From contig BTVV01000042.1 of the NCBI GenBank assembly GCA_045863855.1, positions 1 through 47,460 on the forward strand: a stretch of 47,460 nt of DNA, written 5' to 3'. Under the pieces are notes generated by a model. That model searched no databases and was not told the origin of the DNA. It worked only from the letters and a program-made list of their open reading frames with translations. The number at the start of each line of letters is the position of its first letter. Within the stretch, counting starts at the first letter, position 1. Positions 1 to 47,460 of this stretch are shown one piece after another. This DNA is from Planctomycetota bacterium. Lineage in GTDB: Bacteria > Planctomycetota > SZUA-567 > H5-PLA8. The translations under genes were made by a program, and so were the position numbers.

Positions 1-62
1 CCTCTTGTGCCCGTCCTGGTGTACGGTTAAGGTGGAGCCTAAGTAGAAGCGGAGGATCGTCC

Positions 63-974
63 ATGCGTCGTAAACCCCCTTATCGTCCGGTTGGCGAAGA
101 CGGCTACGGCCGTCGTGGCTTCATGCGCGATACCATCTGTGCAGCCCTTGGTGGGGCAGGACTTGCAGGAACGTTCGGCGCCATGCTGCAAGGTGCGCTG
201 GCCGCTCCCGAGACCCCCAAACCGAACCTTATTCCCGGTGCAGGCTACGCCGGCGGCAAGAACGAAGCCGACGACGCCGTCAAGACCGGCACCTTCTTCT
301 TCCCGCGCCTCAAGTTTCACGTAAAGGACCGCCGCTTCGACATTTGGGACGTCGGTCTGTCCGGCGATGTGGTCCTCCGCCGCAAGCTCCGCGAGCTAAC
401 CAACATCAATGCCAGCGAAGAGCCCGTTGTCGTCAGCCTCGACGATCTGGACAAGATGTCCAAGTATCCCTACGTCTTCATGACCTCCGAAACCGAGTTC
501 GACCTCGCGCCGAAGGATGCCGAGAACCTCCGCGAATTCCTTTTGCGGGGCGGGTTTGTGCATGCCGACGACTGCTGCCATCGCAACTGCAAGGGGCGCA
601 TCATGCGCTCCGAACTCAAGAATGGCGAGTTCGAATACATCGTCCGCGCCGAGACTTCCGGCATCGACGGCGACCGCTTCTTCATGGACTACGTCCGCAT
701 CATCAACAGCCTCTTCCCGGACAATCCGATGCGGCCCGTTCCATCGAACCACGAGATCTTCCGCAGCTACTTCCAATTCGATAAGTGCCCGATGATGCAA
801 GGAGTTGACCACGGCATGTGGGGGCTGTTCGAGAAGGGCACCGGCCGTCTCATGACCGTCGTCACGCCCGGCGATTTGCACTGCGGCTGGATGAACCGCT
901 ACTGGTCGCCCGAGAAGAACCTCGAAGGCATCAAGATGGGCATCAACGTACTGATGTACTACCTCACGCACTAA
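63..974 (+). CDS. DUF4159-domain protein with Tat-like signal peptide
   Basis: N-terminal RRGFM twin-arginine motif plus hydrophobic stretch; DUF4159-like motifs YPYVFMT, NLREFLLRGGFVHADDC, HEIF, GDLHCGW, MGINVLMYYLTH; GGAGG RBS upstream. Confidence 0.75.
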   Translation: MRRKPPYRPVGEDGYGRRGFMRDTICAALGGAGLAGTFGAMLQGALAAPETPKPNLIPGAGYAGGKNEADDAVKTGTFFFPRLKFHVKDRRFDIWDVGLSGDVVLRRKLRELTNINASEEPVVVSLDDLDKMSKYPYVFMTSETEFDLAPKDAENLREFLLRGGFVHADDCCHRNCKGRIMRSELKNGEFEYIVRAETSGIDGDRFFMDYVRIINSLFPDNPMRPVPSNHEIFRSYFQFDKCPMMQGVDHGMWGLFEKGTGRLMTVVTPGDLHCGWMNRYWSPEKNLEGIKMGINVLMYYLTH

Positions 975-996
975 CCTTTTGGCCCACCGGACTTAA

Positions 997-1030
997 AAGA
1001 GCCCCGCGGCCGGCAAGCCGCGGGGCTCTT
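997..1030 (+). terminator. Probable intrinsic terminator hairpin after the DUF4159 gene
   Basis: Perfect 14-bp stem AAGAGCCCCGCGGC / GCCGCGGGGCTCTT with 6-nt loop, followed by CGTTT. Confidence 0.65.
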
Positions 1031-1048
1031 CGTTTAGGAGCGGCCCCG

Positions 1049-1762
1049 ATGCAAAAATCCAGCGTCGACGAAATTCGCGAACGTTTCGACCGAGACGTGG
1101 AGCGCTTCTCGAACCTCGAAACCGGGCACAGCGCCTTCATGGACGCCACACTCGTCCTCGACCTGGTCACGCAAGCCGCGGCGCAGACCGCGCCTAACGC
1201 GCGCGATGTGTTGGACTTGGGGTGCGGCGCCGGGAACTACACGCTTAAGCTTCTGGAACGTCTCCCCAACCTAAACGTCGATCTGATCGATCTCAGCCGC
1301 CCGATGCTCGATCGCGCGCAAGCGCGATTGGCCGGCGCGACGAGCGGCGAAGTCCGCGCGATGCAAGGGGATGTACGCGAATTGGCGCTGGAGCCCGGGC
1401 GCTACGACCTGATCCTCGCCGCCGCCGTGCTGCATCACCTGCGCGGCGATGACGAGTGGAAGCAAGTCTTTGCGAAGTTAGCCCGCGCGCTCAAGCCCGG
1501 CGGCTGGCTCTGGATCGCCGACCTCATCGCGCACACCGATCCGCGCCTTCAAGCCCTGCACTGGCAACAGTATGGAGTGTACCTGGCGAACTTGCGCGAC
1601 TCAGCCTACCGAGACGCGGTCTTCGCCTACACCGAACGAGAAGACACGCCACGGCCGTTGGCTTGGCAGCTCGATCTGCTGCGCGCTTCAGGCTTTGACG
1701 AAGTGGAAGTGCTGCACAAGCACGCCGTCTTTGCCGCCTTTGGTGCGCGCAGGAGAGCGTGA
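1049..1762 (+). CDS. Class I SAM-dependent methyltransferase (CmoA-like)
   Basis: Motif I VLDLGCGAGN, IDLSRPML, YDLILAAAVLHHL, LKPGG; start moved to ATG 1049 behind an AGGAG RBS (ORF track start 818 overlaps the previous gene). Confidence 0.85.
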   Translation: MQKSSVDEIRERFDRDVERFSNLETGHSAFMDATLVLDLVTQAAAQTAPNARDVLDLGCGAGNYTLKLLERLPNLNVDLIDLSRPMLDRAQARLAGATSGEVRAMQGDVRELALEPGRYDLILAAAVLHHLRGDDEWKQVFAKLARALKPGGWLWIADLIAHTDPRLQALHWQQYGVYLANLRDSAYRDAVFAYTEREDTPRPLAWQLDLLRASGFDEVEVLHKHAVFAAFGARRRA

Positions 1763-1843
1763 GGTTGTTCCCTCACAGCGATTGAGAAACATCCTCAATC
1801 GCCCGCAGAAACCCGTGCCGCCATTAGTCTTCTCCGCGTGCGG

Positions 1844-4800
1844 TCAATGCCCCGCGTGCGCCGGTTCGGCGTGGTGCGCTTCCTTCTTCTCGGCGTGCGC
1901 CGGCGCAGCGTGATCGTCGTCGGCGTGATGCGCGGTTTCTGGCGTCACGTCCATCGTGGTGAAGCCCGATTGGAGCGGCATCGCCTGCTCGTAACCGTAC
2001 GCCGCGGCAAGGATTTGCGCGGGATGCAGCGTCACTTTGCCGGTCCCGTGCTCCATCTGCATCTTGCACGTACTGCACTCGCTGCTGCCTACCTTCAACT
2101 CGGGCTTAGCTAACGCCTTAAAGAGCCCGCGCCCGATCCACATCGACTCGTCGTAGTTCTTCTTGGTCATTCCGAATGTGCCCGCGATCCCGCAGCAGCC
2201 TTCGTCGATGTGCTCCACCTTCACGCCGGGAATCAGCTTCAAGAGGTCCATGCCCGGCGTGCCGACCTTCAGGGCCTTCAAATGGCAAGGCGCGTGGTAG
2301 CCTACGGTTAGCGGCAGGCTGTGGAAGTCGGTCTTAAAGGTTCCAGCGACTTTTAGTTCCGCGAGATACGCGCCGAAGTCTCTGACCTGCCGCGCGACCA
2401 GCCGCGCGTCGGCGGTATCGCAGTAGTCCAGGAACTCCTGGCTAAGACAAAGCGCCGCCGTGGGTTCGGTGACCACGATCGGATACCCCTTGCGCGCGTA
2501 GGGCACCAGCCCGGCGACGATCGTCTCGATCGTCTTGCGCGCATCGCCCACCGCGCCGTGCATCAGCGCCGGCATGTTGGTCCACGGCAGATCTTCAGGC
2601 ACCACCACTTCATGTCCGTGATGCTCCAGCACATCCACCGCGGCCTGCGCGACTTCCGGCGCGTAGTACTTCGCGTACAAGTCGGTGTAGAGCACCACCT
2701 TCGGGCGCGGCCCGGCGACGGAGTACGTGTTCTTGTGGCGCAGCCGCCAGTTCTTGAAGCGCGGCAGCTTGCGGCGGCGGTCGATCCCCGTGAACTTCTC
2801 CATGAACCAGCGCGTAATCGTCATCTCGTTGACGGTATTGACGATCGGCGCCAGCCAGCGGCCTGCGCGCGCGAAAAGCTCGGTCTTCACGAAGATCCAC
2901 TTCGAGAGCGGCAAGCGGTTCTCGCGGTGGTAGCGCGCCTTCATCTCGGTCGCCAGCTTCGGTATGTTCACGGCGCTGGGGCAATCGTCGACGCAGAGCT
3001 TGCAGTTGAAGCAGTAGTCGGCGATCTGGATCACTTCGGGATCGGCGAAGCTCCCGACCTGCTGCCGCCCGCTGAGCAGGCGGCGGATCAGGTTGGCCTT
3101 CGCGCGCGGTGCGGCGTCCTCCACGCGGTTGTATCTAAAGCGCGGGCACATATCGACTTCGGGGCCTGTCGAGCGGCAGAAGCCGTTTCCGTTGCAGCGC
3201 CCGGTCTCCAGACCCAGCTCAAAGTCCTTCCAGTTGAGCACCGCCGGCCCTTGCGCGTGAACCGCGGGGCGCGGCTTCTCGTGCGCCAGTTCCGGCGGCA
3301 GTTCGCGCGTTTCGACCCGCGGGCCGCTGTAGCCGGCCGAGTGGAATCCGTCGGAGCTGATCTTGAAGTTCGCGCCGTGGCGCAAGTTCTTCGTCATCAG
3401 GTGCGCATCGTTCGTGATCTTCTTGTCCGGATTGAGGATGCCTTGCGGGTCGAAGATCGCCTTCACTTGCTTAAAGACCGCGAAGAGCTCAGGACCGGCC
3501 TGTTTCGGAATCCACTGCGCGCGCGCCAAACCTTCGCCGTGCTCGCCGCTGATCGTCCCCCCGCAATTCCAGACCACTTGGTGGCACGCTTCGGCGATCG
3601 GCTCCAGCAATGCAACATGTTCAGGCTTCGTGAGATCCAGCAGCGGACGCAGGTGCGGCTCGCCGTGCCCGGCATGCCCATAGGCCGTGTATTCCAGCCC
3701 ATGTTTCTCGAAAACCGCGACCGTCTGACTCAGATACTCGTCCAGGCGGTCCACCGGCACGCAGGCGTCTTCAACGATGGCGATCGGCTGCAGACCGTCG
3801 TCGCGTTGATAAAGATAGGGCAGCGCCTTCTTGCGCAACTGCCAAAGGTCGGTCTGCTCCTGGGGATCCATGACCAGCCGGATCGACTGGTGCTTTACTC
3901 CGTCCTGCAGGCGCTCCTGCAACGCGCGAAGTTGCACGTTGACCGCGTCCGCATCGGGGCCGTCGAACTCGACGGCTAGCATCGCGCCGGCACCCTCGGG
4001 GAGCAGATGCGCCTTCTCGGGCGCGGCTTTGCGGCCCAGGTGCATCACCATCGCATCGAACAATTCGCAGGCGACGGGGTTCACTTCCCGGATCGCCGGA
4101 ACCGCCCGCGCCGCATCGCTCAGGGTCTCGAAGGCGACCACGGCCACTCCCGCCCGCGCCGGCAGTGGAACGACCTTTAAGACCGCTTCCGTCACAATGC
4201 CCAAGGTGCCTTCGCTGGCGCAGATCAGGCGAACCGGATCGAACACCCCGTCGGCAACCACGCCGTCGAGCAAGTAGCCGCTGCGGTTGCGCTCGCTCTT
4301 GGAGTTACGCGAGGCAATCAGGTTCGCGTGCTGCTGCAGAAGCGGAGGAATCTCGCGGTTCACCTTCCCGGCGAGGCCCTTTTCCTTCTGTTTGCGCGAA
4401 TGGCTTCCGCCGTTAAGCGTCACCGGGCGGAAATTGGTCACCGTACCGTCGGCCAGGACGACCCGGCAGCTCACCAGATTGTCGCGCGTCGCGCCGTACT
4501 TCAAACTGCGCGCGCCGCAGGCGTTGTTGCTGATCATCCCGCCCAGCGTGCAGCGATTCGAACTGGCCGGATCGGGGCCGAAGCGGAAGCCGTAGGTCTT
4601 GAGCGCACGGTTCAAGCTGTCGAGCACCACCCCGGCTTCGACGACGACGGTCCGGTTCTGGCGGTCCAGTTCGACGATCCGGGCCATGTGCACGTTCATG
4701 TCCAGCACGATCGCCCGCCCAAGGCTCTCGCCGGTCAAACCGCTCCCCGCGCCGCGCGCGATGATCGGAATCCGGTGCTCGGCGGCGAATTTGACCGCCG

Positions 4801-5002
4801 CCGTCACGTCATCCTCGTCCACCGGGTTTACGACCACCAGCGGCTCGATCTCGTAGATCGATGCGTCGGTGCTGTACAGCGAGCGCGCGTACGGATCGCT
4901 GCGCACTTCGCCGCGCACCAAGCGCTTCAGACTTCCGGCGATGAACTCGATGGAGGGCGCCGCGGTCGGCGCGGCGGTTTCGGCGGATACGGGTTCGGAC
5001 AT
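1844..5002 (-). CDS. FAD-binding and Fe-S-binding oxidoreductase (YdiJ / D-2-hydroxyacid dehydrogenase-like; GlcD plus GlpC-type fusion)
   Basis: YSTDASIY, RGAGSGLTGES, GPDPASSNRCTLGGMISNNACG, GHAGHG, ISGEHGEG; ferredoxin motifs CNGNGFC and CFNCKLCVDDCP; C-terminal CCG domain (GCCGIAGTFG, CSTCKMQ). Confidence 0.9.
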   Translation of the reverse strand: MSEPVSAETAAPTAAPSIEFIAGSLKRLVRGEVRSDPYARSLYSTDASIYEIEPLVVVNPVDEDDVTAAVKFAAEHRIPIIARGAGSGLTGESLGRAIVLDMNVHMARIVELDRQNRTVVVEAGVVLDSLNRALKTYGFRFGPDPASSNRCTLGGMISNNACGARSLKYGATRDNLVSCRVVLADGTVTNFRPVTLNGGSHSRKQKEKGLAGKVNREIPPLLQQHANLIASRNSKSERNRSGYLLDGVVADGVFDPVRLICASEGTLGIVTEAVLKVVPLPARAGVAVVAFETLSDAARAVPAIREVNPVACELFDAMVMHLGRKAAPEKAHLLPEGAGAMLAVEFDGPDADAVNVQLRALQERLQDGVKHQSIRLVMDPQEQTDLWQLRKKALPYLYQRDDGLQPIAIVEDACVPVDRLDEYLSQTVAVFEKHGLEYTAYGHAGHGEPHLRPLLDLTKPEHVALLEPIAEACHQVVWNCGGTISGEHGEGLARAQWIPKQAGPELFAVFKQVKAIFDPQGILNPDKKITNDAHLMTKNLRHGANFKISSDGFHSAGYSGPRVETRELPPELAHEKPRPAVHAQGPAVLNWKDFELGLETGRCNGNGFCRSTGPEVDMCPRFRYNRVEDAAPRAKANLIRRLLSGRQQVGSFADPEVIQIADYCFNCKLCVDDCPSAVNIPKLATEMKARYHRENRLPLSKWIFVKTELFARAGRWLAPIVNTVNEMTITRWFMEKFTGIDRRRKLPRFKNWRLRHKNTYSVAGPRPKVVLYTDLYAKYYAPEVAQAAVDVLEHHGHEVVVPEDLPWTNMPALMHGAVGDARKTIETIVAGLVPYARKGYPIVVTEPTAALCLSQEFLDYCDTADARLVARQVRDFGAYLAELKVAGTFKTDFHSLPLTVGYHAPCHLKALKVGTPGMDLLKLIPGVKVEHIDEGCCGIAGTFGMTKKNYDESMWIGRGLFKALAKPELKVGSSECSTCKMQMEHGTGKVTLHPAQILAAAYGYEQAMPLQSGFTTMDVTPETAHHADDDHAAPAHAEKKEAHHAEPAHAGH

Positions 5003-5137
5003 GCGAACGGCTCCTCAGTCAAGGCGGCGAGCTTCGTCCCGTGCGGGGCTGATTTCAGAGACTCCAAGCTAACCCCTCTACCCGTACCCTGCAATCGGAG
5101 GCGCGCGGCACCCCGAAACTCTTGCGCGACATAGCGG

Positions 5138-5686
5138 TTATGCGCCCGCCAGGATCCAATCGACGGCCTCGCCCAGCGTGCGGCTGAAGCGCTCGGGGCG
5201 GTAGCGCACTTCCATGCTCTCGATGGACGGCGGCAGGTTTTCGCGACAGAGCGTCGTGCGCACCCCGGCGGCGCGGCCCATTTCGATGTCCCGCCCGCTG
5301 TCGCCGACCAGGAAGCTGGCGGCCAGCTCGAGCCCATGCTCCGCCGCCGCGCGCAGGATCATCTCGGGACTGGGTTTACGGCAGGTGCACCCGGCATCGG
5401 GGTGGTGCGGGCAGAAGTAGATCGCATCCAGCCCATGCGCCCCCAGTTCGGCCTGCATCTTAACGTGAATCTCGTGCAGATCGTCGAGCGTCATCAGGCC
5501 GCGCCCGACTCCGCTCTGGTTGGTGACCAGGACCAGGAAGAAACCCGCCTCGCGCAGGCGCTTCAGTTGGGGCTGCACCTCCGGCATGAACTCGAAGGCC
5601 GCCCAGTTCAGGACGAACTTCCCTGGACCGGGGAATACGTTCACCACGCCGTCGCGATCCAGGAAAACGGCTTTTCGTTTGGACAT
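5138..5686 (-). CDS. gmhB: D-glycero-D-manno-heptose 1,7-bisphosphate phosphatase-like HAD-IIIA hydrolase
   Basis: FLDRDGVVN, VTNQSGVGRG, CPHHP..CTCRKPSP, VGDSGRDIEMG. Confidence 0.8.
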   Translation of the reverse strand: MSKRKAVFLDRDGVVNVFPGPGKFVLNWAAFEFMPEVQPQLKRLREAGFFLVLVTNQSGVGRGLMTLDDLHEIHVKMQAELGAHGLDAIYFCPHHPDAGCTCRKPSPEMILRAAAEHGLELAASFLVGDSGRDIEMGRAAGVRTTLCRENLPPSIESMEVRYRPERFSRTLGEAVDWILAGA

Positions 5687-5804
5687 GAAGCGGTCCTGAA
5701 CGGTAATGAAAAGCAGGCAACTTCTGGTATTCCCTTACCTTATGTGGCGGCGGCTGACAAGCCGCGGCGCCGCATGCAGGCCGGCTGCGAGGCGATTCAC
5801 GTCC

Positions 5805-7196
5805 ATGCGCGCACACGTTTTGATCGTGATTCTGGGACTCATCACGCTGGCCGGCTGCGGCCAGCCCAGCGTATCCGGCCCCGAACCCGCCGCGGCCGCG
5901 GACTTGACGGCGGCGCGGCAGGAGTTGGCCGAGTTGCGCAAGGAACTCGAGGACCTCAAAGCGCGCAGTGCCGAGAACGACAAGCGCTGGGCGGACGTGC
6001 AGCGCGCACTGGCGGAGACCAAGTCCGCGCTCCAAGCCCCGCCCGATGTGAAAGCCGCGCGCGAGATCGGCGACGCGCAAATCTCCGCGCTATTGCGTTC
6101 GAACGATCCCGAACTGGTCCGCGTGGCGGTGACGGTGATCCGGCGCGCGCCAAGCGACGTGCGGCTGCAGTCGATGGCCGAACTGGCGTTGGATGCGCAG
6201 CAGGCGCTGGGGTCGCGGCATATGGTGCTGGACCTGATGCAGGGTTCGGACGTGCAAGCGCTGGCGATTCCGCTGGTGAAGCTGCTGGACGATCCGCAGT
6301 CGTCGATGGTCGCCAAAGCCGCCGCCGCGATCAGCCGTTCGCGCGACGGCAAGCACCTGTCCGCGCTGCTGAAAGCGCTGAAGACCCTGGATCGCTTCGC
6401 CGATCCGGGACAACGCGCCGAAGCCGAACGAGGGCTGCTGGTCGCGCTGGGGCATTTGGGCGATAAGCAGGCCGCGCCGGCGCTGCTCGAAGCGACGAAC
6501 GCGGAAAACGGAGAGACGCGCCGAACTGCGCTTCAGGCGCTTCGCACGCTGGGCGATGAATCCGTGGGCCCGGCGCTGCTCGACGCGTTTCAAAAGCTCC
6601 CGCCGGCGAACAACAAGGAACATCCGCATTTGCACCTGGAATACGTGTACACCCTTGGGCACCTGAAAGAATCACGCGCGGCGGTGACTTTCATTAACCT
6701 ACTGGCCGCGCCGCATCCGGCGCTTCGTTCGACGGCGCTGCAGTATCTCCCGAACCTGTGCGGTCCCGATGCCATGGCGGCGCTCTCGAGCGCGATTCGC
6801 GGCGAATGGACGGCGATCCGCAGTGGCGCGAAGGGCGATACGAACGTGCTGGAAGTCCTGATCCGCTCGCTGAGCAATGCGGGGAATCCCCAAGGCGTGG
6901 CGGTACTGCTGGAGGCGCTCAACCAAGGCATGGCCGGCGGCCCGGGGCGCGAAGCGGCGGAAGCGCTGACGGCGCTGGCTACGCCGGCCTACACCCTGCC
7001 GATGATCGAGACGCACGGGATTACGAAAAGCGGCGAATCGAAGGAAGCGCTGGCGAAGTTATTGGGCGGCGATGCGTTTCCGGCCAAGTGGGACGAAGCG
7101 CAGAAAAAGTTCCTGCCCGACGGCGCGCCACCCGCCCCGCCGCCGCCCCCGACGGTGGCCGCGCCGCCCGCCGAGGATAAAGGCGACAAGTTTTAG
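5805..7196 (+). CDS. HEAT-repeat lipoprotein with N-terminal coiled coil
   Basis: Lipobox LAGC after a hydrophobic signal starting at ATG 5805; coiled coil; repeated ALGHLGD..AAPALL / ALRTLGD..VGPALL HEAT-like units; Pro-rich tail. Confidence 0.75.
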   Translation: MRAHVLIVILGLITLAGCGQPSVSGPEPAAAADLTAARQELAELRKELEDLKARSAENDKRWADVQRALAETKSALQAPPDVKAAREIGDAQISALLRSNDPELVRVAVTVIRRAPSDVRLQSMAELALDAQQALGSRHMVLDLMQGSDVQALAIPLVKLLDDPQSSMVAKAAAAISRSRDGKHLSALLKALKTLDRFADPGQRAEAERGLLVALGHLGDKQAAPALLEATNAENGETRRTALQALRTLGDESVGPALLDAFQKLPPANNKEHPHLHLEYVYTLGHLKESRAAVTFINLLAAPHPALRSTALQYLPNLCGPDAMAALSSAIRGEWTAIRSGAKGDTNVLEVLIRSLSNAGNPQGVAVLLEALNQGMAGGPGREAAEALTALATPAYTLPMIETHGITKSGESKEALAKLLGGDAFPAKWDEAQKKFLPDGAPPAPPPPPTVAAPPAEDKGDKF

Positions 7197-7275
7197 GCTC
7201 GTCTCGGGGCCGAACGGCGGACACTCAGCGCCGCACGAGCGGCAAACGGCAAGTGCAAAGCTTTCATTCGCGCAC

Positions 7276-9006
7276 CTAGGGTGTGGCCTTCCATTCCATC
7301 TGCGCACTTTCCAACAGCGCGCAGCGGCCTTCGATGGATTCGATCGAGGCTTGTGCGGACCGTACGAAGCCGGTCCGGGCGGTCTCGAGATCGCCGCTCG
7401 CGCGGGCGCGACGCGCGCAGTGGTACATCCAAATGCTCTGACCAACCGCGTCCAATCCGGCCGGCATCTCGCGAGCTTCCGAGCACAGGTACAGTTCGGC
7501 CAGCGCGACCAAAAGGTGATCGCCAGCCGCGGCGGCGGATTCGCGGGCGGATTCGAGCGTGCGGCGTCCGGAGTCGGGAGCGGCTTCCGCCTCGAGCACG
7601 CCCTTCCAGAATAAAATCGCAGCCTGCGCGGCCGGCGCATGCGCATAAGGCGCGGCGGATAATCGCTCCAGCGCGGAGACGGCCTCGACGCGCGCGCCGC
7701 TAAGGCGCAACGCGTGGAAATACCGCCAGCTTTCGCAAAGCGGATCGCCCAACTCGCGAACTTCAAGCGCCCCGATCTGTTTGCGCAACTCGGCTTCAAG
7801 GATGCGGTGGCGTTCGGCTTCCTGTTCGGCCTGGACATTGGCGATCAGCTTTCGGTCGTGCAACGGCACCCAGATCGAGACACCGATGGCCAGCCCCAGC
7901 ACCACCGCCAGCAGCGCCGCCCAGACGCGGTGCTTGCGCACGAACTTGTCGGCGCGATAGAGCACGCTGGGCGCGCGGGCGTGGATCGGTTCGCCGCCGC
8001 GGTAGCGCCACAGATCTTCCCACAACGCTTCGGCGCTGTGGTAGCGCCGCGCCGGATCCTTCTCCATCGCCTTGAGCGTGATGATCTCGATGTCGCGGTC
8101 CAGATCGAGGCGCAGGCGGCGCGGCGCGATCGGTTCGTCTTCGGCCACCGCGCGGATGATCTCCAGCGCGGTATCGCCGTCGAAGGGTGGCTGTCCGGTG
8201 AGCATCTCGTACAGCACCGCGCCCATGGAATACACGTCGCTGCGGCTGTCGGCTTCGCGGCTCTTGCCGCGGGCCTGCTCGGGACTCATGTAGTGCGCGG
8301 TGCCCATCACCGCGCCGTCTTCGGTGATTTTACGCAGATCTTCGCGCTCGTAGCGTCGGGCCATTCCGAAGTCCATCAACTGCGCGCGCCCCGACGCCTC
8401 GATCAGGATGTTGCTGGGCTTCAGGTCGCGGTGCACGACGCCGGCGGCATGCGCGAACTGAAGCGCGGTGCAGACTTCCATCGCGATGTTCACGGCCTGG
8501 GCCGGATCGAGCGGGCCGGCCTCGGTCAGCGCCGAGAGCGGACGGCCCTGGATGTACTCCATAGCCAGGTAGTACAGATCGCCATGCTGGCCGAAATCGA
8601 AGACGTTGATGATATTGGGATGGTTCAATTCCGCCGCTGCGCGCGCCTCGATCTCGAACCGGCGCAGGCGTTCGGCGGATTGCCCCGGCGCAAAGCGCAG
8701 CAGTTTCAGCGCCACGGTGCTGCCGACGCGTACGTTCGTCGCGCGATAGACGGTGCCCATACCGCCGCGGCCGAGTTCCTGTTCGATGCGGTAATCGCCG
8801 ATCAATCGGCCGATCCATTCCTCCGTGCGGTAGTCGTCGCGCCCGCGCTCGTCCTTGCCCACGGCCGGATCGGTATCTTCGAGCCCCATCAGGAGCAGTT
8901 CGGCGAGGTCGAAGGAGTTGGCCTTATCGAATCCGTCGCGGCGTGGCGGTGCGGCGGCGGCGCCCGGTGGCGCTTCGCGGGAAGACCCGGCATCCGTCGC
9001 GCTCAT
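7276..9006 (-). CDS. Membrane-anchored Hanks-type Ser/Thr protein kinase
   Basis: LGRGGMGTVY, VALK, HRDLKPSN, DFG, GTAHYMSPEQ, DVYSMG; one TM segment (WAALLAVVLGLAIGVSIW) then a helical C-terminus; start inferred at ATG 9006 (upstream part of the 1096-aa ORF is antisense to the sulfatase). Confidence 0.9.
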   Translation of the reverse strand: MSATDAGSSREAPPGAAAAPPRRDGFDKANSFDLAELLLMGLEDTDPAVGKDERGRDDYRTEEWIGRLIGDYRIEQELGRGGMGTVYRATNVRVGSTVALKLLRFAPGQSAERLRRFEIEARAAAELNHPNIINVFDFGQHGDLYYLAMEYIQGRPLSALTEAGPLDPAQAVNIAMEVCTALQFAHAAGVVHRDLKPSNILIEASGRAQLMDFGMARRYEREDLRKITEDGAVMGTAHYMSPEQARGKSREADSRSDVYSMGAVLYEMLTGQPPFDGDTALEIIRAVAEDEPIAPRRLRLDLDRDIEIITLKAMEKDPARRYHSAEALWEDLWRYRGGEPIHARAPSVLYRADKFVRKHRVWAALLAVVLGLAIGVSIWVPLHDRKLIANVQAEQEAERHRILEAELRKQIGALEVRELGDPLCESWRYFHALRLSGARVEAVSALERLSAAPYAHAPAAQAAILFWKGVLEAEAAPDSGRRTLESARESAAAAGDHLLVALAELYLCSEAREMPAGLDAVGQSIWMYHCARRARASGDLETARTGFVRSAQASIESIEGRCALLESAQMEWKATP

Positions 9007-9108
9007 GGGGTATAGTTTATCCGTATCCTCTCCGGCCTGACAGCGCGAACTCCCGGCCCTTTTCGGGGCCGAAAGCGGACCCCAGGCCCTCTCGATAAGG
9101 AGTCGCGT

Positions 9109-10500
9109 TTGCCCAGGCAGCCCAACTTGCTTCTGTTGATGACCGACCAGCAACGCGCCGACGCCATGGGCTGTACGGGCGGCTGGGTGCGCACCCCGAA
9201 CTTCGACCGTATCGCGTCCGAAGGCGTGCGATTTTCCAATGCGATCACCACCACTCCGGTCTGCGTGCCGGCCCGGCTGAGCATGGCGACGGGACTGTAC
9301 CCGCACAACACCGGCGTCTGGGAAAACTGCGAGCATACGCTGGACCCGCAGATTCCGACGTGGATGCAGGCCGTCCGCGCGGCCGGGTATCGCACGAGCC
9401 TGTTCGGGAAAACACATCTGCACCCGCACGTCGGCGATCTGCGCGACCGAGAGCACCTGATGCACGCGTACGGGCTCGACGACGTGGACGAGATCGGCGG
9501 GCCGCGAGCGAGCACGCGGGTGCGGTCGCACATGACGGATTTGTGGGAGCGGCACGGCCTGTGGGAAGCCTACCGGGCCGATTACGCCGAACGCTTCAAA
9601 AACAAACCGTGGGTGGTGCGACCCTCTACGCTGGGCTACGAGTTCTACCTCGATACGTACGTCGGCACTCAAGCGGCGAATTACCTCGAGCGCTACGACC
9701 GCGCCGAGCCTTGGTGCTGTTGGGTCAGCTTCGGCGGACCGCACGAGCCTTGGGATACGCCGGAACCGTACGCGAGCAAGTACGATCCGGACGCGATGCC
9801 GCCGCCCGCCCCGGTACCGCAAAGCGCCGCGAAGCGGCCGCAAGGCGCGCTGGACGCGAAGGTGGCAAAACCGCCGGGGCTCACGCCGGCCGAGATCGCC
9901 GCGTGCCGCGCCGACTACGCGGGCAACGTGGAACTGATCGACGCGCAGATCGGGCGTATCCTGCAGGTGCTCGAGAAGCGCGGCGAACTGGAACACACGG
10001 CGATCGTCTGCACCAGCGATCACGGCGAACACAACGGCGACGCGGGGCTGATCTACAAGAGCACCTTCCTGAACGGCCCGCTGCGCGTGCCGCTGATCGT
10101 GCGCACGCCCGAGACCGCGCGCGCGGGTCGCGGCCCGCAAGTCTGCACCGCGCCGGCCGAATGGTTCGACGCCGGACCCACGTTGGTGGAGTACGCCGGC
10201 GGCGAACTGAAGCACCGCCAGTTCGCGCGTTCGCTGGCGCCGGCGGTGGCCGATCCGCGCACGCGGCACCGCGAAGAGGCGCTCAGCGAGATCGGCGGTG
10301 AAGCGGCGTTGCTGACGGAAGAATGGAAACTGGCCGTGAACCAGAAGGGCCAGGCGTACCTGCTTTTCGACGTGAAGCGCGACCCCGGCGAGACGAAGAA
10401 CCTGGCCGGACACCCCGATTACGCCGAGATCGAGCGCACGCTGCGGCTGCGCCTGTTGGAACGGATCATGGAAAGCCAGGAGCGGAAAGACCGGGAGTAG
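9109..10500 (+). CDS. Cys-type (formylglycine) sulfatase, choline-sulfatase-like, no signal peptide
   Basis: PNLLLLMTDQQR, CVPARLSMATG (CxPxR), GKTHLH, GPHEPW, TSDHGE, LFD...DPGETKNL; TTG start behind AAGGAG. Confidence 0.9.
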   Translation: MPRQPNLLLLMTDQQRADAMGCTGGWVRTPNFDRIASEGVRFSNAITTTPVCVPARLSMATGLYPHNTGVWENCEHTLDPQIPTWMQAVRAAGYRTSLFGKTHLHPHVGDLRDREHLMHAYGLDDVDEIGGPRASTRVRSHMTDLWERHGLWEAYRADYAERFKNKPWVVRPSTLGYEFYLDTYVGTQAANYLERYDRAEPWCCWVSFGGPHEPWDTPEPYASKYDPDAMPPPAPVPQSAAKRPQGALDAKVAKPPGLTPAEIAACRADYAGNVELIDAQIGRILQVLEKRGELEHTAIVCTSDHGEHNGDAGLIYKSTFLNGPLRVPLIVRTPETARAGRGPQVCTAPAEWFDAGPTLVEYAGGELKHRQFARSLAPAVADPRTRHREEALSEIGGEAALLTEEWKLAVNQKGQAYLLFDVKRDPGETKNLAGHPDYAEIERTLRLRLLERIMESQERKDRE

Positions 10501-10508
10501 CCGGTCTA

Positions 10509-11279
10509 TTACGCCGAGAGACTGCGCCAGAGGTCGCGAATCTCTTCCTCGACCTCTTCTTCGCACGAGACGTAACTGCGAATCTCTTTGCGCAACAGGT
10601 CGCGATAGATGTTCTTGGCGCGGTGCAGGTAGTTGGTCACGTCGATCTCGCTGAGCTTCAGGCGTTCGGCGATATCCTTATAGGAAGGCCGGCGGCCTTC
10701 GGCTTCGGCGCCGAAGAACTGCTCGCGCAAAACATCGTAGTATTGCGTTTTGCCTTCCTCTTTGCAGGCCGCCTCAAGACTCTTGAAGACGCGCTCCAGC
10801 AGCGCCTGAGCCCAGTGGCGGTTAAAGGCGTCTTCGGGCGTCTCGCCTTTGCTGGGTTCATAGCCCGTGCCCACTTCTTCGTCTTTGAGCGAATCGAGGC
10901 TCTGGAGCGGCTTCAGCGCGCCGCCGCGCTTGAGTGCCTTACCGCGGGCATGCTCGTTGTAAAGGAAGCGCGTCAGCGCCGTGAGCAGGAAGGTGCGGAA
11001 GCGCCCCTTTTCGCGGTCCACCTTCTTAAGGAAGTTCTTTTCCAGGAAGAGCGCAAAGAACTCCTGGGTCAGATCCTTGGCTTGTTCGTGCGTCTTGCCT
11101 TTGCTGCGCACGAAAAGGTAGACAGGCTTCCAGTAGATCTCGACCAGATAGTCGAGACTGGTCTTGAACTGGCTGTCGTTAGGATCCTTCGCCGCCAGCA
11201 CCACGGTCCAGGCGGTGGTCTGGAAACGCCCCGCTCCGGGCCCGGGCAAATTGCTGGAAGGAAGATACTTGAAGGCCAT
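10509..11279 (-). CDS. ECF-type sigma-70 factor of the PVC kinase-associated type
   Basis: FQTTAWTVV, YWKPVYLFVR, AKDLTQEFF, GRFRTFLL, KRGG, region-4 SYKDIAERLKLSEIDVTNYLHRAK, EEVEEEIRDL. Confidence 0.85.
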   Translation of the reverse strand: MAFKYLPSSNLPGPGAGRFQTTAWTVVLAAKDPNDSQFKTSLDYLVEIYWKPVYLFVRSKGKTHEQAKDLTQEFFALFLEKNFLKKVDREKGRFRTFLLTALTRFLYNEHARGKALKRGGALKPLQSLDSLKDEEVGTGYEPSKGETPEDAFNRHWAQALLERVFKSLEAACKEEGKTQYYDVLREQFFGAEAEGRRPSYKDIAERLKLSEIDVTNYLHRAKNIYRDLLRKEIRSYVSCEEEVEEEIRDLWRSLSA

Positions 11280-11370
11280 GGGCGGCCCCTCACGCGCTTA
11301 AAAGAGTCCAACCGTAAGCGGAGTATACACGGTTTGCCGCCGGCTCACCATAGGGTGAACTTCGCCCCGT

Positions 11371-12534
11371 TCAGTCCCGGTCGTGGTCTCGCAGGCCCAT
11401 GTATTCGGGCCAGTTGACGTAAAGCCCGCTGCGGTCGATTACGTCCCACTCGCGGTCTTTCAGCACCAGCGCGTGCCCGCGCTCGAACGGCAGCCCCCAG
11501 TCGAAGCGCCGCCAGACAGCCCATTCGCCTTTCGGATCCAGGTACCCGTAACGCGCCTCCAGGACGGCGCCGGCGCGCTGTTCGCGAAACGACTCCGCGT
11601 GCTCGAACTCGATCGGGATCGCGACGCGTCCTTCGCGGTCCACGAAGCCCCAGCGATCTCCGCGCCGCACTGCGGCCAGCGCTTCCGAAAAGTCGCGCAC
11701 TTCCTCGAAGCGCGGCTCGATGCGTATGCGTCCGTCGCGGTCGACGAAGCCCCACAGTCCGCCGCGGCGGAAGGCGGCGCGCTCTTCGCGAAAATCGCGC
11801 ACTTCCTCCAGTTGCGCGGGCACCCGAAGCTTGCCGGACTCGTCCACAAAGCCCCAGGCGCGCCCCACGCGCACGGCGGCGCGACCGTCGTGGAACGCGC
11901 GCGCTTCTTGATAGACCGGCTCGACGACCCAGCGCCCTTCTTCGTTCAGAAAGCCCCAGCGCGCGTTTTGAGGCGCCGCGACCCAGCAACCGCCGCGCAG
12001 CTCCTTATAGAGTCGCTTGGGGCAGGTAGCCGCCGCTTCGCCCACTTGGCAGGTAAAGGAGCGCGTGCGGCAGACCGCTTCGACGCGCAGCGCTTCGGGC
12101 ACGCGCTCCAGTTCTTCCAGGCGCAACAACGGGAGCTTGAGATGAACTTCGTACCACGGCCAAGCTACCGTCACGCCTTTCAGATTCATGTGCGTGCCTT
12201 CGACGAAGGCGGCTTGCGAACTGAGGATCACGTCGTTGTAGCCTTCGACGGCAATGGGCTTGGAGAGGACCAGGAAGTCGTTGAAGTATTCGAGCCAAGC
12301 CTGGCGGTCCTTGGCCGCGGGCGGCGCGTAGCGCCGGGCGGCGGAAGGTTTCAGACGCGTATCGAACGAAAAGAAGATCTTGCAGCCAAAGAGCCGCTCG
12401 TAGCGCTCGACGGCTTCGCCCAGCGTAAGCTTCTCGGCGGGCGGCGCGGCGGCGGGTTCGCCGCCGGCGCAAGCCGCCAGAACCACACACGCGAGCGTCA
12501 GCCCGGTGCGCCGGGCGGCGCCGAAGGCGTTCAT
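11371..12534 (-). CDS. WG-repeat (KWG) protein, possible lipoprotein
   Basis: Start at ATG 12534 overlapping the cupin stop; LAAC lipobox-like signal; 5-6 repeats of WGFVD..G...I...F..A..F..G.A.V. Confidence 0.8.
   Translation of the reverse strand: MNAFGAARRTGLTLACVVLAACAGGEPAAAPPAEKLTLGEAVERYERLFGCKIFFSFDTRLKPSAARRYAPPAAKDRQAWLEYFNDFLVLSKPIAVEGYNDVILSSQAAFVEGTHMNLKGVTVAWPWYEVHLKLPLLRLEELERVPEALRVEAVCRTRSFTCQVGEAAATCPKRLYKELRGGCWVAAPQNARWGFLNEEGRWVVEPVYQEARAFHDGRAAVRVGRAWGFVDESGKLRVPAQLEEVRDFREERAAFRRGGLWGFVDRDGRIRIEPRFEEVRDFSEALAAVRRGDRWGFVDREGRVAIPIEFEHAESFREQRAGAVLEARYGYLDPKGEWAVWRRFDWGLPFERGHALVLKDREWDVIDRSGLYVNWPEYMGLRDHDRD
11425..11958 (-). repeat. Intragenic 102-bp (34-aa) WG-repeat array
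   Basis: AAGCCCCA (WGF codons on the minus strand) recurs at 11645, 11747, 11849 and 11951, exactly 102 bp apart. Confidence 0.8.
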
Positions 12535-12851
12535 GAGCGGATCATCACCAGCAGCATCTTGAATTTGGACTCGGCCTTCAGCGCGTGCGGCACCTGAGCC
12601 GGAAAGCGGACCAACTGGCCGGTCTCGATCGTCTGAGGCTGCCCGCCAAGCGTCACGCGCGCCCGGCCTTCGACGGCATATACCAAGGCGTCGAACGGTG
12701 CGGTGTGCTCGCTCAATTCCTGGCCGACATCGAACGCAAACAAGGTCACGTTGCCCGTCGGCTGGCGCAACAACACGCGGCTGACGATGGCGCCGTCCTG
12801 CCAAGCCACCAAGCCGGCCAGCCCCGCCGCTTGCGTCAAATCGTCGCTCAT
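12531..12851 (-). CDS. Small cupin-domain protein
   Basis: GAIVSRVLL, VTLFAFDVGQELSEHTAPFDA, VPHALKA, FKMLLVMIR; start at ATG 12851 behind GGAG. Confidence 0.85.
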   Translation of the reverse strand: MSDDLTQAAGLAGLVAWQDGAIVSRVLLRQPTGNVTLFAFDVGQELSEHTAPFDALVYAVEGRARVTLGGQPQTIETGQLVRFPAQVPHALKAESKFKMLLVMIRS

Positions 12852-12949
12852 CAGTCGGACTCCGCAGCTTCGCGTTATAGATTCTAGCGCGATCGAGCGC
12901 AACGGGCGCGGCGGCGTTTGTCCTACTCAGCCGCGCGCGAAGGTATAGC

Positions 12950-14314
12950 ATGAACGTCTGGCTCATGAATACCACGCAAAGCGCCGCCCCCTCCGAAGCA
13001 CCGGCCCAAGCGGCGCCAGCCGCCGGCTCGCCGCTCGATCCTAGCCCTCTCCAGCGACGCGGGATGCGCGCTTGCATCCTGGGCCAAGGTTTCGGCTGCC
13101 TCGCGCATTGTTCGTTCTCTAACGGCCTGCTGCTGCTGTTCCTGACGCAGCTCGGGATTTCCAGCGCGAGCACCATCACGTACTTGGCGCTCCCCAACAT
13201 GCTCCAAGCGGTGCTTCTGCTGCCCCTGGCCTTCCTGGCCGACCGCGTGGGCATGAAGCGCCTGGGCATCCCGGGCATGGTCCTGACCGCGCTGGGATTT
13301 CTGGGAGTCACACTGGCGGCTTCGCTGGAACCCGCGCTCTCCCACCCCATCGCTTTCGGCGGTTTGACGTTGTACGGCTTGGGCTGGGGCTTGTACGGAG
13401 CGAGTTGGTTCGCGCTGCTGAGTCCCGTCGTGCCGGCGCATATGCGCGGGCGCTTCTTCGGAACGATGCGCTTTGTCTGGCAATTGGCCGGCCTTCTGTT
13501 CGGCATCGCGTGCAGCTTCCTGCTCTCTCAAGCCGCACCGGCCTACACCTACCAGATCATCTTGGGCGTGATCGTGGTGGGGCTCGCCATCCGAGTCTAT
13601 TACTACGCGCGGATTCCCGAACTCGAGCCGCCGCAGTCGAAACGCGACGGGTTATTGGAACGCATGGGGACGATCATGCGGGCGCCGGGTTACGCATCCT
13701 TCTGCTGCTATGCGTTTCTGATCAGCCTCTTCACTTACAACGCACCCAACTTGTTCGGCCTCGTCGAAAAGAAGACCCTCCACTTCAGCGACGGCGAAGT
13801 CGTCTGGATGGGCAACCTCCTGATGCTCGGATCCATCGCCGGGTATTACGTAGGCGGAAAGGCCATCGATCGCTGGGGCACCAAGAGCGTTTTTCTGCTC
13901 TGCCATTTCGCCTTCGCGGGCGTCCTGGCGGCCTTTCTGCTGCGCGGACTCGTCCCGCTTCCGATGGTCGGCTATCTGGGTGCACTGAATTTGCTCTTCG
14001 GCATGTTGCTGGCGGCGAGCAACGTCGCGATCAGCACCGAGATGCTGGCGCTGATCCCTGCGGAAGGAAAATCGGTCTCGACTGCGCTGTGCATGACCTT
14101 GGTCGCCGGCGGCCAAGCGATGTCGGGGTTCTTTGCCGCGGCGGGCATCGAGCTGGGATTATTCCGGGAAAGCTGGGCGCTGCTGGGCCACGCGCTGGGC
14201 GTCTACGATGCGCTGCTGCTGATCTACGGCGTAATGGTCTTCGTGATGGTGGTCGCCTTGGGGCTCGTCCCTTCGGTGCTGCGCAAAGCCGAATGGGCGC
14301 CGCGCGGAATGTGA
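12950..14314 (+). CDS. MFS transporter
   Basis: About 12 hydrophobic segments; motif A twice (LADRVGMKR, GKAIDRWGTK); RGRFFG. Start could be 12950 or 12965. Confidence 0.85.
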   Translation: MNVWLMNTTQSAAPSEAPAQAAPAAGSPLDPSPLQRRGMRACILGQGFGCLAHCSFSNGLLLLFLTQLGISSASTITYLALPNMLQAVLLLPLAFLADRVGMKRLGIPGMVLTALGFLGVTLAASLEPALSHPIAFGGLTLYGLGWGLYGASWFALLSPVVPAHMRGRFFGTMRFVWQLAGLLFGIACSFLLSQAAPAYTYQIILGVIVVGLAIRVYYYARIPELEPPQSKRDGLLERMGTIMRAPGYASFCCYAFLISLFTYNAPNLFGLVEKKTLHFSDGEVVWMGNLLMLGSIAGYYVGGKAIDRWGTKSVFLLCHFAFAGVLAAFLLRGLVPLPMVGYLGALNLLFGMLLAASNVAISTEMLALIPAEGKSVSTALCMTLVAGGQAMSGFFAAAGIELGLFRESWALLGHALGVYDALLLIYGVMVFVMVVALGLVPSVLRKAEWAPRGM

Positions 14315-14362
14315 CGCGGTGTATGCGGTGACCGTGGCGGTTCGTTAAATGGGAGGCGTCCG

Positions 14363-15496
14363 ATGCGATACATGGTCCTGGGACTGCTGGCGCTCACAAG
14401 CATGCTGGCGTCGGGCGAAGAGGTGCTGGAGGGCGACAGCCCGGCTCTGGCGGTAAAAATCGCCGCGAACGATCCGCATCTCCTTTATACGGGGCGTTGG
14501 GAACTCAAGAACCCCTCTGCCCCGGAAGCCGAATGGCCGGGCTGCGAACTGGCCTTCACGGTCGACGGGGGCAGCGTGAATCTCGTGGCCGAAGACACGG
14601 CGGCCGGCAATCCAAGCAACGTACGCGGGCACAACGCCGACTACTTTACCGTCTGCGTCGGCGACGCGGAGCCGGCGGTCCTGGCCGCGCATAAGGGCCG
14701 CACGGTCTACCGGTTGGCCGGCAATCTGCCCAAGGGTCGCCATACGATCCGCGTCTTCAAGCGCACCGAGGCGTATCACGGGAAGGTCAAGGTGCTGGGC
14801 TTGCAGCTCGATCAAGGCCACGCGCTGCTCGAAGCGCCGCCGCGGCCCGAACGGCGCATCGAGTTCATCGGCGATTCGATCACCTGCGGATACGGGAACG
14901 AAGCACCGGCCCAGACCGAACGTTCGAGCGCGATCACGAAAAACAATTACCTCGCCTACGGGGCCGTCGCAGCGCGCGCGGTGAAAGCCGAATACGTCTG
15001 CACCGCCTGGTCGGGCATGGGCGTCTTTCAGAATTACGGCGGCAAGCGCGGCGTGGACCTGATGCCCGACTATTATCTGCGCACGCTGCCGACACAGAAA
15101 GAGAGCCGCTGGGACTTCAAGCGCTGGACGCCGCACGTCGTCGTGATCAATCTCGGCACCAACGACTTCTCGCCCAAGGAGCCCCCGACGCAGCAGGAGT
15201 TCAACACCGCCTACGACGGACTGGTCTCCACCGTACGCGCGAACTACCCCGACGCGCAGATCGTCTGCTCGGTGGGCAGCATGATGAGCGGCTCGAAACT
15301 GGAATTGGTGCGCGGCTACTTGGCGGCGCTGATCGAAGCGCGTAAACAAAAGGGTGATACCAAACTTCACTATGTCGAGTTCGAACCGCAAAAGATGGAG
15401 GACGGGATCGGCGCGGATTGGCATCCCAGCGTCAAGACGCATGCCAAAATGGCGGCGGTCCTGACGGCCAAACTAAAGGAGGTAGCGGGCTGGTAG
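14363..15496 (+). CDS. Secreted SGNH/GDSL esterase (CE2 acetyl-xylan-esterase-like)
   Basis: Signal peptide; YTGRW..WPG, KRTE, IEFIGDSITCGYG, AWSGMG, VINLGTNDF, GADWHPS. Confidence 0.85.
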   Translation: MRYMVLGLLALTSMLASGEEVLEGDSPALAVKIAANDPHLLYTGRWELKNPSAPEAEWPGCELAFTVDGGSVNLVAEDTAAGNPSNVRGHNADYFTVCVGDAEPAVLAAHKGRTVYRLAGNLPKGRHTIRVFKRTEAYHGKVKVLGLQLDQGHALLEAPPRPERRIEFIGDSITCGYGNEAPAQTERSSAITKNNYLAYGAVAARAVKAEYVCTAWSGMGVFQNYGGKRGVDLMPDYYLRTLPTQKESRWDFKRWTPHVVVINLGTNDFSPKEPPTQQEFNTAYDGLVSTVRANYPDAQIVCSVGSMMSGSKLELVRGYLAALIEARKQKGDTKLHYVEFEPQKMEDGIGADWHPSVKTHAKMAAVLTAKLKEVAGW

Positions 15497-15535
15497 CGCA
15501 CTTAACCGTATCCGTCAAAAGCACTTAGCCCTGTA

Positions 15536-15564
15536 TTGACGCACAGGTGCGTTGAATCTAAACT
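15536..15564 (+). promoter_or_regulatory. Putative sigma-70 promoter of ispG
   Basis: TTGACG-17 bp-TAAACT ending 42 bp upstream of the ATG. Confidence 0.55.
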
Positions 15565-15606
15565 GGTTGAGGTTGCTTTATTCGGGGCACCAGGAGCCGC
15601 GCGCGC

Positions 15607-16854
15607 ATGTCCGTCGTCAAGCGTCATCAGACCGTAGGCGTGAAGGTGGGCGGGATCACCGTCGGAGGCGGTTCGCCGGTGGTGGTGCAGTCGATGGCCA
15701 ACACCGACACGGCCGATCCGGTCTCCACGTCGCAGCAGGTCTTCGAACTGGCCGAGGCCGGAAGCGAACTGGTCCGCATCACGGTCAACACACCCGAAGC
15801 GGCGGCCGCCGTGCCGGAGATTCGTAAGCGCCTGCACGACCGCGGCTGCAGCGTTCCCCTGATCGGAGACTTCCACTTCAACGGGCACAAACTCCTGACC
15901 GACTATCCCGAGTGCGCGCGGACGCTCGACAAGTACCGCATCAACCCCGGCAACGTCGGGCGCGGCAAGAAGCGCGACGAACAGTTCTCGACGATTTGCA
16001 AGCACGCCGTCGACCACAACAAGCCCGTGCGCATCGGCGTCAACGCCGGCTCGCTGAATCAGGAACTGGTCGTCGCCAAGATGGACGAAGCGGTGCGCAG
16101 CGGGAGCGGCAAAGACCCCGACACGATCATCGACGAATGCATGATCATCAGCGCACTGCAGTCGACCGAACTGGCCCAGCAGTGCGGCCTGCGCAAGAAC
16201 CAGATCATCATCTCCTGCAAGATCAGCAAGCCAACGCACCTGATTACGCTGTACCGCGAATTGGCGACGAAGACCGAGCAACCGCTGCATTTGGGACTCA
16301 CCGAAGCGGGGATGGGCATGAAGGGCGTGGTCTGGTCGGCCGCCCCGATGGGCATTCTGCTGTGGGACGGCATCGGCGACACGATCCGCGTGAGCCTGAC
16401 GCCCAAGCCCGGCGGAGACCGGCGCGAGGAAGTCTACGCGGCGCAGGAGATCCTGCAGAGTCTGGGGCTGCGCAGCTTCGCGCCGTCGATTACCGCCTGC
16501 CCCGGCTGCGGGCGGACCACCAGCACGACCTTCCAGGAGCTGGCTCAAGAAATCGAACTGCACGTGAAGCGCATGATGCCCCAATGGCGCCAGCGCTACG
16601 AAGGCTTCGAAGATTTGACGCTCGCCGTGATGGGCTGCGTCGTCAACGGCCCCGGCGAATCGAAGGCCGCGAACATCGGCATCAGCCTGCCCGGCACCGG
16701 CGAAGCGCCGCACTGCCCCGTCTACATCGACGGCAAGAACCACACGACCCTCAACGGTACGCCCCAGGAACTCTCCGTCGCCTTCAAGAAGCTGGTGGAC
16801 GATTACGTCGAGCGCAAGTACGCGAAGCACGAAGCCTCCGCGCCGGCGAACTGA
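15607..16854 (+). CDS. ispG: (E)-4-hydroxy-3-methylbut-2-enyl-diphosphate synthase (MEP pathway)
   Basis: VVQSM.NTDTAD, GDFHFNGH, RINPGN, RIGVNAGSL, LHLGLTEAG, GIGDTIRVSLTP, ACPGCGRT, AVMGCVVNGPGES. Confidence 0.97.
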   Translation: MSVVKRHQTVGVKVGGITVGGGSPVVVQSMANTDTADPVSTSQQVFELAEAGSELVRITVNTPEAAAAVPEIRKRLHDRGCSVPLIGDFHFNGHKLLTDYPECARTLDKYRINPGNVGRGKKRDEQFSTICKHAVDHNKPVRIGVNAGSLNQELVVAKMDEAVRSGSGKDPDTIIDECMIISALQSTELAQQCGLRKNQIIISCKISKPTHLITLYRELATKTEQPLHLGLTEAGMGMKGVVWSAAPMGILLWDGIGDTIRVSLTPKPGGDRREEVYAAQEILQSLGLRSFAPSITACPGCGRTTSTTFQELAQEIELHVKRMMPQWRQRYEGFEDLTLAVMGCVVNGPGESKAANIGISLPGTGEAPHCPVYIDGKNHTTLNGTPQELSVAFKKLVDDYVERKYAKHEASAPAN

Positions 16855-16983
16855 CCGTTCAGCGCACCGCCCGGAAGCCCGTCGTTCACCGCGCGCCAGC
16901 CGGGCAGACCGTTTTATGCCACGCCAAGTATTCACTCGGCGCCACGGCCACCCCAAATTTTTAGAGGACAGAAAAGATACCGC

Positions 16984-17484
16984 TCAGACGCTCAGGTCGA
17001 GCTTCCGGCGGATGTCTTCCCACGGCGCGCGGTAGAGACGCACTTCCAGCTTGGTGAGTTCGGCCAGTTCCTGTTCGAGATCCTTGCGCGTGGGATTGGC
17101 GCAGGCGACGCAGAGCAGGTCGCCCAAGTTCTCGAAGGCCACCACTTCCTTCTCTTGGCAGTACTCGAGCGGCAGGATGCGGATCGCCTTGCCGTCGATC
17201 GGGAAGAAGCGCAGGAATACGCGGGGCAGGTGGCCTTGCTTGCGCAGCGCTTCGGCGACGGCGGCCTCTTCGACCCCGTATTCGTCGCGCAAAATACGCC
17301 CCAACGGTAGAAACGTCTGGCGCTGCGCGGCCAAGGCCGCGTCCAAGGCTTCCTCGGTGAGTGCACCGGCTTCGATCAGCAACCGGCCCAGCGGCTGGCC
17401 GTCCTTGCGCCGCTTCTTGCTCGCTCCGGACTTGCGTCCTTTGCCCGGCTGCTGACCCAGCAGGTTGATCCGCGCGTGCGCCAT
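16984..17484 (-). CDS. Stand-alone MshEN / T2SSE_N (GspE N-terminal) domain protein
   Basis: Tandem motifs PLGRLLIEAGALTEEALDAALAAQ and PLGRILRDEYGVEEAAVAEALRKQ, then the T2SSE_N core (ILPLEYCQEKEVVAF, LCVACANP); no ATPase domain; start uncertain. Confidence 0.7.
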   Translation of the reverse strand: MAHARINLLGQQPGKGRKSGASKKRRKDGQPLGRLLIEAGALTEEALDAALAAQRQTFLPLGRILRDEYGVEEAAVAEALRKQGHLPRVFLRFFPIDGKAIRILPLEYCQEKEVVAFENLGDLLCVACANPTRKDLEQELAELTKLEVRLYRAPWEDIRRKLDLSV

Positions 17485-17574
17485 ACAATTGGGATACCCC
17501 TCTTTTTCCCCATGCGCAAGCATATTCCAATACCCGCCGGTCCGGGACGACTCACGTGTGCAGCGCGATTGCGC

Positions 17575-17603
17575 TTGACGCGCGCCGAATCGAGGGCTAA
17601 AGT
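17575..17603 (+). promoter_or_regulatory. Putative sigma-70 promoter of the metal-uptake operon
   Basis: TTGACG-17 bp-TAAAGT upstream of the DtxR-family gene. Confidence 0.6.
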
Positions 17604-17633
17604 TAGCTCGAGTTAAGTTAGACAAAGGAAACT
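17601..17633. promoter_or_regulatory. Two overlapping candidate DtxR/MntR-family operator boxes
   Basis: AGTTAGCTCGAGTTAAGT (17601-17618, 7 of 9 positions palindromic) and AGTTAGACAAAGGAAACT (17616-17633), overlapping the -10 element and the region just downstream. Confidence 0.55.
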
Positions 17634-17652
17634 CCAGTCCGGAAACGCTGCG

Positions 17653-18159
17653 ATGGCGAGCCTCTTGAAAAACGGAAAGCCCGGCGCCGCCACTTCGCGC
17701 ACGCTCAGCGCCAACATGGAAGATTACCTCGAGGCGATCTACTGCCTCTCCGAAGACAAAGGCGTTTGCCGTGCCTCGGCCGTCGCCGAACTGCTGGGCG
17801 TCAAACGCCCCAGCGTCTCGAAGGCGTTGAAACGCCTGAAAGCGCAGGGGCTGGTCACGCATTCGCCCTACGGTGAAGTCGGCATGACGCTGCGCGGACA
17901 GCAGCTCGCCCGCCAGCAGGTGCGCATCCACCGGGTTTTGACGCGCTTCATGACCGGCGTGCTCAGGCTCCCCGAGGAACTGGCCGAGCACGACGCGTGC
18001 CTGATCGAGCACGCCATCAGCCACGAAACCGTCGAACGGCTCGTGGAGTTCATCGACCACCTCGAAGAAAACGGGACATCCGCCCGTCCTTTCCGTAAAG
18101 GGCGTGCGTCCGCTGCCGGAAAAGCCGGAGCGAAGCGCAGTTGGACCAGCCGAGTATGA
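17653..18159 (+). CDS. DtxR/MntR-family metal-dependent transcriptional regulator
   Basis: MEDYLEAIY, wHTH VAELLGVKRPSVSKALKRL, PYGEVGMT, HRVL, DACLIEHAIS. Confidence 0.92.
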   Translation: MASLLKNGKPGAATSRTLSANMEDYLEAIYCLSEDKGVCRASAVAELLGVKRPSVSKALKRLKAQGLVTHSPYGEVGMTLRGQQLARQQVRIHRVLTRFMTGVLRLPEELAEHDACLIEHAISHETVERLVEFIDHLEENGTSARPFRKGRASAAGKAGAKRSWTSRV

Positions 18160-19532
18160 ATCCGGAGCCTTCCCCTATGAGCCGCCAAGCCACCTTTCAA
18201 TCTGGAACGTACGACTCCGCGCGCTTTTTCTTGGCGCTCAAAGTTAGCCTAGGGCAACTATGCGCCTGCGCGCTGCTCATCGGCTGCGCTTGCGCGCTCG
18301 CAGAAGAAGAACACACCGAGGAGCATGCCGATTCGCGCCGCCACCACCACCCGCCTCGCGACGGCGAAGCCCAAGTGGAAGCACCCGACTACTGGAGCGG
18401 CGAGCACCTCAGCGGCGACTGGAACGGCGCGCGGAGGTGGGCGCGCGAACGGGGGCTGGACTTCGAGATCGTCTACACCGGCGAAGTCATGAACCTCACC
18501 CGCGGCGGGCGCAACACGCGCGGCGCCACCGAGTACACCGGCACGCCCGACGTGATCGCCGAGTTGCATCCCGAAAAAATGGGCGGCTGGTCCGGCGGGA
18601 CGTTCTACTTCTGGTTCACCAACATCCACGGAGCGGGACTCACCGAGAGGCACCTCGGCGATTTCCAGACCATCAGCAACCTCGAAGTAGAACCCTTCAC
18701 GACGTTGTACGAATACTGGTATAAGCACGAACTCTGGGACGGACGCTTCTGGATCAAGGCCGGCAAGTTCGATGCGAACACCGATTTCGCGGCCTCCGAC
18801 TACGGCGGCGAGTTTATCCACTCTTCTTTCGGGTATCCGCCTTCGATTGTCTTCGGCACCTATCCCGATACCGGCGTAGGCGTGCAGGCCGGCTACCGCA
18901 TCAACGACTGGGCCTACGTACAGGCGATGCTCCAAGACGGCGCGCCTAACGCCGATTCGGTGAGCGGGCTGGAGCCGATGTTCGACGGGGAAGGCGGCCA
19001 CGTCTCGATCTTCGAATTCCATTTCACGCCGCCGCAGCTTCCCGAAAAACTGCCCGGCACGTACCGCTTCGGTGTCTGGCATCACACGGGCGACTTCGAA
19101 GAGATCAACGTGGACCGCGATCCGCCCGAAGAAGTCAGCAGCGGCTACGGGCTCTATGCGATCTTCGACCAGCGTTTATTCAAAGAGCGCGAAGATCCGG
19201 CGGATGAGCAGGGGCTAGGGATGTTTTTCCAGTACGCCTGGGCGCCGCAGGACCGCAGCGAGGCGCAGCACTACCTCGGCGCGGGCCTCGTGTACCGCGG
19301 AGCCATTCCGGGCCGCGACGAAGACGTCGCCGGCGCGGGCGTCGCGCACGTGCGTTTCAGCAACCGCTTGAACGAAACGCGCGCGGTCTACGAGACCGCA
19401 TTGGAGTTCTTCTACCGTGTGCAAGTGACGCCGTTTCTGTGGCTCCAGCCGCAGCTCAGCTACGTGGACAATCCGTCGGGCACGGGGCGCGACGGGTTGG
19501 CCGCGGGTTTACGCTTCGAAGTGAATTTTTAG
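18156..19532 (+). CDS. OprB-family (carbohydrate-selective) porin with His/Glu-rich N-terminus
   Basis: LSGDWNGAR, YTGEV, GDFQTISNLE, LYEYWY, KAGKFDAN.DF, YRFGVWHH, GAIPGRDEDVAG, E..LEFFYRVQVTP...LQP..SYV.NP, C-terminal Phe; ATG 18156 overlaps the regulator stop (ATGA); start uncertain. Confidence 0.8.
   Translation: MNPEPSPMSRQATFQSGTYDSARFFLALKVSLGQLCACALLIGCACALAEEEHTEEHADSRRHHHPPRDGEAQVEAPDYWSGEHLSGDWNGARRWARERGLDFEIVYTGEVMNLTRGGRNTRGATEYTGTPDVIAELHPEKMGGWSGGTFYFWFTNIHGAGLTERHLGDFQTISNLEVEPFTTLYEYWYKHELWDGRFWIKAGKFDANTDFAASDYGGEFIHSSFGYPPSIVFGTYPDTGVGVQAGYRINDWAYVQAMLQDGAPNADSVSGLEPMFDGEGGHVSIFEFHFTPPQLPEKLPGTYRFGVWHHTGDFEEINVDRDPPEEVSSGYGLYAIFDQRLFKEREDPADEQGLGMFFQYAWAPQDRSEAQHYLGAGLVYRGAIPGRDEDVAGAGVAHVRFSNRLNETRAVYETALEFFYRVQVTPFLWLQPQLSYVDNPSGTGRDGLAAGLRFEVNF
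18242..18259. promoter_or_regulatory. Third candidate DtxR-family box, in the 5' part of the porin ORF
   Basis: AGTTAGCCTAGGGCAACT, 7 of 9 positions palindromic, same AGTTAG...AACT pattern as the boxes at 17601-17633. Confidence 0.45.
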
Positions 19533-19584
19533 CCGTGGGTTCGCGGGCAAACTGCCCGCTTGGACAAAATGGAGGAGTCGAACC

Positions 19585-20478
19585 GTGATCCGATGGATGC
19601 TCTCGATCCTGCTCTGCGTACTGGCCATGGGCGCAGGGGCCGAAGACGCCGCGCAGACGCCGCGCAAGAAGCTCGTCGTCTGTTCCACCACGCAGGTCGC
19701 CGATTTCGCGCGCCAGGTGGCGGGCGATCACCTGAAAGTGCAGTGCATCCTCGCGCCGGGCGCCGACCCGCACCTGTACGAACCCAAGCCCGGCGACGCA
19801 CGCTTGGTCCAGCAATGCGATCTGGTGCTCCAGAACGGGCTGGGCCTGGAAGGCAAAAACTGGATGGCCACACTGGCCCAAGACGCGGCCAAGCCCGTCG
19901 TGACGCTGACCGACGGCATCAAGCCGCTTAAACTGGAGGAAGAAGGCGCCGCGCACGACGATCCGCACGCTTGGTTTACGCCGGCAAACGCCGCGGTGTA
20001 CATCCGTAACACGCTGGCGGCGCTTACCAAGCTCGAGCCCGAGCACGCGGCTGCCTTCGAAGCGCGCGCGCAGCTTTACTTGCAGCAACTGCGCGTCCTG
20101 GACGGCTGGATCAAGGAGCAAGTCAACCAGATCCCGAAAGAACAGCGCATCCTCGTCACCAGCCACGATGCCTTTAACTACTTCGCGCAGGAATACGGCT
20201 TCAAGAACGAAGCGCCCGCCGGCTGGTCCACCGAGGGCGAGATCACGCCCGACGCCCGGCAGCGCGTGGTCCGCTCCATCTCCGGCTTCAACGTGAAGGC
20301 GATCTTCGTCGAGACGAGCGTCAACCCGAAGGTGATCGAAGACATCGCGCGGGAGGCGGGCGTGAAAAAAGGCGGCGAACTATACTCCGATTCGATGGGC
20401 GCGGCGGGCACGGCCGGCGAAACCTACATCGGCATGATGCGCGAGAACGTCCTGACCATCGTGAACGCGCTTAAGTAG
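19585..20478 (+). CDS. Metal ABC transporter substrate-binding protein (TroA/MntC/ZnuA cluster A-I)
   Basis: Signal peptide; PGADPHLYEP, NGLGLE, DPHAW, LVTSHDAFNYF, IFVETSVNP, LYSDS (His/His/His/Asp TroA-type ligand set); GTG start behind GGAGGAG. Confidence 0.93.
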   Translation: MIRWMLSILLCVLAMGAGAEDAAQTPRKKLVVCSTTQVADFARQVAGDHLKVQCILAPGADPHLYEPKPGDARLVQQCDLVLQNGLGLEGKNWMATLAQDAAKPVVTLTDGIKPLKLEEEGAAHDDPHAWFTPANAAVYIRNTLAALTKLEPEHAAAFEARAQLYLQQLRVLDGWIKEQVNQIPKEQRILVTSHDAFNYFAQEYGFKNEAPAGWSTEGEITPDARQRVVRSISGFNVKAIFVETSVNPKVIEDIAREAGVKKGGELYSDSMGAAGTAGETYIGMMRENVLTIVNALK

Positions 20479-20506
20479 TTCCGTTCGGCTGGCGGAGGCG
20501 AAGACG

Positions 20507-21035
20507 ATGCGGCTGGCTTTGGTGGCGGCGATCTGGGCGATCCTGGTGGGCGGCGTCCACGCGTATCTGCATCTGCGCACGGAAGCGCGGCCCGCGCCGG
20601 ATACGCGCTTCGAACGCGCCGAGGCGGCGGGCCGCTACGAACTGGAGGTCACGGCGAGCTTCTCCTGGCGCGCGGAAGACGCCGCACCCGATCCGTTCGC
20701 CCTGAAGGCCGAGACCTCCGCCGCGCCGCCGCTCGCGTTCAAGCTCGACGGTCAGGACCTGCCCGTCTGGTCGCAGCCCCTTGAGGCGGGGCAGCCGGTG
20801 CGCACCGCCCCCCTCCCCGGCGTCAAGACCGGGATCGTCGAGATTCTGGTGCGCGCGCAACCCCCGCCGGACGAAGCGCAGCGCCGCCACGCGCTGCGCT
20901 TGCGCCTTCTGCGCGACGGCGAAGCCCTCGACGAGCGCACCTTTTGGACCGAGCCCGGCCTGGGGCTGACCGCCACCTTTGCGGTGCGCGTCGATTCGGC
21001 GCAGAGCCCCTGGCGCGCGGAAGGGCACGAACACG

Positions 21036-21046
<11 letters not shown>
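20507..21046 (+). CDS. Hypothetical membrane-anchored protein inside the metal ABC operon
   Basis: GGAGG RBS, N-terminal TM/signal, predicted beta-rich body, C-terminal EGHEHDGH; overlaps the ATPase start. Confidence 0.65.
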
Positions 21047-21847
<801 letters not shown>

Positions 21848-21851
<4 letters not shown>

Positions 21852-23383
21852 GCGGCTTGTACGATTTTTTTGCCGAGCCCTTCGCGTACCCCTGGTTCGC
21901 CAAGGCGCTCTTGTCCGGTTGTATCGTGGCCTTGGTCTGTTCGGTGGTCGGCTGCCTAGTGATTCTGCGGCGCATGGCCTTCCTGGGCGATGCGCTCTCG
22001 CATGCCATGATCGCCGGGGTCGGCGCCGGATACCTTTTCACCAAGGTCGTCTTCGGCTACCGCGCGCACGCGCCCAGCATGCTCATCGGCGCGCTCCTGG
22101 CGGCTGTCTTGACCGTCATGCTGATCAACTTCGTCTCGCGTTCGAGCCGCATCAAGGAAGACGCGAGCATCGGGATCATGTATTGCTTCATCTTCGCCGC
22201 GGGGCTCGTCCTGGTCACCCGCTTCCAGGATCTGATCCACATCCACATCCAGCACTTCCTCGTCGGCGACGTGCTGAGCGTGGCCGACGACGACTTGAAG
22301 CTCGTTGCCTACGTCGCCGCCGCGGTGCTCACCTGCATCGTCGTCTTTTTCCGGCACTTCCAGATCGCCGCGTTCGATCCGGTCATGGCCGCCTCATTGG
22401 GCTTCAACGTGGGTCTGCTGGATTACCTCTTCACCCTCTGCGTCTCGCTGGTGGTGGTGAGCGCCATCAGCATGGTCGGCGTGATCCTGGTGGTGGGGCT
22501 GTTGATCACTCCGGCGGCCACGGCCTACCTGCTCACCGACCGATTGAACCGCATGATGGCACTGGCCGGACTCTTCGGCGTCAGCAGCGTGATCGGCGGT
22601 CTTTACCTGGGCGTGGCGCTCAATTCGTCAGGCGGCGGCTCGATCATGGTCTTTTGCTCGCTGCAGTTTCTGCTCGTCCTGGCCCTCTCGCCGCGCTACG
22701 GGCTGCTGGCGGGTTGGCTGCGGCGCCGCGGCCGCGTACCGCAGGACCAAGTCGAGGATCTGCTCCGCGCGGTGCTCAAATCCGGCACGGCGCAGCAGCC
22801 CGAACAACTGGCGCAGCAAGCCAACCAGCCGCTCCACCGCGTGCAGCGCACGCTCAAGGCCATGCGCAAAGACGGACTGCTCGAGGAGACCGGCGGCGCC
22901 CACGCCCTCACCGCCGCCGGGCTCACCCAGGCCAAGCGCGTCATGCGCGCGCACCGGCTCTGGGAAACGTATCTCCAGCGCGTCGGCACCCCGGACGCCG
23001 AGATCGACGCGCGCGCGCACTCGCTGGAACACATCTACGAAGAAGAAGCGATCGACTACCTCGATCACAAGCTCGGACATCCGCTCATCGATCCGCACGG
23101 CAGCGAAATTCCGGCCGACTTCGTGCATCTGGAAAGCGGGCTTCCGGTGATGCTGAGTCTGCTGCGCAACGAACAGCGCGCGCGCGTGGTCTCGCTGCGC
23201 GAACCCAGCGCGGGAATCGAACTCAAAATCGGCGAAACGATCGTCATGGCCGGGCGCGGCGAGGAAGGAAAGGTCTGGTCGATCCGGCGCGAGGACGGCC
23301 GCGTGCTGCAGCTTCCGCACGAACTGGCCGACCGCGTGATCGTTCAGGTGCTTACGGGTGATGCGGTGCCCATCAAGGGCTGA
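21848..23383 (+). CDS. Metal ABC transporter permease (ABC-3) fused to a C-terminal DtxR-like domain
   Basis: ABC-3 motifs RRMAFLGDALSHAMIAG, KEDASIG, AFDPVMA, VGVILVVGLLITPAATA; after about 22721 a wHTH, RAHRLWETYL...AHSLEH...DPHGSEIP and a FeoA/SH3-like tail; ATG 21848 overlaps the ATPase stop. Confidence 0.9.
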
Positions 23384-24338
23384 TATCGAAGACCGGCGTC
23401 AAGCCCTCGGGAACCGACGGGGTGAACTCGAAGGGCGTATCGCCGATGATACGCGGCGGCGCGACGATCACGCCCGGCAACCCCGGGAAGCCCGGCGTCG
23501 CACCCACCGCTGGCGTGTCAGGAATCACCGGGGCCGGAAGCGGCAGATCGTCGCCCGGATGCGGCTCATCGCCCGTGAAGAGCGGAATCTCGCCCAGCAA
23601 ATCGTTCAGCGCTTCCGTGGGCATCACCTCCGGAACCGGATCGGTATGCGTCAGGTCGCAGTAGTGCGCCTGTTGCCCGGGCTTGTCGAGCACGATGGCC
23701 GCCGAACCGGACAACGCGCCGAGCGTTTCGATCCGGCCGTCGATCAGCGTCACGATCGTACAGCCGTGCTTGCCGACCTGTTGGGCCTCGCGATGCCGCA
23801 CTACGAAGCTCGAGACCTGCGTCGTCTGCAACTGCATCGCCTGCGTTCGTAAAACGAAACCGCCCGCGTGCGCCACGGGGCTGATTTTTGCGCGCAGCAT
23901 CCCGTGGTACAACGTGAGCGCCGTGCGCACGCCGCGTGTAGTGAGCACCCGTTCGGTCAGCGTCAATCGCGCGTTCGGGCCCAGCACCAGCAGCGAACCG
24001 TCCATCAGCTGGATCTGTGCGGTGGTCTCTTCGTCGGTCGTCAAGGTATCCAGCGGACGGATGCGCGCCCCGACGGAAACCTCTTCGGATTGGCCGGTTC
24101 CGCGGCGCTGAATCGTGAGCCGCGGTTCGCGCAACTCACCCACCAACTCCTCGCCTTGGCGCTCCAGCGTCGGCACCGTGCGCAGCGTGACCACCAAGGC
24201 ATCGGTCAGCGGGAGGACGGGAGCAGCAGGAGCCGGGGGTACGCTTTGCGGCTGGACTTCGGGCGTCTCGGACTCGGCGCGCGCCAGCGGCAGCGCTAAC
24301 ATGGCCAAGCTCAATAAAACCCAACCATTCCAGCGCAT
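23373..24338 (-). CDS. Secreted FecR-domain protein with Pro-rich C-terminus
   Basis: Signal peptide from ATG 24338; DTLTTDEETTAQIQLMDGSLLVLGPNARLTL, LYHGMLRAKI, FVLRT, VTLIDGRIE. Confidence 0.7.
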   Translation of the reverse strand: MRWNGWVLLSLAMLALPLARAESETPEVQPQSVPPAPAAPVLPLTDALVVTLRTVPTLERQGEELVGELREPRLTIQRRGTGQSEEVSVGARIRPLDTLTTDEETTAQIQLMDGSLLVLGPNARLTLTERVLTTRGVRTALTLYHGMLRAKISPVAHAGGFVLRTQAMQLQTTQVSSFVVRHREAQQVGKHGCTIVTLIDGRIETLGALSGSAAIVLDKPGQQAHYCDLTHTDPVPEVMPTEALNDLLGEIPLFTGDEPHPGDDLPLPAPVIPDTPAVGATPGFPGLPGVIVAPPRIIGDTPFEFTPSVPEGLTPVFDISP

Positions 24339-24629
24339 ACGCCCACTTCCCGGTTGCAAGTCGAACCGCTTCACGGCTCTACCCTTAGATCGTTCAAGTG
24401 TACCGCACCTTGAGCAGAAACCCAAGCGCCAATTGATGCACCTTGCGCCACCTCGATGCCACATGGACTTACATAAATCAAACCGCTTGCCAAAGCGAAA
24501 CGCATTAACGCACTTGTGAGGCGCGCACTTCCTGCACGCCGATTGCTAGGCTTAAGCCTATAAACGTGGTAGAGTTCCACGTTTGGGTCGTTTTGACCGG
24601 TCAGATTCGGCTTTGCGGAGCAACGGGAC

Positions 24630-24926
24630 ATGCCCACCTACGCCTACCAGTGCGCGGCTTGCGGACACGAGTTCGAGAAGTTCGAGAGCATCAAAGCGAA
24701 GCCCAGCAAGGACTGCCCGGCGTGCAAGAAAAAGAAGGCCGAGCGCCAGATTTCGGGCGGCGCGGGCTTCTTGTTCAAGGGTCAGGGCTTCTACACAACC
24801 GATTATCGCAGCAGCTCTTACAAGGAAGCGGCGAAGAAGGATTCATCGAGCAGCAGCAGTTGCGGCACGGGCGGCTGCGGCAAGGAAGCCTGCGCTAAGC
24901 CAAGTACATCCAGTGCCAAGGATTAA
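24630..24926 (+). CDS. FmdB-family zinc-ribbon protein
   Basis: MPTYAYQCAACGHEFE...CPAC...RQISGGAGFLFKGQGFYTTDY. Confidence 0.9.
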   Translation: MPTYAYQCAACGHEFEKFESIKAKPSKDCPACKKKKAERQISGGAGFLFKGQGFYTTDYRSSSYKEAAKKDSSSSSSCGTGGCGKEACAKPSTSSAKD

Positions 24927-25411
24927 GGCGCTTCGATCGGCAGGCCGGCGGCTCGATAGGCCGGCCACCCACCTTCAAACACCTGTGCATCCGGAAAGCC
25001 GCGGCTGTCGAGCGCGGCGGCCAAGCGGTCGCCGCTGAGGCAGTCTCCGCTGTCGCAAACCACGACCATCAGCCGTGCTCCAGACAAAAAGGGAAAGAGC
25101 GACTCCAGCTTCTCGTCCAAGGTTTCCGGCGTAACTGCGAAGCCGCCCGCGACTTTTCCTTCGGCGAGGAGCCGTTCGGAACGCGCGTCCAGCAACAAGA
25201 CGCCGCCTTGGGGAAGCGCTTCGCGCAAGCGGGCGGCGTCGATGCGCGGGGCGCGTTCGGGCAGCGCGCCGGGACCGCGCGGATCGGTCAGTGCGATCGG
25301 ACGCGCGGACAGCGCGTTCGTGCCCAAGCCCAGCATGACGGCCAACCCCAACAGCAGCGCCGCGCGCTTCGTCTCGCGGCGCCAATCGGTCGCGGCAGGC
25401 CCCTCGCTCAC
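24923..25411 (-). CDS. Membrane-anchored rhodanese-like protein
   Basis: N-terminal TM, LLLDARS, VVVCDSGDC active-site loop, FEGGWPAY...GLP. Confidence 0.8.
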   Translation of the reverse strand: MSEGPAATDWRRETKRAALLLGLAVMLGLGTNALSARPIALTDPRGPGALPERAPRIDAARLREALPQGGVLLLDARSERLLAEGKVAGGFAVTPETLDEKLESLFPFLSGARLMVVVCDSGDCLSGDRLAAALDSRGFPDAQVFEGGWPAYRAAGLPIEAP

Positions 25412-25415
25412 CGGC

Positions 25416-26648
25416 CTAGGGCGCTCCCAGCTTGGGCGGAGGCGCGGGCTTGCTCAGGGGTTCGCGCGTCTGCGGATCCAGCGGCGCCGAGAGCGCGTAA
25501 GGCACGCGCAGTTCCTTGCCGCCCGCCAGCTTGAAGATCAACTCCCCGTTCAGCGAGCCGTAATGCCGCTCGTACGATTCCTTGAATGTGATCGTTCCTT
25601 CCAGTTGCACCCCTTGGGCCTTGAAGGCGGCTTCCACGGCGCGCCCGGCGGAATCGGCGACCGCATCGACCTGTACGGGCAGGTTGTCCGCACGGCGCAG
25701 ATAGCACGTCAGCGGCGCGATGCTGCCGTCCGGGCGGCGCATGGCGATGAACGAGAGCGGTTGGACGATCACCTCGCCGCGCACGCTGGCCAGCACGCCC
25801 AGCGGGATGCGCCGCGCCTTCGGGTTGTCCGTTACGATGGTGTAAGAGCCCTTGATCAGCCCCGAGCGTTCGCCGGCCTTGAGCGTGACTTCGATCTCGT
25901 GCGCCGCGCCGTGGGCGCCGGGCTTGGGCCGGTGCGCAAGCGCGATCTCGGCCTGCGCGTCCCCTTCGATCTTCAAGACCTTAAACGGCTCCTCGTTGTA
26001 GTGCCGCAGTTCCAGTTTCAACGTGTTCGCTTGGCCGGCGGCAATCATTCCGAAACTCGCCGACGGCGGTTCGAGCAGCAGTTCGTGATGCACCGTCGCG
26101 ACGACCGTAGGCGTGACGTGCGCCCAGACGGCCTCGTCGGTGCGCACATAAATCGCGACCCGGTCGGCGTAGCGGCTGGGCAGCGCATGGTAGCTCGCGC
26201 GCAATTCGCAGCTCTCGCCGGGCTCCAGTTTCCGCGCCAAAGGCGAAACGTTGAGGCATCCGCACGAGCCGGCGGCCTCCTTGATCGTGATCGCCTTATC
26301 GGTGGGATTCGAGATCTTGAAGAGCAGCGGGTGATGCGTCTCGGGATCCACTTTGCCCAGATCGATCAGTGGCGGTTCGACGGTAAGCTTCGAGATCGTC
26401 GGCTGTCCGCTGACCGGCTCGTACTTGCCGGGATGCGCGGAAGTGGCGTCGCCGGTCTGCCCCGTGAGCGGCGGCACGAGTTGCTTTTCGGGCGGCGGTA
26501 AGTCGGGCGACTTGGTTTCGGCAACCGCGGGCGGCGGAGGGACCACGGCGGCCGGCTCGGCGGGCGGCGCCTGCCGGCCCCAGATCACGTACGCCGCCGC
26601 CAACCCCAGCAGCGCGCCAAGCACGGTAAATCGAAGTCGCTCCGCCAT
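25416..26648 (-). CDS. DUF1573 (Ig-like) domain protein
   Basis: N-terminal TM, Pro-rich linker, IDLGKV...FKISNPT..AITI...GSCGC...LEPGES; further beta-sandwich units. Confidence 0.75.
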   Translation of the reverse strand: MAERLRFTVLGALLGLAAAYVIWGRQAPPAEPAAVVPPPPAVAETKSPDLPPPEKQLVPPLTGQTGDATSAHPGKYEPVSGQPTISKLTVEPPLIDLGKVDPETHHPLLFKISNPTDKAITIKEAAGSCGCLNVSPLARKLEPGESCELRASYHALPSRYADRVAIYVRTDEAVWAHVTPTVVATVHHELLLEPPSASFGMIAAGQANTLKLELRHYNEEPFKVLKIEGDAQAEIALAHRPKPGAHGAAHEIEVTLKAGERSGLIKGSYTIVTDNPKARRIPLGVLASVRGEVIVQPLSFIAMRRPDGSIAPLTCYLRRADNLPVQVDAVADSAGRAVEAAFKAQGVQLEGTITFKESYERHYGSLNGELIFKLAGGKELRVPYALSAPLDPQTREPLSKPAPPPKLGAP

Positions 26649-26755
26649 GCCTGCCGCCGCCTCCTTCCCGCACGCGCATGCAAGACGCGCGGCGGGGCCG
26701 ATTCTTAGACGCTCGTTGTCCGATCGGGCTTCGGCGGACCCAGCCCAACTTAAGC

Positions 26756-27244
26756 TTAAGCCTTGACGGTCGCCTTGACGATCAGGACCGGCTGCTTGGG
26801 TTGCGCTTCGCTGAGCCGCCCCGGCTTTTCCACCGCCACCTTGCGAATCTTGTCGATCACATCGGTGCCGGCCACGACCTTCCCGAAAGCGCAGTATTTG
26901 CCGTCGTCGAGGAAATCGTTGTCCGCCACATTGATATAAAATTGCGCCGTGGCGCTGTTGAGGTCGCTGGTGCGGGCCATGGCCAGGCCGTACATGCAGT
27001 TGGTCGCGCCGTTGCCCGACTCGTTCTTGATCGGGGCGCGCGTGGCTTTCTGCTTGCCGCTCTGATCGAAGCCGCCGCCCTGAATCATGAAGCCGTCGAT
27101 CACGCGGTGAAAGATCGTCGCGTCGTAATGCTTATCGGTCACGTACTGCAGGAAATTCTTGACCGTGACCGGGGCCTTGTCCTGGTACAGCTCGGCCTCG
27201 AACGAGCCCTGACTGGTCTCGAAGACGACGACGGGGTTGGCCAT
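26756..27244 (-). CDS. Cyclophilin-type peptidyl-prolyl cis-trans isomerase
   Basis: APVTVKNF, YDATIFHRVIDGFMIQGGGF, AMART..SATAQFYINV, FGKVVAG; ATG 27244 behind AGGAG. Confidence 0.95.
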   Translation of the reverse strand: MANPVVVFETSQGSFEAELYQDKAPVTVKNFLQYVTDKHYDATIFHRVIDGFMIQGGGFDQSGKQKATRAPIKNESGNGATNCMYGLAMARTSDLNSATAQFYINVADNDFLDDGKYCAFGKVVAGTDVIDKIRKVAVEKPGRLSEAQPKQPVLIVKATVKA

Positions 27245-27434
27245 GGCGTTTCTCCTGGGTTGAGCGTTTGAAGAATCGAATGTAGTGGATGTTCCGAAAG
27301 CCCGCAACCGTGAGCCGGAGCCGGCGAGGCCGCAAGGTGCTTTCGCCTTTGGACGCTCCGCGCCCCCAATCCCGATCTTGTAATCCCGGCCAGAGGCACC
27401 ATAACCGGTATCCTTACACAACGGGGATACGGGC

Positions 27435-28010
27435 ATGCTGGGCTTGGTGTACCGCCTGCTCTTTAAGATGGTCGCGGACAAAGGCGGACCCGAAGCCGTC
27501 GCCCGCGTGCGCGCGCAGGCCGGGGTCGACGAGGCCCGGGTCTACCGCATGAACGAGCCGTACCCCGACGACGAATGGCAGCGCATCTTCGCCGCCGCCT
27601 GCGACGTCCTCGATGTCGCGCCCGGCAAAGCCGAAAAACTCTTCGCCGAATGCTTCTTCGCCGACGCTTACGCGCGCTTCCCCAAGTGGTTCGAAATGTG
27701 CAAGACCGCGCGCGAACTGCTGGAACTCCAGCCCGTAATCCACAACGGATTCGCCACGGGCCTTCAGGCGCCCGCCGAACGCCATAAGGTGATCGACAAG
27801 TTCCGCGTCGAAGCGCAGGACGACCGCATCGTCACGCATTATCGTTCGCCCAACAAACTCTGCGGTTTCTACGTCGCGCTGGTCGAACGCGTACTCGCTC
27901 ACTACGGCGAACGGGCCGAGATCACCATGCTCAAGAGCCTGAAAAAAGGCGACGACGAATCGGAGATCGCGATCCGCTTCTTGGGCAAGGATACGCGCCA
28001 TGCCCGCTGA
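27435..28010 (+). CDS. Heme NO/O2-binding (H-NOX/HNOB) domain protein, divergent
   Basis: 191 aa; H-NOX-type start MLGLVY..L..MV...GG, Y.....YPD.E, His103 at the proximal-ligand position, YRSPN aligned with YxSxR, V4R-like C-terminus. Confidence 0.8.
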   Translation: MLGLVYRLLFKMVADKGGPEAVARVRAQAGVDEARVYRMNEPYPDDEWQRIFAAACDVLDVAPGKAEKLFAECFFADAYARFPKWFEMCKTARELLELQPVIHNGFATGLQAPAERHKVIDKFRVEAQDDRIVTHYRSPNKLCGFYVALVERVLAHYGERAEITMLKSLKKGDDESEIAIRFLGKDTRHAR

Positions 28011-29223
28011 AGATCCCATGGACATCCGCGTGCCGGACGCCGAGCTGCGCGCCTGGATCGAGCGCATCGCCGACGAACTGTGCCTGACCGTGAACGGGCA
28101 ATTCGACCATCTCGTGCGCGTCGAAGTGAACGACGACTCGCTCGAAAAGCTCCAGATGCTCGTCAATTTCGTCCTCGACCACGCGCGACGCGCGGCCGAA
28201 GCGCGCCAGGAAGCCGACCGGCTGGTGCGCGAGAACCTGACCCTGGCCCGGCAGGTGGGCACCTATCGCGAACTGGGCCATTACCGGCTCGAGGAGATCA
28301 TCGGCAGCGGCGGGATGGGCGAAGTCTGGCGCGGGCGGCACCGCATGCTCGCACGGCCCGCCGCCGTGAAGCTGATCCGCCGCGAAGCACTCGGCATCCA
28401 CAACCCCGACCGCACCATCTCGCGCTTTCAGCGCGAAGCGCGCGCCACGGCCAAGCTGCGCAGCCCGCACACCATCGCCGTGTACGACTTCGGGGTCCAC
28501 GAGAACGATTTCTACTACGTCATGGAACTCCTCGAAGGCGTCGATCTGCACACGCTGATCCAGGAAGACGGCGTGCAGCCGCCCGAGCGCGTCGCGCACA
28601 TCCTCGAACAGGCCTGCCACTCGCTCGAAGAGGCGCACCGCGCGGGCCTGGTGCACCGCGACATCAAGCCCGGCAATCTGCATCTCTGCCAATACGGGAT
28701 CGACTACGATTTCGTCAAAGTGCTCGACTTCGGGCTGGTCAAGAGTTTCCAGGACAGCACCGAGCCGCATCTGACCGAGGACGGCAGCTTTGCCGGCACG
28801 CCCGCCTTCCTCGCGCCGGAATCGATCGTCGGCAAGCGCCCCGTGGATGGACGCGCCGACCTGTACGCGTTGGGGCACACGGCCTACCTGATGCTCGCCG
28901 GGCGGCAGTGCTTCGAATCCAGCACGCCCTTCGGCGCGGCCATGAAGCAGGTCAACGAGACGCCGGTCCCGCTTTCGGCGCATCCTGGCGTCAAAATTCC
29001 CGAAGCGCTGGAAAAGCTCGTGATGAGCTGCCTGGAAAAAGATCCCGACCGCCGGCCCCCATCGGCCGGGGATCTGGCGCGCGAACTGCGCCACTCGAAA
29101 TTAGCCGAGGCATGGACCGAGGACCGCCAGCGCGCGTGGTGGGAACGGTGGTGGCTGCGCCACGGCGGGCGCAAGCCCGAGTCGGACGACTCCAACGTGG
29201 CCAATGAACTCTTGAATCCGTAG
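28000..29223 (+). CDS. Soluble Hanks-type Ser/Thr kinase with N-terminal HAMP-like helical domain
   Basis: IGSGGMGEVW, AAVK, HRDIKPGN, DFG, GTPAFLAPE, DLYALG; no TM segment; 11-bp overlap with the H-NOX gene. Confidence 0.92.
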   Translation: MPAEDPMDIRVPDAELRAWIERIADELCLTVNGQFDHLVRVEVNDDSLEKLQMLVNFVLDHARRAAEARQEADRLVRENLTLARQVGTYRELGHYRLEEIIGSGGMGEVWRGRHRMLARPAAVKLIRREALGIHNPDRTISRFQREARATAKLRSPHTIAVYDFGVHENDFYYVMELLEGVDLHTLIQEDGVQPPERVAHILEQACHSLEEAHRAGLVHRDIKPGNLHLCQYGIDYDFVKVLDFGLVKSFQDSTEPHLTEDGSFAGTPAFLAPESIVGKRPVDGRADLYALGHTAYLMLAGRQCFESSTPFGAAMKQVNETPVPLSAHPGVKIPEALEKLVMSCLEKDPDRRPPSAGDLARELRHSKLAEAWTEDRQRAWWERWWLRHGGRKPESDDSNVANELLNP

Positions 29224-29236
29224 CCGGACGAAGCGC

Positions 29237-29680
29237 TTACTGGCCTTCGAGCACGCGCAGCCGTTGCTGCACTTCGCGTTTGCCCAGCCCGCGCACGGCG
29301 GCCAGCGCGGCAATCTGCGCCTTGCGCGGCTGCGTCTTCCCGGACTCCCAGAAATAAACCGACTGCGCCGACGCGCCCACCAGCTTGCCGTAATCTCCTG
29401 CCGATAGATTCAGCTTTTCGCGGTGCTTTTTCAGCCAGATCGGACTGAAGCGGACCTTCTCGGCCTTCGCGCCGCTCAACTCCGGCTTGGCCACGCGCTC
29501 GCGTTCCTGGCCTTCCAGGAAGGCGACTTGCCTGACCAGCCGCGCGACCTGCCGCTTCAGCGCCGCGATATCGCGGCGATATTGCGCCGACGCGCGCTGG
29601 AGGTGCCCCGTCTGCGAACGGCCTTCCTTACGCGATATGCGCGCAATTTCGGACTTCAATGTAGCGGCGAAACTGGACAT
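29237..29680 (-). CDS. XRE-family HTH transcriptional regulator with N-terminal coiled coil
   Basis: LKSEIARISRKE, coiled coil, REKLNLSAGDYGKLVGASAQSVYFWESGKTQPR. Confidence 0.85.
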   Translation of the reverse strand: MSSFAATLKSEIARISRKEGRSQTGHLQRASAQYRRDIAALKRQVARLVRQVAFLEGQERERVAKPELSGAKAEKVRFSPIWLKKHREKLNLSAGDYGKLVGASAQSVYFWESGKTQPRKAQIAALAAVRGLGKREVQQRLRVLEGQ

Positions 29681-29784
29681 TATTCGAAAGCCCTCGTTTA
29701 GAATGGCTTCGCATGATAGCCGATTTAGAAAAAATAAAGCGAAAGAAATACACTTGGGCGATCGAACGCCGCTTTAAGCCGGTT

Positions 29785-31773
29785 TTACGATTTCGCAGTA
29801 AATAACGGGATGGCCAGGCACACGCCGCCTAACATCACCGCCCAGCCCAGGCCGGGCACGAACCAGCTCGTAAACGTGAGCAGCGCGCCGCATAAGCCGA
29901 ACGAGAGGCTCTTCGATTTGCGCGAGTAAAGCATATACGCCGCGCCGAGCACCGACGAGATAAAGCCGTACATGATCCGGCCCGTGGAAAAATGACCGTC
30001 GTCCTCGTACGCCTCGCCGATCGACGAGATCGGCATGATCGGCTCCACCACTTTGGCTTTGCCCATCTGCCGGTCCACCTTGTCCATCATGCCCAGCATC
30101 TTGTTCTGGTAGTCGGCCTGCGCTTGCGCGGCTTCCTCGGCCTTGGTCAGCGGTCCGGGATGCGAAGCCGGGGCGGGCGTAACGGCGGGCGCGGGCGCCG
30201 GAGCGGGACGCTGCTGCGCTTCAAGCAGCACCCGCGCCTCCTGCTCGGCTTTCGCGCGCTCCTCGGCGGAGGCCGCGGGCTTGCCCGGCCCCATCGCCAA
30301 CATCGCGATACCCGCGCCCATAAAACCCGCGAGCACCAGCGCCGCGATTAGCTTGCGCGTGCCGGCCTGCCCCGAACCTTGCGCGCGCAGCGCGTGCTGC
30401 GCCTCGATCTCCAGCACTTCCGCGCGCTTAGGCTTCGCCGCGGCCTGGTACGTCATCTCGTCGAAGTAGACCGGCTCGCCGCTCTTCTTGGAGGCTTCCG
30501 GCTCGGCCTCTTGGCGGCGAATCGCTTCGACCGCATGCGTCTGCTCGTCGGGCTTGTCGAGGACGGTGCGCACGAGCTTCAGCGCGCGCAGCAGCGCCTC
30601 GGCATCCTTGAAGCGGTGCCGCGGCTCCTTGGCCAAACAGCGGTCGACCAGCGCGCACGATGCCGGCGACGCGTCGGGGCGCAGCGTCGCGAGCGGCTCG
30701 TGCGGATCTTTCATCGTCTTCATGATCGCTTCCATGGGCGAAGGCGCCTGGAACGGTGCGCGGCCCGTCAGCAGCGCGTACAACGTCGCGCCCATGGAAA
30801 AAATGTCGGCCGGCTTGCCGCATTTGCGCGCATCGACGGCCTGCTCGGGCGCCAGGTAGCCCGGCGTGCCCATCGCCGTCTGGCTGGCGGTGAGCGACTG
30901 CCCGTGCTCTTCGGTGCGCGCGAGGCCCAAGTCCGCGAGTTTCCCCCGCCCCAGCATCAACTTCCCGCTGCTCACGTCCATCGGCAGCAGAATGTTGTCT
31001 GGCTTGATATCGCGGTGGATAATCCCTTCCTGGTGCGCGGCCACCAGCCCCTGCGTCGCGGCGATGCAAATATCCAGCGCGTCCGCTTCGCTCACGCCTC
31101 CGCGCTTGTGCTTCTTCTGAAAGCCTCCCGCGCTTTCTCCGTTGATGTACTCCATGACGATGAAGAAAAGCCCGTTCTCTTCGCGGGCTTCCTGCACGCT
31201 AACGAGGTTCGGCGACTTAATCCGTGCGGTGAGCGTCGCTTCGCGCACGAAGCGCTGGATCATCTGCGGATCCTGCTCGGCCATTTGAAACGGAAGCACC
31301 TTCACGGCCACCGGACGGTTCTCGGCTTCCAGCCAGCCCAGGTACACAGCGCCCATTCCGCCCTGGCCCAGCTTGGCCATCAACGGCACACCGCCCAGCG
31401 CCGGCACCTTCCCGTCTCTGAAGACCTTGCGCGAAGCGGGCATCAGTAATTTTTCTGCGCTCAAATCCTGAGTCGGTAAATGCGTGTACGACTGCGCGTC
31501 GCCGGCCGGAGCGGGCCCCTCTTTCGCCGCGGCTGCATGACGCGGCGGCGTCTCGGAGAAGACGAAGTTCGCCGCGGGCTTCCCTGGCGGCTTGGCCGGA
31601 AGCGTCGGACCAGCGGGGTTTACGTTCTGCCACGGCGAGGTGAGCGGCGCTTGCGTCGGCTCCGGCAAGCGCGGCGGCGCGGGCTGCGGCGGCACTGCGG
31701 CCGTGTTTTTCTTGTTCGTCGGCTTCGGCGTCGAGAACCCAAACGGGTCGGCTGATTTTTTGGGATCGGGCAT
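29785..31773 (-). CDS. Ser/Thr protein kinase with Pro-rich N-terminus and multi-TM C-terminus
   Basis: LGQGGMGAVY, VAVK, HRDIKPDN, ADLGLA, GTPGYLAPEQ, DIFSMG; one TM after the kinase and three short TMs at the C-terminus. Confidence 0.9.
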   Translation of the reverse strand: MPDPKKSADPFGFSTPKPTNKKNTAAVPPQPAPPRLPEPTQAPLTSPWQNVNPAGPTLPAKPPGKPAANFVFSETPPRHAAAAKEGPAPAGDAQSYTHLPTQDLSAEKLLMPASRKVFRDGKVPALGGVPLMAKLGQGGMGAVYLGWLEAENRPVAVKVLPFQMAEQDPQMIQRFVREATLTARIKSPNLVSVQEAREENGLFFIVMEYINGESAGGFQKKHKRGGVSEADALDICIAATQGLVAAHQEGIIHRDIKPDNILLPMDVSSGKLMLGRGKLADLGLARTEEHGQSLTASQTAMGTPGYLAPEQAVDARKCGKPADIFSMGATLYALLTGRAPFQAPSPMEAIMKTMKDPHEPLATLRPDASPASCALVDRCLAKEPRHRFKDAEALLRALKLVRTVLDKPDEQTHAVEAIRRQEAEPEASKKSGEPVYFDEMTYQAAAKPKRAEVLEIEAQHALRAQGSGQAGTRKLIAALVLAGFMGAGIAMLAMGPGKPAASAEERAKAEQEARVLLEAQQRPAPAPAPAVTPAPASHPGPLTKAEEAAQAQADYQNKMLGMMDKVDRQMGKAKVVEPIMPISSIGEAYEDDGHFSTGRIMYGFISSVLGAAYMLYSRKSKSLSFGLCGALLTFTSWFVPGLGWAVMLGGVCLAIPLFTAKS

Positions 31774-31876
31774 ACTGGACCGTCCTCACCATACGCAGTC
31801 GGTTACGTTTTAAGTTATGCACCATGAAAATCAAGCGGATTAAACTATTGCACCAGTAGGCTTTGCATCAATAAAG

Positions 31877-32890
31877 TCAAGACTCTCGCGCCAGCACGTA
31901 ATAGGGTAAATCGTGCAGGACGTTGCGTGCCGTGGAAGCCGGCAAGAAGGCGATCTCGTCGCGCGCTCGCTGGATCTCGTCGCGCGCCACGCCCAGCGCG
32001 TACTCCACGGAGCCCGCGGCTTCGAGGTAGCGGCGCAGGTTTTCGCGCGTCAGGTCATGATTATCCGGCGCAAAGAGGCGCTGCAGTTCCTGCTTCTGCG
32101 CGCCGCTGGCGTGCGAAAGCAGGTGAATCAGCGGCAGCGTGGGTTCGCCGTTCTTGAGGTCGCTGCCCAGCGACTTGCCGACCGTGGTCTCGACGCCCAT
32201 CAAGTCCAGGCAGTCGTCGACGATCTGGAACGCCATGCCCAAACGCCGGCCGTACACGAAGAGCTTGCGGCCGTCGTTCTCGCTCGCGCCGGCCATCAGC
32301 GCGCCCAGTTCCGCCGCGGCGCCGAAGAGCTGCGCGGTCTTCTTGTCGATGATGTCGAAGTACTCTTCTTCGGTCAGTCCGGCGTTATAGCGGCTGGCGA
32401 TCTGGAGCAGTTCGCCCTCGCAGATCAGCCGCGCGGTACGGCTGAGCTGCCGGTTGGGGCGCGGATCGTCGAAGCGTCCCAGAATCTCGAAGGCCCGCGA
32501 GAAGAGGATATCGCCGGTCATCACCGCGGCCTTGTTGCCCCATTCGGCGTTAACCGTGGCGACGTTTCGCCGCGTGGCGGCGTCGTCGAGGATGTCGTCG
32601 TGGCAAAGCGTGGCGAGATGGATCATCTCCACCAGCGCGCCGACTTCGGGCCCCAGCGGCGCCTCGCCCCCGAACGCTTTCGCGGACAGCAGCAGCACCG
32701 CCGGGCGCAGGCGTTTACCGCGGAAGCGCTCGATGTGCCGCACCAGGGTCTGGATGAAGGCGTAATGGCTGGTCAGATGCCGGGCCAGCGCGGCCTCGGC
32801 CTGTTCCAGTTCGGGCAACACCGGCGCGACCAGCTTGCCCAGCATCGCGGCGCGCTCGTCGGTCGTGGATATCTTATTCAGTCCGTGCAC
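31877..32890 (-). CDS. Polyprenyl diphosphate synthase (IspB/HepT-like)
   Basis: GKRLRP, HLATLCHDDILD..RR, GNKAAVMTGD, KKTA, AFQIVDDCLD, GK..GSDL. Confidence 0.93.
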   Translation of the reverse strand: MHGLNKISTTDERAAMLGKLVAPVLPELEQAEAALARHLTSHYAFIQTLVRHIERFRGKRLRPAVLLLSAKAFGGEAPLGPEVGALVEMIHLATLCHDDILDDAATRRNVATVNAEWGNKAAVMTGDILFSRAFEILGRFDDPRPNRQLSRTARLICEGELLQIASRYNAGLTEEEYFDIIDKKTAQLFGAAAELGALMAGASENDGRKLFVYGRRLGMAFQIVDDCLDLMGVETTVGKSLGSDLKNGEPTLPLIHLLSHASGAQKQELQRLFAPDNHDLTRENLRRYLEAAGSVEYALGVARDEIQRARDEIAFLPASTARNVLHDLPYYVLARES

Positions 32891-33077
32891 GCCAGGAGAC
32901 TCCCAGGGGCTTCGCCATCCGTCGCGTTGCGAGCCTCATTATAGGGGTTCGCCCATGCGCCACAAGCGCGCTGGTATCCTTGATAGGACCTTCGCAAAGC
33001 CCTGTAGATAGAGTCCGCCCGGTGCTGTTAAGTTGGTGCCAGGTAGAGGTATAATGATTTACAGGAGCGGTACCCGC

Positions 33078-34748
33078 ATGACGGCTTACGGTTCGATTCG
33101 CGGCCTTTTCGTCCTCGCGCTCGCACTGGCCGGCCACCCCGTGCGCGGCGGCGATGTGCCGGCGGCAACTCTGCCCGAAGCGCCGTCCGTCCCCGCGGGC
33201 GCCAAGGCGCTCAACACGTTCAAGCTCCCCGCCAACGCGTCGATCATGATTATTCCGATCAACGACACCGAATCCACGCGTTACGGCATGATCGACAATT
33301 GGCAAGCCGGCTTCGTAACCCGCCGCCTGCAAAGCGCCAAAGCCGACGGCTACGCCGCGGTAGTGCTGGAGATCGACACCAACGGCGGCTCCGTGGCTGC
33401 GTGCGAACGGATCAATAAGGAGATCGCGCACGCCGGCGTCCCGGTGATCGCCTTCGTGCGCGGCAAAGCGTTTTCCGGCGGCGCCTTGATCAGCCTCGGC
33501 AGCGCCACGATCGTGATGGAACCCGGGACGCAGATCGGCGGCGCACAGGCCGTCAGCCTCTTCGGCGACCTTGATAAGGACGAACGCGAGAAGGCGCGCA
33601 GCATGCTCGTCGCCATGGTCAAGGGGTTGTGCGAACGCAACGGGCACCCCGAGACGCTGGCGCACGCCATGGTCGACAGCGATGTGGAAATTCTCGAGAC
33701 CGACCGCCCCGCGCCGCGCTTCATGACCGGGGACGAACTCGCGGACTGGAAGAAGAACGAAGCGGCCCGCGGGCCGGCGCCGGCCGTTAAAGCCACCTTT
33801 AAGGAGTCCGGGCAGATCCTGACCCTTACCTCCGGGGAAGCGATCGACGTGGGTCTGGCCTCGCAGATCGTCGCCGACCGCGACGCGCTCATGCAGGCGC
33901 TGGGCGTCGCGCCCTCGAACGCGGTGCTCGCGGGCGTCACCTCCAGCGAGAAAGTTTCGCGCTTCCTGGGCCATCCGGGCTGGCTGGCGCTGCTGGTGCT
34001 GGTTGCGCTGGGCGGCTTGATTTACGAACTCAAAACCCCGGGCATCGGCCTGGGGCTGGGGCTCTTCTTGTTCTGCATGGGCCTCTTCTTCTGGCTCGCC
34101 TTCTTCGCCGATACGACGGGGCTGGTCGAGATCTCGATCTTCCTGCTCGGCGCGGTCCTGATCGGCGTGGAGATCTTCGTGCTGCCCGGTTTCGGTGTGG
34201 CGGGGATCGCCGGAGGCATGCTCGTACTCTTCTCCATCGTCCTGGCCTTCATCCCGCAGGGCACCAGCATGAGCGAACTGTGGGAACAGAGCGACGCCGA
34301 CCCGTTCAAGGCCGAACTGATATACGAAGGCTTGAAGTGGGCCTCGATGACGCTCTTGGCCGCGGGACTGTGCATCGCGACGGCGCTGGTCGCGGGCGTG
34401 CGCTTGCCGGGCGTCAACCGCCTGGCGCTGGCGCGCGAAGTGGCGCTGCGTCCCGGGGGCGGCGTGAGCGTCTCCGCCGGACCGCCGCAGCCCGAACCGC
34501 TCGTCTCGGGCATGACGACCATCGCCGGACCGAAGCCCATGTCCGCCAAGCCGCCGCCCAGCGCCCGCCCCGCGGCGGAACTGATCGGGAAGGAAGCGCT
34601 CGCCGAAACCGTCCTGCGCCCCTCGGGCAAGGTGCGGCTGGAAGGCGTCACTTACGAAGCGATGGCCGAAGGCGACTGGGTGGACGCCGGCGCCAAGGTT
34701 AAGGTACTCTCGGTCGGACCCTACGGACTCGTGGTGCGTCCGGTGTAA
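33078..34748 (+). CDS. nfeD: Long NfeD-family membrane-bound ClpP-class serine protease
   Basis: Signal peptide; LEIDTNGG, AFSGGALISL (Ser), IGGA, REK (Lys), AMVD, ILTLT..EA; TM block with ELKTPG and EIFVLPGFGVAGI; C-terminal OB fold LRPSGKV; AGGAG RBS and TATAAT at 33050. Confidence 0.85.
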   Translation: MTAYGSIRGLFVLALALAGHPVRGGDVPAATLPEAPSVPAGAKALNTFKLPANASIMIIPINDTESTRYGMIDNWQAGFVTRRLQSAKADGYAAVVLEIDTNGGSVAACERINKEIAHAGVPVIAFVRGKAFSGGALISLGSATIVMEPGTQIGGAQAVSLFGDLDKDEREKARSMLVAMVKGLCERNGHPETLAHAMVDSDVEILETDRPAPRFMTGDELADWKKNEAARGPAPAVKATFKESGQILTLTSGEAIDVGLASQIVADRDALMQALGVAPSNAVLAGVTSSEKVSRFLGHPGWLALLVLVALGGLIYELKTPGIGLGLGLFLFCMGLFFWLAFFADTTGLVEISIFLLGAVLIGVEIFVLPGFGVAGIAGGMLVLFSIVLAFIPQGTSMSELWEQSDADPFKAELIYEGLKWASMTLLAAGLCIATALVAGVRLPGVNRLALAREVALRPGGGVSVSAGPPQPEPLVSGMTTIAGPKPMSAKPPPSARPAAELIGKEALAETVLRPSGKVRLEGVTYEAMAEGDWVDAGAKVKVLSVGPYGLVVRPV

Positions 34749-34770
34749 GGAAAGGCGGAACCGCGTTCGC

Positions 34771-35250
34771 ATGAACCCGTTGCTGATTTCGATCCTCCTT
34801 ACTTTCGCCATGGTGGTCATGGTGGCGCTGGAACTGCTCACGCCGTCCTTCGGCATCCTCACGGTCGCCGCGCTGGGCGTGATGTGCGGAAGCATCCTCA
34901 TGGGCTTCCAGCACTCGACGGCCGCGGGTTTCGCGATGAGCGCCGTGAACCTGACGGTCTTCCCCATCGCCGTGCTGGTGATCATGCAGTTCATCAAGCG
35001 CAGCCCGCTGCTGCATCAGGGCGACATTCAGGCGTCGCTCCATCCCGAGCAAGCCGACGGCGGCGCGCGGCATCTGGCCGAGCCCGGCGAGGAAGGCGAA
35101 GCGATCTCGCCCTTGCGCCCGAGCGGCATGGTACGCTTCGGCGACCGCCGCATCGAAGTGGTCACGCCGGGCAAGTGGATCGATCCCGGCACGAAAGTTC
35201 GCGTCTTGCGCGTCGAAGGCAGCAAGATCGTCGTCGAAGCGGCGGAGTGA
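34771..35250 (+). CDS. Short NfeD-family protein (TMs plus OB fold)
   Basis: LELLTPSFGIL; GEAISPLRPSGMVRFGDRRIEVVT.G.WID.G..VRV..VEG..IVV. Confidence 0.85.
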   Translation: MNPLLISILLTFAMVVMVALELLTPSFGILTVAALGVMCGSILMGFQHSTAAGFAMSAVNLTVFPIAVLVIMQFIKRSPLLHQGDIQASLHPEQADGGARHLAEPGEEGEAISPLRPSGMVRFGDRRIEVVTPGKWIDPGTKVRVLRVEGSKIVVEAAE

Positions 35251-35260
35251 CCCGCCGCAC

Positions 35261-35767
35261 ATGGAACCGCTCGCCTGGTCCGTCCTGTTCCTGCTGCTCA
35301 TGGCCGCCGCGGTGGTGCTCGAATTCTACGTGCCCAGCTTCGCGATGCTGACGGTCGCGGCGGTGCTGTGCGGAGTGGCCAGCGTCTGGTACGCCTTCGG
35401 GCATTCGACCGGCGCGGGACTGGGCATGTGCGCGGCGAACCTCGTCGCCGCCGGCCTCGCGATCCTGCTGACCATGCATTTCATGCAAGGCAACCCTCTG
35501 GCGAACCGGCACGAAGTCCAGCCGCGCAACGGTTCGGCGGCCGCGCCGCCCGCCGCGGACGCGCGCATCGGCCGGATCGCCCTCGCGCGCTCCGACCTGC
35601 GCCCGTCCGGAGCCGTGGAACTCGAATCCGAACGCCTGACGGCCATCACCGAAGGCGGTTTTATAGAAGCCGGTACTCCCGTGCGCATCCTCCGCATCGA
35701 CGGCGCGCGCGTGGTCGTGGAAGCCTGCGCCGCGGAAATTCCGACTGCCGGGACCGCCGAAGCGTAA
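35261..35767 (+). CDS. Short NfeD-family protein, paralog of the preceding gene
   Basis: LEFYVPSFAML; ARSDLRPSGAVEL..ERLTAITEGGFIEAGTPVRI..IDG.RVVV. Confidence 0.85.
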   Translation: MEPLAWSVLFLLLMAAAVVLEFYVPSFAMLTVAAVLCGVASVWYAFGHSTGAGLGMCAANLVAAGLAILLTMHFMQGNPLANRHEVQPRNGSAAAPPAADARIGRIALARSDLRPSGAVELESERLTAITEGGFIEAGTPVRILRIDGARVVVEACAAEIPTAGTAEA

Positions 35768-35819
35768 TAGCCGCATACGGGATACCTTCGGAACCTTGGG
35801 CTTGCGGCGAGGACGAAGC

Positions 35820-37718
35820 ATGGAAGTCCAGCGTCCATTTGCCGCAACGGAGGCCGCCACAGACGCCTTGGCCCGCGCCCGCGCTTCCTTGCGCGACGGC
35901 ATCCTCTTGATGAGTCTGGGAATTGGGTCTCTGATCGTCGGCGTAGGCGTATTGGTGTACGCCAAAAGCCTTACAACCTATGACGAGGAAGGGCTAATCA
36001 CCCTAAGCGCACTCTTGGGCAGCGGGTGGATGGTACTTAGTTTGCTGGGCGCGTGGCGGGTCGCGCAAGCCTACGCGGCCGGTCAACGAACCAAAATAGC
36101 CTCCTTGTTTCTGGCACTGGGTGTGTTGTATGGCCTCGCTCTTCCCGTACTAACCCTTTGCCTATTCCAATATCGAGAAGGCTTGCAGGACAGGACCATC
36201 CTTGCGGGCCTTTGCCTGCTTCCCGCCGCATGGCTAGTTCGAAAGTTGCGCGATCGCAAACGGCCGTGGCCGACGGCGCAAACCGAGCCGCTCTGGCTGT
36301 TACTGGGGAATTTCACCGTAGGCCTGAGTTTCCTGGTAGTTAGTTACCCCATTCATACTGCGCACATCCATTTAGCGAACGACCTTTTCGAAAGTCATTT
36401 CCTCACCTTTACGATTTATGGAATGGGCTACATGGGCTGGATCTTCGGAATATGCAAGGCTTGGCGACTGCGAACCACGGCCAATAGGGCAGGAGAACCG
36501 GGGTGGATCCGCACACTCACGCAAGTAAGCTGGATCATGAGTGTCGTCGTTTTTGCCGAGAGCCTGATCCTGTTAGGGGCTCCCTCCTTTTCCGCACCCG
36601 GTGACTTCGCAACGGCCTTGGCGCTCCCGGTCGCCCTCGCGCTTGCTTGGCTGTGCTGGCCTTCCTACGATGCCCATGTTTCCTGGAAGATGCGCTCGGC
36701 GCGCGTAATGGTTGCGCTGCTGGTGCTCGTACTCCTGCCCCTCAACGCGGCATTTTATGGCGCGGTCGCTTGGCCCTATGCCCAACATCCACTTCTAGCG
36801 AGGCCCGGCTGGATCATCCACCTTCACGATCGGGTGCGGGCGCCAGTGGCGCAGTTCTGGGGGGATGCAACTTCCGCGGAAGCGGATTTTCCGAAAGCGG
36901 ATTTGGATGAACTAGGATTGACGCCACTCGTGAAATTGAAGTCATCCGCCAGAACATGGTCAGACCACAGAGCAAGCGTAGGTTGGTATAAGTTGGATCC
37001 CGTAGATGCCATGCGGATCGCTTTGGACGTATCCGCGGACTCTACCGCAGAGAAAGATCAACAACATGCGGCGTTTATGTTGGCATGGCACGGAACCGAC
37101 GAGCAGGTGCGGTCTCGATTACAGGGAAATTACAGCGAGTCATTGCAGACCTCCCTGTTTAGATTCCTGAGATTTTTTAATAGGCACGGCTTTTCGAAAG
37201 ACGCACGCGCCTTGTTCGAACGACGACTTTTGGAGGAGCACGAATGGGACAAATTCGGTGACACTTGGTTCTACATTGCCTTTGATTCGCGCGAAATACG
37301 CGAGAGGATCGACGCCGAGTTCCAGGCGCCAGACACACAAATGCCAAAGCGAGTTAGTAGCATCTTGTCTGGCATCTCCTGCTACGAAGAATCAGGCACT
37401 CAAATTTGCAGGTCCGCCCTAAGCTCGCCTGCCGTCAAAGTGCGCATCGAAGCACTACGCACGATTCTCGAATATCCTTGGTTCAATCCCGACCTGAATG
37501 CGCTTGCTGAATGCATGAAAGGCGAACATCCCGGAGCGACCCCAGAAGAACGCCGCCTCGCGGTGGAACTCATGGCCAAAGTTCTTGATCGGCCTATGGT
37601 TAACGCCCTTCAACCAAGCAACACGCCCCAAGGCTTGGACGAAATGGAAGAAGAAGCCATCGCAGAACTGCTCAAGGCCATGCGCGCAAGGCTGGACCAA
37701 ACGGCACGCCAAAAATAA
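35820..37718 (+). CDS. Hypothetical multi-pass membrane protein with helical C-terminal domain, lower GC than its neighbours
   Basis: Long open frame with about 9 hydrophobic segments then a soluble helical region; visibly more A/T-ending codons; no family recognised. Confidence 0.6.
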   Translation: MEVQRPFAATEAATDALARARASLRDGILLMSLGIGSLIVGVGVLVYAKSLTTYDEEGLITLSALLGSGWMVLSLLGAWRVAQAYAAGQRTKIASLFLALGVLYGLALPVLTLCLFQYREGLQDRTILAGLCLLPAAWLVRKLRDRKRPWPTAQTEPLWLLLGNFTVGLSFLVVSYPIHTAHIHLANDLFESHFLTFTIYGMGYMGWIFGICKAWRLRTTANRAGEPGWIRTLTQVSWIMSVVVFAESLILLGAPSFSAPGDFATALALPVALALAWLCWPSYDAHVSWKMRSARVMVALLVLVLLPLNAAFYGAVAWPYAQHPLLARPGWIIHLHDRVRAPVAQFWGDATSAEADFPKADLDELGLTPLVKLKSSARTWSDHRASVGWYKLDPVDAMRIALDVSADSTAEKDQQHAAFMLAWHGTDEQVRSRLQGNYSESLQTSLFRFLRFFNRHGFSKDARALFERRLLEEHEWDKFGDTWFYIAFDSREIRERIDAEFQAPDTQMPKRVSSILSGISCYEESGTQICRSALSSPAVKVRIEALRTILEYPWFNPDLNALAECMKGEHPGATPEERRLAVELMAKVLDRPMVNALQPSNTPQGLDEMEEEAIAELLKAMRARLDQTARQK

Positions 37719-37747
37719 AACGGGCGGCCGTTCGATCGGCCGCCCGT
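37711..37747 (-). terminator. Intrinsic terminator for efp (possibly bidirectional)
   Basis: 11-bp stem ACGGGCGGCCG / CGGCCGCCCGT with 6-nt loop; TTTTATTTTT tract follows on the minus strand. Confidence 0.75.
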
Positions 37748-37772
37748 CATACATCGACATTCTAAGAAACGG

Positions 37773-38339
37773 TTACACGCGTCCGAGGAACTCGCCGTCC
37801 GAGCAGCGGATCTTCACGCGGTCGCCCTTCTTGATGTGGCCCGGCACGCGCACTTCGATCCCCGTATCGACCTTGGCCAGCTTCGTAACCGACGTCGCCG
37901 TATCGCCGCGCGCGGCATCCGGCGCGTCGACTACTTCCAACTCCACCGTCTGCGGCATTTCGACCTGCGCCACTTTGTCCTCGACCTTCAGCAGCACGAT
38001 TTTCGAGTTCGGCACCAGGTAGCCGCGTTGCGCTTCGGGAACCAGATCCTTGTTCACCGGAATCTGCTCGTACGTCTCCGGGTGCATGAAAATGTAGCCC
38101 GTCGGCTCTTCGTAGAGGTATTCGTACTCCTCGCGGTTGAGCATCACCTTCTCGACGACGTCGTCGGGCGAAAAGCGCTGTTCGAATACGTTGCCGCGTT
38201 CGAGGTGCTTCAGCTTCACTTGCCAGTAGGTGCGCAAATTGCCGCGCGTCTGTTCGTGCCGGTCGAAGACGATCCACACTTCCTTGTTGATCTCGATGGC
38301 CTCGCCGATCTTGATGTCACGTAACTTCATGGACGACAT
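37773..38339 (-). CDS. efp: Translation elongation factor P (Asn-type loop)
   Basis: 188 aa; EYLY....YIFM..ETYEQI, P.TVELEV, RGDTA, KLAKVDTGIEVRVP.HIK.GD.VKI....GEFLGR. Confidence 0.92.
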   Translation of the reverse strand: MSSMKLRDIKIGEAIEINKEVWIVFDRHEQTRGNLRTYWQVKLKHLERGNVFEQRFSPDDVVEKVMLNREEYEYLYEEPTGYIFMHPETYEQIPVNKDLVPEAQRGYLVPNSKIVLLKVEDKVAQVEMPQTVELEVVDAPDAARGDTATSVTKLAKVDTGIEVRVPGHIKKGDRVKIRCSDGEFLGRV

Positions 38340-38511
38340 GGGTACGCTCCTTCGCTATTCACGCGCACGCAGGCGCGACAAGACTAACCATCCTAAAGGA
38401 AGCAGCGGCCCGCGACAACGACAGCACGCAACCCCATCTCGAATACCAAGCGTGCATCCAAAGCGTGCCCAGGAGCCAGCTTGGAATAACGAGGAGAGCC
38501 GGCCCCAAGCC

Positions 38512-39291
38512 TCAGACCGACCAGCGCGGCGAACGCTTCTCCAGGAACGCGCGGATCCCTTCGTAGCAGTCGGGAGTCTGCCGAGCCTCGGCGTTGGCGA
38601 TTTCCGCGCGCTCCAGCGCTTGATGCAACGGCAAGCCCGCGGTCTCGAAGAGCAGATGCTTCGTCCGCCGGATCGCTTCGGGACTCAGTTCGGCGAACGC
38701 CTCCGCGCGCTCGCTGGCCCGCGCGAGCAGCCCCTCGGACGGCACCAGTTCATGCAGCAGATGCAAGTGCCGGGCTTCTTCCGCGTTCACCCAGCGCGCC
38801 GCCAGCATCATCTCGCGCGCCGCACGTTCGCCCAGCGCGTGAACCAGGTACTCGCTCACCAGCGCCGGGACGAACCCGATGCGCACTTCGCTGAGGCAGA
38901 AGCGCGTGTGCTCGCAGCCGATCGCCACATCGCACAGCAGCGCCAGGCCCACGCCGCCGGCCACCGCCGGCCCGTTGATCGCGCCCACCAGCGGCTTGGG
39001 ATATGAGCGCAGGTACTCGAAAAAGGCGCGTACCGCCGCGCTGTCCGCGCGATTCTGCTCGGCCGTCGCGCCTTGCATCTCGCGCAGCGCTTCCAGGTCC
39101 GCGCCCGAACAGAACGCCTTGCCCGCGCCGGTCACCACCACCGCGCGCACGGCCGGATCGCGCGCCAGCTCGTCCAGCGCCGCGCGCATCCCGTCGCCGG
39201 GACGATACGGCAGCGGGTTGCGCTTCTCGGGGCGGTTTAAAGTCAGCACGGCGTGCCGCGACGAGCGCGTGACGAGAATCGCGTCGGACAT
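38512..39291 (-). CDS. Enoyl-CoA hydratase family, methylglutaconyl-CoA hydratase-like
   Basis: LTLNRPEKRN, AFCSGADL, AVAGGVGL, SEVRIGFVPA, EGIRAFLEKR.PRW; adjacent to HMG-CoA lyase. Confidence 0.88.
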   Translation of the reverse strand: MSDAILVTRSSRHAVLTLNRPEKRNPLPYRPGDGMRAALDELARDPAVRAVVVTGAGKAFCSGADLEALREMQGATAEQNRADSAAVRAFFEYLRSYPKPLVGAINGPAVAGGVGLALLCDVAIGCEHTRFCLSEVRIGFVPALVSEYLVHALGERAAREMMLAARWVNAEEARHLHLLHELVPSEGLLARASERAEAFAELSPEAIRRTKHLLFETAGLPLHQALERAEIANAEARQTPDCYEGIRAFLEKRSPRWSV

Positions 39292-39307
39292 GGGGCCGCT
39301 CCTTAAC

Positions 39308-40171
39308 TTATCCGTACGCCGCCTGCAATCGCCGCGCTTCGCCGGCACACGCGGCCAGCTTTGCGGTATCCACGCCCGTTTCATATCCCGCGGCCTCGAA
39401 CCGTTCGACCAGGCCCTCGGTCGGCACGTTCGAGATCAGCTTGTCGCTGGCGAACGGGCAGCCGCCCATCCCGCCCACCGCGCCGTCGAAGCGCCGGCAG
39501 CCGCCCTCCAGCGCCGCCTCGACATTGAGATGCCAGTCGTCCGGCCGACCGTGAAAATGCGCCGAACAATTCAGCGCCGGCTGCTCCGCGCGCGCGCGTT
39601 CGAAGATCCGCTTCACCTGTTCGGGCCGCGCCACCGCCGCCGTATCGGCCAGCGCTACGTGCCGCACGCCCATCCGGCACAGCGAACGCAGCGTCTCCAG
39701 CAGCGCGTCCTCGCTCCACGGTTCGCCGTACGGATTTCCGAAGGCCATCGAGACATAGACCAGGAAGCTCATATCGTTCGCTTCGGTCCGCGCCAGCAGC
39801 CGGTCGATCACCGGCCACGTCCCGCTGACCGTGCTCTTCGTGTTGCGGCGCAGGAATTCGTCGGAAAAGCTGAACGGAAAGCCCAGCGTATCCAGGTTGC
39901 CCACCGAGACCGCGCGGTCGATGCTCTTCTCGTTCACCACCAGCGCGATGTACTCGGCGTCCTGGCGCGACGGCAGCGCGCGAACCACCTGCTCGCTGTC
40001 GGCCATCTGCGGGACCGCTTGCGGGCTCACGAAACTGCCCACCTCGATATGCTTCAAGCCGGCATCCAGCAGCGCCAGGATATGAGCGACCTTTTCGGAT
40101 GTCGGAATCGGACGCTGCAAGCCCTGAAAGGCGTCGCGGGGCGTCTCGACGATCGTGACCGGGCCGGGCAT
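39308..40171 (-). CDS. Hydroxymethylglutaryl-CoA lyase
   Basis: VETPRDAFQG, GSFVSPQAVPQMAD, SMAFGNPY, LADT, AHFH, GGMGGCPFA, NVPTE. Confidence 0.92.
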   Translation of the reverse strand: MPGPVTIVETPRDAFQGLQRPIPTSEKVAHILALLDAGLKHIEVGSFVSPQAVPQMADSEQVVRALPSRQDAEYIALVVNEKSIDRAVSVGNLDTLGFPFSFSDEFLRRNTKSTVSGTWPVIDRLLARTEANDMSFLVYVSMAFGNPYGEPWSEDALLETLRSLCRMGVRHVALADTAAVARPEQVKRIFERARAEQPALNCSAHFHGRPDDWHLNVEAALEGGCRRFDGAVGGMGGCPFASDKLISNVPTEGLVERFEAAGYETGVDTAKLAACAGEARRLQAAYG

Positions 40172-40315
40172 GAGGCGCGTGCTCCCGTGCTTCCGGTTCA
40201 TACTACACCGCGGGCCGGTCGATTGGCGATGCGGAAACCGGCGCCTGCCGCGGACGTTGCCAGGCGTCCGGGGCCGGATAGGCTTGCCGGATCACTCGTT
40301 CAAGGGGATTCCAGC

Positions 40316-41077
40316 GTGGCCAAGCTCAAGCATTCGTTCGCGTGGTGGGCCTTCGGGAACAAAGTCGAAGACAAGCCCAAACTGCTCAAAGACGCCAAGC
40401 GCCTCGGCTACGACGGCGTCGAGATGATCGGCGAAGAACTCTGGCCCGCCGTCAAGGACGCCGGCCTCGCGCTGGCCACCATGGGCGGCCACAAATCGCT
40501 CACCGACGGCCTGAACAAACGCCACAACCACGACCGCATCGAACGCGAACTGAAGGAAAACATCGCCAAGGCCAAGCAGCACGGCATTCATGCGCTGATC
40601 TGCTTCAGCGGCAACCGCTGGGGCGTGCCCGACGCCGAAGCAATCCAGATCTGCGCCGACGGCCTCAAGCGCGTCGCCAAGGACGCCGAACAAGCCGGCG
40701 TCTCCCTCGTCCTGGAACTGCTCAACAGCAAAGTCGACCACCAGGCCTACCAGTGCGACCGGACGTGGTGGGGTGTCGAAGTCGTCCGCCGCGTCGAATC
40801 GCCGCGCGTGAAGCTGCTCTACGACATCTACCACATGCAGATCATGGAAGGCGACGTGATCCGCAACCTCCGCGACAACATCGACTATATCGGGCACTTC
40901 CACACCGCCGGAAACCCGGGGCGCAAAGACCTGGACGACGAACAGGAGCTCTACTACCCGGCCATCGCGAAAGCGATCGCGGGCACGAATTACGAAGGCT
41001 ACATCGGGCAGGAATTTTCGCCTAAAGGCGAACCGGTGGCCGCCCTCGCCGCGGCGTTGAAGGCGTGCAGTCCGTAA
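40316..41077 (+). CDS. Hydroxypyruvate-isomerase-family TIM-barrel protein
   Basis: ICFSGNR, LELLNSKVDH..YQCD, KLLYDIYHMQIMEGD, HFHTAGNPGR, GYIGQEF; GTG start. Confidence 0.88.
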   Translation: MAKLKHSFAWWAFGNKVEDKPKLLKDAKRLGYDGVEMIGEELWPAVKDAGLALATMGGHKSLTDGLNKRHNHDRIERELKENIAKAKQHGIHALICFSGNRWGVPDAEAIQICADGLKRVAKDAEQAGVSLVLELLNSKVDHQAYQCDRTWWGVEVVRRVESPRVKLLYDIYHMQIMEGDVIRNLRDNIDYIGHFHTAGNPGRKDLDDEQELYYPAIAKAIAGTNYEGYIGQEFSPKGEPVAALAAALKACSP

Positions 41078-41085
41078 TAAACAAG

Positions 41086-41116
41086 CGAGGCGGCTTGGAA
41101 TCGCCAAGCCGCCTCG
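41086..41116. terminator. Hairpin between convergent genes, probable terminator
   Basis: Perfect 13-bp stem CGAGGCGGCTTGG / CCAAGCCGCCTCG with 5-nt loop; TTGTTTATT lies just past the stem on the minus strand. Confidence 0.65.
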
Positions 41117-41151
41117 TACATTTCAACCTTCCGACGTATCGTGCGCTTCCC

Positions 41152-42006
41152 TTAGTACGCCACCGCCTCCGCTTCCACCTCCGCCAGGCGGTTGGGCGAA
41201 CGCTTCAACGGCTCGTGCGGCCACACGATCTTGCGCTGCTCCGGCGTCAGCCGAGCCAGCAGTTCCGGCGAAGGACGATACCCGTCGCGGAAGAAGCCCC
41301 AGCTCGGGCCGTAGCGGTATACGATTATCCGCCGCTCGCCCGCGTTCTTGCGCAGCGCCGAACCGTGCGCGATCGCGTCCACGAACAGGATCGCGTCCCC
41401 GGCTTCCATGAAAATCTCGACCGCGCCCTCGACCCCGTCCACCGAATTCCCTTCGGGGCGCATCCCGTTCTTGTTCAGGTCCGGATGCCGGAAATTCGAC
41501 TTGTGGCTGCCCGGCACCACCATCGTCCCGCCGTCACCGGGGCCGATGTCCGTCAACGCCAGAAGCATGTTCACTTGGCCGCAGTTGAAGCTACCGTTCG
41601 AGAAGTGGTACTGGCAGCGCTTCGTCCAAGGGAAAGCGCCCGAATGCAGCCCGATCGAATCGCCGGGGCCGCGCAAGCTCGCGAAATTCTCGTCGATGAA
41701 GAGCGGACCGTGCTTGCGGTCGAAGGTGCCCTCGCCACCGATAAAGGTACTCACATGGCTGATCCAGCTCGGATGGTCGATCAGGCGCTCGAACGGTTCG
41801 CCCGCTTCGTAAATCTGCTGCAGGTTCAGCCCGTTGTTCTTATTGTATGCGTGCCCGTGCACGTAGCCGTACCACTCGCCCGGGTCCAGCTTCGGAATCG
41901 CGTCGATCCCGTCGTTCAGCTCTTTCACGTGCGCCTTCGAAATGGCGCCTTTGAGCAGGACGTATCCGCGCAGGTCGAAGAAGTATTTATCGCGATCGGT
42001 AATCAC
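41152..42006 (-). CDS. PhyH-family Fe(II)/2-oxoglutarate oxygenase with HxG motif
   Basis: KYFFDLRGY, LIDHP, LHSG, ALTDIGPGDGGTMVVPGSHKSNF, AGDAILF..AIAHGS, ERR..YRY; GTG start behind GGAGG. Confidence 0.85.
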   Translation of the reverse strand: MITDRDKYFFDLRGYVLLKGAISKAHVKELNDGIDAIPKLDPGEWYGYVHGHAYNKNNGLNLQQIYEAGEPFERLIDHPSWISHVSTFIGGEGTFDRKHGPLFIDENFASLRGPGDSIGLHSGAFPWTKRCQYHFSNGSFNCGQVNMLLALTDIGPGDGGTMVVPGSHKSNFRHPDLNKNGMRPEGNSVDGVEGAVEIFMEAGDAILFVDAIAHGSALRKNAGERRIIVYRYGPSWGFFRDGYRPSPELLARLTPEQRKIVWPHEPLKRSPNRLAEVEAEAVAY

Positions 42007-42144
42007 GGCGCACCCTCCAGGCCAGCCAGCCGCCGGACCCCCGGCGTGCTTATGCATCCAATCTAGCCTTCTTGTGCTTGCTATACTTCCGCCCGAACGG
42101 GTATTTTCTCCTGAATAGTAAGGTGTCGCCCCCGGAGCCTTCCC

Positions 42145-42984
42145 ATGGCCTTGACGGCCACCAGCCACATCGCTTCCCTGGGCTTCCGCCTCTGGCGCAT
42201 GCAGCGCCAGCAAAAGCGCGTCACCATGCCCGCGCCGCACACGCATGCCGACATCGAGATCAACTACATCTCGCACGGCTGGATCCGCTACTTTCACGGG
42301 CAGCGCTTTTACGAAGTGAAAGCCGGCGCCTTCGCCGTCTTCTGGGCCGGCATCCCGCACCAGCTCCAGGACCATGGCCTCGATCTCCAAGGCATCTGGA
42401 TCACCTTCCCCGTCACGTGGCTGCTGGGCTGGCAGATTCCCGGGCGCCTGCCCGATGCGCTGATGGCCGGCGAACTCCTGGCCGACGCGCGCGGAGCCGA
42501 CGAAGCGCAGTTAGAGGATTGGCTGAAGCTGTACGAATCCGGCGATGCGGATCAGCGCCAGGTGGTGCGGTTGGAACTCGAAGCGCGCATCCGCCGCCAA
42601 GCGCTCAACCTGCCCGCCGCGCCGAAGAAAAATCAGGCGCCCAGCGGCGGCGGAGCGGAACAGTTCGTGCGCATGACCGAGTTTCTCGGGCAGCGTTATC
42701 AGGAACCCATTGGCGTGCAGGATGTCGCGGAAGCCCTGAACCTGCATCCGAAGTACTGCCATACGCTGTTCAAAAAATGCTGCGGCATGACGCTCTGGAA
42801 TTATTTGACCGGCCTGCGCATCGCCCACGCCGAACGCCTGCTCCTGACCACCGACCAGAACGTGCTCCAGATCGCCCTCGACGCCGGCTTCGCGACCTCG
42901 AGCGCCTTCTACGTCGCCTTCAAGAAGCAGACGGGCCTGACGCCGGCGGGATTCCGGAAGCAGCATCTGAAGGCCGCTTCGTGA
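42145..42984 (+). CDS. AraC-family transcriptional regulator (MelR-like)
   Basis: PHTHADIEINY, FWAGIPHQL, VAEALNLHPKY...FKK, IALDAGF.TSSAFY..FKK..G.TP..FR. Confidence 0.92.
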   Translation: MALTATSHIASLGFRLWRMQRQQKRVTMPAPHTHADIEINYISHGWIRYFHGQRFYEVKAGAFAVFWAGIPHQLQDHGLDLQGIWITFPVTWLLGWQIPGRLPDALMAGELLADARGADEAQLEDWLKLYESGDADQRQVVRLELEARIRRQALNLPAAPKKNQAPSGGGAEQFVRMTEFLGQRYQEPIGVQDVAEALNLHPKYCHTLFKKCCGMTLWNYLTGLRIAHAERLLLTTDQNVLQIALDAGFATSSAFYVAFKKQTGLTPAGFRKQHLKAAS

Positions 42985-43020
42985 CTGCTGAAAGCCGATA
43001 CCCATTCGCGCAGCTCTACC

Positions 43021-44691
43021 CTACACCTGCAACACCCCCGTCTTGAACTCCTCCACCTTCGGATTCTGCGCCGCCATCTCCAGCCCCAGCGCCAAACACG
43101 CCCGCGTCTGCGCCGGATCGATGATCCCGTCCACCCACAGCCGCGCCGCCGCGTAACGCGGATCGGTCTGTTCGCCGTACGCCGAGACGATCTCTTTGTA
43201 CAGATGGTCGAGCTGCGATTGCGAGAGCGTCTGACCCTGCTTCTTAAGCTGCGCCACCTTTAGATCCAGCAGCGTGCGAGCGGCCTGCTCGCCGCCCATC
43301 ACCGCGTAGCGGCACGTCGGCCAGGCCAGGATCAACCGCGGATCGTACGCTTTGCCGCACAGCGCGTAATTCCCCGCGCCGTAGCTTCCGCCCAGCACGA
43401 TCGTGAACTTCGGCACCACCGAATTGGCCACTGCGTTGACCAGCTTCGCGCCGCTGCGGATGATCCCGTCGATCTCCGCCTGCCGCCCAACCATGAACCC
43501 GTTCACGTCCTGCAGGAAGACCAGCGGCACGCGGTTCTGGTTGCAATCCATCACGAAGCGCGCGGCCTTGTCCGCGGCGTCGGGGTAGATTACGCCGCCC
43601 AGTTCGAAGGGCCGCCCCGGCTCGCGGATATGCTTCTTCTGGTTCGCGACGATCCCGACGCTCCATCCGTCGATCCGCGCCGTCCCGCAGACCAGCGTCT
43701 GGCCGAACTCGGCCTTGTACTCGTCGAAGCTGTCCCCGTCGACGAGGCACTCCAGGATCGCGCGCACGTCGTACTCGGCGTTCGGCTCCAGCGGCATGCG
43801 CCGCACCAGTTCGCCACCCGACTCCTTCGTCGGCCGCGCCCCTTCGCGCCGGAAGGCCGGCGCCGGCGGCACAGGCCAATGCGCCGCCAGCGCGCGCAGC
43901 CGCTTGATCGCCGCCTCGTCCTCGGGCTCGCGGAAATCGATCGTCCCGCTCAGCGCCGCGTGCAGCTTCGCCCCGCCGATCTCTTCGCTCGAAAGATCCT
44001 GCCCGATCGCCGCTTTCACCAGGGAAGGGCCAGCGATGTACAACCCGCTCCCCTCGGTCATCACGATCTTGTCGCACATCACCGGCAGGTACGCGCCGCC
44101 GGCCACGCACGAGCCCATGATCGCCGCGAGCTGCGGGACGCCCATCGCGCTAAGCCGCGCGTTGTGCCGGAAGATGCGCCCGAAATCGTCCTCGTCCGGA
44201 AAGATCTCGTCCTGCAGCGGCAGGAATACCCCCGCCGAATCGACGAGGTAGATCAGCGGCAGACGGTTCTCCATTGCGATGCGCTGCGCGCGGAGCACTT
44301 TCTTCGCCGTCAGCGGAAAGAACGCGCCGGCCTTCACCGTCGCGTCGTTCGCGATGACCACGCATAACCGGCCGCCCACGCGAGCGATGCCCGTCACCGT
44401 ACCCGCCGACGGAGCGCCGCCCCACTCCTCGTACATCTTCCACGCCGCGAACAGACCCAGCTCGAAGAATCCCGTCTCCGGATCGCACAGCTTCACGATC
44501 CGCTCGCGCGCCGTCAGCCGCCCCTTCTTGTGCTGGCGCTCGATCGCGTCCGGCCCCCCGCCTTGCCGCACTACCCATTCGTCGCTGCGAATGGTGGCGA
44601 GCAGTTCCTTCCAGCCTTTTTCGTCGGGCGATACGGGAGGTTCCGCCGGCGGCAGCGGATGTCGAATGCTGGTCCGTCGCGTCTCGGCCAT
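43021..44691 (-). CDS. Acyl-CoA carboxylase carboxyltransferase subunit (3-methylcrotonyl-CoA carboxylase beta-like)
   Basis: QHKKGRLTARERI, ANDATVKAGA, YLVDSAGVFLP.QDEIFPD, GSCVAGGAY, FLQDVNGFMVG, SYGAGNYALCG, YAAARLWVDGIIDP; start at ATG 44691. Confidence 0.93.
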   Translation of the reverse strand: MAETRRTSIRHPLPPAEPPVSPDEKGWKELLATIRSDEWVVRQGGGPDAIERQHKKGRLTARERIVKLCDPETGFFELGLFAAWKMYEEWGGAPSAGTVTGIARVGGRLCVVIANDATVKAGAFFPLTAKKVLRAQRIAMENRLPLIYLVDSAGVFLPLQDEIFPDEDDFGRIFRHNARLSAMGVPQLAAIMGSCVAGGAYLPVMCDKIVMTEGSGLYIAGPSLVKAAIGQDLSSEEIGGAKLHAALSGTIDFREPEDEAAIKRLRALAAHWPVPPAPAFRREGARPTKESGGELVRRMPLEPNAEYDVRAILECLVDGDSFDEYKAEFGQTLVCGTARIDGWSVGIVANQKKHIREPGRPFELGGVIYPDAADKAARFVMDCNQNRVPLVFLQDVNGFMVGRQAEIDGIIRSGAKLVNAVANSVVPKFTIVLGGSYGAGNYALCGKAYDPRLILAWPTCRYAVMGGEQAARTLLDLKVAQLKKQGQTLSQSQLDHLYKEIVSAYGEQTDPRYAAARLWVDGIIDPAQTRACLALGLEMAAQNPKVEEFKTGVLQV

Positions 44692-44915
44692 GCGCGTTCC
44701 TCGAAGTTGTTCGAGAAAGGATACCGCGCCGCTTACCGCTTGCCTAACGCACGTCCCCCGGCGTCCACCCACGTGCCTGGCCAACCGTGCTAACCAGCTT
44801 GCTCCCTTGAGCTTACGACCGGCCGACGGGCGAATTGGCCAAATCGGCCCTTATTGTGTATATTTAAGTACGAATATAGATTGATGCGCACCCGACGTTC
44901 AAGGAGCACATCGCC

Positions 44916-47460
44916 ATGAATACCACGCTCAAGTGCCGATCCGCAGGCCGCTCCCTACTGAGGGTGCTTACCCTTTGCCTGCTTTTCGTCGTGCATCAGC
45001 CCTTAGCGGCAGAAGACGCCCCGGTCCATGCGGTCGATCTCCTGCCGCCCGACTGCACCTTGGTGGTGCAAGCTCAAATACCCCTGCTCATGTTTCAAAG
45101 CGCCCTCACACCCACCGGACAGTTCATGCTCGAGCCCCAATCGCTCGCGTTCTTGGAAGCTCCGCTTCAAAACGTCCGCCAGGCCTATGGGCGCTGGCAG
45201 CAACGCTGGAAGACCCTGCCGCGCTTGGATCTCTGGGCGCGTTTGCCGTTGGGAGAAGCGGCGGTGGGGCTTGCGCTAAAGCCCTCCACCGAACCCGCCG
45301 TCCCGCCTCGAGCGGTACCCTTCGTCGTGATCCAACTCACCGATGCCAAGGCCGCGGCGGCCGCGCTCGCCGAATCCCTCCAACTGCTGCCGCATCATAA
45401 ACGTCCTTCGGGGTTGGATGCCCGTGGCGAAGAGGGGCTCTACTTCACGCTGCAGGGCAATTGGCTGCTTGCGGCGGCTGAATTAAAGGACCTGGACCTT
45501 CTGGCCGCCCAAGTCGAGGGCAAGAGCCCCGGCTTTGGAAGAAATCCGCGCTGGGTGCAGGCGCAGCAGGCGCTGGGAAAAGATGCCCTGTTGTACGCCT
45601 GGTGGGATCTGGCGGCGGTCCAGGATCACCTTATGCCGGCGCCCGAGAACCCCGAGGTCGCCGAGGTATTGCCCGGAAGTTCCGGCCGGCTGCTCCAAGC
45701 CTTGGGGCTCGACGGGCTGCGCAGTCTCTCCTTCAGCTTGGGCGTCAAAGGTTCGCGCTTCGATTTCCGAATCGCCTCCGAAGCGCCGGCCGCCGACGAG
45801 GCTCCGCGCCGGGGCTTATTGAAATTGCTCGAAGGAGAAGGACCGCTGCCGGCCGACCTGCTCCGTCACGTCCCGGCTCAGGCCGCCTGGTTCTACGCCA
45901 CTCGCTTGGATCTCCGACGCGTGCTTCCGCTCGCCCTGCAAAGCCTCGATGCCGCCACCGGAGACAATTTGGCCGCGGGACGTCTGGCGATGTACCTCAT
46001 CGGACTGCGTGCGATGTCGGACGTCGAACTGGAACGCGACCTGATCGCTAATCTCGGCGACACGTGGGTGATTACGGACACCGGAGGCGGCGGCGCGCTG
46101 ATGGACCTGATGCCGGGTCTGGCCGCCGTGGGCCAAGCCGTCGATCCCATCGCCTTCGCGGCCGGCGCGGCCAAGCTGCTGGATTTTGCCGCGAAGAACG
46201 CGCCCCCCACCCTCGACGTCAAATACCGCACGCGACCCGTCGAAGGCGTGACGGCGCACTACCTCAGCATCGCGTTCACCGATCTCTCCCCCGCTCTGGC
46301 GATCAAGGACCGCACCGTCGTCTTCAGTCCCACCCTCGGCGGGTTGCGCCGCATGCTCAAGCATCTCTCCGAGCCCCCTGCGGCGGACATCCGTTCGAAT
46401 CCCGATTTCCAGGCGGCCTACCGGACCGCCTTTGCGGCGGACATCCCGACCGGCGAACAAGCCATCTTGCCCGCGACGCTGCGCTACCTCGACCCGCGAC
46501 GCGTCCGGCCCACCCAGGTGCTTGCCACCACGCTGGCCGGCGGGCTGGCCTTTGGACCGAATCTTCCGGAACTGCTCCAAACCCAAGCCGGACTGCGGCG
46601 CACCCGCAATCAGGCCGCCATGCGGCTGCTGAATCTGGCGCTCCTGCACCACCGCGAAGGCGACTGGCCCGCCACGCCGCGGGAATTACTGGCCGGCATT
46701 AGCGCCGAAGCGGCCCGCATCACCGATCTCAGCGGCGTGCGCTACCTGAGCGGGCTCCTGCGCGCCGATCCGCCCGCCACGATTCTCGCGTACGTGCTCG
46801 AAGAAGGAAGGGTCACCGGCGCACATGCCGTGCTGCGCCTCGATGGCAATTTCGAGTCCATCCCCGCCGAACGGGCCCGGCGTGAACTGGCCGAGCAAGC
46901 CGCCGCCTTCAAGGCCGCAGGCCGAAACGTGGCCGAGATCTCCGGAACAACCGCCGCCGCCGATGCCCCGGGACGCTGGTGGCTGGACGCCTGGAGGCTG
47001 CACGGTGAAGAACGCAGCCTCCTGGTCCTCGACCTTCTGAAACTGGCCCGCAGCTTCGACTTTGCGCTGCTGCCGGATGTGCGCGCGCTCGAACAGCGCC
47101 TCGAACCCGGCATCTCCTGGACGCAAGCCGACGCCTGGGGCATCACCTCGCACACACTCAGCAGCTATCCGCTGCCCGCACTCGACGTAGCCGGCGGCAT
47201 CATGCCCATGGGCGTTGCCGCGCTCGCGCTGCCCGAAATCCTGCGCGGGCGGGAAGAAAGCTACGCCGCGCTCGCGCGCGAAGACCTGCGCGACCTCGCC
47301 GCCGCCCAGTGGATCTACCGACTCGGCGATTGGGATCGCGACAAGGTCCACACCTACGCCGGATCGCTGCAGGAACTCGCCGCGCGCGGGCAGATCGGCC
47401 CCCCCCCCCCCCCCCCCCAGCCCCCCCCAAGCCCCCCCCCCCACCCCCCGCCCCGGGACA
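44916..47460 (+). CDS. Large exported protein, 3'-truncated, DUF3352-like with pilin-like segments (absent from the ORF track)
   Basis: AAGGAG RBS then ATG 44916; my manual translation MNTTLKCRSAGRSLLRVLTLCLLFVVHQPLAAEDAP... stays open to the window end; contains LLQALGLDGLRSLSF, DLLRHVPAQAAWF, DLIANLGDTW, IRSNPDFQAAY. Confidence 0.7.
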   Translation, partial: MNTTLKCRSAGRSLLRVLTLCLLFVVHQPLAAEDAPVHAVDLLPPDCTLVVQAQIPLLMFQSALTPTGQFMLEPQSLAFLEAPLQNVRQAYGRWQQRWKTLPRLDLWARLPLGEAAVGLALKPSTEPAVPPRAVPFVVIQLTDAKAAAAALAESLQLLPHHKRPSGLDARGEEGLYFTLQGNWLLAAAELKDLDLLAAQVEGKSPGFGRNPRWVQAQQALGKDALLYAWWDLAAVQDHLMPAPENPEVAEVLPGSSGRLLQALGLDGLRSLSFSLGVKGSRFDFRIASEAPAADEAPRRGLLKLLEGEGPLPADLLRHVPAQAAWFYATRLDLRRVLPLALQSLDAATGDNLAAGRLAMYLIGLRAMSDVELERDLIANLGDTWVITDTGGGGALMDLMPGLAAVGQAVDPIAFAAGAAKLLDFAAKNAPPTLDVKYRTRPVEGVTAHYLSIAFTDLSPALAIKDRTVVFSPTLGGLRRMLKHLSEPPAADIRSNPDFQAAYRTAFAADIPTGEQAILPATLRYLDPRRVRPTQVLATTLAGGLAFGPNLPELLQTQAGLRRTRNQAAMRLLNLALLHHREGDWPATPRELLAGISAEAARITDLSGVRYLSGLLRADPPATILAYVLEEGRVTGAHAVLRLDGNFESIPAERARRELAEQAAAFKAAGRNVAEISGTTAAADAPGRWWLDAWRLHGEERSLLVLDLLKLARSFDFALLPDVRALEQRLEPGISWTQADAWGITSHTLSSYPLPALDVAGGIMPMGVAALALPEILRGREESYAALAREDLRDLAAAQWIYRLGDWDRDKVHTYAGSLQELAARGQIGPPPPPPQPPPSPPPHPPPRD
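47399..47460. other. Poly-C low-complexity end, probable sequencing or assembly artefact
   Basis: Near-pure C run begins abruptly inside an otherwise normal coding frame at the window end. Confidence 0.7.

Follow-up and report, generated by a model that had tools for sequence, protein, structure and literature searches.

The stretch of DNA analysed here (the window, 47,460 nucleotides in all) comes from a Planctomycetota bacterium and carries a two-gene unit in which a stand-alone H-NOX-fold gene runs into the start of a gene for a soluble Hanks-type Ser/Thr kinase (Table 1). The initial annotation had described this arrangement, with an overlap of the two frames, a kinase with intact motifs and free of transmembrane segments, and isolation of the pair between a divergent and a convergent gene, and each of these points was borne out. 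The third-codon GC content of the two frames, 0.82 for the H-NOX and 0.85 for the kinase, fits the expectation for genuine genes in GC-rich DNA. Shadow frames at 27414-28262 (-), 27931-29094 (-) and 28080-29207 (+) were rejected as genes; the profile matches and the coding-type third-codon GC sit on the H-NOX and kinase frames.

Table 1. Features of the H-NOX/kinase locus, in positions of the window
Feature	Position	Strand	Extent and basis
Cyclophilin gene, divergent flank	26756-27244	-	ORF list and Pfam
H-NOX-fold gene (HNOB)	27435-28010	+	191 aa, ATG..TGA; Pfam HNOB match
Overlap of H-NOX stop region and kinase start	28000-28010	+	11 bp, from sequence
Soluble Hanks-type Ser/Thr kinase gene	28000-29223	+	407 aa, ATG..TAG; Pfam Pkinase match, motifs, hydropathy
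HAMP-like docking module (putative)	28039-28197	+	Kinase residues ~14-66: helix, 17-residue connector, helix
Helix linking module to kinase N-lobe	28198-28275	+	Residues ~67-92; continuous helix 35-79 of module model
Kinase catalytic domain	28282-29061	+	Residues 95-354; Pfam and motifs
HTH gene, convergent flank	29237-29680	-	ORF list and Pfam

The overlap suggests translational coupling of the two genes, and among relatives of the H-NOX the partner gene mostly starts close to the H-NOX stop. A promoter scan at the locus returned no sites, and a terminator scan returned one terminator-like site, on the other strand and below shuffle levels. RNA contigs from three runs in two studies (about 95% identical) span the H-NOX/kinase junction; they were not used as evidence, because contigs are blind to strand and to whether a single transcript was present, DNA may have been carried over, and there was no silent control.

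An H-NOX fold with altered pocket and hinge residues

Profile searches upheld both domain assignments, the kinase matching Pfam Pkinase at 143.8 bits and the upstream protein matching HNOB (PF07700) at 69.7 bits over residues 3-164 (cut-off 25.5; E 3.7e-19). The AlphaFold2 model of the upstream protein (pLDDT 92.7) has the two-subdomain H-NOX fold, with a Foldseek E of 1e-10 and TM values of 0.73-0.79 to solved H-NOX structures. The best-quoted likeness is to the Shewanella oneidensis protein (4U99, TM 0.79), with which it shares just 18-19% identity. Its proximal His103 aligns with sGC beta-1 His105, and histidine occupies this position in 76/76 rows of the clade alignment; in the S. oneidensis alignment the profile aligner put His103 on His99, one turn early, and a count by hand gave His103.

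Around this histidine, the canonical activation switch is altered at several positions. The propionate motif is YxSxN (Tyr136, Ser138, Asn140), the canonical YxSxR being absent; the role of the latter, as given in an excerpt of PMC8196705, is to hold the heme propionates. Tyr136 and Ser138 are kept in 77/77 clade rows, and position 140 is Asn in 75, His in two and Arg in none of the 77. Two hinge glycines are conserved across all five groups surveyed in section 10 of a review (PMC8738867), and both positions, mapped by alignment to solved H-NOX, are alanines here (Ala71 and Ala148); within the clade, Ala is found at 71 in 75/76 rows and Gly at 148 in 1/77. Native alanine does appear to be tolerated at the first hinge in the Kordia algicida H-NOX, since a solved A71G mutant of that protein is among the structural matches, judged by structure titles. 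The proximal proline that precedes strand 1 also appears to be replaced: Asp121 lies in register ahead of Phe123, an extra helix (113-120) is inserted nearby in the model, and Pro113 (56/76 rows) is an uncertain equivalent.

The probable equivalent of the distal Tyr140 is residue 145, which is Phe in the window protein and mostly Leu in the clade (57/77), with Tyr in a single row of 77. A nearly invariant tyrosine, Tyr146, stands one place later. In O2-binding H-NOX proteins of the Caldanaerobacter type, Tyr140 is the distal residue with a role in O2 binding (PMC9814294). Given the apparent lack of a distal tyrosine, O2 sensing by this clade is unlikely, which casts doubt on the O2 arm of the NO/O2 input proposed in the initial annotation.

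The other changes bear on whether the signal is a gas at all. Our preference goes, by a modest degree, to heme-bound gas or the heme redox state as the signal, the proximal histidine and two of the three propionate-binding residues being invariant. An alternative that we consider unlikely is that the coupling to the partner is real and the input is something else: the altered pocket would sense heme loading, or some other small ligand of hydrophobic or anionic character, and in most of the clade there would be an additional zinc-thiol redox input, lost from the window copy. The change from Arg to Asn, the alanine hinges and the apparent loss of the proline are all clade-wide, as this alternative would have it, and the further invariant residues Lys122 and Arg81 (76/76 each) point to a remodelled pocket, although Lys122 or Arg116 could stand in for the lost arginine. 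All three zinc-site cysteines, named as zinc ligands for H-NOX of the Vibrio cholerae and S. oneidensis type in an excerpt of PMC7108781, are present in 75 of the 77 clade rows, and the same excerpt documents heme-free oxidant sensing by the V. cholerae protein. The window H-NOX and that of locus L050 keep Cys143 and carry Ser168 and Ser176 in place of the other two cysteines, which makes the documented heme-free redox route improbable for the window protein. Counting against the heme-based reading, the queries used gave no match to ferrochelatase (PF00762) in this genome, which is 94% complete and does have a heme-copper oxidase; cytochrome c552 nitrite reductase (PF02335) was likewise not found by the queries used.

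A soluble kinase with a HAMP-like N-terminus

By profile and motifs the downstream protein is a Hanks-type Ser/Thr kinase, and phosphotransfer to Ser or Thr is predicted. The glycine loop (102-109), Lys124, Glu146, HRD (219-221), Asn226, DFG (243-245), APE (272-274), Asp287 and Arg352 are all intact, and the activation segment (243-274) carries Ser249, Ser253, Thr254, Thr259, Ser263 and Thr267. The highest hydropathy over 19 residues is 0.81, from which we conclude that there is no transmembrane segment. Membership in named kinase families was rejected: the score for the PknB/Stk1 PASTA kinases is 236.6 bits against an NCBIfam cut-off of 450, and the window kinase lacks a transmembrane segment, while BREX, MADS and lanthipeptide kinases all fall far under their NCBIfam cut-offs. 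The protein is laid out as a HAMP-like module, a probable coiled coil, the kinase domain and a short Trp-rich tail.

Its relatives include membrane-anchored Planctomycetota kinases with an N-terminal transmembrane sensor, which belong to the same unnamed subfamily, are 39-53% identical in the kinase region and have the same short helix into the N-lobe. The difference lies in front of that helix, where the window kinase has the soluble module in place of the transmembrane sensor region. A hydrophobic helix stands just ahead of the kinase domain in 25 of the 27 nearest relatives that lack the module; residues ~67-92 of the window kinase, a helix and probable signalling coiled coil, occupy the place of the transmembrane helix and short linker.

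The likeness of the module to HAMP comes from structure. Its model (pLDDT 91.3) retrieved HAMP-bearing proteins in all of the top 11 rows of a structural search (Z 5.9-7.8, the next unrelated row being at 4.5), and against 3ZRW the fit was Z 7.8 with an rmsd of 2.3 A over 77 residues. The module shares with the HAMP domain of the Af1503 type (PF00672) the helix-connector-helix fold that runs into a signalling helix; it differs from it in having no listed Pfam HAMP match, in lying at the extreme N-terminus with no transmembrane helix or fused sensor ahead, and in strongly conserved surface residues of its own. Pfam HAMP was absent from the 25/50 families listed for 77 module sequences (E up to 1) and from 48 partner proteins at E 1e-5; a PDB profile search returned no HAMP chain, just coiled-coil and LRR noise, and Foldseek gave non-significant E-values. 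The Atlas neighbours of the module are mostly HAMP clusters, with feature scores < 0.9, below the bar for naming, and among the Pfam families listed none gave the module a usable name. No second copy was found in this genome. The initial annotation was silent on the module, as it was on the non-canonical residues of the H-NOX.

Recurrence of the module and its outputs

The module is common to all partners of this H-NOX clade. Among 124 surveyed loci of the clade (44 from genomes and 80 from metagenomes), a module-bearing gene adjoins the H-NOX in 44/44 genome loci, downstream in 37 and upstream in seven, and in 72/80 metagenome loci; in seven of the eight misses the sequence ends no more than 54 bases past the H-NOX stop. 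The reverse test, a search with the module alone over 1,404 genome slots, gave six matches in previously unused genomes. Five of these have an H-NOX of the same clade directly upstream, and all five of those proteins carry the proximal His and YxSxN; for the sixth (L177), which has the module, an H-NOX was found neither within 1.5 kb nor elsewhere in the genome. These counts show, by computation, that the coupling of H-NOX clade and module is conserved and that the outputs are interchangeable. The 44 genome loci comprise 22 histidine kinases (one with a PP2C domain), nine sigma-54 activators, six PP2C proteins, three Ser/Thr kinases and four truncated or unclassified genes, and two reverse matches have EAL or GGDEF-EAL outputs. 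A wider set of the module comprises 232 clusters, with STAS and GGDEF/EAL ones among them. The kinase is one of several interchangeable outputs and no stand-alone invention.

The kinase version is rare, at 5/124 loci, and was seen solely in assembled environmental genomes. The five H-NOX proteins linked to kinases are mutually 45-70% identical and form one side of a branch in a quick tree (SH-aLRT 89). Their loci have no flanking gene in common in any of the 10 pairwise comparisons, the flanks of L050 and L051 being short, and for this reason the neighbouring HTH protein and a second kinase were rejected as fixed parts of the system. The recurrence that the initial annotation had envisaged was thus found. 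This genome holds 84 kinase-like domains in 83 frames and one HNOB gene, and a single H-NOX/kinase adjacency would arise by chance about 1 time in 70 (a rough estimate assuming 6,000 genes); what rules chance out is that the pairing recurs and that the partners have an N-terminal module in common.

It could be imagined that the kinase version is no more than a leftover or chance product of shuffled domains: an older cassette would have had a kinase joined on after its module, and control by the H-NOX would since have been lost. Planctomycetota are rich in kinases with shuffled architectures (according to an excerpt of PMC11032199), as the many kinase-like domains of this genome illustrate, the pair is patchy (3/41 relatives), two members of the family have the same flanking genes without the block that holds it here, and the window H-NOX has lost two cysteines. 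We nonetheless regard this account as improbable, the least probable of the alternatives weighed here: neither gene is disrupted, kinase-linked loci share 57-77% identity in the module, the catalytic residues are invariant in 10/10 aligned module-bearing kinases, and the pair has been kept through a divergence of the H-NOX to about 45-50% identity and a change of neighbours.

Further observations bear on the predicted contact between sensor and module. Complex prediction with heme co-folded (the heme itself being unscored) gave an ipSAE of 0.55, against 0.00 for the best of three controls, with a partner pLDDT of at least 87 and contacts that agreed between runs to at least 90%; two copies of the module were folded at pLDDT 73-75. 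The ipSAE mark is passed by 116 of 157 solved pairs and by two of 215 mismatched pairs; both of those mismatches, and just 18 of the solved pairs, pass at 0.60 or less, and a score in this zone gives weak support. Sensor and module distances are correlated (rho 0.49, reached in 0/999 shuffles), which we did not count as co-evolution because the kin compared are not independent. Finally, P0197, the one protein counted here, is an in-frame fusion of H-NOX, module and histidine kinase, which could have arisen by loss of a stop codon. P0204, the lone match among 8,000 candidates for a longer fused H-NOX, was left uncounted because its H-NOX end is garbled as if by a frameshift.

A candidate two-protein receptor kinase

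The reading that best fits these observations is that the pair makes up a receptor kinase of two cytoplasmic proteins. In it, the kinase would dimerise through a four-helix bundle formed by the HAMP-like module and through the coiled coil behind it, as the fold implies, and the separately encoded H-NOX-fold protein would bind the bundle in trans, replacing the membrane sensor of the kinase's relatives. Most likely holding a b-type heme on His103, it would answer NO (or CO, or the oxidation state of the heme) and not O2. A shift between its subdomains may then repack the bundle and travel down the coiled coil, altering kinase pairing and autophosphorylation of the activation loop. We judge it probable that the kinase is regulated by an H-NOX bound to its module; that this holds and the H-NOX also reads a heme gas or redox signal is about an even proposition. 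The claim of the initial annotation that the H-NOX regulates this kinase is in this respect partly supported by the recurrent pairing, the common module, the P0197 fusion and the weak pass in complex prediction, its O2 arm excepted. In the characterised H-NOX/histidine-kinase pairs covered by section 5 of a 2022 review, it is the NO-bound form that inhibits (PMC8738867).

Heme receptors and Ser/Thr kinases have been linked before. In Pseudomonas azotoformans, a Cache_heme-HAMP receptor and a co-encoded soluble PknB-like kinase meet at the HAMP domain, and phosphorylation is altered by NO (bioRxiv 10.64898/2026.05.25.727664). That system has a periplasmic heme c sensor, a HAMP domain on the membrane receptor, a kinase that binds through C-terminal helical repeats, and a receptor that is itself the substrate; here the sensor is an H-NOX-fold protein of the cytoplasm and it is the kinase that carries, at its N-terminus, the HAMP-like module, and homology of the sensors is not implied. 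Membership of the window pair in the Cache_heme-HAMP group was rejected, neither protein having a CXXCH Cache sensor with transmembrane and HAMP segments or C-terminal helical repeats. The precedent, in which NO raises the phosphorylation of the receptor itself, makes it conceivable that the H-NOX binds the kinase mainly as a substrate or stabilising subunit, and no substrate is encoded with the pair or conserved near it that would otherwise fill the role. We think this quite unlikely. That one clade and one module are shared by histidine kinases, sigma-54 ATPases, phosphatases and EAL/GGDEF enzymes is in keeping with a sensor placed ahead of an exchangeable output, and the module lies at the input end of the kinase, where relatives have their transmembrane sensor.

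The preferred reading, regulation of the kinase by the H-NOX through the module, has closer parallels among H-NOX systems proper. The stand-alone H-NOX/HnoK pairs (S. oneidensis SO2144/SO2145 and V. cholerae VCA0720/VCA0719) and the H-NOX/DGC-PDE pairs are alike in having a separate H-NOX gene that adjoins an enzyme, regulated in trans in those systems; the HnoK pairs also share the fold and proximal His, and the clade mostly keeps the three S. oneidensis zinc cysteines. The window pair differs in its Hanks kinase output, YxSxN motif, alanine hinges and dedicated HAMP-like docking module. In soluble guanylate cyclase, as described in an excerpt of PMC6839917, the H-NOX fold controls a dimeric catalytic unit by way of a coiled coil, and the same is predicted here, with the differences that the system is split over two genes, lacks PAS/HNOBA and has a kinase instead of a cyclase. 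In the partner table of the 2022 review, 13 of 13 rows are histidine kinases or DGC/PDE enzymes (PMC8738867, section 5), and no pairing of H-NOX with a Ser/Thr kinase was found in the literature searched. The initial annotation, too, knew of no characterised H-NOX with such a partner; that a heme receptor which binds NO can be coupled to a Ser/Thr kinase has, as a general idea, already been published for the periplasmic sensor.

The evidence suggests a plug-in sensor system, the kinase version of which had not previously been studied. More tentatively, and at somewhat less than even confidence, we propose that these H-NOX proteins, with their rebuilt heme pocket and switch, form a subfamily so far undescribed and act as detachable receptors, for which a soluble HAMP-like module serves as the dedicated socket on enzymes of five or six classes (histidine kinase, sigma-54 ATPase, PP2C, GGDEF/EAL, possibly STAS, and Ser/Thr kinase), and that the window locus would hold the first eukaryote-like kinase under H-NOX control, a former membrane receptor kinase that has become a gas receptor in the cytoplasm. 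The kinase version is rare and comes from assembled environmental genomes alone. According to section 5 of the 2022 review (PMC8738867), no high-resolution structure of an H-NOX/partner complex existed, and the 191-residue sensor with its docking module of about 55 residues makes a small and tractable target for one. The altered pocket tests how far the activation model built on YxSxR, proline and glycine hinges can change, and the system illustrates a possible way for a separate protein, not a membrane helix, to drive a HAMP-type bundle. If the proposal is true, the range of H-NOX outputs, now made up of histidine kinases, cyclic-di-GMP enzymes and chemoreceptors, would grow to take in Ser/Thr kinases, PP2C phosphatases and sigma-54 activators, and the part that makes these outputs interchangeable would be identified.

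The H-NOX and kinase genes and their surroundings

An H-NOX gene is followed, with an overlap of 11 bp, by a Hanks-type Ser/Thr kinase gene (see table), and this arrangement, described in the initial annotation, was borne out by Pfam profile matches to both HNOB and Pkinase. The kinase is intact and soluble, as had been claimed: its set of Hanks motifs is complete, and no segment reaches the hydrophobicity of a TM helix (maximum hydropathy 0.81). The pair also lies, as had been noted, between a divergent and a convergent gene, which encode a cyclophilin and an HTH protein. The genome (94% complete) has a single HNOB gene and 84 kinase-like domains. Heme-copper oxidase subunit I is encoded in it; a PF00762 ferrochelatase was not found there, and heme may be made by another route, or the assembly may have a gap.

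Coordinates of the gene pair and of other features of the window
Feature	Position	Strand	Remarks
Mn/Zn-type ABC transporter operon	19585-23383	+	permease apparently fused to a metal-repressor-like domain (by eye)
Block absent from genomes G004 and G012	about 27300-31800		ordinary GC content
H-NOX	27435-28010	+	191 aa; Pfam HNOB, 69.7 bits
Ser/Thr kinase	28000-29223	+	407 aa; Pkinase, 143.8 bits, residues 95-354
First-helix Cys of the module (kinase Cys28)	28081-28083		conserved in 67 of 77 rows; may serve as a redox or metal site
Coiled-coil and XRE-type HTH protein	29237-29680	-	147 aa; end 13 bases from the kinase stop
Second Ser/Thr kinase	29785-31773	-	662 aa; Pro-rich N-terminus, hydrophobic C-terminal stretches
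Long NfeD protein, then two short ORFs	33033-35767	+	short ORFs NfeD-like by eye
Low-GC stretch	36001-38000		GC 0.56-0.58, against about 0.65 elsewhere

A shared module beside the H-NOX

Relatives were collected by H-NOX patterns only (44 genome loci, plus the 80 best among 148 from metagenomes), and the gene adjoining the H-NOX nearly always opens with the same stretch of about 55 residues that forms residues 14-66 of the window kinase. A profile built from 93 such gene starts, and hence derived from the loci on which it was used, located this module next to the H-NOX at every one of the 44 genome loci, downstream in 37 and upstream in 7, and at 72 of the 80 metagenome loci, in part of these just as a fragment at a contig end. 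In seven of the eight misses the sequence stops no more than 54 bases past the H-NOX stop; the remaining one, L102, has space downstream of the H-NOX, but only 159 bases of upstream sequence. The reverse search, with the module alone, covered 401, 301, 301 and 401 genome slots in four phyla and, at 14-18 candidates scored per genome and with misses likely, gave 12 matches, six in genomes already known for the pair and six new. Five of the new matches have an H-NOX of the same clade directly upstream (E 1e-36 to 1e-75); for the sixth, L177, no H-NOX was found nearby or elsewhere in its genome (G529). The L177 gene (508-1878, minus strand) follows a GGDEF-EAL gene and encodes a histidine kinase with the module; either it is an orphan socket or a contig is missing.

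The module accounts for just 232 clusters in a library of 1.84 billion representatives, and among those listed it starts within the first 55 residues in 148 of 150. One exception, P0197, joins H-NOX, module and histidine kinase in frame; there is a Met near the junction, and the fusion could reflect a lost stop. Another H-NOX fusion, P0204, looks like the product of a frameshift, and at locus L048 (4386-5039) neither gene seems intact, the module gene being 121 aa long and the H-NOX a 58-aa fragment. H-NOX and module are coupled, and the cassette of two genes is a real, conserved signalling unit.

Pfam has no name for the module, which AlphaFold2 models as a helix, a 17-residue connector and a long helix (pLDDT 91.3). 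Foldseek E-values fell short of significance. When 86 chains were re-aligned, a HAMP domain was present in all of the top 11 rows (Z 5.9-7.8, with the next unrelated row at 4.5 and such Z values common among helical folds), the best match being 3ZRW (rmsd 2.3 Å over 77 residues). Atlas neighbours are mostly HAMP clusters, below the naming bar, and we label the module HAMP-like. Neither a TM helix nor a fused sensor precedes it, in keeping with an input provided in trans. The nearest module-less kinase relatives (49 matches in 121 genomes, of which 30 were examined and three of the system itself dropped) argue in the same direction, since a hydrophobic helix lies no more than 80 residues ahead of the kinase domain in 25 of 27; it seems that the module took the place of the TM sensor in a membrane receptor kinase. 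In L147 and L151, two kinases belonging to this subfamily, the region ahead of the kinase domain is soluble and non-TM, another case of an exchanged input.

The sensor and its predicted contact with the module

The window sensor is modelled with an H-NOX fold (pLDDT 92.7; TM 0.73-0.79 to solved H-NOX structures). His103, aligned with sGC His105, is kept in 76 of 76 rows and Tyr136 and Ser138 in 77 of 77, counts that are partly built in because the locus search patterns contained these residues; a protein search likewise showed all three unchanged in 49 of 49 rows, and they are found in five of five H-NOX proteins reached through the module. In 75 of 77 rows Asn stands in place of the Arg of the YxSxR motif, both hinge positions are mostly Ala, and the proximal Pro is apparently replaced, beside an inserted helix. 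We place the sensor in the HNOB family, outside the canonical gas-sensing H-NOX proteins. At what we take to be the distal-Tyr position, the window copy has Phe and 57 of 77 rows have Leu. Three zinc cysteines are kept in 75 of 77 clade rows, and in the window copy and in L050 two of the three are replaced by Ser. A distal Tyr is described for O2-binding H-NOX proteins in PMC9814294. The distal Phe and the two lost cysteines make both O2 and zinc-redox sensing unlikely for the window copy, and the O2 half of the NO/O2 input first proposed is thereby put in doubt; sensing of NO, CO or heme state is plausible. That the input is a different ligand is possible, if rather unlikely.

A complex of H-NOX, two module copies and heme, modelled in three runs, gave an ipSAE of 0.55, against 0.00 for the best of three controls, with at least 90% contact agreement and partner pLDDT of at least 87. 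In a calibration that is only roughly valid for the alignments used and for the ligand, 116 of 157 solved pairs passed the mark, versus 2 of 215 mismatched pairs; the passing pairs that scored 0.60 or less comprised both mismatched pairs and 18 of the solved ones. The complex prediction that the initial annotation had suggested stands clear of its controls, and lends weak support to H-NOX-module binding. In the mechanism we propose, the kinase would dimerise via the module, the H-NOX would dock on the module, and a signal would pass down the coiled coil to control activation-loop autophosphorylation of the kinase. We regard this scheme as a whole as an even call; that the H-NOX is a substrate or subunit of the kinase seems improbable.

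Interchangeable outputs and the kinase version

The system is modular. Outputs at the 44 genome loci are 22 histidine kinases (one additionally bearing a PP2C domain), nine sigma-54 activators, six PP2C phosphatases, three Ser/Thr kinases and four truncated or unclassified genes; the 72 metagenome partners divide into 30, 20, 2, 2 and 18 in the same order. EAL or GGDEF-EAL outputs adjoin the H-NOX at L181 and L182, and two proteins of 225 aa each (P0181, P0202) join the module to a STAS domain that is presumably RsbR-like. Direct fusions of the module to a sigma-54 AAA+ activator (L014, L019, L023, L025, L027, L030, L031, L042, L045) are candidate H-NOX-controlled transcription activators. Module-SpoIIE/PP2C phosphatases, a counterpart to the kinase version, lie upstream of the H-NOX, in reversed gene order, at L034, L035, L039, L040, L041, L044, L084 and L124; those with titled records are from Acidobacteriota.

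A neighbourhood check for recurring H-NOX and Ser/Thr kinase pairs, also suggested at the outset, found them at 5 of 124 loci (L005, L007, L008, L050, L051). L005 nearly duplicates the window locus (98% identical), and the three with titled records are Planctomycetota; a separate protein search gave six module-kinase clusters at 90% identity. Catalytic residues are invariant across 10 aligned module-kinases, and it is quite improbable that the kinase version is a relic. In a quick, unrooted tree of 76 H-NOX rows (the L048 fragment omitted), a branch with SH-aLRT 89 separates the five kinase-linked proteins from all the rest; their mutual identity is 45-70%, and no flanking gene common to their loci was found in 10 of 10 pairwise comparisons. 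The simplest reading of this unrooted tree would be a single swap followed by long retention. The pair is patchy, occurring in 3 of 41 related genomes with the window's own counted in. In G004 and G012 the cyclophilin gene abuts a polyprenyl synthase gene, so that these genomes lack, at this point, the 4.6-kb block in which the pair lies with the HTH gene and the second kinase. The second kinase has 55% identity to a G012 protein encoded at a different site.

PMC8738867 gives histidine kinases and DGC/PDE enzymes as H-NOX partners and mentions MCP fusions. In a preprint (bioRxiv 10.64898/2026.05.25.727664), a periplasmic NO-binding receptor with heme, of a type different from H-NOX, is connected with a Ser/Thr kinase. 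Full-text searches of a library with few subscription papers turned up neither a study that couples H-NOX to Ser/Thr kinases nor one that treats the module; the main text of PMC11032199 has no HNOB, H-NOX, heme or HAMP, and its supplementary domain tables could bear on the matter. The most useful result is that a HAMP-like socket is common to outputs that can be swapped, the Ser/Thr kinase being the rarest of these, and the pair is an apparently new variant within H-NOX partner signalling.
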